DNA of 62,941 nt, filler included, from Phoronis australis (taxonomy: Eukaryota; Animalia; Phoronida), in assembly GCA_002633005.1 (NCBI GenBank). It is 9 parts of 9 records of this genome, joined end to end, with 100 filler letters (N's around TTAATTAATTAA, not from the genome) between each part and the next. Parts side by side here need not be neighbours in the genome. Positions count along the whole stretch, not along the records: positions 58,734 to 62,941 come from NMRA01002664.1; 8 more parts are not named here. The stretch is one strand, 5' to 3'. A program made the translations under genes and the position numbers. Shown here piece after piece: positions 1 through 62,941 of this stretch. How positions within the stretch are numbered: position 1 is the first letter of the stretch; every line of letters starts with the position of its first letter. The notes beneath the pieces are model-generated. The model searched no databases. It was not told where the DNA came from and saw only the letters and a program-made list of their open reading frames with translations.

Positions 1-1018
1 TCCATAAAGGCATTTTTAAAAATAATCGCACTTTCCGCCGTTCATACAATGCCTTGGCGTGAATTGTACCCTCAGCAATGCCTTCACTTGAAACAGACTG
101 TGTGTTATCGTTTGCGGTGGTCCCACTCAAACTTAGTTAAGTTGGTGTAGAAGCCACCTTATTTAAATTGCATTCCTTCTGAAAAAGGAAAATTGCTCCA
201 ATTTCTCTCTTACTGTGAGATAATCGTTGTATGAGCATTTGAGTAGGGGTCCCGCGTTTGGACTTATGCCACTGGATCCGCTTCATTAGGACTTGACTTC
301 GCCCTGTTTGGCTAAAAAACGAAAATCGAATTAGACCCCCAAGACTCATAAACTCGGAAATGGAATCCCGTAATACCCAATGTGATTTTCGTTTTAGCCA
401 ATTGAACAAGGTAAATACAGCTAAATTAGCTAACTTTAGTGAATTATCCAAACACATCACCAGTTCGCAATAACAAACGGTGCCCCCATAGAGTTCACTA
501 GTTAAGAGTGGGTGAATGTGAATGTATGCAAATTCCTCCACTATAAATTAACCCTTAAATTAACGAGAGGCGACTTTCTGAATCTTTTTTTACTTTAACA
601 AGGCATTAAACATAACCTAATAGTGACTTGAATTAGAGTAGCTTGCAGCTGTGCCGGACCCGATCCGAACAGTTATCCCGTAGTGTGGGAGCAGCCCTGT
701 AACAATGAAAAAGTATCAAACTCCGGGCAACAAGTGATAAAGAACAGTCTCAAACCAAACTAGTGCCAAATTGCAAAGAAACATGCCACATAATTGGTCA
801 GCTGTAGTGTCGAGTCTTGAGAGTGAAGTTTGGTGCAGAACCCGGGGTCTAATACCTCAGTGAACTCGAAACGCGACGAAAAAATTGGCCAATTTCAAGT
901 ACTCGAATCATGCAGTTTAATTGGTTAAAATCGAGCCTGAATTCGGACTGTCTGAATTCTGACATTAGATACAGCCGACAGACTAGATTGAGACTGTCTC
1001 CTACTTTGAAATCGAACT

Positions 1019-1194
1019 CATGCGCGCACCCAGGGGGGGGGGGNNNNNNNGGGGGTGGGCTGGGGGGGCTCGAACGAGCCCCCATTTGGCGAAGTGGGAA
1101 AAAGGTCCACCTCAGAGAAATAAAAAGTTGTTGGTAAAAGTTCCACCTCGTGAAAATTTCGACCCCCCTACATTTTAGGCTAGGTGCGCGCATG
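1019..1194. mobile_element. MITE with 12-bp TIRs and 5-bp TSD
   Basis: Starts CATGCGCGCACC, ends GGTGCGCGCATG (perfect inverted repeat); GAACT directly on both sides (1014-1018, 1195-1199); internal poly-G. Confidence 0.8.
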
Positions 1195-2519
1195 GAACTC
1201 CAACGTTTTTTTTTTGTTGAGGCACTGAAGATCAGCGTAATTGATTTGGTGCGCACTATCACATTCAAATTCCAAGTGAAGTTTAGGACCTACATGTACA
1301 ACACAAAGTACAGATTTAACGGCATCTAGTCATATTGCTTGGTCGTTATCAAGGGCGATCTTGTATTTGCACGTGTTTATTCCGCAAAAGGCAAAGTTCG
1401 TTTTTATCACGAGAAATAATGTGGATATATTAGTTGGCCCACCGATATTCGTTGCTGTACGTGAAATGTAGTCATCACGATTGTCGAAACAAACGTAAAA
1501 CCTTTTCAGCAAGGGTTGCAGTGTGCCGTACTTTAGTATCTCTGCCGTTGGTTTGAAAATACGCCTCGTTATTTCGCGGATCTATCATTCCAAAGACTCT
1601 ATCCTATGCGTTAGATCTGATAACAAGGCAACGGCCAAGTTTTCTTGTACAGGGATAGCGGACAGAGTTCTACTGAGCTACAATAAGGTACGTAGTAGAA
1701 TCTAACTTAAGGACGAGTCCGTTTTCCACGTATTTCTTGGAAGCGGCATCTTGTCAACTGGCCGTTTTTAAAACATTGTTGATGGCTAATTCCCATCTAA
1801 ATGCCATCTGTGATGTCATGCAGGTATGGCTTGCATTCCAGTTCTTAAGGCGGTCTTTTGTTCTACTTTTACATCGCGTTGGATAAAGTAGTTCGCGTTT
1901 ACTTCGTCATTTCTACACCATTACTCCTAATCTTTATGTAGTAACATCTTGTAAATGATTAGGGTCACTGACACTTGTAAATGTATTCCCAGTCATGTTT
2001 TTGGAATTGGTTGTGACGTTCGTACTAACCCTTCTTAAGAAGTCGTTAATAACGTATAGGCTATCGATACTCCGTCGACGTTCGTTACATTTTATCTCAA
2101 CATTCGACCAAATTTTTCCACGGGATTTTTTATTTATGTTTATTATTAAATGACATCAAACCGATATAGACGCCCGCTTTATAACAGTTATTTATCATTT
2201 CTTGTCACCTTCTCCCACCGCTCATTTCTTTCAAAATATACAGTACATACCATAAGTGTTCAGTCAAAACGACCCGGAAATCTCCGTCATAGAACGGCTT
2301 GGCAAATATCGAATTCATCATCAGAGTAGTCTACCCTCATGACGAGAATGAAGGTAGCGCTATGCCTTTCCGTAACTAAAATTTTGCCACGTTTATAGTT
2401 ATTACCTGACCACTCATTTTTGCTGTTAACAGAATTAGGCGTCAAGATGGAGATACGGTACAGTTTAAACAGAGACGACGATAGAATACTTGATTTCACA
2501 GTTGTATTCTATTCGGGGC

Positions 2520-2823
2520 GTTGAAATGTGATTAATCAACGCGTAGGTTTGCTTAATCAACGTATAATTTTGCTTAATCAGTAATATAGGCTCCAATCAC
2601 GTCCGTGCTCTCAAACCTAAAAATGACAAGACTTTCTACATGAGTGCTAGGCAAGTGACTTTTGAAGAATGTTGCAGTGACCAAATGAATAATGTCGCCG
2701 TTACGTAGTGTACGTAAACTTTGAGTGCACGTAACGAATTACCACCAGGGTAATTCAGGGCGTTGATTGAAAAAACTACGCGTTGATTAAGCAAAACTAC
2801 GTTTTGATTAAGCATATTTCAAC
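2520..2823. mobile_element. MITE-like element with inverted arrays of subterminal repeats
   Basis: Left GTTGAAATGTGATTAATCAACGCGTAG followed by TTGCTTAATCAACG copies; right inverted CGTTGATTAAGCAA copies ending GCATATTTCAAC. Confidence 0.6.
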
Positions 2824-4549
2824 TCACAGAAGGGCATTCCTTTAAGAACCCTATGACGCTTCATAGAATAAGCAATAGTGCGCGCTTACTAAAACTGTCA
2901 TGCTACTGGATGCTGGATTTAGTCAACTTAGCATAACGTGTAAAAAAGAAGTGTCAATTCGTACGTAATGGCAGATCCATGGCGGGTATGGCAGAGGGGG
3001 CTGTCTCTTCGTAGCCGACAGTCTTTTAGCTGTCTCAGCCTGGAGCTGGGAGACGGGAGCGCTACTCAAGAACAAAAACACATGAATTACCTGAGGAATA
3101 CCTAAGGAAAGTAACATGTGTAAATTCTTTAAGGGTCGCATAGCACACATGTGGCGTATACGACAAAGTTGTTACTTGTTCTGAGAAATACTCAATCAGA
3201 CTTTACATTGCGCTTGTTAAAGACAAGTTCCCATCAAACAATGATAATTAATTGATATGTTTGAATCATCAAGTATTTAAATAACTTTTCATATTGCAAG
3301 TATTCTAATTTAACTTCAACATGTTTTTAAAGATAAATTCATTTACTTTGAAACACTTATTCGTTTTGCATGCTATACACATGAATACTGAAAACCTCTC
3401 GAACGATAAGGTGGAGTAAAAAACTCTCTGTAGACGTTCTGTTATAGTTGAAGAGATCTATATCACATACCATTTTAAAACACAATCATTGTGACGGGCT
3501 TTTTGGGAAGATTTTTGTGCTTTGACAGCGAATTTCTTGCGAACTGGGTGACGCAGGACACCTTAAATGGTATTGGGAGAAAGAACAATTCCTCGTGGTT
3601 TGTTGAACCTCTGTTTTGTGTAAATTTATGGAGTTTTCTGTTTGCTATGGACGGCTGAAGTGAAGCACCCGTGGAATTTCTAGTCCGGAGTGTCATACCT
3701 AGTAGTATTATATAGTGTATTAGGGACGATCAGAAGCTGAGGATGCCTGTGTCCAAAGCAGCATACTTGTAGGCCAAGTGAAAATTAATGATAAGGCCAC
3801 AGACATGATGAAATTTATTTCGCAAAGTAACAAGCAAACTCCTGTTCGATCTTATATGATTGGTTTATTTTTTGACTTAACAAACAAGTAAAAACTAATG
3901 ACAACGTAGCAGACTTGGTTTTCGCCAAGCAATAAAACATACTACTGGTCAGGATAACTACTTACACAGGGATGGCGCTGGCAAACTGCATGGTGGTGCA
4001 AACTAGCAGCAAAACTGTCAAGAACTTGAAGTAGTTCATTTTTTCTGTAAACATCATCAAAATGCATCATCTATATTTCATGGTAGCAGTACTTTACAAA
4101 AGCGGATTTGTTTGTTTTAAACTAATAGACGTAGCTTCAGATGGTGGCGTATGGGCCTAAATACGCCCACATACTGTTGGGTATATTGAAAATAAAACTT
4201 TGTACTTATCTGTGATAGAATTTCATAAAAAATGCTGAAATTATAAAAATCTTGGAAGACTCTTCCGCAGAAACTTTCAAAAGTTAGCAGTTTACATTTT
4301 GGTAGCCTACTTCAGTAACTCCTGCCTTTTCTGTAAGACTAGTTAAATATTTTTTCATGTTAGCAATAGTGCATTCTGATGTCGGACATATATCAAACTT
4401 CAAACATCAAGGAATGTGTAAAAATGGTAATTTGCATGCGAGCCGAAGTGTCATCGTTTTTTTGACTCTTGCTCGCTGTCGGCCGGGCTGGGAAATGCTG
4501 TATAATTAGCATTTGACAAGAAAATCTTATCGCGACTAGGGCACATCCA

Positions 4550-4880
4550 GATCCATTTTGACTGTGCTCAATCGTTGACATATGCCTACGTGAATTGAAT
4601 GTTGGTTTAATTGTGCCCAAAATGAATTTTGGGTGTACCTGCAGTCGCAGTTTGGGTACAGTCAAATTGAATTGGGAATACTCAGACCCGGCCACCAAAA
4701 CACAATTCGTGTGAGATGGGTACAGTCAAATTGAACTGGAGCGAACCAGAGAAACTGAATACAACTTGTGTCAGTTGTGTAAGTTGGGTACAATCAAATT
4801 GGGTTGAGGCGTACGCCAGACAACAGAAATTCAGTACATACAAGACGGGTTCAGTCATATTGAATTGGGTTGTGCCTTTA
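4550..4880. repeat. Dispersed TGGGTACAGTCAAATTGAA motif, about 65-bp spacing, with inverted degenerate copies
   Basis: Copies near 4652, 4717, 4786 and 4846; inverted-like copies near 4555 and 4606. Confidence 0.5.
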
Positions 4881-5493
4881 ACTTTGCTCAAATTAAAGTA
4901 GAAAATATATCTGAAACTAAATAAAAATTAAAATCTTTTACAAGTAAATCCGAAATCCTGCACATTTTTCTTATCAAATGTTCATTTCCATGATAAAAGT
5001 TCATTTGAAATAATAACATGCCTATAATTTACAATTTTGCTAGTGCCAAGTGCAGAACATGTCCATAGTAAGCCGAGCAAAAACATACATAAAGCCACCG
5101 CAAACAATAAACTGCGAGCTGAGCTGTCTGACTCAAGTGAACGAGAGATGAGCTAACAGCTCACTTCAAGGAACGGAATGAATCAGTAATTCATTCAATG
5201 AACCAGTTTATTCAATTGCTGTGTTATTTTCATGCCGAACTAAGACTTACCAGGACTTGATGCTAAGGACTGTGATAGAATGTGCCTGTACCTTTTGACG
5301 GCTAACGCTTACAGAGGTTGTATTTGTATGCTGCAATGACGTAGAATAAGTTGTTGACAAGTTACGTACGCTAGGAACGCCCACATTGGTTTAATGCAGG
5401 TGCGCTTGAAACAATAATATGCCGTGAACATTTTCAGGAGTTTAATTAACATTCAAAGTACGACCATCGCAGACGAAGAAATTCGAGCGTCGA

Positions 5494-5850
5494 ATGAAAA
5501 TTAACCCAGCTCATACAGTAGCTCTCGTCTGCGGAAAAAGAATAGCGAGGATTTTGCCTCGCGAAGCGGTATGGCTTATGTCTCACCACAGGAATATAGG
5601 ACTAGAATACCTACCTCGATCACGCGGCTGTGATTGCACCGCGATAATATCAGTCTACATGGTGATGAAGATTGTAGAGATATTCCGCCTTAACGTGGCC
5701 ATTGTACATGTGGGAGGTAACGACCTTTCTCCGTAAAAGATTCAAGAGCGGCTTGTAGGCCAAAAGAAACATGCACAGCAGGCCTTTTAAGTGTCTGTCA
5801 TTCTCGTGTATTCTATCTTGCACAGGTACAACCTGGCAAGATAGACAAGA
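5494..5850 (+). pseudogene. Degenerate SGNH/GDSL esterase-like fragment, probably retroelement-derived
   Basis: VAIVHVGGNDL resembles SGNH block III (GxND); frame closes soon after. Confidence 0.35.
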
Positions 5851-6609
5851 AGGCAAAGATCTTGGACAGTGTGCTGTCGGAGATATTCCAACATTCTCTC
5901 GATATGATGTTCTGGTTCTAAAAAAACAGTGCGCCATGGTTAAGACGAGTAAGGCGCAGAATTGTACCATGCATGTGTACTGAAGTCTCATTTGCCTAAC
6001 TTCAATTCTAACACCAACCCTAACCTAACCCTCAAAAGGTATACTGGTCCTACAGCTAAAACTCCCACTGTATTGTGAGAAATGATAAAATCCAAGATCT
6101 TAAATGTTTATTGAAACTTACGAAACAAATACACAATGTCCTTCAACTACAAAAGCCATGATAGACAAAATGCTAACATAACCAAGGCTACAGAATGACA
6201 CTTTCATGGTAAAAATCAAGCTAATCGATTTCAAAATGTACAATGTTTATTGAAATCCTTGAGCCAAAAATTAAGTAATACTATTCTTTTATTAGACAAA
6301 ACTACGAGAGTCAGAAAGCTACCACAACTCCGGCCACAAATGGCAGTCGTGGATATTTTAATACAAAATCACAGAGAAGTAGTTAGTAAAGAACATAATA
6401 TTCGAAAGGTTAACTGAAAATTGGGAGACAAATAATTACGGTCCCTTAAAGGGGAATGCCACCCGATATGATTAGTCTTTTTTACCGTCTTAATCGGTCT
6501 ATATTCACATCGCCTCTCATACGGTCGACCTTACATTGCCGAGAGGTTTCGCGTTAACCTGTGAGGAAGGCGAGAAACGTCCCCGCGATGTCAGTGGTTC
6601 ATCTGCATA

Positions 6610-6912
6610 GTGATTGCCACTATATTGCAGTGCATCGATCCCGCTTGTCCGAACTATGAAGCTGCAAAGAAAGCTGGTATATCGTTTTTTCGACTTCCTC
6701 GAGAGCCCCAAATGCTTAGGAAGTGGCTCGCGAAAGGGAAGAATGAGAAGTACGCTGTTAATAGCAAGTACATGTATGAAGCCGTGAAACATCTCAGTGT
6801 CTGTGGCCGGCATTTCGTCGACATTGATTTCTCTGACGAATTCTGGCTTACCAAACTATCCATACGTTCCGTTGCCTGTGCATGTTCACAGCGCCTCTCT
6901 GATATTTCTTGA
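6610..6912 (+). pseudogene. THAP zinc-finger remnant of a DNA transposon
   Basis: C-x4-C (CIDPAC), ISFFRLP, conserved W and VCGRHF give a C2CH THAP pattern; no ATG start; TTAA|AGGGGAATGCC possible Kolobok-type terminus at 6446. Confidence 0.7.
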
Positions 6913-8433
6913 TCAGTGTATTCCGGTTCGAACTGATAAACGTGAAACCTAACGAGCCGACCCGTGAAGTCTTCGTCTGATGAGCTCTCGACTAAGTCGG
7001 GATTGGCGCAGGGCGAGTTGCCACGTAGACGTTTATTATTCTGCGTTCTCTTTCAAAATGAATTATTCTCACCCTAACCAATGCTTGTATAAAACTGAAA
7101 CTAAGTCTGTCTAATTAGTTACAATTTGTAATGCCGTTGGAGTATTCGTGAGTGCAAATGTTTTGCGAAGCCAGCAATGAATAAACCACTGCGTTACCGG
7201 CTTAGATGCAATAAACTCTTGACCGGGCACCGAGGCCGTGTGAGCGCATGCTAATTCAGTGCTTGATGACAGAAAGCTGTTGTGAAACAATAACTCGATT
7301 TTATATGCTATGGTTACATGTTAGGGGAAACTTTATTTAGACGTACAAATACATTATTCAAATCATTGTTACTGTACAACCTTTGCCCTGACGGTTCTGT
7401 ACCGGGAGGGGAACCTGACGTCGCGTAAGTAGAATTTCAGTTTCGGGGCTAATTCATCTAAATAATTACTTTATAATAATAATTATTTTATTTTTTGGTT
7501 CACTATTATAGTCTTTTCGTGACTGGAGGTTTAGTTTCCAACTTAAGCTGGTTTATGTTCGTGATGTCCAGTCCCGGCGGCCGCAACGGGCCTGATCGGG
7601 TTCCCAGCCACTGGCGGGGAGTAACAAGGGTTTTGTGTGTTTAGAACTGAAAAAATTGCAAGTCTAAAAGTACAACACATATATAGGTATATTCTCCCGT
7701 CTGTATTTCACGGAAGAATGATTCAAATTTATCACCAATATCAGACCCAAACTCCCGCCACATTTCACGATATCAGTGAGGTCAGAGTGTGAACACTGAG
7801 GACCAAGATAAATGACCGTGGGCCGTAGCTCCAGTCTTTTCATGTCAGGTTAATTTAATTTTTCCTGGGTGGCTAAAATTTGATATTTGAAAAGTCCTCG
7901 CATTTTTAGGTGCACATGTGTGTTTTTATGTTACCCAAATGCAGCAGTTTTAGCGACAACTTGAGGTGAATGCTGCCAATGACATGCTCAGAAATGGGGA
8001 AATTTTACAAGCTCATATTCATTAACATACTGAATGATGAAAAATGAAACTGATACTGAGAAAATCGTCAGTTTTCCAGGACACATAGAGGGACACTGTC
8101 GGTTTTACGACCGAAAAACAAAACACGTTTTGGGCATCATTGTTGGATGAGATAGATTTAAAACCACTCTTAAAATGCTCTAACCTATATCAAGTAGGAT
8201 TGAACTCCGCCAGACTGCGACCGGGGGGGCTGATCTTAGAAAATTGAATTTCTCGCCAATAACGACCCTTAAGTACCGTTTATATGCAGCAGTTGTACAC
8301 ATGTACGTAAAAACACACCATACGCAAACCTGCACCCGTGTGTAAATGTAAATCGGTATTAGAACTCCCACAATTCATTGCTGTGCTTGTCTACTATTGA
8401 GTCGGAACTGACGTGAATAAAGTATTGAATTTA

Positions 8434-9440
8434 CATAGGCGGATTTNNNNNNNNNNNNNNNNNNNNNNNNNNNNNNNNNNNNNNNNNNNNNNNNNNNNNN
8501 NNNNNNNNNNNNNNNNNNNNNNNNNNNNNNNNNNNNNNNNNNNNNNNNNNNNNNNNNNNNNNNNNNNNNNNNNNNNNNNNNNNNNNNNNNNNNNNNNNNN
8601 NNNNNNNNNNNNNNNNNNNNNNNNNNNNNNNNNNNNNNNNNNNNNNNNNNNNNNNNNNNNNNNNNNNNNNNNNNNNNNNNNNNNNNNNNNNNNNNNNNNN
8701 NNNNNNNNNNNNNNNNNNNNNNNNNNNNNNNNNNNNNNNNNNNNNNNNNNNNNNNNNNNNNNNNNNNNNNNNNNNNNNNNNNNNNNNNNNNNNNNNNNNN
8801 NNNNNNNNNNNNNNNNNNNNNNNNNNNNNNNNNNNNNNNNNNNNNNNNNNNNNNNNNNNNNNNNNNNNNNNNNNNNNNNNNNNNNNNNNNNNNNNNNNNN
8901 NNNNNNNNNNNNNNNNNNNNNNNNNNNNNNNNNNNNNNNNNNNNNNNNNNNNNNNNNNNNNNNNNNNNNNNNNNNNNNNNNNNNNNNNNNNNNNNNNNNN
9001 NNNNNNNNNNCACAAAATATAAAACGTGTAATAAGCATTACAAAAAGAAGTAGGTTTCGCGCGCAAACGCTGTGGACCATAAACAAGTAGTTCTCTTAGT
9101 ATAGATGTAGTAGGTAAATCGCGGTGGTGCAGTGGTAACGCACGCGCGCTTTATCCGCCAGGTCGTGAGTTCGAGTCTTTGGTTGTTGCAGTTTTTTCTG
9201 TTTGACACGTTCTCCTTTTTTGCCTTTTTTCTTGGATAATACTTCAGGAATCAAGGAAAATGCTTGATTTTTAGAGGTAAAATCAGAAAAATTTCCTGGG
9301 CGGGAGGGGGGCAAACCCCCCTCCCGACCTCCCCCCATTCGGTGCTATGCGCATCTACAATTGTGGTTCAGTTTGCGCAAATGCTTACACCCGGGCAAAA
9401 TGTTGGCTCCACCCCTTGTGATATCCTAGATCCGCCACTG
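8434..9440. mobile_element. MITE spanning an N gap, 5-bp TSD
   Basis: Left end CATAGGCGGATTT, right end AGATCCGCCACTG (imperfect TIR); ATTTA at 8429-8433 and 9441-9445. Confidence 0.55.
9118..9185 (+). mobile_element. tRNA-derived SINE head or tRNA pseudogene
   Basis: A-box-like TGGTGCAGTGG (9125-9135) and B-box-like GAGTTCGAGTC (9167-9177) at tRNA spacing; no good acceptor stem. Confidence 0.5.
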
Positions 9441-9752
9441 ATTTATATCCATTTAGTAACCACTTTCTTAAAGAGTGTGCAGAAGTTAAATAATTTTTAA
9501 GTCATAGACTACATCTACATTGTTTTTCAAATGATCTCAGCTCCAATCACTGCTATTCGTGATTCTTGAATCTAACTAACGACTCCTTCTCAACTGCAGG
9601 AACACCGTCTATGGCACGGTTCAGGGCTGCGCGATTTTAAATTTAAGACTGAATGAGACTCTGTGATCTTGTGAAGACTGGCAGGGACATTTAGTTTCGA
9701 CCCGGCCGTGCGCGTGGTTCCGGTGGGTGAGGTTGATGCTCAACGGTCCTAA

Positions 9753-10037
9753 TAAACTTTTCAGTCGCGCTGTGAAATGATACGACGATGAATGTATCGT
9801 GGTTAATAATCCATCACTATGCCTACTTTATATTCTTTTGAAGTTGCAGGTACGTACTCATTTTTCCGTAAAGACATGTGGGCAATTTTGCTCGACAGTC
9901 CTAAACTTTTCAGTCGCGCTGTGAAATGATACGACGATGAATGTATCGCGATTAATAATCCATCAATATGCCTACTTTATATTCTTTTGACGTTGCAGGT
10001 ACGTACTCATTTTTCAGTAAAGACACGTGAACAATTT
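9753..10037. repeat. Tandem duplication, about 149-bp unit x2
   Basis: TAAACTTTTCAGTCGCGCTGTGAAATGATACGACG starts at 9753 and 9902. Confidence 0.85.
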
Positions 10038-10984
10038 ATCATGCGCATCAAATCCAAACAAAGTGTTTATAAGCAAATGCTCACCACACACTGGTATTTC
10101 AAGTGCAACTGCACCAAACCCTAGGATTGTTTATCGCTACGATTTTGACTGCCTTCTTAAGTGACCAATCAGAACGCAGCATTTTTACACACCTTCCGCG
10201 CCCGCGTTTCCAAGCAGCTATTTTACTCAACAAACAACACGCTGTCGGGTAAAGCTAATTTTACTCTATACGTCAAGAAATTGTGCAATTTGAACGGCTA
10301 AACGGTATTGCTATGACGTGCATGTATAATTCCGACAGCCGTTATGCAGCTCGAGAAGAATTTTCCGTCACTTTTTGGGCAATGTCTAAACCGAAAAGTG
10401 ATGTCAAAGGTGTAAACGATGGATCAAACTGTGTTGACGAACACAAGCGCAGTCAAACTTAACAATGTTGCTTGATAAGTCGAAGGTTAACCGTACTTTC
10501 ACTTTGGTGGTTGTAGTGTAGGTCTATATTATTCTGACTATGGAGGGGTTTCACTTGTCTGACTGGCTTTGTCTCCGCAGCACCTGCTGGACCCAGCGCT
10601 AGCGGTAGTCTCTAGAAAATGTTGTTTTAAAGTAATTTTATTATTTTTTTCATTTATTTCGTCCGCATGGACAGCGTTTTATTTCATATCAAAACCGAGG
10701 AGTATTTTCTTTTTGTTATTCGTACACCCGTAACTAAATACTAAGAATCTTCCAAGACTTAGTTTATTTACAAAATCAATTCAAAGAGAAAACATAAAAA
10801 GCACAGCATTCATGTGCATATCTGTCATACTTTGAAAATAGGTACTAATTAAAATATGGGGTTGCGTACTCTTTTTAACCTAACATTTTAAGGAAGGAAA
10901 CTGTCTATGACCAATTTTGCTCACTTACCAAGTGATATTTTAATTTCATGGCATTTGTAAACATGCGAGTACGTACACTACATC

Positions 10985-11095
10985 ACTGTTTCTGCATTAC
11001 ATGGTAACATGAATGTTCATGAATGAAGAACAAGCTGGTATTGACTGCAGTGCCCGAACAATATTTGATGTCCCGAATCCACCAAAAATGAAGAT
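10985..11095 (+). pseudogene. C-terminal THAP motif remnant, frameshifted
   Basis: MFMN.. then KNKLVLTAVP, 1-nt shift, TIFDVPNPP reconstructs the THAP AVPTIF box. Confidence 0.45.
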
Positions 11096-11929
11096 GTCAG
11101 GGACAAAAAGTTCTCCGGAAATTATATTACAGCTCTGGAATAGGCTTTTTTGCATTGTTGATTATCGTCTCACAAAGCAAGTACTGGAACATCACGTGTA
11201 GAAAACACAATTATAGTCAAAATCTGGTTTTCGTATTTTACTAAGGTTGGTCGGATTGAAACATTTTATGAATGGTTAGCCTGTGATTTGAAGAGAGACA
11301 AAGTGAAACTGAGGGTCTTTTAGAGTCTGAATGGTGGGCTGACATTTTGTTAAACCCAAGCTATCCGTATCATTTTGCTTCTCAATGACAAACACCTCTG
11401 TGAGTAAATTAGTTATCAGCTTCAACGCATTTCCTTGGCAAAAATAGCTGTAATAGCTAGTAAATTAATAGAGAGAGAGAGAAGGTTGGTTAGATTTTCC
11501 TGTTGTATTGATGCATGTGTTGCCAATTTTGTACGTTTTTGGAGATTGTGATTAATTTAAGCCCCAGTTGTGGCTAAGTAACAAATATGATCTTGTGGTC
11601 TAGCTGTAGCTTACCTGAAATATTTACTGTTATTGATAATATGAACAGTGGGTATAGAAAATAAAAATTTTAGTTTTATCATCCAAGTCTTTTTAATTCA
11701 GTTTTGTAGGAAGTTGTGGGGCTAGTGACTAGATCAATCCAAGAGGTAACCGCTTGAAACCAGTCGCAAAATATTCACCGTAAGCCCAGGTATCACGAAT
11801 GAACACTGCCAGACAAATCTAGTGGTGGGTTACCCCCGCCAGACACGCCCAAATACCAGAATTGAGCTAGATCAACCCCTCAGGTAACCGTTTGAAACCA
11901 ATTGCACGATGTTCAGCATCACTGNTACT

Positions 11930-13068
11930 AAAAAAAAAAAAAAACGGGGACCACCACTGTGAATTGCGCGTTTACGTTTCTTTAGTGGACTTTTGTCCCA
12001 TTTTCTCGGACTTTTTGTCTTGTTCAAGCCCCCCGAGCCCCCTGGGTGCGCGCGTGGGAGAGTGCAATCGAGTTTACCCTATGCTGGAATGCCCAAGAAA
12101 TAATGGGATGTTCTAAAATTATATTACGATTTTGTGGTAGTGATGAATTGCTTTCTTCTTCTTACATGTGTAACACCCACTACACCAAACAATTATTCAC
12201 ATTGTTAGTATCCTGGTGCGAAATTGGGTGGAGGTGAAACCAGCAGTGAGCTGGGACCAACATGTTTGTCACTGGTCAGGGGAGCAACCAAAATTTATGA
12301 CAATGGGAATGGCTCAACACCCATGTGGCATACCCCATTGGTTTTTACCTGTTTAGCACTCCTCCCATGTAACCCCCCTGGGAGATGGTCAACACCCATT
12401 TGGCGCCCACACGGTTTTTGCCTTGTACCCCCTTAGCTGTCACCTGTGGGGAATTACCCTCTGAACCCCCAGGAGCAATCATTCAAATTTAAAAAAAAAA
12501 ACGGGAACCACCACTGTGAATTGTGCGTTTCCGTTTCTTTAGTGGACTTTTGTCCCATTTTCTCGGACTTTTTGTCTCGTTCAAGCCCCCCGAGCCCCCT
12601 GGGTGCGCGGGCGTGGGAGAGTGCAATCGAGTTTACCCTATGCTGGAATGTCTAAGAAATAATGTGATGTTCTAAAATTATATTACGATTTTGTGGTAGT
12701 GATGAATTGCTTTCTTCTTCTTACATGTGTAACACCCACTACACCAAACAATTATTCGCACTGTTAGTATCATGGTGCATTGAATAAGGAACACATGCGA
12801 AATTGGGTGGAGGTGAAACCAGCAGTGAGCTGGGAGCAACATGTTTGTCAATGGTCAGGGAAGCAACCAAAATTTATGACAATGGGAATGGCTCAACACC
12901 CATGTGGCATACCCCATTAGTTTTTACCTGTTTAGCACTCCTCCCATGTAACCCCCCTGGGAGATGGTCAACACCCATTTGGCGCCCACATGGTTTTTGC
13001 CTTGTACCCCCTTAGCTGTCACCTGTGGGGAATAACCCTCTGAAGCCCAGGAGCAATCATTCAAATTT
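11930..13068. repeat. Tandem duplication, about 560-580 bp x2
   Basis: Near-identical copies 11930-12490 and 12491-13068; ORFs 12224 and 12803 are almost identical; copy 2 has a ~20-nt insertion near 12780. Confidence 0.9.
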
Positions 13069-14910
13069 TATTGAAAGATAATTTGCCTTGTTAAGAACTC
13101 AAACATGAAACAAAACCGTGATAGATTTTGAAGGGAGCTTCAAAAGAATAAAAACAAATACATTTTAATATTGATTAAAATACACATTTTCATTCTCATT
13201 CGATTATAAGTGGATATTAGTTTACGTAATCTAACCATTTTCAATCACACAGTAATTTTATTGCACGTTGAACGTCATTAAAGTATGAATTCATCATTGT
13301 TTACATGCATGTGATTTGTTAAATGTAATGGGTAACTCGATGTCCAGTAGGTGGAGCTAATGAATAATAGGTCCTCTTTATTTCCTGAATGGATTGAGTC
13401 AAGAAAACTGTTCATCTATGTGGGGTGTTGGTTGCTTGAGAGTCCTATGCTCGAATTAATACAAAGTTTAGGAACCGTTATCTCCCCGGCGTCCAGTCAT
13501 TTCAAGGATACCATTTTATTTTTGTTCACCCTTCATGTATTCAAATATGGTGCTACACCTTGTTTGTAAAACCGACCAAGATCAAAATCTTGGGCCATGC
13601 TTGAAAAGCCTGATTTTTTCTCCTTTACCTTACAGCTGATTGAAATAGTGTTGCATAAGTGGTACTTAATTTTTTATTCTTATTTGAAAATGATAGTCTA
13701 GGCTCACTCTAGACGCTCGCCAGCTTGCCATTAGCGAACTCTGAGTGGCACTGGCGATGGGAGAGCTCAGTCCATTCCCCAACTTGGTGAATGCTGTTGC
13801 AACTTGACAAGAAAAATTAATTTTGAGGAACCAACTCTCATGTCAACTCACAGTCGGCTCAAAATCGCGCTGCAAACGACATTCTTACTTCAGTTCCAAG
13901 TCCTAAAAATAGCAAGCTAGTGTTCCATTTCCTGTCCATCACTCCCCTGAAATCATGAAATTATTCTTTACCGCAATGAAATGTTCAATTGTGGGAGGGG
14001 GGCATCACTCTTGTTAATGACAATTTCTCGCTTCATAGCGAGATTCTGTGTTGGTGCTGCCGCTTGTCGTCTGCAAGTGACAATGTCAAGACTATTTCAG
14101 CGGCGGCCGAAAGACAGCAAATTAAAGTAAATGTTAATTTGTTACTTAATGAGTTTTATATCCACTACTCTGCACGATTCAGCTTTATTTTGCAAGCCAT
14201 AAATTATGTTAATGTTTTTGGACCTAAATGTCTTGCTCATCAAAATGCCCACAAGGCTGGCGTAGCCCCGATGCGCGGGAATAGGGGGAATCCCTGCCCA
14301 ATTTTTTTTAGGTCAACATCATGTCCACGTGGCCAGCGTACCCCTGCCATAACCGGGGGATAGGGAGAAAAATAGATAAAAGTTTTCAGATTTTTTAGCC
14401 ATTTTGACCAATAGCTTTAAAGTCTAGTAGTGCGAGCCTAGATAGTGACCACCTCTACGAGTAAAAATGATGTACGGTAGTTGTTTTTGTGAATTAGAAG
14501 AAATTAAGGTATAAATGTGAAAAAAACACTCAATTTGCACCACGTTAAGAGTTTTGCCTGGAGGGAGAATGCTGTACATGTTCGGGGATGAAATTATAGT
14601 TGTTGTACTTGTAATGATAAACATGTATTCTGGTGCGTGTTAAATTGAACTCTTATTAGTGAACGGTAAAGGTGTGACTGCATGTGACGTTAGACATTGC
14701 TTTCAGGGTATTACCTACTATGCCTAGTAAAACTAGCACAACTCAAATCCAACTGAACTGAGAGATTTCAGTCATCAGAGTGTGCTAAAATCACCAATTT
14801 AGGGCACAATATGGCGGACAAATTAAATTTTATTTTCTGATTTTTCCATAAAACGTATGCAGCACAAAACTGACTCTCGTCTTTGTTCAAGTTCTTTACC
14901 ACAGCATCCT

Positions 14911-15097
14911 CGCGACAATGTTGAGAATCTAAGGCATTCGTGACAATGTGTTGATAATCTAAGGCATTCGTGACAATGTGTTGAGAATCTAAGGCATGCG
15001 TGACAATGTGTTGAGAGTTTAAGGCATTCTCGACAATGTGTTGATAATCTAAGGCATTTGCGACAATGTGTTGAGAATCTAAGGCATTCGCGACAAT
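14911..15097. repeat. 30-bp minisatellite, about 6 copies
   Basis: Unit (C/T)GACAATGTGTTGAGAATCTAAGGCATTCG. Confidence 0.9.
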
Positions 15098-15469
15098 ACT
15101 GGAACCCCTTGGAATATAAGAAAATGGCAATTTTTGTGATTATTTTTGTTTGAAGTTGATGAGATTTTACGTAAGGCAATATCTGGCTTATCTGAAGGTC
15201 TAACAAATCATACCACAGAGCTTTTTCCATTCATGCAATGGTCTGACTCAATAGCTGGTTTTGCTGTACTTTGCGGTGCTGCTTATAAAATAGAAGATGG
15301 CAAGCATAGTGGTGGAGATCATGAGGCCTGAATGCCTTCCCATTTATTGCAGCTGCCTTTGCATTCCCTGCTGAGGAATGGAAACGTATATCAGAGGAAC
15401 ACATTGAACAAGTGAGGGCGCTCCAGAAGAAGTATGAAACCAGAATGAGAGCTAATCATGTAAGTACAG

Positions 15470-16352
15470 TTAAAGTCCTTGTTGCAAACTGCCCATGTGG
15501 TTCTAGTATCCGAAAATACTTACTACATAAATTCTTATTTTCGACACCCTTTCTTTATATTCTTTTCGCCTTTCTTGCCAAAAGCGATTTTTAACAGTAT
15601 TTGACCCTTCTCTGTGAGCGTATGATTACCGGTTGTCATCGATTATTTCCGTACCCACATTTCCGGCTCATCAGTTCAGGAACTTGTCCTTTTACCGGTT
15701 GTCATCGGTTATTTCCGTACCCACATTTCCGGCTCATCAGTTCAGGAACTTGTCCTGAACGCCGCCACTTTTTCCTTGTAACTGAATGTGTTATGGCTTG
15801 CTCGAAAAGTTTTCATTATTTTGTTTTATTAGTAATATATCGTGACTCGTTTGCATATGTAGTGTATTTATAGTTTGTAGTTTGTGGTCGTTGATTTTTT
15901 TTGGAATGTTACACGTACTTAGTATGTTAAAATAGCATTGGTGTTTAGTTCCTTGCGTAGGCCGGTCGAACCTAGGAACCAATATGGGTCGAACCTATTT
16001 TTTTAGTTTTATTTTTTCCTCGTTTTGAAAAAGTACTTTGCTATCATCGGAAAGGTAGTACATTCTACTCAGTAAAAATCGAAAAAGTATCAAAATCGGG
16101 GCAAGCACTGTAAAGTTATTGCAAGTTTTGTGGCGAAATTAGGGTCACTGTTTGGATCGCGTCGGCCATATTGGAGGACAGCGGGATGAGTTACGAGTTT
16201 AAAACTTTGTGTAAATTGTTTTCGTGCGAAATTTGGGTCACTTTGTTTGGATCGCGTCGGCCATATTGGAGGACAGCGGGATGAGTTACGAGTTTAAGAC
16301 TTTGTGTAAATTGTTTTCGCCAACAAATTACGGTAAAATTTAGTTAGACATA
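15470..16352 (+). mobile_element. Non-autonomous interspersed element, copy 1 (TTAA-flanked, Kolobok-like left end)
   Basis: Near-identical to 51844-52540; both start TTAA|AGTCCTT.TTGCAAACT.CCCATGTGG; this copy has two internal duplications (about 15626-15755 and 16130-16318). Confidence 0.8.
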
Positions 16353-16747
16353 TCTTTGCTCCAATGGCCCGAAATCAACTTTGAAAAAACATAGTGCAAA
16401 GTTCGGCAAATTATCCCATAAGAAACATTGTGTGTTTCCACCTTCGTTCACTAATTTCGTTGCGTTTTAATTATTACAGTATCGCGGCAATACGCTGATC
16501 TCCCAGCACGAATTATGAGCCGCACTATTGGACGTACACGTCAGGCGTGCGTTCAAAACAAGTTGGAAAGTCGCTAAAACAAGACAGCTAAGTCGATATA
16601 ACGAGATAATATTTCGTAATGTCAAGATAGTAAGTCGTTATAATGAGATAGCTATGTCGTTAGGACGAGATGGTATATCGAGATAGTATCTCGTTGTATT
16701 GAGATAGCATCCTTATAGCGAGAAGCCAAGTCGTTGTAACGAGATAA

Positions 16748-16847
16748 NNNNNNNNNNNNNNNNNNNNNNNNNNNNNNNNNNNNNNNNNNNNTTAATTAAT
16801 TAANNNNNNNNNNNNNNNNNNNNNNNNNNNNNNNNNNNNNNNNNNNN
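16748..16847. other. Artificial contig spacer (44N-TTAATTAATTAA-44N); same spacer at 26952, 36242, 47019, 49747, 53152, 55969 and 58634
   Basis: Identical 100-nt construct eight times; TTAATTAATTAA gives stops in all six frames. Confidence 0.95.
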
Positions 16848-17950
16848 CACTGGCCTCCACTGGCCGCCAGTTTCCTCCACTGGCCTCCACTGGCCTCCAC
16901 TGGCCTCCATTGGCCTCCACTGGCCTCCACTGGCCTCCACTGGCCTCCACTGGATTCCACTGGCCTCCACTGGCTTCCACTGGCCTCCACGGGCCTCAAT
17001 TGGCCAGGACTGGCCTCTACTGGCCTCCACTGGCCTCCACTGGCCTCCACTGTCCTCCACTGGCCAAGACTGTCCTCAACTGCCCTCCACTGGCCCCCAA
17101 TGGCCTCCACTGGCCTCCACTGGCATACAATGGCCTCCACTGGCATCCACTGGCCTCCAATGGCTTCCACTGGTCTCCACTGGCGTCCTTTGGCCTCCAC
17201 TTGCGTCCACTGGCCTCCGCTGGCCTCCACTGGCCTCCACTGGTCGCCACTGGCCTCCACTGGCCTCCACTGGCCTCCACTGACCTCCACTTGCGTCCAC
17301 CGACCTCCACTGTCCTGAACTGGCCTCCACTGGCGTATAATGGCCTCCACTGGCTTCCACTTGCCTCCACTGGCCTCCAGGGTCCTGCACTGGCCTCCAC
17401 GTGCCTATACTGGCCTCCACTGGCCTCCACTGGCCTCCGCTGGCCTCCACTGGCCGCCACTGCCCTCCACTGTCCTCCACTGGCCTCCACTGGCCTCCAC
17501 TGGATTCCACTGGCCTCCACTGGCTTCCACTGGCCTGCACGGGCCTCCATTGGCCAAGACTGGCCTCCACTGGCCTCCACTGGCCTCCACTGGCCTCCAC
17601 TGGCCTCCACTGGCCTCCACTGGCCTCCACTGGCCTCCACTGGCATCCACTGGACTCCACTGGCCTCCACTTGCCTCCACTGGCCTCCACTTGCTTCCAG
17701 TGTCCTGCACTGGCCTCCACGTGCCTATACTGGCCTCCACTGGCCTCCACTGGCCTCCACTGGCTCCCACTGGCTTCCACTGGCCTCAACTGGCCTCCAC
17801 TGTCCTCCACTGGCCTTCACTGGCCTCAACTGGCCTCTACTGGCCTCCACTTGCCTCCACTGGCCTCCACTGGCATCCACTGACCTCCACTTGCCTCCGC
17901 TGGACTCCACTGGCCTCCGCTGGCCTCCACTGGCCTCCACTGGCCTCCAC
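16848..17950. repeat. 10-bp minisatellite (TGGCCTCCAC)n, about 110 copies
   Basis: Direct reading; explains all ASTGLHWPPL / WRPVEASGGQ ORFs. Confidence 0.97.
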
Positions 17951-17953
17951 TAG

Positions 17954-19547
17954 ACAATGAGAGTATTTAAGACAATCAAAAAAATGACATGATTAAGACA
18001 GGCAGGGTATAAAAGGTTAAGTAAATTACAGCCACTTTTTAACATTAACTTTAAAGGTAGTAATTGAATTGGATCGTTTAGTTTCTGGCTAAAAGATTTC
18101 CATATTATAGCAGCTGCATAGATAAAAGATCTCTTGCCCGTCTCGGTTTTAATTTTTTTAGAAGAAACATTGCCAGCAACAGAAGAACGTGTAGAGTAAA
18201 CAGCCTGACTGCTATTGAATTTACTGCTGAGATATGCTGGAGCCAAGCCATTGATACATCTGTGTATACACAACAGGCAGAGAGATATTTATTTCTTTGT
18301 CTTACTTTCATAAATCCCAGCTTGGAATACAAGTCGTCAGCCCTAGTGTCCCTAATTTTAGTACCCAGGATAGCCCTGGCGGCTCTATTTTGGATTACTT
18401 GGACTTTGTTTACAAGTGTGTCACTAGTGTGCCCCCAAACCGGTAAACAATAATCAATATGAGGCTGAATAATAGAATGGTAAAGGGTCTTAAGAGTAAG
18501 AAATTTGCCTACACGTTTAAGTACACCGATTTTCTTTGATAATTTTTTGTGATATGATCTATGTGCATATTAAATTTAAGATTGGGATCTAAAGTAAGGC
18601 CCAAGTACTTAAACTTGTCAACATTCTCGATGGGAGAACCGTTGATACAAAGGTATAGTTTTTGTTGTTTTAATTTTTGGTGGGTTCCAAACAGCATCGA
18701 CTTGGTTTTATTAAAGTTAAGAGTGAGTTTATTTTGAATCAGCCAGTCATGGATAATGGCTAGCTCATTGTTGAGAGAAGTTTCGAGTTCTTTTACGGAT
18801 CCAGCTGTGGACATAATTGCAGTGTTATCAGCGTATAAAACTGGGACACTGTTGTGGAGGACAGTAGGGAGGTCGTTAACAAAAATAGTGAATAATAGAG
18901 GGCCCAAGATGGAACCCTGAGGTACCCCCGTGATTACGGTTGAGTAGTCAGAAAGTATACCACCGTATTTGGTGGCATGTTTACGGTCGTATAAGTAGTT
19001 TCTAAACCAAAGGAGTTCGTTATCATTAACTCCATATGACTCTAGTTTCTGCAATAGGATACCATGGTCCACAGTGTCAAAGGCTTTTTTAAGGTCAACA
19101 AAGACAGCACCAGTTACCCTCCCCTGATCCATATTATTAAAGATAAACTCAGTAGCATGAATGTTTGTAGTAAGAGTGGAATGCAAGGGGCGAAAACCAG
19201 GCTGTGCTGCCGAGAGAAGGGAATTTTGCTCCAGGAACTGGTGAAGCTGCTTTTGAACACACCTTTCAAGAATTTTGAACACTGCAGGGAGGACCGATAT
19301 TGGTCTATAATTTTCGGAACTTGACTTTTCACCATCTTTAAAAACAGGAGTACCAACTGCCATCTTCCATTCTCTAGGAATTGTGGCCGTTTTTAAATTA
19401 AATTCATGATGTTGGTAAGGGGCTCAGCTATTTCTTGAGACGGCAGTTTTAATAGTTTGGCATCAATGCTATCGATGCCACTGGCACTACTAGAGTTCAA
19501 GGTTTTTATTTGTTCTCGGACGTAGCCAACTTGAATGTCTTGAAACT
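17954..19547 (-). mobile_element. 5'-truncated, decayed CR1-group (CR1/L2/Crack-like) LINE ORF2, RT plus C-terminus
   Basis: NYRPISVL, FVDLKKAFDTVDH, GVPQGSILGPLLF, YADN (catalytic YADD mutated, 18824-18835), FKYLG, downstream GLAPAYL and KRSF; at least three frameshifts. Confidence 0.95.
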
Positions 19548-21455
19548 CTCTCCGCCAATCCCCGCCTCTACTGGCCTCTCCTCGCCTCTCTTGGCTTTTC
19601 CTCTCCTCTCTTCGCCTCTCCTAGAATCTCCTGTCTTCTCCTGGCCTCTCCTCGCCTCGCCTGGGCTCTCCTCGCCTCCCTTTGCATCTCCTGCTTTCTC
19701 CTCGGATCGACTCTTCTATCCTCTCCTCTCCTGAGCTATCCTGGCCTGTCCTCGCCTCTCCTGGCCTGTATTGGACTCTCCTAGCCTCTGTTGAACACTC
19801 CTAGATTCTCCTGTCCTCTCCTGGCCTATCCTCGCCTCTCATGGCCTCTGCTCTCCTCTCCTGGCCTCTCAAGGCCTTTGCTTGCATTTCCTCGTCTCTC
19901 CTCCCCTCCCTGGCCTTTCCTCGCCTTCAATCGCCTGTCCTCGCCTCTCCTAGCCTGTATTGGCATCTTCTGGCCTGTCTTGGTCATTCCTGGCCTATGG
20001 TGGACTCTCCTAGCTTCTCCTGACCTCTCCTGGCTTGTCTTAGCCTTTCCTCGCCTATCCTGGCATCTCCTTGTCCCTCCTGGCCTATCTTCGCCTATCC
20101 TGACCTCTCCTGTCCTCTCGTGCCCCCCCCCCCTTGGCCTCTTATGGCTTCTCATGGTCTCTCCTGTCCTCTCTTCGCCTCTCCTCGCCCCTGCTGGTCT
20201 CTACTATCCTCTCCTTGCCTCCTCACGCTTTGCCTCGCGTCTCGTGAAATCTATTGACCTCTTCTGGTCTCTCCTCGCCTCTTCTCCCCTCCAATGGCTC
20301 CTGGCCTCTTCTCCAATGTCCTGGCCTCTCCTTGATTCCCTTCGCCTCTCCTTGCATCTCCTGGCCTCTCCTAGCATCTCCTGGCCTCTGCTCGTCTCTC
20401 TTCACATCTCCTGGCCTTTTTTGGCCTCTCCTTGCCCCTCTTCGCCTCTCCTTGCCCTTCCTCGCCTCTCCTCTCCCCAACTCTCATGACCTCTCCTCGC
20501 ATCTCTTCGCCACTCCTTGCCTCTCCTCGCCTATCTTTACCTCTCCTGGCCTCTGCTGGAAATTCGTGGCTCCTGGCCTATAATGGCATCTCCTCGCCTC
20601 TACTGGCCCCTGTTCGCCTCTCCTGGCATCTCCTGGACACTCCTGGCCTCTCTTCAGCTCTCTTGGCCACGCCTTTCCTTTCCTCGCCTCTTCTGTTATT
20701 TCCTGGCCTCTCTTCTCCTATCCTGGCATCTCCTGGCCTCTCCTCCCGTCTCCTCGCCACTCTTCGCCTCTACTGGCCTCTCCTCGCCTATCCTGGCATT
20801 TCCTGGCCTCTCCTGGTCCAGGAGAGTCCAATGGACTCGCCTGGCTTCACCTGACATCTCCCGGCCCCTCCTGGCTCCTCCTGTCCTCTTCCCGCCTCTC
20901 CTGACCTCTCCTCACCTTTTCTAACGTCTACTGTCCTAACCTCTACTGGCCTTTCCTTGCCTCTCCTCGGCTGTCCTGGGCTCTCCTGGTTTCTGCCGCC
21001 CTCTCCTCGCCTCTTCTGGCCCTACTATCCTCTCCTTGCCTCTCCTCGCTTCGCCTCACCTCTCGTGAACTCTCTTGGCCTCTTCTGGCTTTTGCTTGCC
21101 TCTTCTGGCTTCTCCTGGCGTTTCCTGGCCTCTTCTTGCTTCTCCTGGCATCTCCTGGCTTCTTCTGGTCTCTCCTTCCCTTTCCTGGTCTCTCGTGGCA
21201 TCTCCTCGCCTCCCGTGACCTCTAGTCGCCTCTCCTGGCCTCTTCTCGTCTCTCCTCCCCTCTCATCGCCTCCCCTTCCCTCTGATCCCCTCTCCTAGCC
21301 TCTTCTGATCTCTCCTGTCCTCTCCTGGCCTATCCTGACGTTTCCTGTTCTGTCATCGCCCCTCCTCGCCTTTCCTGGCCTCTCATGGCTCCTGGCCCTT
21401 TGTGGCACCTCTTGGATACTCCTTGCTTCCTCTTGCCTCTCCTGGCCTCTCCTCG
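19548..21455. repeat. Degenerate 10-bp pyrimidine-rich minisatellite (TGGCCTCTCC / TCGCCTCTCC)n
   Basis: 10-bp periodicity visible throughout; source of the SPLLASPGLS ORFs. Confidence 0.9.
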
Positions 21456-21799
21456 TGTCTTGTGTGCTGCACTATATAGTGCTGCTCCGCCCATGGAGTC
21501 ACTTTTCTTTTCATGTTTGCAGTGAACATCAGGCATCTGTTGCATGGTTTGCAAGACTTTGTCAAAACATAGATTATACACTAGCTTAACGAGTATCAAG
21601 TACGCAATTCCCGGAGGCACGCGCGACTCGCGCTTCATCAACGCCTGTAACTAAACTACTACGAGAGCATGAGAGACCGGAGACATTCTATGTACAGCGG
21701 GAGTAAAGGGACCTCACCATTTTGTGAGCTTTCCTTTAAACCGAACTTCCTTAGCGGGAACAGTTTTATCCATATTCTTCCTGGCACAGCTTCTATTGT

Positions 21800-22330
21800 G
21801 AGTACACCGGAGGTGCTGTGCCACTGTGGTGCTTGTACGGCATATAACCGCAGTGGCAACGCTATGATCGTCGTGGTTTCTTAGTGGTTCTGCTATTGAT
21901 TTCCGTAGCACCGCGAAAAACTGTCAAACCACTGACATTCGCAGGGGCACGGTGGAAACTTTAAACATGTTCAAAACTTTTGCGGGGCCACCGCGGGTTG
22001 GGCCAATCCGCAGTGGGATCGCCGAACACCGGCATAACCGCCTACCTTCCGCAGTACAACCGCCGTGCAATCGCCGAAAACGTAGACTGACGACTCTACG
22101 GCGATTCCGTGGCGGTTCTACTGCGATTATAGCAACCAGGGTGCTACCATGGGGGCACTGCGGGTATGGGGGTACCACTGTGGAGCCACGGAGGAATTTT
22201 AGAATAGTTGGTGATCTTACTGCGGTGCCTCTGCATTGCTACGGCGGTGTTATTAAGGTGCTTATACGGCAATGGCGTTTCCACTGATGTTGCACTCAGG
22301 TGCTTGCACGGTGCTACTGCTGGTCTATTT
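21800..22330. repeat. GC-rich non-autonomous element with near-palindromic AAACTTTAAACATGTTCAAAACTTT core
   Basis: Near-palindrome at about 21955-21980 amid short ACCG/CGGT repeats; resembles invertebrate Harbinger-type MITEs (recollection, unverified). Confidence 0.4.
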
Positions 22331-22949
22331 TGTAGTATAACATCGGTTTTCTGCTTAAATTTCAGTGCTCTGAAATTCTTCAAATAGTTCAGATCGACAG
22401 TCAGTATTGAAAGCTCAACAGAATGAGACATAACAACAGAAATTTGGTCGTCACACAGCAGCTGCTGCATGTACAGCAACAGAAGCCAGAAGATGAGCAA
22501 GCAATGATCGGGCAGCTTAACGCCTATCTTCAGCGGTAACACCTGTAAATTTGGTTCTTACAGTTAAGAGCATCACTCTGAACCCGCTAGTACCATAAAT
22601 TGCCAAATGTAACAACTGTTAGGCGTATTGGCTGGCTTTTATGTACGTCACCGCGAGAATCACCTTTTATTTCAAACAGCTGCGAATAATACCCGCACGC
22701 AATGGTGTTCTATTCAGACCCCTATTCAGTACAACCTTTTGTTGTTTGTGCTGGGATCCCGCGGTGACGCCACATGGCACGAAAAGGCAGCTTCACTTAT
22801 GATTTGATGGGGTTGCATCTGCATGATTGAACTCGCGTTTTCTTATTTTACTACGGCTTAGCTGGGACTATCTGGTTAACCCAATACATAAAATAACAAA
22901 ATTCCGTTGAAGTCAGACTTCTTCACCCGTGTAGTACGCAAGGGAACCA

Positions 22950-24200
22950 GGGCAAGCAAACAATTCAGTTTTGAAGAACAAAAATTCATTACGCAATACT
23001 AGTGAAAATTAGAAAACACCAAGGAATTGCAAAGACAACCTTTCCAAGCAATGAGTTTGATAATATTTATTCAAGGACTTTTAAAACTTTTTTCGATCTT
23101 AGGTCTGTGAGTTTAAACCACTAATCTAACTAATAAGTCAACGAGCAATTTATTGTCATTTGAATTATGAGAACATTTTGGGACACTTTGTAGAGCTGAC
23201 CGACATTTATCAATATCCTTGAGACTTATTTCAAATAGAAAAAAGTAGTAGTGTGTATTTTGTTATTTGTGAATCTGATGATAGATCGAAATTTCCCAAT
23301 GTCAGCCAACAACTAAGTTCACTGAAGCATCGTCATTTATTAAAAGACTCGCTTCTAATTGCCAAAAATCATCTAATACGATCAGTCGATTTTCGTTGAT
23401 ACATCAACATGTAAATCAACCATCGATTCCATTAGCAATGCGTTTACATGGATTTAATGACTCAAATCCTTTTTGATCTCCTGTTTGTGACTTTATACGA
23501 CAAATCTTGCACCTAAGTTGAAAAGCAATGCATTTATTGCCATTTGAATAGTGAGTATATTTTTGGAAATTATCATCAATGTTTTTGAGAGTTATTTTAG
23601 ATAGGCAAAATCGTCTAAGTGTAGTTTACTCTTTGGGCGTCGGATTATAGAGTTTTCCAACTTCAAGCTTCAACTAAATTCACTGAAACATCATCGATTC
23701 TTACAAGATTAGCTTCTAATTGTCAAAAATAATCTATGAATCTATCTATTTTCGTAAATACATAAACAACCTTCGAGATGCGCAGCCACGTCTATTACAC
23801 CACAAAAATGGCACGATTATTTTAAGAGTATATTTCCTTCCATCAAAACCATCTAACTCTACTTCCCATTTAGACTCTGACTCGGAAGGTGTTTACAACC
23901 CTTCACGTCTTTCCGTAAGTAGTTGCTAAAGGCATACAAGAAGAATAGACATTAACACTTTTAAATTTACTTTGAAATAGATTTTTTTGAAACATTCTGA
24001 GACAAAAATGCCATTATAGTCTGCAAAGTTGGTTTTTACATCGAACCAATTTATCATATGGTCTAAACCAACGAGATCGCCATCTGAGGTATACATATCA
24101 CTGATAAACCTTACGCCTTTTACAAACCAAGACTTATAAAAACACTTGTGATTTCGATGCATGTTAGGAAGAATGCGTGACATTTTATGGATGCATTGCA
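22950..24200 (-). mobile_element. Decayed L1/Tx1-clade LINE 3' region
   Basis: FYKSWFVKGVRFISDM..DG..KTNFADYNG and KWEVEL resemble the post-RT region of L1/Tx1 ORF2; internal duplication; an inverted homologue lies at 47940-48335. Confidence 0.65.
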
Positions 24201-24749
24201 ACAAATCGTTGCCTTTGGCGAACTGGTATAATTTCATTTACACGTTCAGTTAGGCCTAGTTATCACATTTGATGGATTAAACAACTAGACCGCACTTCTT
24301 GAAAATCAATGAGCACCTAGCATTTAAGGGTCAATATTTGTATATCTTTGCATATTGAAGATCAATTTATTTGTCACAATTTCCAGATTGATGGGTTGAT
24401 TACTCTTTCATTCTATGCATTCTATGGATCATGTCACATTTTCAAATTCATTGGTTAGTAATAAAAATACTCAACAGGGTCGCCGGTATGGTAGGCGGTG
24501 AAAACATAAAAATTTAAACTGAAATATTAAGCTGCGCTGCCTCATTTCATTTTCGGACAGCCAGGAATGGTTTCCAGTAAATGAAAATTCAACATTTACG
24601 AATTGTTGTTTTCAGATTCTGTGAAATTGACAATTTTAGCAAACGCACCTGTGATTAACGCCTAACAAGAGCAATGCGTAGCGTTGAATTGCACCCACGA
24701 ACACCACAAACAGTGTGTTTCCAGGGTTGCTTATCTGTATTATAAAAAT

Positions 24750-25420
24750 GACCACTTTATGGCGCAAAATACACCACATACATCCAAAAACGACAACATG
24801 CCACCATTTCTTTAATAGAGAGCTATTTACCAAATTTCATAAAAATCTGTCAAAGAACTCAAGAGAAACAAAGGAAAACAGAAAAAATGAAACTGCCACT
24901 AGGGGGCACAGCGTTCGTAGCATCCGTCTTGAAAGTCATCATCCGTTGTTAACTTCATACAAACACACTTACTAAATTTAATAAAGATCCAGCTGTGGGT
25001 TTAGGAAATACAGCTATGGGCGCAAAACAAAACTGCAACTAGGAGGCCACACAATAGTCGAAGTTGTCATCGTCAACCGTCCTCTTCACACTGAGAACAT
25101 ATACACCAATTTTCACAATTATCTTTAAAATGATTTGGTTGATAGAGGAGCGTATGCCAAAAGCAGATTCAAAAACGGCAAAAATGGTCACTAGGTGGAG
25201 CAAAATACCTTGAATCTATTAGAAAACGGGAAGAGCGTCATCTCATCAACACATGCCTAAATTCAAATTTTATGGAAATCGGTTGAAGACCTTTGAAAAT
25301 ACAGAGGTAAACATAAAAAACTAAAATTGCCACTAAAGGGCACACCGGTACTCAGAGCCGTCCGAAAATTGTCCTCATCCTTAGAGTGGTTTGGTTGATG
25401 GATTAGTCGGTGGGCCAGAT
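24750..25420. repeat. Diverged ~145-bp tandem array carrying CCACTAGGGGGCAC-like motifs
   Basis: Motifs at 24896, 25036, 25188 and 25330. Confidence 0.55.
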
Positions 25421-26695
25421 CTCATAGCGTTCATCCTTGTGAGTACTTTGGGGGGGGGCAACCTAGTTTTTTCTATGTGGCTAGATAATATACCTATAAA
25501 TCAAATTCCAAAAAGTTCCCACGTCTACACTTGCACATTTTTTTAAAAAAAGGTGTTTTTGTTGCACAAAATATGATGCACATTCCTGCCACTTGATGGC
25601 GCTTTTCTATTGAATTGACCAATCAGAGAGCCAGATTGTATTGTTGTGCTTAGTTACTTCAATATGGCTGCTCCTGTGCTGCGCGTTTTGTTGATCTGCG
25701 CTATATGCGGATGACGTCATCAAAACCGGGGTAAATCCATATATTGCGCAGGCCCGTTTGTGGATTCCTAAAACGCGCAACACTTTAGGAATCGTGCCGA
25801 TTTACGGGTAATAGAACAGGAAATGCTTCGTATGATAATAATTCGATGATAATAGTCCAAAATTATGCGTTTTACATTAATTAATAGATTTTGGTCGCAT
25901 TTCCTGAATTTTTTTGATGATTTCGTGATGCCCCTACTGAACGCTGATTTTACTATATATACATGTACGTTATATGTAGGAATACAAATTGTCGAGGACG
26001 TATGCCTCATTTATTCAAAACTTATTTAGGCATCTACATGGTATAAATGACGTTTGTGTTGTTCATAATGCCAAGCGAGCAGGGCATTGTATGAGGATTT
26101 TCGTTGTACGTATTCTAATTACCGTCGCGTACGGCGTCAGTAATTTGCCCTTGTTGATTGATTTTCCGCGCAGAGTTGTCTAAATGATTTAGGCAGATTA
26201 CACAGCAAACAGGTAAACGGTTAAAACTTTGATCACCAACATCGCCGAAAGCATTGTTACCGGCTCCTTAAGGCCGCTCTTTTATTAACTACACAGCAAG
26301 AGATAGGTTTACATCACACCACTACGGCCGGGCGATTAACTGTGATTATGGAGGACCGCTACTCTTTTAGTTTGGCAGTTATGGCCTATACTCCTCAAAG
26401 GAATGTCAACAACAAACCTGAATAGCAAATTCAGCCAAATCATTTATTCTCATTGGTCAGAGTCACTCGATGTAGTGTGATTGGCAATTCTGTGGATTTT
26501 TTCTGCCCCAGTACAATAAAATGTGACAGCAGTACAGTATGCGGTGGATCGAACAGATTACTATGTCGAAGCGAATTCTGATCCTTGGGAGCAGCCACGT
26601 ACGTCGACTCCGCGACTACAAGTTGCGAGAGCCGTCCGACGTGTGATGCCTGTATAATTCAAGGTTTATCAAACAGCACAAAATTGTGATGTAAG

Positions 26696-26737
26696 AGCCT
26701 TCGTGAGGAAGCTTAGGAAAGCTTCCTCACGAAAGCT
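26696..26737. other. Hairpin with perfect 15-bp stem
   Basis: TTCGTGAGGAAGCTT (26700-26714), AGGA loop, AAGCTTCCTCACGAA (26719-26733); extends 3 bp beyond one mismatch. Confidence 0.85.
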
Positions 26738-27051
26738 GATTGGCTGTGGAACTCTGTAGATCAGTAGATCAAAAAGAAGAAGAGGTGTCACAAACGTTTG
26801 TGCAGAAAACAGCTGCATATCCTGGTAGCCTACACAGTATACTGCTGAGTGCTGTAGACTAGAAGACCAAGTGTCAGACCAAAAAATTGAAAGGACTTAG
26901 AACGGCATAGCAACGTTTCAAGACACCAACAGTAGTATTACAGCTGAAGTTNNNNNNNNNNNNNNNNNNNNNNNNNNNNNNNNNNNNNNNNNNNNTTAAT
27001 TAATTAANNNNNNNNNNNNNNNNNNNNNNNNNNNNNNNNNNNNNNNNNNNN

Positions 27052-30000
27052 CTGATTGGATGACCCTATTGCTTAGAAAAGTAAGTTTTAAAATTGTCAT
27101 GTTGACTTATACATGTGTGCTGAAATTTAAAAGAATTCCTTGAAAAACGTAAGAGATATAACATTTTGAACGTTACATGACCTTTGCACTAATTGACCTT
27201 ATCCGGTGCATTTTAAGCCTCTTCAGGAGAATTATTGCAAAGCACATGGAAAATGTGTTTAACGCTGAGAATCACAGTTGTCTAACTGTTGACACATCAG
27301 AATACTTGCTGATTGAAAAGGTCAAATTTTCAGAAGAAAAATGCACATAATGACCCCATGTTTGCACTAAATGACCTGAGACTTTGGATTCCGATTTGAT
27401 TTACCTGTGGCAATTAGACCTGTCAATTTGAAGTGTCTAGCTCAAAATTTTAGTTTGTACCTAATGACCTTTGACCTATTTCACCTGATTGGATGACCCG
27501 ATTACCCAGAAAAGTAATTTTTTAAATTGTCATGTTGACTTATACCTGTGCACCGAATTTGAAAAAGATAGCTTTAAAACTGAAGGAGGAGTAGCATTTT
27601 GAAAATTACATGACGTTTGCACCAAACGACCTCTTCCGGTGCAATATGGAATATGATTATATAACCAATCAAAATTTATATACTGTCGAAATTTATATGC
27701 TGAATTTAAAGACCGTACCTGCACCCAGTTTGGAGTTATTAAGCCTCAAAGTTGGTCGGAAGAAGAATAAGAAGAATAAATAAGAATAAAATTGAAGAAA
27801 ACCCAGGAACAACAGTACTCTGCGCTTACACGCGCAGAGTAATAAGAAGAATAAGAACTAGAAAGATTATTGTCACGGCGTGACTATAATGGACTCTGCG
27901 CGTGCGTATTAAAGGAATTGTTATGGGAAGTTACTGACAGCAACCCCGTTTACCAATATGAAAAGAAATTCTTTAAAATTGTAGGAGTAATTACATATTA
28001 ATGTTTTGATGACCTTTCCACCAACTGACCTCTTCCTGTGCATTATGAACCCCAGTGAGGGAATAATTGTAGAACCAATTTAAAGTATAGTTGATGTTAA
28101 GAATCACAGATGTTTTGCTTTAAGCACTTAAGAATACAACATGAATGAAGTGGTCAAACTTTCAGAAGAAAAATACACCTAATGACCCCATGGGTGCATC
28201 AAATGACCTGAAAATTTAGAATTCAAACTCGATCGCACTAAGTAAACAGATACGTAATTCTGAAGTCTCTAGCTCAAAATTTTAGTTTGCACTCAATGAC
28301 CTTTGACCTATTTTTTTCTGATTGGTTAGGCCTCTTGTGAAGTAAAGTAGCGTTTTCAATTGGCATGTTGACTTACCCCAGTGTGCTGAAATTGAAAGTC
28401 TCTAGCTCAAAATTTTAGTTTGCACTCAGTGACCTTTGACCTATTTTTCTGATTGGTTAGGCTTATTGCGAAGTAAAGTAGGGTATTCACTTCGCATGTT
28501 GACTTACAACAGTGTGCTGAAATTGAAAAGAATTCCTTGAAAAACGTAAGAGATATAACATTTTGAACGTTACATGACCTTTGCACTAATTGACCTTACC
28601 CGGTGCATTTTAAGCATCTTTATGAGAATTATTGCAAAGCTCATGGAAAATGTGTTTAATGCTGAGAATCACAGTTGTCTAACGGTTGACACATCACAAT
28701 ACTTGCTGATTGAAAAGGTCAAATTTTCAGAAGAAAAATGCACCTAATGACCCCATGTTTGCACTAAATGACCTGAAACTTTGGATTCCGATTTTATTTA
28801 CCTGTGGCAATCAGACCTGTCAATTTAAACTGTCTAGCTCAAAATTTTAGTTTCCACCTAATGACCTTTGACCTATTTCACCTGATTGGATGACCCGATT
28901 ACTTAGAAAAGTAATTTTTTAAATTGACATGTTGACTTATACCTGTACACCGAATTTGAAAAAGATAGCTTTAAAACTGAAGGAGGAGTAGCATTTTGAA
29001 AATTATATGACCTTTGCACCAAACGACCTCTTCCGGTGCAATATGGAATATGATTATATAAGCAATCAAAATTTATATACTGTCAAAATTCATATGCTGA
29101 ATTAAAAGACAGTACCTGCACCCAATTTGGAGTTATTAAGCCTCAAAGTTGGTCGGAAGAAGAATAAGAAGAAGAACTAGAAAGATTATTGTCACGGCGT
29201 GACAATAACGGACTCAGCGCGTGCGTATTACTGGAAATATTATGGGAAGTTACTGGCCGCAACCCGTTTACCAATATGAAAAGGAATTCTCTAAAATTGT
29301 AGGATAAATTACATATTAATCTTTTGATGACCTTTCCACTAATTGACCTCTTCCTGTGCATTATGAGCCCCGATGAGGGAGTAATTGTTAACTCGATTAA
29401 AAGTGTGGTTAATGCTACTAATCACAGATGTTTTAGTTTAAGCACTTCAGAATACAAGATGAATGAAGTCGTCAAACTTTCAGAAGAAAAATGCACCTAA
29501 TGACCCCATGGGTGCACTAAATGACCTGAAAATTTAGAATTCAAACTCAATCGCTCTTAGTAAGCAGATACGTAATTCTGAAGTCTCTAGCTCAAAATTT
29601 TAGCTTGCACTCATTGACCTTTGACCTATTTTTCTGATTGGTTAGGCTTATTGCGAAGTAAAGTAGGGTAGTCACTTGGCATGTTGATTTACACCAGTGT
29701 GCTGAAATTGAAAAGAATTCATTGAAAAACGTAGGAGATATAACATTTTGAACGTTACATGACCTTTGCACTAATTGACCTCATCCGGTACATTTTAAGC
29801 ATCTTTAGGAGAATTATTGCAAAGCTCATGGAAAATGTGTTTAACGCTGAGAATCACAGTTGTCTAACAGTTGACATATCAGAATACTTGCTGATTGAAA
29901 AGATCAAATTTTCAGAAGAAAAATGCACCTAATGACCCCATGGGTGCACTAAATGACCTGAAAATTTAGAATTCAAACTCAATCGCTCTTAGTAAGCAGA

Positions 30001-31016
30001 TACGTAATTCTGAAGTCTCTAGCTCAAAATTTTAGTTTGCACTCATTGACATTTGACCTATTTTTTCTGATTGGTTAGGCCTATTGCAAAGTAAAGTAGG
30101 GTATTTAATTGGCATGTTGACTTACAGCAGTGTGCTGAAATTGAAAAGAATTCCTTGAAAAACGTAAGAGATGTAACATTTTGAGCGTAACACGACCTTT
30201 GCACTAATTGACCTTCTCCGGTGCATTTTGAGCATCTTGAGGAGATTTAATGCAAAGCCCATGGAAAATGTGTTTAACACTGAGAATCACAGTTGTCTAA
30301 CGGTTGACACATCAGAATACTTGCTGATTGAAAAGGTCAAACTTTCAGAAAAAAATGCACCTAACGACCCCATGTTTGCACTAAATGACGTGAAACTTTG
30401 CATTCCGATTTGATTTACCTCTGGCAATCAGATCTGTCAATTTGATGTGTCTAGCTCAAAATTTTAGTTTGCACCTAATGACCTTTGACCTATTTCACCT
30501 GATTGGATGACCCGATTACTTAGAAAAGTAATTTTTAAAATTGTCATGTTGACTTATACCTGTGCACCGAATTTGAAAAAGATAGCTTTAAAACTGAAGG
30601 AGGAGTAGCATTTTGAAAATTATATGACTTTTGCACCAAACGACCTCTTCCGGTGCAATATGGAATATGATTATATAACCAATCAAAATTTATATGCTGT
30701 CAAAAGTCATATGCTGAATTTAAAGACCGTACCTGAACCCAATTTGGAGTTATTAAGCCTCAAAGTTGGTCGGAAGAAGAATAGGAAGAATAACAAGAAT
30801 AAGAAGAATAAGAAGAATAAATAAGAATAAAATTGAAGAAAACCCAGGAACAACAGTACTCTGCGCTTACACGCGCAGAGTAATAAGAAGAATAAGAATA
30901 AGAATAAAATTGAAGAAAACCCAGGAACAACAGTACTCTGCGCTTACACGCGCAGAGTAAAAATTGAAGAAAACCCAGGAACAACAGTACTCTGCGCTTA
31001 CACGCGCAGAGTAATA
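27052..31016 (+). mobile_element. Cluster of Helentron-associated (HINE/pearl-like) non-autonomous elements
   Basis: 5' ends AACTAGAAAG at 27856 and 29175 with TTATTGTCACG-G-CGTGAC hairpin and subTIR ACTCTGCGCGTG; TGACCTTTGACCTA core repeats; (AAGAAT)n; 3' palindrome TACTCTGCGC-TTACAC-GCGCAGAGTA at 27816, 30857, 30934 and 30988. Confidence 0.8.
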
Positions 31017-32255
31017 AAGACACACAACGAGAGCAAAGCGGGAACCTGTCAAACTTCCAAGAAAATATAATATACTGAACAAGTGATGAACTTTTTATTA
31101 GAATGAGATTGGTGGCTCTTTGACATAAATGCCTTTATTGTGCAAATGAGCATTTGTTCTCATGTTTTTAAACTTAAAAAGAGCCTCCATAGCCAACGGT
31201 AGGGTCTAGTTCATGACACCTAACCACAGATCGGTCTCTACCTTCTTTTAAAACGTTTGTTTGTCCCTTTCCGTGTCAGTGTCTGTTTCCAAAACGATCA
31301 AGATCTAGAGAGACCACGTGGTGCCGTGGGTGCCGTCATGGTTTCGTAGCACACTTCAAGAATTTCCTGCAGACCGACGTCGCGAGCGGCTTGAGCTTCT
31401 TGACCAGCCAATGTGACTCTTCAAAAATGAAGATAATTTTGTTTTATTCATTACATTGGATATACTGCATCGGCGTCTCGTCCAACACTAGAAACAAAGA
31501 GCACGTTAACGGCAAATACAATAGGCAGGAGAAACCGGTAGTGTCCTACATGCACCTATTTGAATGTCAACATGCGGGCAACCCCGATTGAAGTAAAGCA
31601 GTGGCATTACTCTACCTCCCACAGACGTTTTTTTAAAAGCATGGTGTGGCGATTGTCGACTCATAAACATCCTGTGACACCGCAGATAACTTGGTGACGT
31701 GTAAACGATATGACAGAAAACAACATCTGTCACTTCCATGCACCAGAATTGAAAGCACGGGTCTACTGTAACATACATGTATGGTTTCTGGTGTGAAGAA
31801 TGACAAATAGAACAATAAAAGATTGGAAACAAGCCTTAGAATGCACATAAATAGCCAGGTTTTGCGTCAAAGTTTCTCGAGGCACGTGCCATCCGATCAC
31901 CCCCAAGTCAAAACCACCTCATGAAACGCAAATTATAAATCAGCTTACACGTACACAATTTTTGTGATGTCACCGGATGTTTAGGGACGGAAAATGACAG
32001 TGGTGCCGTAGATGAAATCCCCGATCTCTGATCGTCGAAAAACTTAATAACAGCGAGCCCTGTGCTCAGCTTCATGAAACAGTCCCAAATAGGGACTCGG
32101 CAACGTTCCTTAGTTCTTCTACGCATTTGTATCATTTATTGACTTAAAACTCGCGTGTCCTTCACTTATTATATCTTATAGCCAGCCAGCTAGCTGTATG
32201 AATACTATAAATCGTGAAAATATAGCTAGGTAACACTGTGTGTTTTTCTTCCGTA

Positions 32256-33550
32256 GACCCCGAAATTGCACACAGCCAGGGTAATTCTGATCTTCACCTC
32301 GCCGTAAAACTTCTATCAACATGTAAAGCTAAAGATCGGACGGGGTGCATGCAAAATCTGGGAATCAACCGACACTCACATTGTCCGTTACAGCCGTTAA
32401 AGTGAAAAACAATGTAATGAACGTCATTTTCTTACGTAACTCTCTGCTTTTTCTAACAATGAAAAGTATGTCGTCGTTTTGAAAACAGTACGCTCGTGTC
32501 ACGCGCACACGCCATTTCTTCTAAATTTTTCCCACAACTTCGCAGTAGCAAAATTTGTTCTGAAATTCGGTTTTTCGATATCAAAATTCTAAAAACTTAT
32601 AATGAAGTGAAACCAGTTTTGATAATTTGTGTCACGTGTACGCAACCTCGTGAAAGAACAGCAGTTGATTGAAGAATCGGCTAAAAAGAAACTGGCCAAT
32701 AGGTGACGCAATATTTCAGGGCGCCGAAAAGCCGTCGCTAAAGATCGCTCCAAAACTTTAGCAGTATAACGGTAGAACGCCATTTTTTCCAACACCGTTA
32801 AATAATTTAGTTTACTCAAGGAAGACTGTAGTTTTTAGTGACACTAATTTTTGTCAGATTTTATCTTACCACTTTTTTACCCACTTCGGCACAGAGCTGT
32901 ATATTTAGTATACAGCATTGCGCCAAGGCTACCATGGACCCCGAAATTGCACACAGCCAGGGTAGCTCTGCTCGTGACCTCACCGTGAACCTTGTATCAA
33001 CATGTAGAGCTAAAGACCTGACGGGGTGCATGCAAAATCTGGAAATCAAACGACGCTCACCTTGTCCGTTACAGCCGTTTAAGTGGAAAAAATCTAATAA
33101 ACATCATCTTCTTGCGTACATGTAATCCTCCGCCTTTTCTAACAAAGAAAACTCATGTCATTGTTGTCATTGTTTTGAAAACAGTACGCTCGTGACACGC
33201 GCACGCGCCATTTTCTAAATGTTTGCAACATCTCTCGTCAGATGATGATGGCTTGGCAGTATCAAAATTTCTTCTGAAATTCGGTTTTTCGGTATCAAAA
33301 TTATCAAAACTTATAATGAAGTGAAACCAGTTCCGATAATTTGTTGCGACGTGTACGCAACCTCGTGAAAGAACAAGAAGAATCGACGAAAAAAGAAACT
33401 GGCCAATAGGTGACGAAATATTTCATGGCGCCGAAAGCCGACGCAAAAGATCGCTCCACAACTTTAACCGGCAGCAGAATAACGGTAGAACGTTGCATGA
33501 AATCTCTATTGATTTTCAATAATATAGGGAATTCAACTTACAGTTTACTC
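32256..33550. repeat. Diverged tandem duplication, about 680-bp unit x2
   Basis: GACCCCGAAATTGCACACAGCCAGGGTA at 32256 and 32937; ORFs 32589 and 33304 are paralogous. Confidence 0.85.
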
Positions 33551-33867
33551 CCAGCTTGTGTCAAAAATGAAATTCTTTAGAAACGACAACCAACATTTTT
33601 ATAAGTCTATAATTCGGAAAAACATTAAAGTGTACACAACATGACTCTAGTACCTCAAAATAAATTTTATTATTATATCTTACTTGATTTCAGTGCCTTT
33701 AGTGCACAGCTCATACAGAAACACGCAAAAATTGAAAAAAATAATAATTATGTACAACGTCATGGGTTGAACCCTAGTCGTTCGCCATACTTTTCGGATC
33801 AGAGACAATTAAAAGTGAAGTGAAAGCAAAGTACATTTAGCGTCGAGAAGGTTCGTAGAGGGATCTA

Positions 33868-34101
33868 AAGATGTGTTTCCGGAGGCTGCAGCAACAGCAG
33901 CCAGGCGGAGAACGTCTCGGTGTTCCGAAGGACACCAAAGTTGCGCAGAAGTGGCATCGCTTCGTGCGCCTAACGAGAGTGTGGGACCTCATCGTGGACC
34001 AAGCGATTCTGTTCGGGGCCACTCTGTGTTCTGCCCACTTTGAGGACTCGTGTTTCGACTCCAGTCACAGAAGATGTTACGATGAAGGCCTGGTTCAATA
34101 A
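33868..34101 (+). pseudogene. Frameshifted THAP domain (transposase N-terminus)
   Basis: RCVSGGCSNSSQAENVSVF, frameshift, PKDTKVAQKWHRFVRLTR...LCSAHFEDSCF. Confidence 0.75.
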
Positions 34102-34114
34102 AGGACAATATTTA

Positions 34115-34384
34115 TCATTCAGAAACATCGGCTCTTAATTCAGGATCGTCTGTTGGATCACTGTGTTGACTCGCCGAGCCCGAGGCCGCTTCTTTCGCAG
34201 GAGGATCCAGTTCGTAAGGCTCAAAGAGAGAAAAGTACGCAGCCGGAAACACATCAAAATTGTTCTCGCTTTCGTGCAACCCCATTTCCTCATCCTGGCC
34301 ACCATTCCCGTCCGTTTCTTCATAGTATTCATTCAATTCTTGCTCATAATCGTCGTCGCTTTCAAATTCAATGCTCTCCGCCAT
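34115..34384 (-). pseudogene. Truncated acidic N-terminus of a KolX / P2X7-ballast-like accessory protein
   Basis: ATG start, highly acidic, EPYELDPP (PYxFEP-like), then RADVSE* where W-C-x-C would be expected (TGA for TGG is an inference). Confidence 0.5.
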
Positions 34385-36341
34385 TGTCCAATGCTAGTCA
34401 CTGATCATTGGGTTCAACCCATGACGTCACATGACGGGAAATTTGAAAATTGGCAAAATTGAATGAAAAATCAAAATTTCGAGCTAATTGCACAAAATAA
34501 ACATGGGTTTAGCTAAATTCTACGTCATACATTTAGTCTGTGGCCACCGGTAATTCAAAATGTGCAAAAATCCATGGTGTGTACTGTTTAAGGAACAATG
34601 CTGCGTGCAACCAGCCACCGGTCATTATCAAAAATTCAATCTTTCTATACTAATCACAAATTATAGCATAGCAGACGCCTTAAAAGTTCTAATTGAACAC
34701 TATCATTGGCTATTAGTGAAATACTTACTCTGCAGTAAGGAGAGCAGCGAACGCCATCATTAAGACGATGAAGATTGCGGACTTGGACATAGTTGACCTG
34801 CAGTAGAGTGAAGCAGTTTTAAAATTAGTGGAACGTATGCTTTGATCAAAAGCAAGTATTAGCAAAATAATGAAAACATATGCTGCTCTTCATACAATCG
34901 AACATTTTTACAAATTCCCGTTCTGTAGATGCATTTCATTTGTGAAACCCAAGATCACGAAGTCTTCGAGTGACATCCCTGCATGTGATCACGCTGCCTC
35001 TACTCCAGAGATTTTTACGTCTACGGTGCTCAAGTCATGTTTCGTTGACTTCCAAAGAGTAGTGCAAAATCTTTTCAAAGACCAATTTTTGACTTAATGA
35101 TCAAGGATATCACAGACAGGTGTCCGATTTTAGAGGCAAAGGAGAAGAAGTTTACGAACTTTAATCTTTTTAATTGGTATGCCCGCAGCAGTTTTCTATT
35201 CTTTTCGGTGTAAACCCACCAACCAAGTATTCAAACATTATACATGTACCATGCTTTGAAATCAATGATATTCACATCAACTTGCTTCAGGCCGGGGTTT
35301 GGAAGTTGTGCGATGTACTTCACAAACCAATTAGTTTCTTACGACTATATTTTGGTTATAACTGTTTAGCGTTATTTGATGTTTAGTCCTGTTTGCTGCA
35401 CGGGCGGACGGTGGAGTTGTAAAAAAAAATTGTTCGTTTTTCTGCGCAGTATCTTGATATTTAAGATCAAAGGTCTAGTCACTTCACTATTTTGTTACTG
35501 TTGATAATTGGTGTAAATAACGGTTCTTGTAAAAACTGTCGTTAACAGCACATAATGTATTTCGTAGTCATTTAATGTTTTTGTTCGTTTTCGGTTTACT
35601 GTCAGTGTATATGGAACTGAAATAAAGCATACTGTAGAATCACCTGCCTTTCCCTCATTAGCCGACACTGCGCCAGAACACACGCGAGTGTCAAATCCCA
35701 GCAGAAAGTGTATTGTTTTTGTCACCTTTTGACCGGAGACCTTTTCTTCACAAGCAAAAAGAACTTTTCATGGAAGTTTTAAGCCCCCATTTTCGAGAGT
35801 CCTTTTTCGGCTAAAAGTCCTTTGTAGAAGTAATCGCAGTGAGAACACAGTGAGAACATAGACTATAGTACATGGAACGCCAACTCCGTAGGTATTAAAT
35901 GGACAAAACCTGTGCTTTTACGCACAAGCCGTTACATCATGATTCACGATCGACACCTGGGCCCGGTCTCCAATCTCCGTACTCAGACTCGAATCATACT
36001 CAAACTCACACTTCATACTCAACTCGAGTACAGACTCAGCTTTGGTGTATTCAATGTCATACTCGAAAAATCTGTACTCGAAATTTCGAGCACATACTCA
36101 GTTTTCGAGTGTACTCGAACTGAAGTGTATCTAATCTATATTTCGAGTACGATTTTGAGTAAAAATTCTGAGTCTATGCTCAAATTTCAAGTTTGGTATG
36201 GCAGTGTGCTTGAAATCGTACTCGAAACTAAATACGAGCCANNNNNNNNNNNNNNNNNNNNNNNNNNNNNNNNNNNNNNNNNNNNTTAATTAATTAANNN
36301 NNNNNNNNNNNNNNNNNNNNNNNNNNNNNNNNNNNNNNNNN

Positions 36342-36439
36342 ACCCGGCACCGCTGGGGGCCTGATGATGCACCCAACCTCGCCGGGCACGCCCCTTTCGC
36401 CTGCGGCTATGGGTCTGGGGCTGGACGCGAGCCAGTCGT
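36342..36439 (+). CDS. SMAD4: Smad4 linker exon, 5' part lost in spacer
   Basis: PGTAGGLMMHPTSPGTPLSPAAMGLGLDASQS; donor T|GTGAGT, phase 1 compatible with next exon. Confidence 0.6.
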
Positions 36440-38085
36440 GTGAGTGCACGATTGTGATGTCGCTTTCAGTGTTCAGTGCTTGTGAACTGTTTATTTTCAT
36501 GGCCATCACTGACATTTCTACTGTAGAACTATGCTGGACAGTGTATTTTATGCTTTTGTGTTAAGGTAATAGGCTGCCTTCCTTGTCAAGATTAAAATTG
36601 AATTTTAAAGCAGGCCCATGGTCTATTTTCTTGATAATGGCAGGTCATATATGCACTAGAGCGATGCGCAGATTTTTGTAATCGCGTGGTTGTGTTTTTT
36701 CTCAAGAATTACGATTTTTCACAGAGATCACCATATTTTCTACAAGCAAGATTTTTTCACCCGAAACCTTCAAATGCTGTTTCTTTATTCTATTAGGTAC
36801 AAAAGCAGGTCTGTGGTTTTCTTTTGGGATCTTTTAGCCCAAGAGCTCGGCTGTCAAAAATCAAGACTTCTGTTTTTTTTTTTTTCAAGGAATGTTGACG
36901 TCTTCATTTTTCAATGCAGCCTACTGCCTTAACTGTGTTACTTTCCACTTGGAGCACCAGAGGGAGCTCAAGTCTAACACTTAAATGCTTTTAGGTGTTG
37001 CTTATGCATTTGCAGGACTGTGACTTACTTCAGACCCTGTTGCTTAGCTTACTGTGTGTTCAGTTTTAACTTCATTTCTAGCCCAGGCCTTGTACTAATA
37101 TTTGCCTCGTAGCTACAGCTAACTGTTTGTATAGAGGCGTGTTTGATGTTTATTAGTTTGTTTTCATAGACAGATAACTGTTATTACTTGCCATGTGTCT
37201 GTGCCACCACCTCGTTTCTTTTGCGAAGTCGAATTCAATAGAAATATGTTTTGCTCATCACAGCATACTTGTATATGTTGTGTAGCTTATGTTTTGTACA
37301 GCTTCTCATGAACAGCACTGAATGTTTTGTCTGTCATGTACCAGTAAGTGACAATGACGTGATGTTCTTATCCAGTTTCTAAGTAGCAAAAAGCTATTTG
37401 TATCGTCTACGGTCATGTCATTGATATTAGATGATAAAGACTCAATTGTCAAATATGACTACGTAAGGTTTTTTGACTATGGAATATTTGAAAAATTTGA
37501 GGCCAGAGTCCTTAAACATAAGAATCTCGTGAGTATTGCATGGCGATATCTCACTAAGTCTGTCTTGGATGTGTGGAACACAGGCCGGGTCTCTGATAGT
37601 TGGGAAAAGTTACTAAAGAACTGTTTTCTATTTTTGGTTTATAGCCCATAATTTTCCTTTGTTTCAAGGTCATAGACCCGTTCCATGTTTAGGGAAAAGT
37701 TGATATCCTCAATTCAGAAATTTTTTGTACAAGTAGTAGTGGAAATAAATGGGGGGACTTCATCCTTATACTGCGTAGTTCTGTAAGTGAAATTTGTCAC
37801 CGACTGGGCATTTTACTGTTTCAAGATTCATATATTTGTTCAAAAGAGATTGATCATGGACGTTGAAAGGTCAGCGTTTATATTTCAGCTGCACAAGAAT
37901 TGTTATTTTCACATTGTATTCTGGAAGTTGTAGTTACATGTTAGTTTGACATTTTTTGAAGTAATATAACTAATTTAACTCCTTGCCATTTCGACTACAC
38001 TTAAGTTTGCTGCGTCCTACTTTGTACTACCCTTAAACTAGCATTCATATTCTACATTTCTCACGACCTTTGTTGCCTGTTTCAG

Positions 38086-38178
38086 CATACAGTCATCCCC
38101 TGACATCACCTCATGACAGCTTTGTACAGTCACCACGCACACCCACATCAGCTATCAGCCAACAGTTTCCCAGAGCAG
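38086..38178 (+). CDS. SMAD4: Smad4 linker exon (93 nt)
   Basis: TTTCAG| ... G|GTAAAG; YSHPLTSPHDSFVQSPRTPTSAISQQFPRA; phase 1-1. Confidence 0.7.
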
Positions 38179-38493
38179 GTAAAGTAAGCCAAGGTAAATT
38201 GGACACGTTAAGGTAACGCAATTGGTATTGATTTCCTTTCTTTAGTTTTTAGTTTTTGCACTGTGCAATCAAAATTTGAATCTTGGGACTCTGTAAAGAT
38301 TCTACTCATATTCAAATTTCAAATGGAAAGACTTCAGTCGTGGAATATTGATTAGTCTATTTTCCTACGGATACATTCCTTATGGATCTGGATTAAGTTG
38401 CGGATTCGTAAGTTATACTCTTCTACAAGAGATAGAAATTCTTTCCCCGAGCAGGCTATGGTATGATGTGAAGCTCAATGCGATTTCTTACAG

Positions 38494-38565
38494 CTGCTAA
38501 TACTACAACGTGGTCAGGAAACAACACCGCCACCTATCAGCAGACTATGTATGATAATCCGAACT
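38494..38565 (+). CDS. SMAD4: Smad4 linker exon (72 nt)
   Basis: TTACAG| ... T|GTAAGT; ANTTTWSGNNTATY resembles vertebrate SMAD4 TTTWTGSRTAPY. Confidence 0.85.
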
Positions 38566-39186
38566 GTAAGTTGCCATCTTCGTTGTGTGTCTGTGAATGA
38601 AAGGCGTTTAAGACTTGTGCGATAATTTTCTGTAGGCTTTAGGCAATTTGTTCAGCTTATAGTGCTTGCTCTTGGCCTACGAAATTTTAATTTGGGTCGA
38701 GTGGAAGTCACTTGTGTACAGACTACTAAAGCATTGTGTCGAATGCTTTTCATTGACTTGATAGACTTCCTTGTACAAGGTTAGCGAAGTTTGGGGTTTA
38801 TTTAGCATTAATTGTAAAGGTATTTAGATATTTTCAAAAGAGAGCAGGCAATCCAAGGGGGACTAGATGTCCATTCCTTGCTTAGTGACATTATTGCAAC
38901 TTGTTCATTATAACTGATCTGTGACTACAGAAATTACCTGAATCTATCTGTCATTGTCGATGTGTGATATTTGTCATCTCTTCACCTCTTCATCCTGATA
39001 GTAGTTATGTGTCTTGGCTGATGTTAACTGTCACCTGTTACTTTTGGTCTTTCTATTTGTATTGGGAAGGGTTTGCCCCCAAATTTAAGATTCAGGTCCG
39101 TTGTCATAAACAGTCTATCATTACACTATGTTATAGGCAGAGGGTTGCTTCGATAAATCCGACTAATCGATTGTCGTTCATTTCAG

Positions 39187-39249
39187 GGAACCATACAAGC
39201 AGTCAGATACCTAGTGACTCGACTGTGCAGCCCCTTTCAACTCAGCCAG
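39187..39249 (+). CDS. SMAD4: Smad4 pre-MH2 exon (63 nt)
   Basis: TTTCAG| ... G|GTAAGG; (W)NHTSSQIPSDSTVQPLSTQP(A) splices in frame to PEFW. Confidence 0.85.
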
Positions 39250-39475
39250 GTAAGGCCAGAATGCACCCCCCCCCCCAATAGTAGTCACTTCTCACAGACT
39301 TTGCCCCAATATGCACCTTATTAAAGCAATTTCGGTTTTGAAAACGATTATAAACCTGTGTTCTGCCAAAGAAACTAAATTTTGATTCAGATAACTTACT
39401 GTTAGAAAATTGGTTATAAGTTGCTCCTTGCATATAGAACTGTCAGTTTGCTATTGCTAGACACCATGCTCGATG

Positions 39476-39746
39476 AATAAAATGACAGTCAGTGACTGGT
39501 CAACTTGCCTCGTATCAATCAATAAAATGACAGTCAGTGACTGGTTAACTTGCCTCGTATCAAGCAATAACATGACAGTCAATGACTGGTCAACTTGCCT
39601 CGTATCAATCAATAACATGACGGTCAGTGACTGGTCAACTTGCCTCGTATCAGTAAATAACATGACAGTCATTGACTGTTTAACTTGCCTCGTATCAAGT
39701 AATAACATGACAGTCAGTGACTGGTCAACTTGCCTTGTATCAAGCA
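39476..39746. repeat. 45-bp minisatellite x6 in a Smad4 intron
   Basis: Unit AATAAAATGACAGTCAGTGACTGGTCAACTTGCCTCGTATCAATC. Confidence 0.9.
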
Positions 39747-41259
39747 NAATTTCCTTTGTGGTTAAGTGGTCCAAATCAAGAAAAATTCCATGGCGGTTTG
39801 AAATAAAAGAATGGATTTGTAGGAGGATGGGATTGAAGGAACACTGTGACCTTTGTTTTTGAGAATGTTTGTCCCTACTATTTGTAAGAACCTATGACCG
39901 AATTCCAAGATTCGGTCTATTGAAATATTCTGTTCAGAATACCAACTTGAGTAAACACAAGCACAAAAATAAGTGTTTATACGGGTCATATTGCAACGTG
40001 CTATAATGTGAGAGTTATCTTTCACTGCAGCACCTTGGTGACATTTAGGTGTTCCCTTAACGCATTGTATTTCAAGAAAGTTTTGGTGTACCATCATGAC
40101 TCTGAGGACATTAAATAGTGTTTCGCATGACTCTGTTATGGTAAGGTCTGTGGAGAAATATTAATACGTTTTAGCGCTGACTAAATTATGTAGCCGCGAT
40201 CAAGTATTGGTTCTAACTTCTCACAATGCCTCTTCACCGTAACGGCAATTTGTGTGACTTCAAAATGGTTGGCACTTCCAAAATTGGGCCACATCAGTTA
40301 GACTTATATTGTCAAATTATGGATTCCAAGAAGTTTGGATAAATCAGGACGTTGAGTGTGAGAATACTTTTCTGCTAATTTTTAGACAGTGAATGAGGGA
40401 TTGTTATTTGCAAGGATGGAGACAGAGTGTTGAGAATAATTCTAAACTGTATATTTATAATCGATCTAAAAAGGAATTCAAATTGGAAAAAATTTTTAGT
40501 TTGAATATACCCGTGCGCAAATTATATCAATGGCACATTTTCGTTTCCACAGTCTCATGATTGAAGTATGCAGGCACTTTAATTTGAATAGCACAGAGTG
40601 TGTCCCCTCTGCCCCAGTGTTATAGAAGACGAGTATCATTTCTTTCTAAGCTGTGATAAATATTCTGAACCTAGAAAAAATTATATTGAAGTGTATTGCT
40701 GGAATTTTTTGTACGTTTTCAAGTGCCATAGATTATTATCAATAAGATGCTAAAATTAGTTATCCTAATGTAAATATGTATTTTGTGCTTTTTGACTCTG
40801 ATAGCTTGCAGTGCTCTTTGGTATGTTGCATGTTGTTCTTTTGTACTGTGGACCTATGGTCTTTATTACAGAAATGAATATGATTATATATAATTACTAG
40901 TTGCTTTTGAAACCTGATTTTGTACAATTAAAATGAAAAATCATAAAATGGAAAAAGCTTTTCATTATTGAGATAAAAACAGTTGAAACTGTTGTTTAGA
41001 TGCAATCTGTGTTATGCTTGCTTTCGGGTACATTACAAATTAATTAATTGTTGCCTTTGTAATCCAAGTGCCCGGACCATTTACCTGTATAATACCCACT
41101 ATTCAAGTAGTAACTTTGTTGATGTAAGCACTCATCTGTAACGTCTATTGAAGAAGTTGTGGTGTTCTAAAATGAAAAGGAAAATGTTTGCAGTCTTTTG
41201 ACAGAGTAGAATTTCTACCCACTTGTTGTCTTATTGTTAAATTCCTCCTTGTTATCCAG

Positions 41260-41443
41260 CCCCTGAGTTCTGGTGCACTATAGCCTACTTCGAGCTAGAC
41301 CAGCAGGTGGGTGAGACATTCAAGGTCCCCTCCAGTTGTCCCACGGTCACTGTAGATGGCTACACTGACCCGTCCAGTCTTGACCGTTTCTGCCTTGGCC
41401 AGCTCTCCAACGTTCACCGCACTGAAGCCAGCGACCGTGCAAG
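41260..41443 (+). CDS. SMAD4: Smad4 MH2 exon (184 nt)
   Basis: [61 protein letters not shown]; AG/GT boundaries; absent from the ORF track. Confidence 0.97.
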
Positions 41444-41885
41444 GTACGTAGCTCTGGAGTTTATGTTAGTTGACTAGTGGGTAGTAGTCAATAACAGGGC
41501 TACCACATTTTTAGAAGAACGCCCATCAAACTAAGTGATTATTGACGATTATTGTGTTGGTCTGAACTTAGGATGCAGTTCATTCCCGAATTATTTTCAG
41601 TTAGTTATTCTAGAGCCATTGCTGTGTGCGAAACGGACCATACTCAAAAAAGGAAATTGTTCTAGACAAAAGTACATGTCATTTCTAAAGATCAAGAGAA
41701 TATCAAGTTAAAATTTGCATCTTCGCCATCTTGTGTTGGATTGAAAAGTTATTGTATGAGTATTACAATTATTACTGCTACATGTCTACATACATGTAAC
41801 TGAATTGATTATGGTATGTATAGATTCGCCTTTGAATTACAGCATGTTGTCGTCACCATGGTAACATGATTGTACATTTGCTTAG

Positions 41886-42054
41886 GCTACACATTGGCCG
41901 AGGTGTTCAGCTGGACTGTCGCGGTGAGGGTGACATTTGGATACGCTGTCTGAGTGACCACAGTGTTTTCGTGCAGAGTTACTATCTGGACCGGGAAGCA
42001 GGGCGTTCGCCTGGCGATGCCGTTCACAAAATCTACCCCAGTGCATACATCAAG
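41886..42054 (+). CDS. SMAD4: Smad4 MH2 exon (169 nt)
   Basis: [56 protein letters not shown]; AG/GT boundaries. Confidence 0.97.
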
Positions 42055-42103
42055 GTAAGGTGGATAGGCATGCCTTACCATCCAATGTGCCTATTTGAAA
42101 GAA

Positions 42104-45100
42104 GGACCTTGTGATAAGAAGGGAGGACCTTGTGATGGAAAGATTATAGCCATTTTGATGGGAAGGGTGGGGTTGTGGTGGGAAGGAGGGCCCTTGTGAT
42201 GGGAAGGAGGGACCTTGTGATGGGAAGGAGGTGCCTTTTGATGGGGGACAGAACTTGTGATGGGAATGAGGGACCTTGTGATGAGAAGGAAGGACCTGGT
42301 GATGGGAAGGAGGGCAGGGACTCATCTAGCGGCCGTCCTTGGGACGGCCCTTTTAAAAAAATGACGGCTTTGGACGGCACGGCCCAGACGGAAAAAAAGA
42401 CGGCCTGTTCCAAAACAACCTCGGCGAAAATGAAGGCTAAACGAAGAATTTTAACATTTATTATTAATAAATTTCTTTGAAACCTACAATTCATTGTTTA
42501 AGTTCGCTAAATATTAAGAAATAACTCGACATTAGAAACTTTTGCCGTCAATTTTTACTATAAGTGTCACAATGACGATTGGCAAATACTGGCAGCCATC
42601 TTTGGGGAATACCTTCCTATTCTGTGACGTCAAGGTGGCTTCATACGGAATCCCCCGCACGACTAGTGTCGAGAAATATTGCATCCAGCACTAACTACCC
42701 GTACATGGACACTTAATCTTTGAAATTGAAGAACCCACACCCGAAGTTCAAAGGATTTGCCGTACCCCTAATGCTAGTTGCTGACGCGGAAGTTGAAGCG
42801 GCACTCGATATATTCGACGGAGCAGCCAATTTGAAATAGCCGATGGAGAACGTACACTTCGAAAAAAATGATACCCGACAAAATTCTAGTACTGACCTGC
42901 CGTACAAATGCCATCAATGTCGTTGAACATGCAAACCAGATAAAACTTAGCGCAAACTTCCTTAATTTGTTTGCATAGCTCCGTTGCAACTCGAACGAAT
43001 GAATGAAAAAATGTCAAAAAAATCCGCACGGCCGAACGACTTATATTGATGCGTGAGAATGCAGTGCAAACTTTACGAGAAAAAATGTGGTGTGTAATGT
43101 TGGTTACGTATTCAATGAATAACTTAGCATGAAAATAAATGCCTCGAAATACTTCATCTTATTGTGGAATTCCATGATTATTGGGCCATTCGAGTTTATC
43201 CTCTGTGTGTGGCACTGCGTGCCATATATGGAAAAAAGTAGGTCAGCCAGTCACGTGCACAGCACCTGTTACTTCGGCTGTGAACCAGGCCGGGATTTGA
43301 CTCTTAAAACTGCGAGAAAAGAATGGTTCTTTTTAAGAATAAATTTCTTGTAGCGTACTATGAAAGACAGTGATTGACTTTCAACCTGGTAAGTTTCAAT
43401 TCAACAACTGAAGCGTCCACTTAAAATACACTGCAGAAGACGTAACAACTACGATGTCCCCGGCGACCACTGGCTACGCTCGTAGCCAAACGACGTGAAA
43501 TTCACGAGTAAAGCGCTCGGAAAAACGTTTAAGAAACGTAAAAATACGAATGAAATTCAAACACGGAGTTTCGACTTTTTTTTTGATCACGATCCTTTAC
43601 GAAGCCAAGTCAGGGTATACACGCGCGAGTGCACATACGCCGTCACTCCTATTTTCCAGCGGAGATTTTCGACCGTGTTGAGCACTAGTGATAGTAGTGA
43701 TACTGATTTGTGAATTTGTAGAGGACATGGTCTTGTTTCTGTAGATTCGTGAATTGCATTACTGTGCGATGTAACGAAACGTAGACATGTACTCTAGAAT
43801 ATATTTCTTCATGTCCTTTCGAACGCAACTTCATTGTCTTCTCACAATTTTAAGTGGTTTCTCAACTGCATTTTACTTTTCTCTTTTGAGAGCTTCAAGA
43901 TACATTGAGTCCTGTACTCATGCTGTCTATCATGCAACTCTACATAGATTATCTTACTAAAAAGATTTACAGATCTTGATTTTTGCAACCTAGTGACAAT
44001 ACACACATCCTGAATGGAACAAACCTCCTAATTTTTGTTTAGTTTCCCTATGTGCCGTCCTTTGAACAAGAAAAAGACATCCAAACAGTGTGCTAAATAA
44101 AATGCAAAGAAATAACCTTTTTTATGTAACAATTTTTTCCTCACCGGGTGGGGGAATTCCCCCACCTCCCCCCTCCCCCAACTTCCCCCACCCCCCAACT
44201 TGGCCCCCCCCACCCCCCCTCCCCATCAGCGCTGCGCGCCTCAGATTTGCGCTTTGCAGGACTCGTAATTCTCACGAATTNNNNNNNNNNNNNNNNNNNN
44301 NNNNNNNNNNNNNNNNNNNNNNNNNNNNNNNNNNNNNNNNNNNNNNNNNNNNNNNNNNNNNNNNNNNNNNNNNNNNNNNNNNNNNNNNNNNNNNNNNNNN
44401 NNNNNNNNNNNNNNNNNNNNNNNNNNNNNNNNNNNNNNNNNNNNNNNNNNNNNNNNNNNNNNNNNNNNNNNNNNNNNNNNNNNNNNNNNNNNNNNNNNNN
44501 NNNNNNNNNNNNNNNNNNNNNNNNNNNNNNNNNNNNNNNNNNNNNNNNNNNNNNNNNNNNNNNNNNNNNNNNNNNNNNNNNNNNNNNNNNNNNNNNNNNN
44601 NNNNNNNNNNNNNNNNNNNNNNNNNNNNNNNNNNNNNNNNNNNNNNNNNNNNNNNNNNNNNNNNNNNNNNNNNNNNNNNNNNNNNNNNNNNNNNNNNNNN
44701 NNNNNNNNNNNNNNNNNNNNNNNNNNNNNNNNNNNNNNNNNNNNNNNNNNNNNNNNNNNNNNNNNNNNNNNNNNNNNNNNNNNNNNNNNNNNNNNNNNNN
44801 NNNNNNNNNNNNNNNNNNNNNNNNNNNNNNNNNNNNNNNNNNNNNNNNNNNNNNNNNNNNNNNNNNNNNNNNNNNNNNNNNNNNNNNNNNNNNNNNNNNN
44901 NNNNNNNNNNNNNNNNNNNNNNNNNNNNNNNNNNNNNNNNCGAATGTTGCGATGGGAATGACAATACGTGTGATGGGAAGGAGGGACCTTGTGATGAGAA
45001 GGAAGGACCTGGTGATGGGAAGGAGGGGCCTTTTGATGGGAAGGAGGGACCTTGTGATGGGAAGGAGGGACCTTGTGATGGGAAGGAGGGGCCTTTTGAT

Positions 45101-45255
45101 GGGAATGAGGGACCTTGTGATGAGAAGGAGGGACCTTGTGATGGGAAGGAGGACCTTGTGATGGGAAGGACGGACCTTGTGATGGGAAGGAGGGACCTTG
45201 TGATGGGAAGGACGGGCCTTGTGATGGAAAGGACGGGCTTTGTGATGGAAAGGCC
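42104..45255. repeat. 21-bp minisatellite (CCTTGTGATGGGAAGGAGGGA)n, split into 42104-42314 and about 44950-45255 by an insertion and a gap
   Basis: Same unit on both sides; unrelated sequence starts abruptly at 42315 with CAGGGACTCATCTAGCGGCCGTCC. Confidence 0.85.
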
Positions 45256-45914
45256 GAAACCAATATAGTACAAAGGACAATTGGAAGAGACGGGTTGTGA
45301 AAATTTGAGAATTTGAGACTAAACACAACAATGATATTCTGTAATGGAAACTGAGATTGTAAAATGAAGAAATCTTCTGTCCTTCCCGTTGCAACTCCCA
45401 TTTCCCATTCGTCCTTTGCAATTTTGAGTGTTCATCTCCTGTCAAAGTCCTAACTTCGTGTTGAATGATAAAGGTGATGTTTTGATGCTGTAGTTGCCGA
45501 GTCCTCTTGTTTGTATTTCATGTGTCACCAAGGAGTGAACTAATAGTACCCATTCATCGTGACTATACATTTACGAATTGGGATTCATGATGATGTTTTT
45601 AAAAGGATTAGAATGCATTTTTTCAGTTGCAGGTTGTTAATGGCATTTATTTAAATGTCTTTTGGGATTGAAGATTAATACATTGTTGGGTTCAGGTTTG
45701 ATCCCTTGCAGAGTCTGATGATTAGTTCAGCTGTAAAAATATACAATATGTGCATGTCTCCTTATATATGATGTTCTGCTCTGACTTAATATGACTTAAT
45801 AAATATATTGTTTTGCATTTACATCGATTGGATAAAAGGGCGAATGCTACTCTCCCTTATGCCGTGCTTTGTTGTGTCCCGCAGCTGACGTTCTCTATCT
45901 CTCTCACTCTGTAG

Positions 45915-46058
<144 letters not shown>

Positions 46059-46447
46059 TAGAGTTGAACATTCGGAAGTACTAGGGTGGCAACACGAGCT
46101 AATTTTGTTAGATGAAAAGAAGACAAATTTTTAATTATTTAATGCCTGTTAGAAATTTTTATTCGTGTGTTTGCGAGTTGTATTACATGGTAGATGTTGT
46201 ATCTGTGTTATCACAAATTCTAGCGTGTAACAAAAGAAGTCATTCCTAAAATTTAAACTGCATTCAAATGGGAATTGTATCAAGTGGCAGATCAGATATT
46301 GGAAAAAGAGCGCAGTTCCAAGTTACCTTCAAATAATTTCTTGTCTGTAAACTTTTGTTGTCATAATAATCATTTTAGTCACCATTCATTTTTCATTTCA
46401 CATTATGGTGGTCTGAGTACAAATACCTTCAGTCCGTTTGGCTCAAA

Positions 46448-46700
46448 GAGACATTATGGCTCAGTGGTTTGAACTTTGGAGTCCCGTTTGGGAGACCCGG
46501 GTTCGAATCCCAGCTTTACTGGCTGACAATCGAGCAGTGCACAAAGGTGTCTCTTATTCCTCTGAGCTTGGTCGTAGTAGTGAATTTTTGCAAGGAAGTG
46601 AATGGAAGCTTGGATGAATGCCAAAGCGATTTCTTGGGGTGTGCTAGTATGTCTTGAACCAAATTTTGGAACAGCTTAACAATAAACCTTTAAATCCAAT
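46448..46700 (+). mobile_element. tRNA-derived SINE
   Basis: A box TGGCTCAGTGG (46457-46467), B box GGTTCGAATCC (46500-46510), non-tRNA body, AATAAA near the end. Confidence 0.6.
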
Positions 46701-47939
46701 CTAGTTAGTCAAAAAATTTTTCTCTTTAATACTATGGTGCTGTGATATGAAATATATTACATTTTGCAAATGTTCCCATATCATATACAGATTAATCGTT
46801 GTTTATTATCTAATGTGTTCCTCGATCGTGTTTTTTATTTTTGTGTAGTGAGTAACTTTATTTTAATTATTCCTGAGCTTTGCGTGAGGACCAAAGTGTA
46901 AATATGTTGCTGGACTTACCTGTGTTCTCGTCGGCTTAGTTCAGGAGCCACTGTTCATTTACTTTTGTATGTATTTTTTTTTTTTTTTTAATCATTTTTA
47001 TATGAGATTTGTTAAAGANNNNNNNNNNNNNNNNNNNNNNNNNNNNNNNNNNNNNNNNNNNNTTAATTAATTAANNNNNNNNNNNNNNNNNNNNNNNNNN
47101 NNNNNNNNNNNNNNNNNNGTCCCCGATTTAAGTCAGTGCATGGTTTACCTTTTGAGGACCCTGACAAGGTCATTGTTGTTAGGGTCTCCTCTTGTGCAGC
47201 ACTATATTTTTCCTGCGTATTTCCTAATTTATGCAAATTTAGATATTTTCCTATTTAGGGTCCCCGCACTTGAAGGAGGCCATATTATTAAGGTGTCCCA
47301 TTTCGGACCGGACCTTCGCTAAGTGGAGCAGTTTGAAGGAAGTGTCCCTTTGTTCCTTTATACATGTAAATCCAACACTGCCACGTATTCAACAAGGAAA
47401 TTTAGATTCCAAATTCACCAAAAAACACAAAACATTCGTGCCCAACACAGCGGTATCTAGACATTCGACCCAAACAACCAAAAATGTGAAGAAAGTACAA
47501 TAGGATTGACCGCCATCGAAAGGGTAGAATTTTGAAGAACATGAGGACCACTGTGAATTATACTATTTCCGATGGCTATTTATAAAATAAATTACAGTTT
47601 CCCATGGTTTCACAAGTTTTAACTTAAAAGTATCTCTTTTGAAGATGGTTACTATGAAGTCTTGCTTGTAAGGAATTCCCACTGCGGAAACGGCTGTCTA
47701 GTCAACTATTTGTGATGACCGTGTACATGTAGAAAGTGATACTCAAAGAACTCTCGCAATCATAAACAATAATTTCAGGGGTTTTCTTTTTCAGTGGACT
47801 TCAAAATTACCCCATGAACCGTTATAGGTACCCCTGAAGTGAGCAAAAATACACCTTACGGTAATACAAATGTCCAATCTCCCATATTCTCCCGGTTACC
47901 CGTCAAAAATCTGAGAGCATGCTCGTGGAAGTTTTGATA

Positions 47940-48335
47940 AACAAATTCGTTGGTTTCTGATTTACTTGTTTTTGTGTATCTACACAAATTCATAGATTCA
48001 TACATGTACATGATTTTTGAATGTTGCAAGCTAATCTTGTACGAATTATATATAATTTAATTGCAGCCTGAAGTTGGAAAACTCTATAATCCTATCCCCT
48101 AATATTAAAGTACAGTTACACGATTTTTGCCTATCTAAAATAACTCTCAAAGTCATTGGGGAAATTCAGAATCAGAAACCGTCGATCGAAAAAAGTTTTT
48201 AAAATACTTAAATAAACTAAATTGAGCTCATTGCTTATGAAGCTTGTCTTTGTACTTCCTTGTACTTCCTTTTTAGTGACCAGTAGTATTGAGCAATGAA
48301 TATTTGTTCTTCAAACTGAATTGTTTGCTTGCCCA
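47940..48335 (+). mobile_element. L1/Tx1-like remnant, inverted homologue of about 22950-23780
   Basis: Shared GAAGTTGGAAAACTCTATAATCC, TTGCCTATCTAAAATAACTCTCAAA and GGGCAAGCAAACAATTCAGTTT blocks in opposite orientation. Confidence 0.65.
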
Positions 48336-49968
48336 ATACCCGTGCACGTCATGACTGACGCACCCACGTTAAACAATAAGATGTAACCATGCAGTAGGCC
48401 AGAGCAGAATCTCAATGATCCACGGGAAGTGAACTCCAGGCGTTGAAGTATGTACATTTGTGGGAAACACTCAGTATCATTCTTCCCAACCACCAGAAAC
48501 TGGACGACCGGTCGTGTTTCTACGAGGGATTTTGAAACAGCCCCAAAGGTATCATAATAGGCACCTCGGTACCTCAAATTTTCAAAAAAAAAAAATCCAA
48601 AGAATGCCATAATGAAATAAAGTTGTCCCAAAACTGTATCGCAATCGTGAATAAAACGAGTCTTGACTTAGAGCAAGCGGTGGCGGCAAGTACGAGCTGT
48701 CTAGTTCATCGGGAATTCCGTGTATCTACTTGAGGAAGCTCCCTCGTTACCGGTCAGTGTACATGTCCTAGGCCTATTCTTACTCTCAGTGTTTGTTCAC
48801 GCTTACTGAACTCTTGATGGCTGCAATCCCAAGATTGACCCCCACCTAGGACGGATGTGAGAGATTCGGCACAAATATAAATATGGTGCCATCGGGGAGC
48901 TCCTTGGGGGGAGGGGGGGGGGGGTTANNNNNNNNNNNNNNNNNNNNNNNNNNNNNNNNNNNNNNNNNNNNNNNNNNNNNNNNNNNNNNNNNNNNNNNNN
49001 NNNNNNNNNNNNNNNNNNNCTTGGAAATATTCCGCGACATTGCGTTTGCCACTTGAACCTTCAGCCATAATCGTTGCCCAAGTTAGTCCGTTTCCCAAGG
49101 GTCATCGTTTTTGCCGTCATTGTCAACTGAGAATGAATTATAACACGTCCTCTGTTCTGTCAGGGCAATGTTGTACAAATAGAAAAATGTTAAATCCATT
49201 GCGGAATGCATAATAAGTGCGTTTTTGGGTTGCAGTACCTGTATGGTGAAAGGCTCAGGTTTTTATGTACTGATTGGGGCATTATATGGGCTGGTTGGTG
49301 CCCAGCATTATAATGAATTGAAAACCATCAGTTAGATCTATGAGCGTTTTCAAATGGTCTTTGTGGGTCTTTTACGACCTTACTTCCAACGTGACATCAG
49401 GTCATTCGAAAAATATGTTAGGTATTGGACGAGGTGTCACAGCACGTACTCTACAGTTAGTCGGAGAGGATTTCATCATGTTAACAATTCCAGCTCACCT
49501 GTTCCTTCAAGCATAGAGAAAAAGAATCGAATTCTTTCAGTGTCGCATGCCCCCATAGTGTCCCAGCACCGTTCAATTTCTTTGCACCCATTATGTGTTG
49601 TGGTTTCTACTAGAAACCCGTAACCTACTTTACGACGCGGTGAATGACGTTATTGTTAGCGCTTTTGCCTATATACTCCGATGCCCTATAGTCGTCCGCC
49701 TAAGCATAAAACCGGCTTGTTGTCTTACTCACCCAATTATTCCACTNNNNNNNNNNNNNNNNNNNNNNNNNNNNNNNNNNNNNNNNNNNNTTAATTAATT
49801 AANNNNNNNNNNNNNNNNNNNNNNNNNNNNNNNNNNNNNNNNNNNNCATCTCTTCTTAAAGCAACACCACTTCCCATTAATATCAAAAAGATCCTCCGCT
49901 GTAATGTGTGGTTTGGTATGGTCTTCAATTGAAATGCTACTGCTGCTTCTTCTGCCGCAGCTGTTCGG

Positions 49969-50011
49969 ACGATGATGATGGTGATGGTGATGATGATGAT
50001 GGTGATGATGG

Positions 50012-50066
<55 letters not shown>

Positions 50067-50076
50067 GATGATGATT
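49969..50076. repeat. (GAT)n microsatellite
   Basis: About 35 triplets with GGT/GAA interruptions. Confidence 0.95.
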
Positions 50077-51245
50077 GTGGATGAGACTTTCATCGACGGT
50101 TTTTCATGCCTTGGTTTCACTGGATATGCTCCGTCTCTAAGATGTACAATGCACACTTACAACCTCATCAGGGCAAATCAGCTTTTCGGGTCACTTTTGT
50201 TGTTTGCTTTGAACGCTGAATTTTCACAAGCCCGCTCGTCATGAACGCGACCCGGCCAAGCCATCTTGTATTTACATCACTAATAACATAATAAGCGCCA
50301 CAAATGACACATTCAACAAACACGCAAATAATCAGACTGTTGAAACAAAAACCGCGAACGATATTTCGGACACGATCATTAATATGCGCCTTCCATCTAT
50401 ACTACCACTACAACCATCAAAGAAATCACAAATTTATCATTCAAGTGATGGCCTTAATTGTGGAAATGTTGTGCAGCGTTACCTATCAAGTAACTAGCTA
50501 TGACTGTGCTAATTTCACGTACATGTACGCATGTGAACCGGAAACCCCTTTCATTTGTGTGTCCGCCAAGTTACCACTCAAAAGTGCGGTTACCAAATCT
50601 TGTACGCATTCATTAGGACTTGGCTCCCGGTGGATTGTTTCGTTTGTATTATGTATGAGGAAAACCTACAGAAGGGCATCTGCCATTTGACAATTTTCAT
50701 CACCATTTGTCTTTGAAACTTTTATTATTAAATGTGTTTTGCCACCATTTCACCGATCTTTCTTGATCTATCCATACTTGGCGTTTGGGAGATAGCCCCA
50801 AAAGCAATCCTTGGGGATCGATACCTGAGCCTCAGACCCACCCAGCTTCAAAACAAATTGTTCTTGCTAGAAAAAAATTCTCTTTACTGAGAAACGTTCT
50901 TGTGTTGACTTCGCTGCGAAATGTATAGAGTACCGAGCGCAAATATTGCTTATCTTTTCCCCTGTACGAGTGTAGATTTGCGTATGGTGTATACTTACGT
51001 ACGGGTGTAAAATTGCTACATATAAACGGTGCTTTAGTATTAAACCTGGCGCAGCCGTCGTGCCGTGAACGAAAATTTGTTCAAGTGGAAGCGGTTAATC
51101 GCTTCGTTTGACGATCTATACGTGTCGCGGAACTGATGTGGCTGTGTTTATATTAAACCACATATGTATTTTGTAGAATAGTAACTGGCGTTATTTCCAC
51201 GTTGCAATCAGCATTATTATCAATAACGTTTCAAGTTATCGATAG

Positions 51246-51336
51246 GTTTCTTGGTAACCACGACGCCGGAATGTCGGTCGTTGAAGTTGGCCTGTTCACT
51301 GGATTTGAAGCCGCCAACCTGTCGCTGGCAATTTTA
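51246..51336 (+). CDS. Complement C3 / A2M / TEP family MG8-domain exon (91 nt)
   Basis: GATAG| FLGNHDAGMSVVEVGLFTGFEAANLSLAIL |GTAAGA; resembles C3 [20 protein letters not shown]. Confidence 0.75.
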
Positions 51337-51657
51337 GTAAGAGACCAAATTTCTCGCAACCTACTATTTTGAGTATAAAATCATTGGCGTGAATTCATCT
51401 TGTTTCGTATGTTTTCATATGATTAAATTCAAGATGCTTCAAAAATTATGTAAATTTTAATTATCACTTTTCACATAACGAGTCTGAATAAATATTCGTA
51501 GAAAATTTGAATTTTTTACAAAACCCCCATAATGTGTCATGTTGATCACACCATGTGCTTGCTTCGTATTAATGTAGTACATAACGTTTTTTTTACAATT
51601 TTATGCCTTTTTATTGAGCATAAGGACAGAATGCTTCTGACTATTTTCGTGTTTCAG

Positions 51658-51729
51658 AAATATTGCAAGTCCGATGTTATTGAAAGCTATGCAATCACCA
51701 AAAGAAAAGTCATATTCTATTTGAAGACG
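51658..51729 (+). CDS. Next C3/TEP MG8-domain exon (72 nt)
   Basis: TTTCAG| KYCKSDVIESYAITKRKVIFYLKT |GTGAGT; in frame with previous exon; resembles C3 ISKYE...RNTLIIYLDK. Confidence 0.75.
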
Positions 51730-51843
51730 GTGAGTGCTATGTCATTTAGTCATTCATAAACTTTGTTTGGTCAGTCCTGTTTCACCTAAATTGCATTACT
51801 TGCTAACTACGCCAATTTATAGACTGACATTCTGCCCCTTGTT

Positions 51844-52540
51844 TTAAAGTCCTTCTTGCAAACTTCCCATGTGGTTCCAGTATCCGAAAATACTTACTAC
51901 ATAAATTCTTATTTTCGATAAAATTTCTTTATATTCTTTTCGCATTTCTTGCCAAAAGCGATTTTTTTAACAGTATTTGACCCTTCTCTCTGAGCGTATG
52001 ATTACCGGTTGTCATCGGTTATTTCCGTACCCACATTTCCGGCTCATCAGTTCAAGAACTTGTCCTGAACGCCGCGGCTTACTCGAAAAGTCTTCATTAT
52101 TTTGTTTTATTAGTAATATATCGTGATTCGTTTGCATATGTAGTGTATTTATAGTTTGTAGTTAGTGGTCGTTGATTTTTTGGAATGTTACGCGTACTTA
52201 GTATGTTAAAATAGCATTGGTGTTTAGTTCCTTACGTAGGCGGGTCGAACATAGGAACCAATATGGGTCGAACCAATTTTTTTCGGTTTTATTTTTTTCC
52301 TCGTTTTGAAAAAGTACTTTGCTATCATCGGAAAGGTAGTACATTCTGCTCAGTAAAAATCGCAAAAGTATCAAAATCGGGGCAAGCACTGTAAAGTTAT
52401 TGCAAGTTTTGTGGCGAAATTTGGGTCACTTTTGTTTGGATCGCGTCGGCCATATTGGAGGACAGCGGGATGAGTTACGAGTTTAAAACTGTGTAAATTG
52501 TTTTCGCCAACAAATTACGGTGAAATTTAGTTAGACATAT
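51844..52540 (+). mobile_element. Non-autonomous interspersed element, copy 2
   Basis: Near-identical to 15470-16352 without its internal duplications. Confidence 0.8.
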
Positions 52541-55500
52541 TTTTACTTACTATTCTGCATGATTTAACAGTGTTCACCAAATTTCAGCCTCGCAGTTGTT
52601 ACTCATTAAGAGATAAATGTGCTCACAATTCTCGTTGGACTTCGTCTCATTTCTGGCGGCACCTACAATGTCGACTTTTGCCGAACTGAAAGGCATGTTC
52701 ACTCGGCTACTTTGTAATTTGTGAAGATTTAACGTTGATACATTTTGACAAACGTTGCTACAAAAAAGAAGCTTTGTTCAATTTTCGTGTTTTTTGTATT
52801 TGTGGCCAGCGACCAGTTAGGCCTAAGGGTAGTCTTGGCGCAAAGCTGCCTCCCGTTCATTAACGCTAGGACCGCGCTAAAAAGCAAGACTTCGCGAGAT
52901 TACGTGAGATATGACCGAGCATTTTAAATAACTTGAGAACACGTGACTTTGACTACGTTTTAGCTAGGTCCTAGCGTAGGTCCTAGCGTCTACTGAACGC
53001 ACGTCTGTATAGGCTTACTAACAAGCTGTATTTTGACTATAGTCTTCACTGGTAGCTGGTGACTGAGGCTAACTGAGGTCTGCCGCGGCAGTGTGACACA
53101 GGACTAACCCGGCAGCCCGTAATTTCATGCAAGTGTCTGAAACTACCCTTGNNNNNNNNNNNNNNNNNNNNNNNNNNNNNNNNNNNNNNNNNNNNTTAAT
53201 TAATTAANNNNNNNNNNNNNNNNNNNNNNNNNNNNNNNNNNNNNNNNNNNNTAGGCGGTCTCTGCTACCTGTCCAGGGATTCCCATACGGGCCCGTATCA
53301 GAATGTGTGCTAATTAATTGAATAAAAAGTTTTAAAGGTAACAATTTTCATCAACTTGTATTTTAATCTATATGAAATGACCAACTAATGTGATTCCTCG
53401 AACTTCCACGTATTTTTCACTAAAGTAAACCATTCAGCATGCATTTTGTGACCTTGAACGTCATTTGAATTTATTCATGCTGTCTTAATTTCTTGTTATC
53501 AACACTTAAAAGGTATTACAATGACCTGGACACCACTCAGTTGTGAGAAGTGGAGAACTGTAACAGTATGTGTCACAAAAATGTGACCAATGACGGAAGA
53601 TACACACCTAGTATCGTACTGCGTGTATTAAGTAAGACACCGTCTCATAATGTGCACCCTCATGAAAATGGCAGCAATCTGACGCAGCAGGCCGTCCCAA
53701 TCAAAGGAATGTTTTCATTTGGTCAATCTATTACTCCTCGGAAGGGGTCATGGCACTTTTCAATAAACTCTGATCACAAGACACTTACAAACCGTAATTA
53801 TTTAAAGTATAACTGAAATAATTATCAAGTTACAACTGTTGAAGAAGAAATCTTACAAATTCAACCGAGGCATTGAAGAGCAACAGCCTAACTAATAACC
53901 ACGTCATAGATATCCAGATCAATGTGCCCGTCTTTTGGAAATATTGAATACCGAAAGAGTGTTCTCAATTGGAATCGTGCCACATGTGATCCTGTGGTGA
54001 AGAGACCAGAGAGATCTTCATGGTAACTGCATGAATAGAGTACTTTCAAAAACTGAACCGCATGGGGTTTACGACGAAGTTATTCAGACAGGTGGTTCGT
54101 CAGCCTTGATTCGTGGACAGAGATTTGCCTTAGGGGTCATGGTTTCTCAAACGGATAGGGTGGTGTTTTTGTTTCCTGTCCGTCAACATTTAACGTCATT
54201 TCTTTCGATTTAGTACAACTCGTGCTGCTTTCCACTATCAGGCTCTACCCGCCCGTCTACGCCGTGATTAAAGCGAACCCCACCGGCCGTAAAGTGAGAA
54301 TATCCATATTGGCGAAAGTGATATGCAAAGAGTTGGAGTAAATCTGTCTAAACAGTAGAGCAAATTCGCACATCTGTATGTGCGAGTTTTCTATTTCACC
54401 TGCTAAAACGACCCCTAAAATAAAAATTGACACCAACGAGACGCGCATGTACAACTTGGAAAGTAAACTATTGAAGATACTGCATTTGACACGCGCCCTG
54501 TGTTGGTCACATCACGTGAAGACATGCAACTTGTTACTGTGACACAAAAGACTTTTTTTCTGTGTAATTTACAAAAAAAAAAACAAGTTTTACATCATGT
54601 AAAATTTGAGCATTTGTTCTCTTTTTACCTAAAAAACATTCAAGTATGAATGGACTCACTGGAGACAGCCCGAAAGTTATTATCTCTACCGCGAATGATG
54701 TTACAGTTGTGTCTCCAATGAGTTGCCAGCAGTCACTGGTACGGTGCGCGGCTTTAGACGCTCTGCGGCTGGGTTCAAGATCTTTTATAGGCCTAACTAT
54801 TCCCAATTCCCGTATGAATTTCAAAAATATGTTGACTGCATTTGTCTAAGGTTACAGCCAGTAGTTTTTCATATGGAATACATTACACAATACGTGTCTG
54901 ATCGAGTCCGCACAGTCATTTGTCTTCGAAAATTTATCATTAGCTGCTAACTGGTTAATACATCAAAATGTGTGCAAGTGTCGGGATGTTGCGATGATGC
55001 ATTTTGAAGGTACATGTACTAAGTTTTCAAAATAGAGAGACATCGACAGAACTCTTCCTGGTAACATTATACTTGGATAAACTATTTGCCGGAATTATTT
55101 AGCAGTTTAGTCGAACTTTTGTCGGACTTGAAAGTGACATTGCGCCTAACAACTAATTGCTTTTTGTGAATGGACTTTCATAGTAAGATGTAATTTCGAC
55201 TACCTAAATGGAGCGACAACTGTCGAGTTTGTGTAGAGATTTAGCTAGAATTGAAATGGATTCTTGTCGAAAAGAATATTTAGTGGCGGTGTTGTGCGCC
55301 AAAACCCAAATTTTGACGTTGTCTAGTTTAATTAGAAAACTACAGTATGCTAGTCTTTGCACCTTTGTATTGTAATTTCTTGGTATGTTTGAGAACATAA
55401 AAATAGACATGTCTATGCAGTTGTTGTTGTTACAGCAATATCTTTACAAACTGTAAACCATTTGCGTCCTAACGACCGTAAGGTCCACCTTCACAAACGT

Positions 55501-56796
55501 AAAATACACGAGTTGTTTTGTGTGACTAGTGTTCTCAAAAAGGAGCTCATAACTCGAGGATTACACCGTTTTGTACGAAACTGAAGTCACGTAACAAGCC
55601 AAACATTTTACAAAAGTCTTGAACACGTCAAATCAAAAATTTCTTTCAGCATTACTTGAATTTGGAATTATTTAAAAAAGATCGCTTATGAGTTCAAGTA
55701 GTCTCAACAACAGAAACAGTTGCTTTTACAATGTAATCTACCTCACAAAATAGTTGTTGTAAAATAAAAAGGCAAGACAGCTATTCCAAGTTTAAGGAGA
55801 CCATGCTCTGCTTAACCAGGGAATGCTTGCTTCCGAACAAGTTTTTGTAAAGGGAAAATAAATTATTCCAAGGAATTGGGTAAAATGTAATCGCTAATTT
55901 GTTCAGTGTAATCTCATGATGAGAAAATTGTGTATACAATGTTTTTTATTCTGTCAGAATGTTGACTTNNNNNNNNNNNNNNNNNNNNNNNNNNNNNNNN
56001 NNNNNNNNNNNNTTAATTAATTAANNNNNNNNNNNNNNNNNNNNNNNNNNNNNNNNNNNNNNNNNNNNCGATCTCATGCTCACGACGTGCTTTAAATTCC
56101 GACCCGACTTCTGCATTAATTTCTTACTTGGATTTCAAATCACAGTTTTTTAGCTCATGGTGTGTCTAACGATGAACTTTTGACCTACTTAGAATGGACC
56201 ACAATGCACCAGCTTAACCCATTTAATACGCTGACTCCGCCGGTGAGCAGATTGACTTTGTTTAAATTAAACGTTTTTGTGGTAAGTGAGTTAATTATGT
56301 CCTGCAAATTCAGATTACATCGGGCGTAAATTTTGAAATAATGAACGTGGCTAAGGGGTGCGTGAATAGGTTATACTTGTATTGACTAAAGTGAAGTTTT
56401 CACCGAATAAATTAACCGAAGTCCTTGAGATTTTCATGTCTCAACACATAATCGGCTTTTTCTCTGCTTCGACACGAGTTCTTCAAAATGGCTCTGTGGA
56501 TTTCACTAAAACTTTCTAAACTTATCAATTTCAAAATTTTGCTAAATGTAACAAAGACGAATACGACTACGTATTTTTTACAAATTATATTACGTTTTGT
56601 GAGTTTATTTGACCTAGAAATCAAACGAAAAGGCTAATTGACAATTTGTAACAACGCTTTTGAGGTAACTGGCGAAGTTTTCTTTTAAATGTTTCATTAA
56701 ACTTGACCGAGGATTATTTTGCTGTGAATGTACCTTTTTAAACATAGAATTTTCACTTAAAATGTACAAACATAATAATAATAATTACCCGTTAAA

Positions 56797-57685
56797 TTTG
56801 ATAATATACACTGTATGTTCAATAAATAAGGTTTGAGGTAACCTTAAGGCAGATTCTACAACCCTTCGAAATTTTAGATGTATGTTACGCTGAGCAATCT
56901 CTCGGAACTGAATTCTCCTTAAGCCAAGAAAAAATACATGTATATCGCAGAGAAATCGAGGTGTCTTTTAGAATAATTTTTCTGCTCATGTCGGTGCCGA
57001 CAGAGTGCAGGTTACTGAAACACATCGGTGTTAAAGATGCACTGTAGCAATCAATAAAATCATTTAAAGCAAATGAATCGTTTTGTTTTGTGGGAGGGAA
57101 AGAAAGTGGGAGGCAGGGATGGAGTAAGGGAGGGGGTTGGAGAGAGAGAGAGAGAGAAACAGTGGAGAGAGAGCGAGATAGTGGTGGGAAAGAGAGAGGG
57201 AGATATACATACACGTACACACTCACACACACACACGCGAGCGCGCGCGCNTTTGATAATATACACTGTATGTTCAATAAATAAGGTTTGAGATAACCTT
57301 AAGGCAGATTCTACAACTCTTCGAAATTTTAGATGTATGTTACGCTGAGCAATCTCTCGGAACTGAATTCTCCTTAAGCCAAGAAAAAATATATCGCAGA
57401 GAAATCGAGGTGTCTTTTAGAATAGTTTTTCTGGGCATGTCGGTGCCGACAGAGTGCAGGTTACTGAAACACATCGGTGTTAAAGATGCACTGTAGCAAT
57501 CAATAAAATCATTTAAAGCAAATGAATCGTTTTGTTTTGTGGGAGGGAAAGAAAGTGGGAGGCAGGGATGGTGTAAGAGAGGGAGTTAGAGAGAGAGAGT
57601 AAGAGTAGGGAGAGAGCGAGATAGTGGTGGGAAAGAGAGAGGGAGATATACATACACGTACACACTCACACACACACGCGAGCGA
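56797..57685. repeat. About 455-bp duplication joined by a single N, ending in (GA)n/(CA)n
   Basis: Copies start at 56797 and 57252; N at 57251. Confidence 0.85.
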
Positions 57686-59289
57686 GAGCGCTCACGCGCA
57701 CACATATATATGCAGGACTGATTAAACACAAGATACTATTCGTTATTGACATTGATGAAGAAACTGACCAAGAGACATTATTAAAGCGTACACAATATTT
57801 CGAAACATACTTGTTCCATCTCAAGTGGAAATAAAATTACGCAGTAATGCCACCACAGAGCATAAGCTGGAGACATGCAAGGTGAGACACGGCAGGTGTG
57901 AAATGCTGCAATAACAATAATAATAAGTGAAGGGGGGAGGGAAAGATATTTTCAACACTTCAAAATGGCAAAGAAAACGGAAAAGGATTCACTGTTTGAT
58001 CTAGAATACTATGAGGAGTGCCAACCTTTAAGAGCAATTCCATATAAAAAACAGATGGTGGGCTATATATGCAAAATCACCAATTTTTTTGAAACTTAGC
58101 ACATCAGCTGGCCTTGCCAAAAGAAACCTAAACCTGAATTTTTAAAAGCTTCCGAGTTCTTTTTAACCCTTTTTACGACCACTTAGTACCTTTTCTGAAA
58201 AATAGCAAATAATAGTACTTGGAAGTAGGTGACTTTTGTCAGCAACAGCACATCATCCCTTCACGCTATTGAAAAAATAACTATATAGCAGAAAGAAGAA
58301 AGAATAAAATACAAGAAAAACTAGTTCGGGTGGATTTATTGATTTTTTATGTTCTCCCATTTTAGCCTACAAAAATATCATTTTCACTACTTAATATTAA
58401 GGCCATTTTTACGCATTTTTATCACTTTCCCAAATCTATATCGGATTCTTTTGGAACATGAGTTAACTTCCATCTGTTACAGCTGTCATTGTTCAGCCCA
58501 ACGCAAGAATAAAAAATCTTGTCTCTTTCATAGTTTTTGTGCAGTCAGTTTTTTACATAACTCACTTACACACTTTTCTGCCAATCTGTGACTGTCAGTT
58601 TGATTAAAAGACTCTAGGTGGCGCTACTCGACTNNNNNNNNNNNNNNNNNNNNNNNNNNNNNNNNNNNNNNNNNNNNTTAATTAATTAANNNNNNNNNNN
58701 NNNNNNNNNNNNNNNNNNNNNNNNNNNNNNNNNTAATTATCATCAAGATATAACACAAATCCGAAATCGTACAGAATGCCACAAACAGTCATGAAGATGT
58801 TAAATCTCACGAGTTAATAATGGCAGGGTAATAACAATTTTTCAAATAATCAAATGCAATAACGATAAAAATGCCCATAAAATCGATTACTCCAAAGAAA
58901 ACATTAAATCAGGGTTTGAACAAGTTGTCCATTGCTAACTCACATACCATATGATTACAAAAATGGCTAAGTACGCATGCGTAGAGTCCAGAAACACTGA
59001 TTGAGATAATTAATCTCGTGAAACAAAGATTTTTAAAATAATCATATGCGCCAACCATAAAACCACCCGTAAAACAACCTGCAAAAAAGCCTCCGAGGCA
59101 CGCCTTTTGAAATTGACTGAACTTTTGACTCTGTTCAACCAAAAAAATAAACTGTCTCTTTTTTTTCTTGATAATAAAAGATTCCACATAACACCCCAAA
59201 ATACCGAGGCTCTTTTGTTTTGGTGGCCCACATGTTGTCAAGATGTCAGACAAACTTGTTAAGAGCATTTTCCAACGATAGCATTAGAA

Positions 59290-60624
59290 TATCTATTATA
59301 CCTTCTACTTATTGATTGCAGGTATAGAACTCTCTGCAGTAAAAACGGCATTACCAATTTGAAATTTGTGCAGAATGTAGTTGACGAAAGGGACTACTGT
59401 ACAGAAATATCTAGAGCACCAATTTGCTTTCTTGAACGAAAAATACTTTTTCAGGTCGATCCCAGACGCCCTGTGGTTGCACGCTCATGAATTCATTTTG
59501 CCGCGACTTGTTGGTGTACATCATAAGTGTGTTACTATGGATATTGCAACTTCTAGCTTGTGTCCTGATTGCTCTACAATTTGACCATTTCATCCATAAT
59601 GTCCCACGGAGTACTGCTGTTCAGAGAATAAACAGTTTAAACAAACTGATTACGAGGCTAGGTAACCTGAACACCCCTTCTTTAATGTCAAAGACATCCC
59701 CATCGCGAACAAAACTCAGGTGTGGTAAGTATCTTCTCACCATGTCCGTCATGTCATTTTGCTCATGCATGTTTCGTCAAATTTCGTCAAATTTCGTCTG
59801 TGGGAGTTCTGATTAACTCTATTACTTTCCTCGTTGGTCTATCAGGACTACTAAGCGGTGGGTGGCAGGCATATGTCGCTGCGCTGACGAACTGGAAACC
59901 GCGGGGAGGCACTATGTGTTCGAACCAGTTTCCTCTAGGTTTGTCGTTGTCGTTCAGTAATTTAATTTGTATCGGTTACAAAACAGTTTCTATTAAATTC
60001 AAAACAAAATTCCTAAAATATTCAATGTTGTTTTCATCTTCAACCAGAATGCACCACTCAGTGTCGGAATACGTTGTCGTTTCACTTCTAGCCAGAGAAC
60101 CTAACCCTAAAACTGGAAACTGCTGAGGATGTGGTCCCACTATCCGTAGTGATGTAGAAATCAGACACCAGAAAAGTTACTCATTTGGTGAATAAAGTCT
60201 TCGAACTGTTGTCTTGTCTCACGAACTTACTCTTTTTAAATGTCTATTAACTCGTTATCTGACAGATTTGCACTAAATTTAGCCTGAATTTCAGCCATTA
60301 ACATATTTGCTCTGCAAGATGTCGTCTCTCTGATATTAGTTAGATTAAATTGAACTTTTAAAATGTAATTAAAAGTTTTTTTTCGCATTTCATTAAAAAC
60401 ATCTCACAAAAGGCAACTTCATTTCTTTTCGTGGCCACTTCAACTTTCTCAGTGTTCTTTGATCGCTTGGTTCGCAAAATAGCGGCATTGTAGAGCGCAT
60501 ATGCTTCAATGAAATCGCCACGGAACTTTGCCATCGTAGCCCTCTCTGCACAAATGTCGCCCATTCTTTCTAAATCATCTCTCGATCCATTTAACAGAGT
60601 CTCAGCAAGGAGTTCTTCTTCCAT
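59290..60624 (-). pseudogene. Intronless disrupted gene: helical/TPR-like N-terminus + DUF294/GlnD-GlnE-like nucleotidyltransferase + substrate-binding domain
   Basis: Manual translation: FIEAYALYNAAILR; VGPHPQQFPVLGLGSLARSETTTYSDTEWCILV..YFRNF; PPRGFQF..ACHPPL..ELIRTP; FDIKEGVFRLPSL; STPWDIMDEM; HKLEVAISI; several stops and frameshifts. Confidence 0.75.
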
Positions 60625-60701
60625 CGCCAGGTCTGTCAGCCGCTTCTCTACAAAACGTTGTCAGTCCATTAATAGATAACTTGCACAAAAGTTTGTTTTA
60701 A

Positions 60702-61705
60702 ATCGAATTATACATTCTTAAGAAATTAATTTCATGCATAATAATGTTTAAGTCGACGCAATGATTTCTCCAGTCCAATGAGTCTTAATCCATGTTGTGC
60801 ACCAACACAACATACGTTTCAAATCTTTTCATTATGATGACAGGAAATGATATCTCTGAGCAGATCATTATGATGACCATTATTGCGGTAAACCAACACT
60901 GTAATTTTAAATTTTCAACATTTGTTTACAAAGCATCGTTCCCGTATGTTTCAAAATTCTGTAAACGCGACGTCGTTCTCAATCATATACAATTTTTAGC
61001 TTTGATTTATCATCACAGTAGCATCCCGGCTCCGTTCGACAACATTTTCCAATTTGGGTGTGATGGTCGCTTGGGTAATATCTTCGTGTTGTTATGCATG
61101 TCGCATATATGCGAGATATGAAACATCCATGAGGGCAACCGGAACGCCTGAGGTAACTTCGTGGTATCATCCCGCAGGCCCGTAGCCAGGAGGCTTCGGG
61201 GGNATCGAATTATACATTCTTAAGAAATTAATTTCATGCATAATAATGTTTAAGTCGACGCAATGATTTCTCCAGTCCAGTGAGTCTTAATCCATGTTGT
61301 GAACCAACACAAAATACGTTTCAAATCTTTTCATTCTGATGACAGAAAATGATATCTCTGAGCAGATCATTATGGTGACCATTATTGCGGTAAACCAACA
61401 CTGTAATTTTAAATTTTCAACATTTGTTTACAAAACATCGTTCCCGTATGTTTCAAAATTCTGTAAACGCGACGTCGTTCTCAATCATATACAATTTTTA
61501 GCTTTGATTTGTCATCAGAGTAGCATCCCGGCTCAGATCGACGACATTTTCCAGTTTGGGTGCGATGGTCGCTTGGGTAATATCTTCGTGTTGTTATGCA
61601 TGTCGCATATATGCGAGATATGAAACATCCAAGAGGGCAACCGGAACGCCTGAGGTAACTTCGTGGTATCATTCCGCAGGCCCGTAGCCAGGAGGCTTCG
61701 GGGGG
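60702..61705. repeat. About 500-bp duplication joined by a single N
   Basis: Copies start at 60702 and 61204; N at 61203 in a poly-G run. Confidence 0.88.
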
Positions 61706-61795
61706 GGGGGTTTCAATCGAACCCCTGATCCATTAAAGATAGGATACAGATGGACAGCAAAAACCACGTTTGTTGCAACTACAGGTACTACTAGC

Positions 61796-62022
61796 CAGTG
61801 GCAGATTTAGGGGGGACAAGGGGGCCATGGTCCCCCTAAAATGCAAAATGCATAGCTTTGAACAAACCCCGTTTCCCGTTTTTTGTTAGTAATAACGTCC
61901 ACAAACCCAAAAGTTCAAGACCCCCTACATCCGTAAATTTTAGGCTGGGTGCTTGCATGTGGCTAAATTCTGGTCATTCCTGTGTCCTGTACCCCTAACT
62001 CAAAATCCTGGATCCGCCCCTG
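61796..62022. mobile_element. MITE with imperfect TIRs and 5-bp TSD
   Basis: CAGTGGCAGATTTAGG ... CCTGGATCCGCCCCTG; CTAGC at 61791-61795 and 62023-62027. Confidence 0.7.
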
Positions 62023-62941
62023 CTAGCTACGATGATAACTAAGTCAGTAACAAATTAAAATTTGCTTCCGATTCAAAGCGCTTCACGTAATCAGCGTGCC
62101 GTTCCCTGGCAACTTCACCCGAGTGGTCGAGTGGTGACACGATCTTGCGGACGAGTAGAGGAGGCTTTGTATTATTTATTGGCATTGAACGCTGTAGTGT
62201 TTTCACCGTAGGCTAGTAAGGGAGTCTAAAATTGAATGTCTATACCTAGCTAAGCTATATAGCAGCGAGAGCTCCCAAAATGTAATGCATTGTGAATGTC
62301 TTAAAATCGACCGAGAACCAGCAGCAAATAGCTATAGCATATTATCTATTATTTTGGTGTACTTGTTATGGTAAAGTGCTGCATTTTCAAATTTCGAATT
62401 GACAGTGATCGTCAAACATGTGTTCATCGGGTGTCCACTCTGACTGTGGAATAGTGGATTGACATGCATGCATGTACAAATGTCTGCGTTTATCTTCTTT
62501 TCAATTCAGTACACGTCGATGATAAGTTCAGTACACATATAATAAGTCTTCAGTCCTCGCTCAAACATCAGACATTTCACTACCGTATTTTCTTGAACTG
62601 AGAAAACTCCGACGAGCATGTTCACATTATTAGGAAAAGTAGATCTAGCCCTAAAAAGCGTTGGTTAATAAAGAAAGTCTTTTCGTGTCAATCAGTCATG
62701 ATGCGCAACCTTGCAGACTTCATGATAGCAACAGACGTGATGGAAAAGATTTCCAACATTACATGTCACTATCCGGAAGGTTCATTAACCTGAAGGTCCG
62801 CTAATCTGAAGATACACTTTAACTCTGAATGTTCACTACCTTTGAAAGTTCACTACTTCGAAAGCCCACAATTCGGAAACCAGAACTCCGACAATTCATT
62901 ACTCTAATTGTAAGCTAATAAGCCTGAGCTGACATGAATAC

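What the first reader, a model, noticed from the sequence alone, without database searches (positions are those of the whole stretch)
59290..60624. Hidden bacterial-type DUF294/GlnD-like nucleotidyltransferase gene in an animal genome
Seen: reading the minus strand across stops gives a continuous, intron-free protein with a helical N-terminus (ALYNAAILR), a pol-beta-superfamily motif GLGSLAR-x-E-x3-YSD-x-E (60057-60107), then PRGF / ELIRTP and FDIKEGVFRLP...PWDIMDEM...HKLEVAISI blocks. Established: hG[GS]...DxD/E is the nucleotidyltransferase signature of GlnD/GlnE/DUF294 proteins, mostly bacterial. Inference: this belongs to a poorly characterised TPR+NTase family that I recall from marine invertebrates and intracellular bacteria, possibly horizontally acquired and possibly an immune or signalling nucleotidylating enzyme. 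This copy is disrupted (e.g. TAA at 59976-59978), so intact paralogues may exist elsewhere in the genome.
Basis: partly seen in the sequence, partly recalled or inferred. Interest (0 to 1): 0.8.

Follow-up and report, generated by a model that had tools for sequence, protein, structure and literature searches.

The report
Decayed animal DrrA-like nucleotidyltransferase gene copy
This is a broken, non-coding copy of an animal gene family whose intact members (hundreds in amphioxus) are predicted to fold like the bacterial AMP-attaching enzymes DrrA and GlnE; the copy itself is an ordinary pseudogene, but close sister copies in this animal are weakly transcribed and the family's likely enzyme activity is untested.

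Summary
The motifs are real, but they do not form one continuous protein. On the minus strand, 60660-59374 is a decayed helical + nucleotidyltransferase + HEPN-like module, spread over all three frames. It has three in-frame TAA stops, at least six frameshifts and an internal deletion. The longest ATG-started frame is 88 codons.

The core passes Pfam DUF294 (22 bits, cut-off 21). Its best matches are amphioxus NTase+TPR proteins (up to 43% over 142 aa); named Rickettsiaceae homologues score lower. An intact amphioxus member is predicted to fold like DrrA (Z 24.5) and GlnE (Z 21.4).

Several breaks lie in exactly matching read-derived contigs, so they are not assembly errors. The same animal holds several 85-95% similar versions that differ at those stops. 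RNA reads resemble those versions; none is 99% or more like this copy (0 of 35, 0 of 7). One invariant aspartate is lost and no TPR tail follows.

Contamination is unsupported, and grouping with the rickettsial clade is rejected. The family is listed in a 2021 eLife supplement, and this scan noted it before in an annelid and elsewhere in this genome. Verdict: pseudogene of an under-studied, already-noted family.

The parts
60361..60660 (-). N-terminal helical (TPR-like) piece, 100 codons open, with ALYNAA; homology 60579-60394
   Evidence: Alone it retrieves 13 proteins at E<=0.001; 6 of 13 carry DUF294; 9 of the 10 looked up are Branchiostoma. The equivalent residues 1-105 of a homologue model match TPR folds, Z 7-11.
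60173..60400 (-). Helical linker in a second frame, with two in-frame TAA stops (60238-60236, 60229-60227)
59802..60170 (-). Nucleotidyltransferase core in a third frame, one TAA at 59978-59976
   Evidence: Pfam DUF294 22 bits, above the cut-off of 21; 43% over 142 aa to amphioxus P0019
60057..60107 (-). Pol-beta motif G-S-x10-D-x-E, intact, same G-to-D spacing as DrrA G98/D110/D112
   Evidence: DrrA motif from PMC7815794 passages
59886..59888 (-). Val in place of the Asp that is invariant in 85 of 85 aligned homologues (D274 of P0167); possibly the third metal ligand (inferred)
59772..59802 (-). Deletion junction at 59802/59801 (roughly 50 codons missing by the homologue profile) and a 10-bp tandem repeat, 2.7 copies, at 59772-59798
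   Evidence: other versions run on unlike on both sides of the junction (table 7); bridged by an exact contig 59630-59848
59374..59701 (-). C-terminal helical (HEPN-like/DUF294_C-type) region with at least four frameshifts
   Evidence: 53.6 bits against a maximum of 17.4 in 40 shuffles
60648..60650 (-). Candidate splice acceptor TAG near the start of the module (inferred, untested)

Best explanation
The locus is a pseudogene: a duplicated copy of an animal helical+nucleotidyltransferase+HEPN(+TPR) gene that carries several stops, frameshifts and a deletion and cannot encode the enzyme, while its intact relatives likely act as Mg-dependent enzymes that transfer AMP from ATP onto a target protein, as DrrA and GlnE do. 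Shown here: the homology, the lesions, close sister versions in the same animal, low RNA from such versions, and the predicted DrrA/GlnE fold of an amphioxus homologue. Inferred: that the copy arose by duplication within a family undergoing birth-and-death turnover and then drifted; that some sister copy is intact over its whole length; that ATP is the donor and a protein the acceptor (about 50%); and that TPR arrays or death-type domains set the trigger or target in an immune role (about 35%).
For: Lesions; longest ATG-started frame 88 codons. Lesions are in the reads: listed zero-difference contigs bridge 59531, 59578, the 59802 junction and 60175 (table 8). At the three TAA codons part of the contig depth keeps the window's letter: 28.6 of 95.3 in X2 at 60227-60238; 11.3 of 20.6 in X1 and 13.7 of 30.1 in X3 at 59978. 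Sister versions: at 59853-59991 contigs with 1, 18 and 20 differences; other versions differ inside each of the three stops. No third-position excess among the 39 best-supported differences in the module: 17/9/13 by codon position, p=0.56, as expected for drift. RNA: 35 reads in X5 (0 at 99%+, 5 at 95-99, 20 at 90-95, 10 below) and 7 in X7 (0/0/1/6); many of their differences also stand in the DNA contigs of the other versions. Fold of amphioxus P0167 (pLDDT 87.3): 4 Foldseek hits at E<=0.001, all DrrA or GlnE; Z 24.5 (rmsd 3.6, 297 aligned) to DrrA 6yx5 and Z 21.4 to GlnE 1v4a and 3k7d. D-x-E kept in 141 of 141 amphioxus modules. Two amphioxus members fused to CARD and TRADD-N are rows in the supplement of PMC8195603.
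Against: No whole genome was held, so no full-length intact paralogue was seen, and some sister contigs carry their own indels (near 60003 and 60521). The RNA comes from other individuals, so it could come from a divergent intact allele of this same locus. The DNA runs may be the sample the window was built from, so they test assembly error but are not independent. The breaks near 60401, 59635 and 59482 are not bridged by a listed exact contig with 31 letters on each side. The 39 differences are the tool's best-supported 40 of 153 rows (one lay outside the module), not all. A shared fold shows no function; no activity data exist for any member in the papers searched.
Confidence: 0.85

Rival explanations
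1. Segregating null allele: this haplotype is broken, but the same locus is intact and expressed on the other chromosome or in other individuals.
For: RNA reads from other individuals are mostly 90-95% alike and are in frame at 59635 (5 of 7 reads in X5; 4 of 4 in X6). One of the other DNA versions could be the second haplotype.
Against: More than ten lesions and 5-15% divergence are a lot for an allele. At least three versions stand at one place, so true paralogues exist that can explain the RNA.
Confidence: 0.1
2. Assembly artefact: a collapse or chimera of several paralogues, with errors creating the breaks.
For: Gappy short-read scaffold with 24 N runs; a near-perfect duplication flanks a single N just upstream; many similar copies exist.
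Against: Zero-difference contigs of 125-219 bases match the window and bridge four of the breaks.
Confidence: 0.03
3. Bacterial contaminant, or a recent insertion from an intracellular bacterium.
For: Rickettsiaceae genomes encode the same block order with a TPR tail; no intron inside the module.
Against: Best matches are amphioxus (100 bits, against 59 for the best named Rickettsiaceae protein). A tree holding the copy with the rickettsial-containing clade is rejected, p-AU 0.0003. GC is 0.40 against 0.41 for the window. The window is gene-poor, with a reverse-transcriptase fragment, satellites and high-copy repeats. Related RNA occurs in other individuals.
Confidence: 0.02

Closest known systems
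Amphioxus NTase+HEPN+TPR proteins (e.g. [quoted passage not shown]
   Same: Same block order and motifs over the whole module; 35 of 63 highly conserved positions kept; up to 43% identity in the core. LOC109461677 is hit P0096.
   Different: This copy is broken, lacks the invariant D274 and about 50 codons, shows no TPR tail, and sits on a long branch outside the amphioxus clade.
DrrA/SidM N-terminal adenylyltransferase domain (PDB 6yx5, 3nku; Pfam SidM_N)
   Same: G-S-x10-D-x-D/E spacing; predicted fold of an intact homologue, Z 24.5; weak profile match E=8e-4.
   Different: 11-13% identity; D-x-E rather than D-x-D; an animal genomic gene, not a secreted Legionella effector; target unknown; SidM_N score 19.2 is below its cut-off of 27.
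GlnE/GlnD nucleotidyltransferases and Pfam DUF294 (PF03445)
   Same: DUF294 above its gathering score; GlnE fold Z 21.4 for the homologue.
   Different: No HD, ACT, CBS or cNMP domains were found at the locus or listed for the homologues scanned; the partners are TPR arrays.
Rickettsiaceae (L001-L003) and chlamydial DUF294+TPR proteins (NEX2 of Neochlamydia, PMC4209131)
   Same: Helical N-terminus, NTase, helical C-domain and TPR array in the same order; a Rhabdochlamydia TPR protein is a hit at E=2.7e-13.
   Different: The rickettsial proteins form a separate, well-supported clade. NEX2 proteins themselves were not fetched, so that link is inferred from the paper's domain description.

Membership tests
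Pfam DUF294 (PF03445) | Profile score at or above the gathering cut-off | tested here: met
   22 bits against 21, E=1.6e-4; marginal
Pol-beta nucleotidyltransferase superfamily | hG[GS]-x9-13-D/E-x-D/E motif | tested here: met
   G, S, D and E align with G192, S193, D204, E206 of P0167
Pol-beta nucleotidyltransferase superfamily (active enzyme) | Third metal-binding carboxylate | tested here: inconclusive
   Of two further invariant acids, E238 is kept and D274 (85 of 85) is Val; which matches DrrA D150 was not resolved by superposition
Amphioxus-type NTase+HEPN+TPR family | Colinear helical N-domain, NTase core and C-terminal helical domain | tested here: met
   Profile positions 34-303 (140 bits) and 381-500 (53.6 bits) in order
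Amphioxus-type NTase+HEPN+TPR family | C-terminal TPR array | tested here: not met
   No tblastn hit there from 132 proteins; tail profile -7.1 bits on 56100-59370, below the shuffles. An N gap at 58634-58733 and unseen introns limit this test
Functional protein-coding member | Open reading frame through the module | tested here: not met
   Longest stop-free stretch 100 codons, longest ATG-started 88
DrrA/GlnE-type protein AMPylases | DrrA/GlnE fold | tested here: met
   For the intact homologue P0167 only:
DrrA/GlnE-type protein AMPylases | AMP transfer to a protein hydroxyl | not testable with these tools
   Needs a biochemical assay
Pfam SidM_N (PF20879) | Score at or above cut-off 27 | tested here: not met
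   19.2 bits

The most novel reading that the evidence does not exclude
The dead copy marks a fast-turning, lineage-specific subfamily whose intact, transcribed members are a third class of animal protein AMPylases (DrrA/GlnE fold), coupled to TPR sensors and death-type adaptors in invertebrate immunity, and sharing ancestry with proteins of intracellular Rickettsiales and Chlamydiae.
Probability: 0.3. Interest if true: 0.7.

Novelty: new member of a known kind. Interest (0 to 1): 0.3.

Why it matters
The locus itself matters little: it is a pseudogene. The family matters more. A 2021 review (PMC8097203, abstract and passages) names only two classes of animal AMPylases, Fic and SelO. An active DrrA/GlnE-fold family with hundreds of amphioxus members (837 hits; the 120 listed are all Branchiostoma) would add a third. 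This locus adds evidence of recent duplication, decay and low expression in one more animal, but intact amphioxus proteins are the better objects for testing.

Tried and rejected
No whole genome was held, so the tBLASTn for intact paralogues could not be run. A word-index search with the 129-aa core found none of 172 candidates at E<=0.001 (weak evidence). The PDB sequence search gave only DrrA at E=1.2; the profile search was filled by TPR hits. Viral contigs: 9 pattern matches, none confirmed. The first structure model, from a 12-sequence full-length alignment, was unusable (pLDDT 50.7). The clade test on 50 rows did not finish in three runs and was redone on 26 rows with LG+G4. The atlas rows only repeat DUF294. 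ranks mostly bacterial clusters first for P0174, so some unnamed rows on the 'animal side' of the tree may be bacterial. No RNA holder was listed by the index (no evidence either way). Rfam: 0 matches in 55000-62941. 13 of 14 other window ORFs scanned had no Pfam match. Literature: no paper held DUF294 + tetratricopeptide + invertebrate; searches gave no study devoted to this animal family; PMC13012124 passages were irrelevant. In PMC8195603, supplementary file 13 was not searched and file 4 was cut when stored; subscription papers are not covered. Rejected: a continuous gene; RNA editing or readthrough as rescue (too many frameshifts and a deletion); contamination; recent transfer from Rickettsiales.

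Full report
Observation. They do not form one frame: the ALYNAA block, the NTase block and the C-terminal blocks are spread over all three frames. The 129-residue core, read with X at its stop, scores 22 bits on Pfam DUF294 (cut-off 21, E=1.6e-4) and 19.2 bits on SidM_N (cut-off 27).

Relatives. The unbroken N-terminal piece (60660-60361), which holds no NTase motif, retrieved 13 proteins from 1.84 billion. Six of the 13 carry DUF294, and 9 of the 10 looked up are Branchiostoma proteins. This is independent support for the assignment. One amphioxus module then gave 837 hits among 7992 candidates scored; the 120 listed are all Branchiostoma. A profile scan of bacterial and archaeal genomes gave 3 loci from 25 pattern matches, all Rickettsiaceae MAGs, and metagenomes gave 9 from 203. 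The Rickettsiaceae proteins have the same block order and a TPR tail. One of them retrieved 57 shorter proteins, among them a soft coral, a Rhabdochlamydia and a Rickettsia endosymbiont protein. Against the window, amphioxus proteins score best (100 bits, 43% over 142 aa), the soft coral 69 bits and the best named Rickettsiaceae protein 59 bits.

Anatomy. A frameshift-aware alignment to a profile of 141 amphioxus modules covers 60573-59796 at 140 bits (6 shuffles: 13-18). It shows frameshifts near 60401 and 60171 and TAA stops at 60238-60236, 60229-60227 and 59978-59976. A broader profile covers 59701-59374 at 53.6 bits (40 shuffles: maximum 17.4), with frameshifts near 59631, 59578, 59531 and 59482. 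Between the two parts about 80 profile positions face about 32 codons. Contigs and RNA reads of other versions run on unlike on both sides of 59802/59801, so this copy has a deletion there, next to a 10-bp tandem repeat. The longest ATG-started frame is 88 codons. In an alignment of 85 homologues, the window keeps 35 of 63 highly conserved positions, including G192, S193, D204, E206, E238 and K390, but has Val at D274, which is invariant in 85 of 85. No TPR array follows, whereas the median amphioxus protein has 869 residues after its last motif.

Reads. Four DNA runs of one sample hold 57-76% of the sampled words; they may be the source of the assembly. Listed zero-difference contigs bridge the breaks at 59531, 59578, 59802 and 60175. 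At the three stops, part of the contig depth keeps the window's letter and part differs. Only the longest 16 records are shown per call, and the breaks near 60401, 59635 and 59482 are not formally bridged. At 59853-59991 contigs with 1, 18 and 20 differences stand side by side, so at least three versions exist; summed depth is not a copy number. Some other versions carry indels of their own. RNA from other individuals, with about 18-19% of each run read, gave 35 reads in X5 and 7 in X7. None is 99% or more alike and most of X5's are 90-95%. All X5 first mates lie on +, which in most stranded libraries means minus-strand RNA; X6 is mixed. Many RNA differences recur in the DNA contigs of the other versions, and 5 of 7 X5 reads are in frame at 59635. 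The 39 best-supported differences within the module fall 17/9/13 on codon positions 1/2/3, with no third-position excess (p=0.56). This fits drift of this copy, though the rows are a selected part (40 of 153).

Origin. Of 367 domain hits, 198 covered the core. After redundancy filtering, 50 went into the tree with the window: 6 of 152 amphioxus, 33 of 34 other proteins and 11 of 12 locus ORFs. No chlamydial row is among them. The window is a long branch (2.1) inside a starred set with amphioxus, soft coral and unnamed metagenome rows, apart from the Rickettsiales-containing clade (the same after dropping the longest row). On 26 rows, holding it with that clade is rejected, p-AU 0.0003; the model was simpler and the group was named after seeing the tree. 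The tree is unrooted and some unnamed rows may be bacterial, so an ancient transfer and its direction remain open. GC matches the window (0.40 against 0.41). The surroundings are gene-poor, with a reverse-transcriptase fragment, satellites and high-copy repeats.

Mechanism. An intact amphioxus module (P0167, 491 aa) was modelled at pLDDT 87.3. Its four Foldseek matches at E<=0.001 are DrrA and the two GlnE domains, with Z 24.5, 21.4 and 21.4, well above the TPR rows at Z 11 or less. DrrA uses G98-S99-L100...D110-x-D112 plus D150 to bind Mg and transfer AMP (PMC7815794, passages). The family has the same G-to-D spacing with D-x-E in 141 of 141 modules (the modules were picked by a pattern that requires the first D). 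I infer that intact members are protein nucleotidyltransferases, most likely AMPylases (about 50%), with TPR or death-type domains as trigger or target selector (about 35%). None of this applies to the window's copy, which cannot make the protein.

What is known. Two amphioxus members are rows in a supplement of PMC8195603 as CARD+FN3+TRADDN-DEDD2+NTase+HEPN+TPRs; the main-text passages I saw do not discuss this family. PMC4209131 describes a chlamydial expansion, NEX2, with DUF294 and TPRs (passages). PMC3710099 groups GlnD/GlnE, DUF294_C and DrrA C-domains with HEPN (passages). PMC8097203 lists only Fic and SelO as animal AMPylases (abstract and passages). Six searches found no study devoted to the animal family. 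This scan noted the family twice before: in an annelid (e1-7276116) and on another piece of this genome (e1-10581312). Those notes led me to the DrrA fold test and to the eLife supplement, both of which I checked on homologues.

Verdict. A real, decayed member of an already-noted but experimentally unstudied family. Interest 0.3; novel case probability 0.3, interest 0.7 if true.

Noticed in passing
window 60120-60122: Three X5 RNA reads match up to 60121 and continue upstream in other sequence (median 80 letters, agreement 0.97). The place is a CAG just before the FPVLGLGS motif, so some transcript of a sister copy may splice straight into the catalytic core. A paralogue with different upstream DNA is the alternative.
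   Followed up: no
window 60622-60650: Other versions differ inside the ATG at 60624-60622 (81.5 of 220.5 depth in X2), and a pyrimidine-rich TAG lies at 60650-60648. The module may be an internal or last exon.
   Followed up: partly
window 60702-61503: Two 98% identical copies, 502 bases apart, flank a single N at 61203; probably a scaffolding overlap of two haplotypes. A similar pair lies around the N at 57251.
   Followed up: no
window 18512-19423 (-): Reverse transcriptase fragment, RVT_1 E=9e-38, between two 10-bp minisatellite arrays (16848-17951, 19564-21453).
   Followed up: partly
window 61725-62300: Very high-copy short interspersed repeats: contig depth in the thousands, RNA reads in both orientations.
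   Followed up: no
window 59411-59438: A one-base insertion at 59438 in 4 of 9 X5 reads suggests one more frameshift here in the window's copy, and by-eye alignment then puts a TAG at 59413-59411 in frame; the profile alignment chose a different frame.
   Followed up: partly
L003 29-6470: A Rickettsiaceae MAG contig holds tandem NTase+TPR genes, one apparently split over two overlapping ORFs: similar turnover on the bacterial side.
   Followed up: no
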